Below are positions 1 through 43,150 of a DNA stretch of 43,150 nt, in pieces. The DNA is from Catajapyx aquilonaris (taxonomy: Eukaryota), in assembly GCA_000934665.2 (NCBI GenBank), contig JYFJ02003345.1:1-43150 (forward strand). The letters are read 5' to 3'. Made by a program: the position numbers and the translations under genes. The stretch's first letter is position 1. Every line of letters starts with the position of its first letter. Below the pieces are notes generated by a model, which worked only from the letters and a program-made list of their open reading frames with translations, was not told the origin of the DNA and did no database searches.

Positions 1-1557
1 TGACCCGCGAATTGTCTCTAAGAAATTCAGGCTTACACTTATGTGCAAGCAGGTTTCATCCAGAGTGATGAGGATATTGAGGTCACCATCTTTTTTTTAA
101 AATGTATATAGTCGGTCTATTCAGCGGATATCACGCCCACGTTTTATCCGGAATTTAATCCGGGAAAAGCTGCCTCCGGATTATACAGTCTAGTCCCTCT
201 CGACAATATGAAGTAATGTGCACCGTAGCATTTCGTTTTTGGCATATGAGAGAAATATGACCGAGAGTCCTTGACACGAGCTGGTTTGACGTATATTTTG
301 TGTTCACGAAAATAATGTCAGGTGCGCAAATTACATCCGAGCTAAAATTAGCAGCAAAAAAATATTCGCAATTTTAGTTCGAAAAGCACCGCCACACAAC
401 ACAAGAGAAGTTACGTTTTCTGATCACTGCCGGTTAAATGGCAGATTAATTGAATTTTAATTAGTGGCACCAGACCGGGTAATTATTTCAAAAACGTTGC
501 GACAACTTTTGAACACAAGGCGTGTGACGCTTGACTCCGGGAGGAGTAAACAACCAATTTTGCATGCAGTTTCCAGATAAGTTGGGGCTAATTACCTTCG
601 AGGGGTGTTTCCGAGATGTTTTTAGGGGTTCCCATACATGTTCGGGGGGTGCACTAAAAACAAAATTAGCGAGATGGCAGGAGAAGGGAAGAGCCAAAAA
701 AAAATAAATTGGGGAGGCACGTTATGAATATCGATTCGCAGAAGTATTATGACAGACGCAAAAATTTCGTGGAATTTAGCAGTCCAGATGGAACCAGTAT
801 TTTTGCTGGATTCGCACAAAAAAAACCCACTACGGTAGTGTTCTTTGAATTAATATCGTAGCCTATGTCTGGGCTGGTTTCTAATCGTCGGCCACAAAAA
901 CCACATCTTTGATCCCACTTCCTAAATAATTTTTATTTTAAAATTTTCCTGATTTAAAATCCATTGGACACGCGAAATACACATATGATGTGTAGAGTAG
1001 ACAGGCATTTTTTTTTTCTATAGCTTCTCTTGGTTGCATATGTGAAGCAGTGACACGATTTTTTTGGGGGGTAATAAACTGCTCATAAATGTTAACTGAT
1101 GCGAATCATGCAATGCCATTTTGAACATCCTTATGAGCGTAAAATATGTGCGTCATATTTTTAAAATAAACCTTTCGTGCAGCATACAACCAGCATAAAT
1201 TCCAGTTGCATTGTGTGGGATTTTCAGTCTGTCCGAATTATTTTTTTTATAATTTAATATTATGGCTTCACGGGCTAGTTGCATATGAGAATGGATGCAA
1301 TTAAAATCCAGATATTATAGCAAAATATAATTAAATTTAAAAACATCGGTACTGTTTTCCAACCAAATCGCTAATTAATATTAATAACTCATATTTTTTT
1401 TTCAAGACCGTTTATGAAATACAGTTTATTGCTTTTGTAGTCTAAATATGGTGCCCGGACCTTGGGATATGGGCAGCAGCACATTTTCACGTGGTTGCGT
1501 CAAACGAAACAATATTCATACCACTGCTCATACTATTAGAAGGTCATCTTTCCAACA

Positions 1558-1630
1558 GGCCGTGTGGCCCAACGGATAAGGCGTCGGACTTCGGATCCGA
1601 AGATTGCGGGTTCGAATCCCGTCATGGTCG
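1558..1630 (+). tRNA. tRNA-Arg-TCG: tRNA-Arg (anticodon TCG)
   Basis: 73-nt cloverleaf. Acceptor stem GGCCGTG/CATGGTC, anticodon arm TCGGA-CT-TCG-GA-TCCGA, T-loop GGTTCGAATCC. An oligo-T Pol III terminator follows at ~1637-1643. Confidence 0.97.
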
Positions 1631-2377
1631 ACCTCCTTTTTTTAAAAATTTATTTATGGATCTTTAAAAAAAAAATTAAGTGTGAGTTACACCCTGGTTT
1701 TAAGATGTTGAGTCAACAAATTTATTAGACGCTGAACCTTGAAGGCTAGTTAACACACATCCGTAAACCTTGAAACTGCGCGAGAATAAGTTACCTTATT
1801 TTAATTCCGAGCATGACACACAGCAGAGTTTGAAGGCTATATTTACAGTGCATATAATCCGTCGTCTGATGTAATTAATTTAGTTGACAATCCTGTTTCT
1901 GGAGGCAGGAGTTGGACAAAGTGTTGATGTCTGGTGGATGCCACCCGGGCTTTTCAGGTGGTTCCTATTCAGGGTACGTCAGGGGGCTCAATCCTTGGGA
2001 GTGACACGGTCCTGAAACTCTCCCCTAATTACCCTTGGACTTCTGCTTCGGGTTCCTTTACGCCAAAATGGAGACGGACATTGGATGGGCAAATGGCCCC
2101 CCCGATTTCGTGGGGGAGGCCATCACGATGGACCCTCCTTCCCATTATTCCTCATTGATATATGGCTAATGGGCATCTTCATCACAGGAGAGGGTTGCTC
2201 GAGTCCAGTCTGTTGTCTCTCTAACTTTCTGTACTTTCACCCATGCATGTACGTGGTATTTCCCCTTAGGTTTTACCGTGCATTAATTTACGGCTAATAA
2301 ATCTCTGGGAGCATAAGTTGTGCCCGTAATTTCTGCAGACTGTGGAAACAAAAGTTGAAAATATTATGCAGATAAGG

Positions 2378-3138
2378 GCACCATATTTTTTTTATCTCTG
2401 GAAAGTGACGTAGCCTTTTCACTTTATTAGGATTCTGCCACACCGTAGACAAACTTTGGAGCAAAATGACATGTCCTGCAACATTAGGGCCAATCTCAGA
2501 CTTGCATTTATTAGAAGCCCTGAAAAAGACGGTTTGCTAGAGGCTGTCACCAACTGGCGGCGCCATAAATAATTAACAGTTTAATTTCCGCACTCACTAT
2601 AGTACGCGTTTCGCAGCCAGACCGCATTAATCTAATTAGCGAATGCGGACCAGAATGGATTCCCGATAGATATGCAAATTGCACGACTCCGACACAGGGT
2701 GAAGCAAAAGCACTGCTTTCGAATCAATGACAGGTGTTGCCACTGCGATCCTTTTTNGCACCATATTTTTTTTTTATCTCTGGAAAGTGACGTAGCCTTT
2801 TCACTTTATTAGGATTCTGCCACACTGTAGACAAACTTTGGAGCAAAATGACATGTCCTGCAACATTAGGGCCAATCTCAGACTTGCATTTATTAGAAGC
2901 CCTGAAAAAGACGGTTTGCTAGAGGCTGTCACCAACTGGCGGCGCCATAAATAATTAACAGTTTAATTTCCGCACTCACTATAGTACGCGTTTCGCAGCC
3001 AGACCGCATTAATCTAATTAGCGAATGCGGACCAGAATGGATTCCCGATAGATATGCAAATTGCACGACTCCGACACAGGGTGAAGCAAAAGCACTGCTT
3101 TCGAATCAATGACAGGTGTTGCCACTGCGATCCTTTTT
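2378..3138. repeat. ~380-bp direct duplication flanking a single N (probable assembly overlap artefact)
   Basis: 2378-2756 is repeated at 2758-3138 across the N at 2757. The differences seen are a T-run length (8 vs 10) and one C/T substitution. Confidence 0.9.
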
Positions 3139-3725
3139 TTTCCAATATGGGGAGACTCCTGTGGGCTTGTAAAAATCCAGCCCCAAAAAATGGGCACATC
3201 TGCCATTGTTCGACCCATCGACCCATATCTGAATCTCTCCCAGCTTCACATTCTTGGCGAGAAAAAGTAAGTGAAGGTTTTGCGGAAGACATTTTCTATG
3301 GTGACGCTATCAGGAAACCCGGAGGCCTTTTTTCTCTAGCTCTTTTTCCGGCCGCCATTTGCAGACAAACTGCCTCATCGGCCCCTCAGCCTGTATAAGA
3401 CTATATTCCAGGAAGAGCTATAAACTTTTTCCGCGCTCTTTACGCGAGTGGGAAGCTTGATTATCGCACTGGGAGATACGAGTCCACCACGCCCTTAATC
3501 ATGTGGCCCATGTGTTTTTTTACGCCATCTAATCGGATATTTTCGGCGTCTAAAAGATGGGCGAACACTGTGGGGAGTGGTCGAGTTTCAGGAGAAAGCA
3601 TCACTGGTAATTATCAGTCGTAATCGTGCCTGTATTATTTTTTTCGTACAAAATTTCAAACATTTCTGTGAACAAATGAAAAACTAACACAATCACTAAA
3701 CATTTCAAATGCCAGAAGTGCCCCT

Positions 3726-3912
3726 AGTACACAGCAAGTACACAGCTCGAGACAGCAAGTACACAGCCAGTACACAGCTAGTACACAGCCAGTACACAGA
3801 AAGTACACAGCAAGTACACAGCAAGTACACAGCAAGTACACAGCAAGTACACAGCCAGTACACAGCAAGTACACAGCCAGTACACAGCAAGTACACAGCC
3901 AGTACACAGCAA
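3726..3912. repeat. 11-bp minisatellite (AGTACACAGCM) x ~17
   Basis: Tandem AGTACACAGCA/AGTACACAGCC units. Explains the low-complexity ORFs at 3656-3984. Confidence 0.95.
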
Positions 3913-6900
3913 GAATTAATTCTCAAAATTGCGTCTGATTTTCTACGGCTGTGGCCATTGCTATATCATGTAGCCCTCTTTTAAACACAAATAAGTCCAA
4001 AGCTTTCAGTCATAATGACTCTTTTCGTTTAGGAGTAGCTTAAGTTCAGAATTCCATGCCGTACAGCGAAAAGTCCTCTCTCATTGAATGTTTTTCCACC
4101 CCCTGTGTGTAATATCACTTAGGTTACTAATCCCGCGCATTTTCCAGCCGAATGCACATGGCTCCCGCACAGTTTCATCTTCTACGTCCCATTGAGAATT
4201 CAAAAGGATCGCTTTATAAAGGCACGATATTCATTTAGAAGGAGGAGGAGGAGGAGGGGTTCTGAAGAAAAGCCTTTCCTCTCTTGGAGGAGAAGATATA
4301 AGGCGGTCCTTAGGTGTCAGGTTTATAAGCCTCTTTTCTTTTGAGACGGCGGCTTGGGAATGAAAATGCACGCTGCGCTCTCTCTAGGTCAACCTCCTTC
4401 TCTCCCAAATATACGGCGTCATAGGAACCACGTCATTTCATTGTGTTTCCTCAAGCTCACTCATTTGATGGTGGAGGGGGAAGGGAAACAAGGTCTAAGT
4501 TTCCCAGCATCACCTTTGCTGCTCTGTTTGATGGATGGATGGATGGAGTCAAAAGAGACGCCTTCTCCGAGCAGACTATTGTGTTGTCGGTACACTGAGC
4601 TGCAAAAGTACTCTGGGCAAACTATAGTGGCGGTTAATTTATGCCGCTTAAAACTTTTGGATACTCTGTCCAAACATCAAAAGAGCCTCCGTTTGTGTTC
4701 TGCTTCCAGACCAAGCCCAACTGGGTTGGTAATTATTGCGTCTTCTCCTTTGAGTTCACACATTTTATGCGCAATTAGTGATTTCATATTTTAGCGCAGA
4801 CGTAACTGAATTACTCGTTTCCCATATGCGGATATGAAGTGACGCGTTTATTGGGCCTGATTAAAATGTTAAGCAGGTCGCTTGATTTGATAGACTTGGT
4901 TGGAACTACTCCGGTTTCCATAATAATAATAATACGAGTAATGCCATGGTAATTCCTAGCAAGGAGATGAAGTAATGGCTCATGTTTGTATGGATGAGGC
5001 TTTGTTACATACTGTGTACCGGCAGAAACATCAATAATCACACACTGAGCCGATTAGTAGGGGAAAAAGGACATCAAGCAGATTGAGAAAATTGAAAAGC
5101 ATCGCCCAATTCTTGTGACAAAAGGCAATGTTGCTAATTTGGAGTGAGCATACGTAAGACCCTTGGGAGATGGAAAAAAATATATAATTAGCAGCACTTG
5201 AAATGAGAAGCACAGGGGAGGGTTTATACTAATGGAAGCTTTCCCAGCTCTTTGTAAAAGCTGGCTGCAAATTACTTTCGCTCACTTTCGTGCAGCTTTG
5301 TTGGACGCATATTGGGAAGTGTTCTCTCTCCATGGATAGCAAAAAAAAGGCTGCACGTGTTGATGGCCATACTGCACGGAAAAGGGAATTATTTTTAGCT
5401 GGCATATATTCAGAGTGCAAACGACAATTGGCACTTCTAACTGCATTGTCCTGCTAAAAACACAGCATTGTCATTCTAGAAAATTAGGCTACTCTTTCAT
5501 ATATCGGGAGACACCGCACTTTTACAGACTTTCCTAGGCTTGTATATGCTGAAGGATCCGCTGATGAATAGAAGTGTATCCGCTGAAGGATAGGTGTGTA
5601 TCCGCCAGGAAGGAAAGTTAGCCACTTGCGGTCTCCCCGTTTCCGAAAATTATTTAAAATAATATTGGAAGCAACATTATTGTTGTAGGAAAATTGAGAC
5701 GTCGTTCCCTGCCATTTGCGAATACTGTATACTGTGCATTTACTTCACTGTATGTTTTGGCAATAAAGCCTGGTTCTAGCCCCCCTTTGTAGCTCACTCG
5801 GCGTAAGGTGAAGACTTGGGTGGGTTTCTGAAACCTACGGAATCCTCTTTCACATGGCTTGAGGCCTCCTGTTTTAATCGAGTTTTCTTGTACTGCGGGA
5901 GACCTGAGCCGAAGGTATGTCGACACGTCTCTTTTCCCCCCAAAATCCTTAGCTCTTTAGAATTTCGTTGCCCAGTTATGCGGAAATTTCGCATTTACAA
6001 ACTGTTGGCATCTGAGAGCTTCCATTGGAGAGGGCCAGATTTTCTTGACAAAAGACACATGCACTGGTGCTTTAATGTGTAAGCAATCCTGAGCAGTGCA
6101 CCACCCTGTGTCGCCAGTATAAATTGGGCGTTAATATTATTAGGTGGGACATCTGAAGAGCAGAGTAAGGTCCTTTGGGTCTGCTGCGTTTCCCTAATGG
6201 GAGCAACACAAGGGCTTGTTCGCCATCCAGTCCGGTATCCGATCAGGTTACGAATGACAACCGAGCTGAGCCTGGGTCCCCCGGAAATGTGATTACCTCC
6301 AAAGTACAGTTTGGAATTAAAAGCGAAAAGCAAGACCTATATACGTGACTCTATACACACATGGGGAGACGCTCTTAAAATGATGATTAAATGCAGCCTT
6401 AATTAGCTGTTTTTATGTACGTGCTGTGCGGATAATTAAGAAAGCCCGGTTACATGGAGGAGTATTATAAGTTCAAGTTTCGGGTGAGGCAAAATTATGG
6501 CTGAATCTTTTTTGGCTTCTGGGCTAGCTCTGGAGAGATGCTGGCTGCACACCTGATTAAATTTCATCTCCGTCGCGGGAATTTTCTCTCTGCATCGTTG
6601 AGCATCCTGGTGGGTTGCTCCATGTTTGGGATTAGCAATTTTCAAGCCACATTTCTGAAATATTTTTTATAATACATATACGGATGTTGGATCATATGTC
6701 CCGAGGATATCCAATTCTGGTCACGTATTTGGTGGCATACCGCAAACAAGTTGTGACCAGGTTTTTATGAGGTTTATACGGATAGAAATGTCAAAGGAAG
6801 ACTGAAATGAAGGTGCACTGGTACATATACTCAAATTAAAAGAAAATCTGTGATTATACATGTACGTCATAAAAAAATTTCCATTTATTTGTGCTTATTC

Positions 6901-7454
6901 ATGAAGGACTCGAAGATAATTTATGCAAATTATTTGACATGACGTACACGAGATAGAAGCACTGCATTAAAGGAATAATTTTCTATGCAGAACACTTGTT
7001 ACTTTTTAGTTCAAACTCTGAAAACCACTCGTGCAAGTTGGTTGCATAATCATGCATATTTTTAAAGTAACCAGTACAATATGACCCGAATTTTTCAGGT
7101 TGCAATAATATTGCTCTTATCCAAACTAATCCAACTATAATTGAGTTCAAGGAACCCATAACAACATGGTGTAATGGAAGTGATTCGCCAATTTTCGAGA
7201 TCAATTGACCCCATCCTCTCAGGTAGTTTAAGTTTTAATCAGATCTAGGATCTAGTTAGGAGAAAATTGTGCGGGTTTCAACAGCGATTTTCAGAGTTGG
7301 CCAATAATAATCTGCGGAGAAAGCTACTAATATTTATGTTATTAATTTATGCAAACTAGTGATTACGATTGATTAGAAATTATTCCGCTTTGTTTACAGA
7401 CCCAATGTTTTTTTTTTTTTTTGTAATTTCAGGTGACCTGGATTATTCATCCCA

Positions 7455-39966
<32,512 letters not shown>

Positions 39967-40526
39967 CCCAACCAGGAGCCTCCTTCGCGACGCCTCCACA
40001 GCAGAGGCGGAAGCGGAGGGGCAGGAGGTGCGGGGGCAGGGGGCGAGGAGGCGCGCTGGTATCGCAAAAGACTCCTCAGTTTCAAGTCGCTCTCCATCCC
40101 ATAATGATAAAAACAATTTTGCCAACTCCTTAAGAGGAGGAAAACAAGCTGAAAGTGACCGGTGGCCTTCTTTGTCCCAAATGCCTGCTTTTTTTCTTCA
40201 GGAAGAAAAAAAAAGCATAAGATGAACTTCAGAGTGGGCCTTATCACAGTGGATTTTTATGTGCATTTCTGGCAAGGACTGGATTTGATCTGACTAGTGT
40301 TGCCTTGTCGATTTTTTTGTATACTGTCGGTTGTACGTATAATTTCATCACCGCTTAACATAACATTCATAGGCTTAGATTGCTATTTACTTACAGGTGA
40401 TGCTCTTCACCACTTTCTCAATCATAGTGGAAAATTTTTAAAAAAGAAGTGCATATATGCAATGGTATGAAAGGAAGTCATACAATAAGTGAGCTTTGTG
40501 ATATCCAAGTATAAGTCCAGTGCATT

Positions 40527-40532
40527 AATAAA
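40527..40532 (+). terminator. Candidate polyadenylation signal of PKC delta
   Basis: First AATAAA seen downstream of the last coding exon. Confidence 0.5.
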
Positions 40533-41022
40533 GTTGATACCTGATTAGATGTAAGGAGGGGGTTGGGCTTAGCAAAGCCAAACTAATAGCGGTGCTATTA
40601 TTAGCAGGGGGAAAACAAAAGAATAGGGTTAATGTTTGTTTCACAAATTGCACTGAGATTTATTTGTATGATACACTGATCAACATTGCAAAAAATGTAA
40701 AACTCATTACTTCATTCCAGTCTGTTGCATCTCATTCAGTCATCATTTCACATTATCACAGCATTGCTTTCATTCTTAGCCATTCACCATAAGAAATGTA
40801 AATGATCTGTCAAGTGCCCCTACAAAAATAAGCCGAACATTTAAAAAAATTACTTGCCTCAGACTCGTCATCAGAGTGGATAGTAACTGAGTCATCTATT
40901 CTGAATAAACTATTAAATGCACTTAATCCATTAAAATACCCAAAGCAACCCATTACAATTACAGGAAGCTTCATAAAAACTTGTTCCCCGAAGAGTGCAG
41001 TACATATGGAAAAAATACTGGC

Positions 41023-42294
41023 TTAAGCCTTGGCTTGAACATTGAACTTCTTCTTATTATGACTCTCAGACGTGTAATGCTGATGTGCACTTGCTTCCCC
41101 TGTAAATGTCGCATTGCATAGAGCACATCTCTCCAGTGAGTTATATTCGTCACCACCCAAAAGCTTCTTTACTTTTGCAAGGTGAGATTTCCCTTTCTTG
41201 TGATCATAAGCAGACTGAATAGAGGGACATTCTATCTCGCAGAAAAGACACTTCAAGTAGTTCTTTTCTCGTTTTTTTGTGTTCAGAACCGTCGAAATGA
41301 GGCCTCACTTCGATAGGCTTCAGGGATTTGTTGCAGCATTGGCATTTAGTTTCTTGGGTTCCACTGGTTGGCATGTTGGAAGCTCCAAGGGACGCAGGAG
41401 CAGCAGGAGCAGAAGGCAAATCCTAGGGAAAATGAAAATAATTACTGTAGATTAAATGCTACACCGCATAAAATGCAGTTTGAGTACCTGCAATCCTGAC
41501 GCCAGCGAAGTTGCTCTGCCTGAAATGACAACATAATTATCATTATCATTACTATCGCTTCACGTAAGATTTCATGTCCTATTTAAGAAAACTGGTTCAC
41601 CGTCTATTTCAGCCATCAGTGAAGAAACATTCTTACGATGAGTAGCACTTGCCAGATGTGCAGCATAATCAGCATTGAATGACCTAATTGTCATTGAGCA
41701 AACAAGACATTTGAAATTTAATCCTTGCGTTTGCAGGCTAATGGACAAAACAACTCATGTCAAGAGTTTAATCAGACTTGTAGGTAGCATAATTATAATG
41801 ACATACCTGGGCAAACTTGGAATGAGGTTATCACCACCTATATCCCTCCTCTCTACAGCTCTCCCTCCACCATTCAAAATCTGGTCAAAGATTGGGTCCT
41901 GAAACACCCCGCTTGTGGTTGAACCATTTCCAATGGCCGTAGAAGGCACATCCAAACTCTGAGAGATTTCCCATGGAACCCTGGCGTTATCATCAAACGC
42001 CAGCAGGTCAATCTCGGCTCCAGTGGTGTTATTCTCAGCTCCCGTGGTGTTACTCTCAGCTTCAGTGGTGTTATTCTTAGACCGGGATCGGCCTCCTTCA
42101 AGTTGAAATATCCGTTTCTCCAATTCTGTAACCCTTGATTTTAATATTTCATTATCGCATTTCAGCCTCAGAATGTCTTTTTCCATGGAACTAATATGTT
42201 CTTGGCTGGCGATTTCAGAAGAGGTCATCTTGTCTTGCAGGCTTGTGATCATTTTTAAAATGTCCACTTGAGACACGATACTAGCAGCCATCAT
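41023..42294 (-). CDS. Coiled-coil plus four U1/matrin-type (CxxC...HxxxxxH) zinc-finger protein; apparent 1-nt frameshift
   Basis: Exons 42294-41807, 41737-41601, 41519-41488 and 41422-41023 with GT-AG introns of 69, 81 and 65 nt in consistent phase. Fingers: CLVC..HLASATH, CQCC..HFDGSEH, CLFC..HKKGKSH, CALC..HYTSESH. The frame changes at an A7 run (41272-41278). The ATG exon has an acceptor at 42381-42382. Confidence 0.8.
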
Positions 42295-43060
42295 GAAAGC
42301 TAATTATCTCAAGTGCGAGTAGAATGTGGGGTAACTTTGGAAGTGCCACGAAGAATCACAAAATGATTATGTTCCTTCCCCTGCAACATGAAACACAAAA
42401 CATTAAACATACAGCATGGCCACAACACATGTTAAGTCTTTATATCACACTGTAATATCCCAAGCAGTACAGATTCTTTTCCTACGTGCATGATGTCCCA
42501 TAAAGTTTTCACCTACTGCGACATGTAGGGTAGGCCAGAGGAAACACATAGCATCTTGGTTGGTTAAAACTGTGATATCCAGGACTTTCTAATTTCATTT
42601 ATTCATGTTGAGCACTACAGTATTTGCCACTGATCTATGCTTTTCTCTAGCCTCATGATAGTACAGACATTCTATTTTCAGATTATACTTCAGATTTTGA
42701 AAAGGACCCTAGAGATGATGCCAAAGACTGGAATTGAGGCAATCTGCTAAGTTCTTTGAAATGTGCAAGGCGTTCTAAATCTTATTGAAACTATAATTAC
42801 TGTATTTGGGGACCTTGTAATGAGTTTGTATAAACACTCATCATTTTGTTTTAGCTGTGAATGATTTTTTTAGCAACATCAGGAAGACAGAAAATGACTT
42901 TTTCTTCAGAAATGAAGTTCATGTTAGTGGGCATTCAAAAGGTGAGATAACAATGACATAACAAGCACTTTAAATTAGAATTTCAATAATTTTCAATTTA
43001 ACAGCTACTAATGATTCGCCTATTACTTTTACATTCTCAAATCCACAGTTTTATGTATTA

Positions 43061-43150
43061 CTAGCAGGATACCCGGCGTTGCTCGGGTTATGAAAGACTT
43101 TTCCATAGGAGTGACTCATTGATTTAGTAGTAACCTTTGCAATAATTATG
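43061..43150 (-). mobile_element. Helitron 3' terminus (element probably extends beyond the window)
   Basis: The minus strand reads CCCGAGCAACGCCGGG-TATCCTG-CTAG/T: a GC-rich subterminal hairpin, a short spacer, then CTAG followed by T. Confidence 0.65.

Follow-up and report, generated by a model that had tools for sequence, protein, structure and literature searches.

Functional stop-codon readthrough is abundant in insects and in D. pulex, and the parts of the study cited here describe it as gained and lost in existing genes, with structures in 9-10% of the readthrough candidates but in less than 1% of other transcripts (Jungreis et al. 2016, PMC5100048). A fly atlas now counts about 1,400 readthrough genes; its top tiers are characterized by UGA-C, high GC, an enrichment of Gly, Ala, Glu and Gln, and structure near the stop, and flies favour A at position +5 (Makarova et al. 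2026 preprint, PMC13278127). These catalogues cover flies and mosquitoes, and for other pancrustaceans the part cited here gives a genome-wide estimate for D. pulex only (PMC5100048). Readthrough with a stem-loop located 3' of the stop is known from Drosophila kelch and headcase, alphavirus UGA-C sites and SEPN1, with reported spacers of 6-12 nt (mostly 6-9 nt, and 12 nt in SINV; Firth et al. 2011, PMC3159437). The sole PKC that a string search found in both the fly and the mosquito lists is aPKC: the D. melanogaster gene (FBtr0303429, tier 1 in the 2026 table) has a TGA-C stop followed by 131 codons, and the A. gambiae gene (AGAP011988-RF) has TGA-C followed by 53 codons (PMC5100048, PMC13278127). 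Pkcdelta was not found in the available parts of these lists by a string search, in which unnamed mosquito rows could hide an entry (PMC5100048, PMC13278127), and no report of PKC-delta readthrough was present among the literature matches listed.

The stretch of DNA analysed here (the window) is one whole contig of 43,150 nucleotides from Catajapyx aquilonaris, and it holds an arthropod Pkcdelta (novel PKC) gene. Exons from 8905 to 39963 are colinear with Daphnia (P0016) and termite (P0008) PKC-delta in tblastn, and the exons encoding the C2-like, tandem C1, kinase and Pkinase_C regions match named PKC-delta proteins. Its terminal part shares 72-89% identity with named PKC-delta homologues, and the best matches of this tail in the protein search are Daphnia proteins, which points to a pancrustacean host outside the insects. 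A second copy of the 147 nt that begin at the stop was not found in the genome, in a search that gives a lower bound, and no further match at the Pkcdelta level was present among the 59 of 448 candidates that were scored. The features relevant to the 3' end of the gene are the following.

38807..38947, + strand: penultimate coding exon, with a phase-0 donor joined to tail B (tblastn to Daphnia P0016)
39026..39178, + strand: tail A, a second Pkinase_C-type terminal exon (Pfam PF00433, E 4.7e-12), ending TGA-T
39820..39963, + strand: coding part of tail B, the turn and hydrophobic motif region of the kinase C-tail (PF00433, E 2.3e-14)
39964..39967, + strand: first stop and +4 base, TGA-C, the candidate readthrough site (sequence; unchanged in the X1 contig)
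39967..40101, + strand: second ORF, the candidate readthrough extension, 45 codons, 67% GC (sequence)
39978..40022, + strand: predicted 16-bp interrupted hairpin with a 7-nt loop, beginning 11 nt 3' of the stop (for a hand-cut 49 nt, z -4.94 and -30 kcal/mol)
40006..40053, + strand: linker of Gly, Ala and Glu codons with a period of 3 nt (94/62/44% G at codon positions 1, 2 and 3), holding the 9-nt deletion of X6 record 3
40063..40086, + strand: RKRLLSFK, a predicted PKC-type phospho-acceptor with its Ser at 40078-80 (pattern match only)
40102..40110, + strand: second stop plus two more in-frame stops, TAA TGA TAA (sequence)
40260..40584, + strand: alignable 3' UTR block used as non-coding comparison, with AATAAA at 40527

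The locus shares with pancrustacean readthrough genes a UGA-C stop, a GC-rich second ORF of Gly, Ala and Glu codons and a predicted structure less than 100 nt from the stop, and also a frame that is kept and a gain or loss in a single lineage (PMC5100048, PMC13278127). It differs from them in that its codon score is neutral, that distant relatives do not share its stop context and that the case is known from sequence alone; in addition, the +5 base is C, whereas flies favour A (PMC13278127). Like aPKC of fly and mosquito, Pkcdelta is a PKC-family gene with a TGA-C stop, but aPKC belongs to a different PKC subfamily, and the table parts cited give it as ancient and as lacking an RNAz structure. 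In this genome, the aPKC-like gene has TGA-A followed by 8 codons at the stop examined, which may not be the orthologous stop. As in kelch, headcase, the alphaviruses and SEPN1, a stem of more than 10 bp with a bulge on its 5' side is located shortly after the stop, and its spacer of 11-13 nt falls near the upper limit of the reported range (PMC3159437). Unlike those systems, no compensatory change is present here among the changes listed, and one shared change falls in the inner stem.

Contigs of four of the 23 listed runs were aligned to the locus; those of X7 and X13 leave the extension uncovered (X13 covers 57 coding bases only) and so carry no weight for or against it. The contigs of X1, X6 and X7 behave as transcript assemblies because they contain splice joints. 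The joint 38947 to 39820 (GT..AG) is present in the X1 contig and in X6 record 4, and the joints in X6 record 3 and X7 reach 39824 and 39826, with 4 and 6 letters between. In all four bridging contigs tail A is skipped and 38947 is joined to tail B. The X1 contig, which derives from another sample of the same organism, contains no other letter over 39820-40640; the stop, the hairpin sequence and the second frame therefore sit in the spliced transcript, without majority editing. The skipped tail A is a diverged exon, with FEGFSCD in the hydrophobic-motif region where FQGFSYT is otherwise present. Downstream of it the GC content is 0.42 and the MFE of the next 70 nt is -7.8, and its stop is followed by 48 open codons that are AT-rich and unstructured.

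Tail B ends in ...NPNTTD followed by TGA, and in 44 of 46 homologues the C-terminus lies no more than 2 residues from this point. We also collected 18 metagenome loci, 16 of which were used (L018 and L019, with 33% and 57% identity, were dropped); these represent about 11 distinct downstream sequences, which by tail identity are termite-like, Daphnia-like and in one case like another insect. All 16 carry a stop at the position where tail B ends, and in 14 of them this stop is TGA. Together these results indicate that the TGA of tail B is the canonical stop. It is an ancestral stop, as in Jungreis-type readthrough, and not a recent nonsense change.

The sequence following the stop presents a different picture in these distant loci. 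None of the 16 has C at position +4, and none has a comparable hairpin (best MFE -14.5). In 15 of them the second frame is 0-16 codons long, and the single frame of 45 codons is unrelated and unstructured. At the protein level, the extension was covered by none of the 46 matches among 1,009 longer candidates and by none of the 9 matches among 33 candidates of near length; it gave no match at E<=0.001 in 1.84 billion representatives, and no Pfam family was detected in it. Because the distant loci lack them and no protein covers the extension, the hairpin, the TGA-C and the second frame appear to be lineage-limited. Four database proteins (P0006, P0007, P0052 and P0055) continue beyond the stop and have a W at this position or immediately behind it; their tails are unlike the extension, and we read them as gene-caller products in which TGA was translated as Trp and not as a sign of readthrough. 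The termite-like loci L002-L010 have in common the sequence TGA-AGT-GGA-CTT-(T/C)AT-TAA, with a small hairpin about 45-62 nt downstream. Within the genome studied here, the loci L020 (G000:C8371) and L023 (G000:C5533) encode near-identical PKN-like kinase tails, one ending WC-TAA-GTT-GTT-CCA-TGA and the other WC-GAA-GTT-GTA-CCA-ATG-TAA; judged by these ends, the two are duplicates or alleles, one with a stop codon where the other has a sense codon.

The earlier note had described the stop as TGA-C, followed by 45 sense codons with a given peptide and by TAA TGA TAA, and sequence and translation bear this out in full. None of the 45 codons is ATG. Besides the junction peptide, GGSGGAGGAGAGGEEAR would be a peptide of the candidate readthrough form. 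The open frame by itself is no evidence: five of the six frames are open, in-frame openness was recovered in 32% of mononucleotide and 65% of dinucleotide shuffles, and of nine other genuine AGC-kinase stops of the genome two have 46 and 48 open codons behind them, all of which indicates that such a frame is expected by chance. Among the controls, the Akt-like kinase locus L025 (G000:C1130) has TGA-G followed by 46 open codons that are AT-rich and unstructured. Nor does the GC content drop at the triple stop, as had been claimed. The best change point is at 40060, with a posterior of 0.90 in 40040-70 and of 0.02 in 40096-40112, and GC passes from 73% to 51% to 41% around it. Triple stop plus GC drop was accordingly rejected as evidence for readthrough and is given little weight. 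The GC content of the 135 nt is in itself exceptional: nowhere else in the window does a stretch reach 64% GC, and a GC content of at least 0.66 was found in 0.14% of 197,320 sampled 135-nt windows of the genome.

Of the stem-loop proposed in the earlier note, the pairs 39982-88/40013-19 and 39991-96/40004-09 were predicted with a probability of at least 0.97, but the base of the stem and the spacer differ. The predicted base pairs 39978-80 with 40020-22 and leaves U39981 bulged; the spacer is therefore 11 nt rather than 13 nt. Hence, by prediction only, a stable stem is present at about 6-12 nt after the stop, starting at 11 nt and with its core at 15 nt. Compared with chance at its own composition, the hairpin has a z-score of -3.4 to -3.6 for the 60-70 nt from the stop (-3.56 for 70 nt), which becomes weaker for other lengths (-1.8 to -2.6 for 50, 80 and 100 nt; -1.43 for the full 147 nt). 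Only three of 5,664 sampled 70-nt windows, from 200 kb of the genome, are as stable as the hairpin window, and so are none of the 10 GC-matched windows (GC >=0.68). After the stop, GC and MFE are 0.67 and -37.7 here, versus 0.37-0.45 and -0.7 to -16.6 at eight other AGC-kinase stops, a control set from which matches ending at intron stops were left out.

Further evidence comes from two contigs (records 3 and 4) of a single run of a related organism, X6 (organism B), which share a common history and are not independent. Their depths are 80 and 7.6, and they are about 87% and 95% like this genome. The presence of two different Pkcdelta sequences in the run versus one copy in the genome may reflect two species, alleles or paralogues. 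Over 39824-40100, record 3 differs at 35 of 268 aligned nt and has a single gap, of 9 nt, at 40024. This deletion is in frame, falls just outside the hairpin and corresponds to one unit of a local 9-nt repeat, so that its length may reflect slippage. Beyond 40100, 148 unalignable letters replace 40101-40259, and the 325 nt from 40260 to 40584 can again be aligned, with 43 differences and eight gaps of 1 nt each. The alignment of record 4 covers 39820-40239 and contains 20 differences and 6 gap events, which add up to 13 letters. Three of these events are listed at 40112, 40115 and 40132, and the other three were placed by the depth table, which puts 5 + 8 = 13 gap letters in 40103-40228; none is therefore left for the extension.

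Over the two X6 contigs there are thus no frameshifting gaps within the extension and up to 14 events after it, and the check for frameshifting indels in close relatives that the earlier note had named comes out in favour of the extension as far as these two contigs reach. The frame is kept between the stops and lost after them, as in Jungreis-type readthrough, in two contigs of one run. The naive chance that 11-14 frameshifting gaps would all miss the extension is 0.002-0.006, and for the 79 nt outside the hairpin only it is 0.02-0.04; both values set an upper bound on the evidence. AT-rich UTR is more gap-prone than GC-rich DNA. The break in the record 3 alignment at 40100 tracks the end of the ORF and not the GC step at 40060. 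A break within 3 nt of the second stop would by simple arithmetic occur in about 2% of cases if positions were uniform over 39967-40260. Structure does not explain the loss of alignment at this point, since the 3' half has no significant fold (a second hairpin in 40034-40101 has z -1.2).

Among the substitutions listed for the X6 contigs, two fall within the extension, T39981G, which is synonymous, and T39995C, which changes Leu to Pro; at 39964-67 none of the changes listed is common to both X6 contigs. T39981G sits on the bulge and does not alter the energy. T39995C changes the fold from -37.7 to -33.2, a cost of 4.5 kcal/mol, and because no shared partner change is listed at 40005, a pair of the inner stem is broken in at least one X6 contig.

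Within the single genome the coding signal is mixed. A codon model based on 5,646 codons, which was trained on hand-picked ORFs (one training exon carried its terminal stop) and has low power at 45 codons, scored frames 0, +1 and +2 at -0.6, -0.8 and -4.3. The frame 0 score is mid-range for non-coding stretches free of stops, and 86-93% of coding stretches score higher. This is only weakly negative, because readthrough regions are reported, in the part of the study cited, to be intermediate between coding and non-coding (Jungreis et al., PMC5100048). The G periodicity of the linker is as expected for Gly/Ala codons with a free third base, and a triplet repeat would hit this register one third of the time. 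This periodicity is coding-like, and so is the GC3 of 0.69 in the last 13 codons.

The resemblance of RKRLLSFK to a PKC substrate, which the earlier note had pointed out, was also tested against controls. In this pattern match the Ser is surrounded by a basic residue at -3, a hydrophobic one at +1 and a basic one at +2. A pattern of the CKAR type was present in one of 2,714 stop-free 45-codon stretches of the genome and in 0.1% of residue shuffles, a looser pattern was present in 2.5%, and S/T-x-R/K, the bare PKC-substrate pattern, was present in 52-71% of controls. The motif is thus rarer than chance, but the pattern was picked after the peptide was known and other motif classes would also have been of interest, so that its rarity gives modest support only. 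The designed PKC substrate of CKAR has basic residues at -4/-3, hydrophobic ones at -2/+1 and Lys at +2, all of which KRLLSFK has as well, and its Gly/Ser linker likewise finds a counterpart in the linker of the extension (PMC2172956, in the part cited). Similarly, the kinase's own pseudosubstrate RRRGAIK has basic residues at -4/-3, a hydrophobic one at +1 and Lys at +2, but KRLLSFK lacks its Arg at -2, and its Ser would make it a substrate and not a pseudosubstrate. A further difference from both CKAR and the pseudosubstrate is that the putative tether would be C-terminal and conditional.

The post-stop element is, on its sequence features, real and unusual, and it makes a reasonable though unproven readthrough candidate. 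We consider it fairly probable that the UGA-C of Pkcdelta tail B undergoes functional readthrough by a minority of ribosomes, in a lineage-limited manner. Readthrough had been proposed in the earlier note, and it is the leading explanation on account of the gap pattern and the hairpin and GC outliers, not on account of frame length, triple stop or GC drop. In the mechanism that we propose, the UGA-C would terminate inefficiently and a near-cognate tRNA would decode the stop, while the stem, 11 nt 3' of it and near the mRNA entry channel, would slow termination as at other readthrough sites with a 3' structure. The product would be the kinase plus one residue (X) and 45 further residues, ending at the TAA at 40102, and the trait would be limited to this lineage. 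The extension is modelled as a disordered Gly/Ala tether that would end in a basic-hydrophobic peptide, with about 37 mostly disordered residues between the old C-terminus and the Ser. A tether of this length should be long enough to reach the active site, and the kinase's own active site would then phosphorylate or bind the tail peptide in cis. As the kinase core and the phosphorylation motifs of the C-tail are untouched, any effect of the extension would be on regulation, location or stability and not on catalysis.

A further step, which we regard as doubtful, is that readthrough would provide PKC-delta with a second, C-terminal self-regulatory module, in which the tethered RKRLLSFK would compete with substrates until it is autophosphorylated. 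If so, the leak at the stop would set the fraction of the enzyme carrying a phospho-releasable brake, and this brake would be independent of the pseudosubstrate controlled by diacylglycerol. We know of few readthrough tails for which a specific function has been proposed. For a kinase that adds its own substrate motif, a direct test would take no more than one peptide and one mutant. As a lineage-limited case with a compact hairpin, the locus is also a ready substrate for reporters and illustrates how an old gene can gain or lose readthrough.

It is possible, although on balance unlikely, that the 135 nt are instead not translated and form a GC-rich, structured first part of the 3' UTR (either an RNA element or a G-rich repeat that has decayed), with frame and motif as by-products and a leak that is basal and functionless; the locus would then be ordinary. 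The composition, from which an open frame is expected, the neutral codon score and the failure to see the element in the 16 distant loci are in line with this. So is the block 40260-40584, which is about equally similar in the relative (43 of 325 nt versus 35 of 268 aligned nt differ); alignable UTR therefore exists here without coding. This explanation does not account for the lack of frameshifting gaps in the two contigs, including the 79 nt outside the hairpin, for an alignment that ends within 2 nt of the second stop, for a G periodicity in the codon register or for the rare substrate-like motif.

A minor splice form in which an alternative acceptor leads past the stop is quite improbable. 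It would join 38947 to 39976 in frame 0, replacing the C-tail motifs, or to 40002 in the +2 frame, giving an Arg/Gly-rich tail that ends at the TAA at 40131; the low probability applies to the two forms jointly. The boundary 39975|39976 is in phase, with a CTAAC 22 nt upstream that we take to be a branch-point motif, but it scores -3.6, under all 14 real acceptors of the gene (-2.4 to 9.4). The boundary 40001|40002 scores 1.1, within that range, and the first gaps of record 4 (2+1 nt, then 1 nt in a TAA) also leave the +2 frame intact; this frame, however, has the worst codon score, and the record 3 alignment stops at 40100 and not at 40133. Moreover, all four bridging contigs use the normal acceptor region of tail B and none listed joins the extension, although contigs drop rare forms. 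Recoding of the UGA, by A-to-I editing to UGG or by insertion of selenocysteine, is very improbable. A UGA followed by a hairpin does resemble the SEPN1 arrangement (PMC3159437, in the part cited), but the UGA lies outside the predicted stem, an Rfam scan of 38800-41500 to E<=5 gave five weak matches, all to families other than SECIS, and the X1 contig keeps TGA, where rare editing would not show. Finally, a recent nonsense change or assembly error in a protein that normally runs to 40101 would fit the open frame after the stop, but is effectively refuted by the shared C-terminus of 44 of 46 homologues, the stop at this position in all 16 loci (TGA in 14) and the TGA in an independent sample of the organism.

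Several other features of the window were noted. Downstream, the X1 contig extends 815 letters beyond 40640, to about 41455 if colinear. On the minus strand, 41026-41304, 41207-41422, 41575-41754 and 41758-42303 belong to a convergent gene with zinc fingers (zf-C2H2_jaz, E 1.8e-6; zf-met over the cut-off) and a coiled-coil exon. As the X1 contig runs past 40640, either the 3' UTR of Pkcdelta may overlap the convergent exons in antisense or the contig merges two transcripts. Within the gene, 36954-37092 and 38093-38232 are two exons in tandem that each encode the catalytic loop and activation segment and align with one and the same part of P0016, and a tandem repeat of about 27 nt at 37270-37650, with GTTAAC twice in its unit, is located in the intron between these two alternative catalytic exons. 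Further upstream, the second half of C1B is directly preceded by a low-complexity open frame of 331 codons (34646-35641), and at 15731-15862 a short exon matches the N-terminus of the termite isoform P0008. By their sequence and position both are likely alternative first exons, and the form starting at 34646-35641 likely lacks intact C1 domains, like Daphnia P0017 and P0018, which have no C1 Pfam label.
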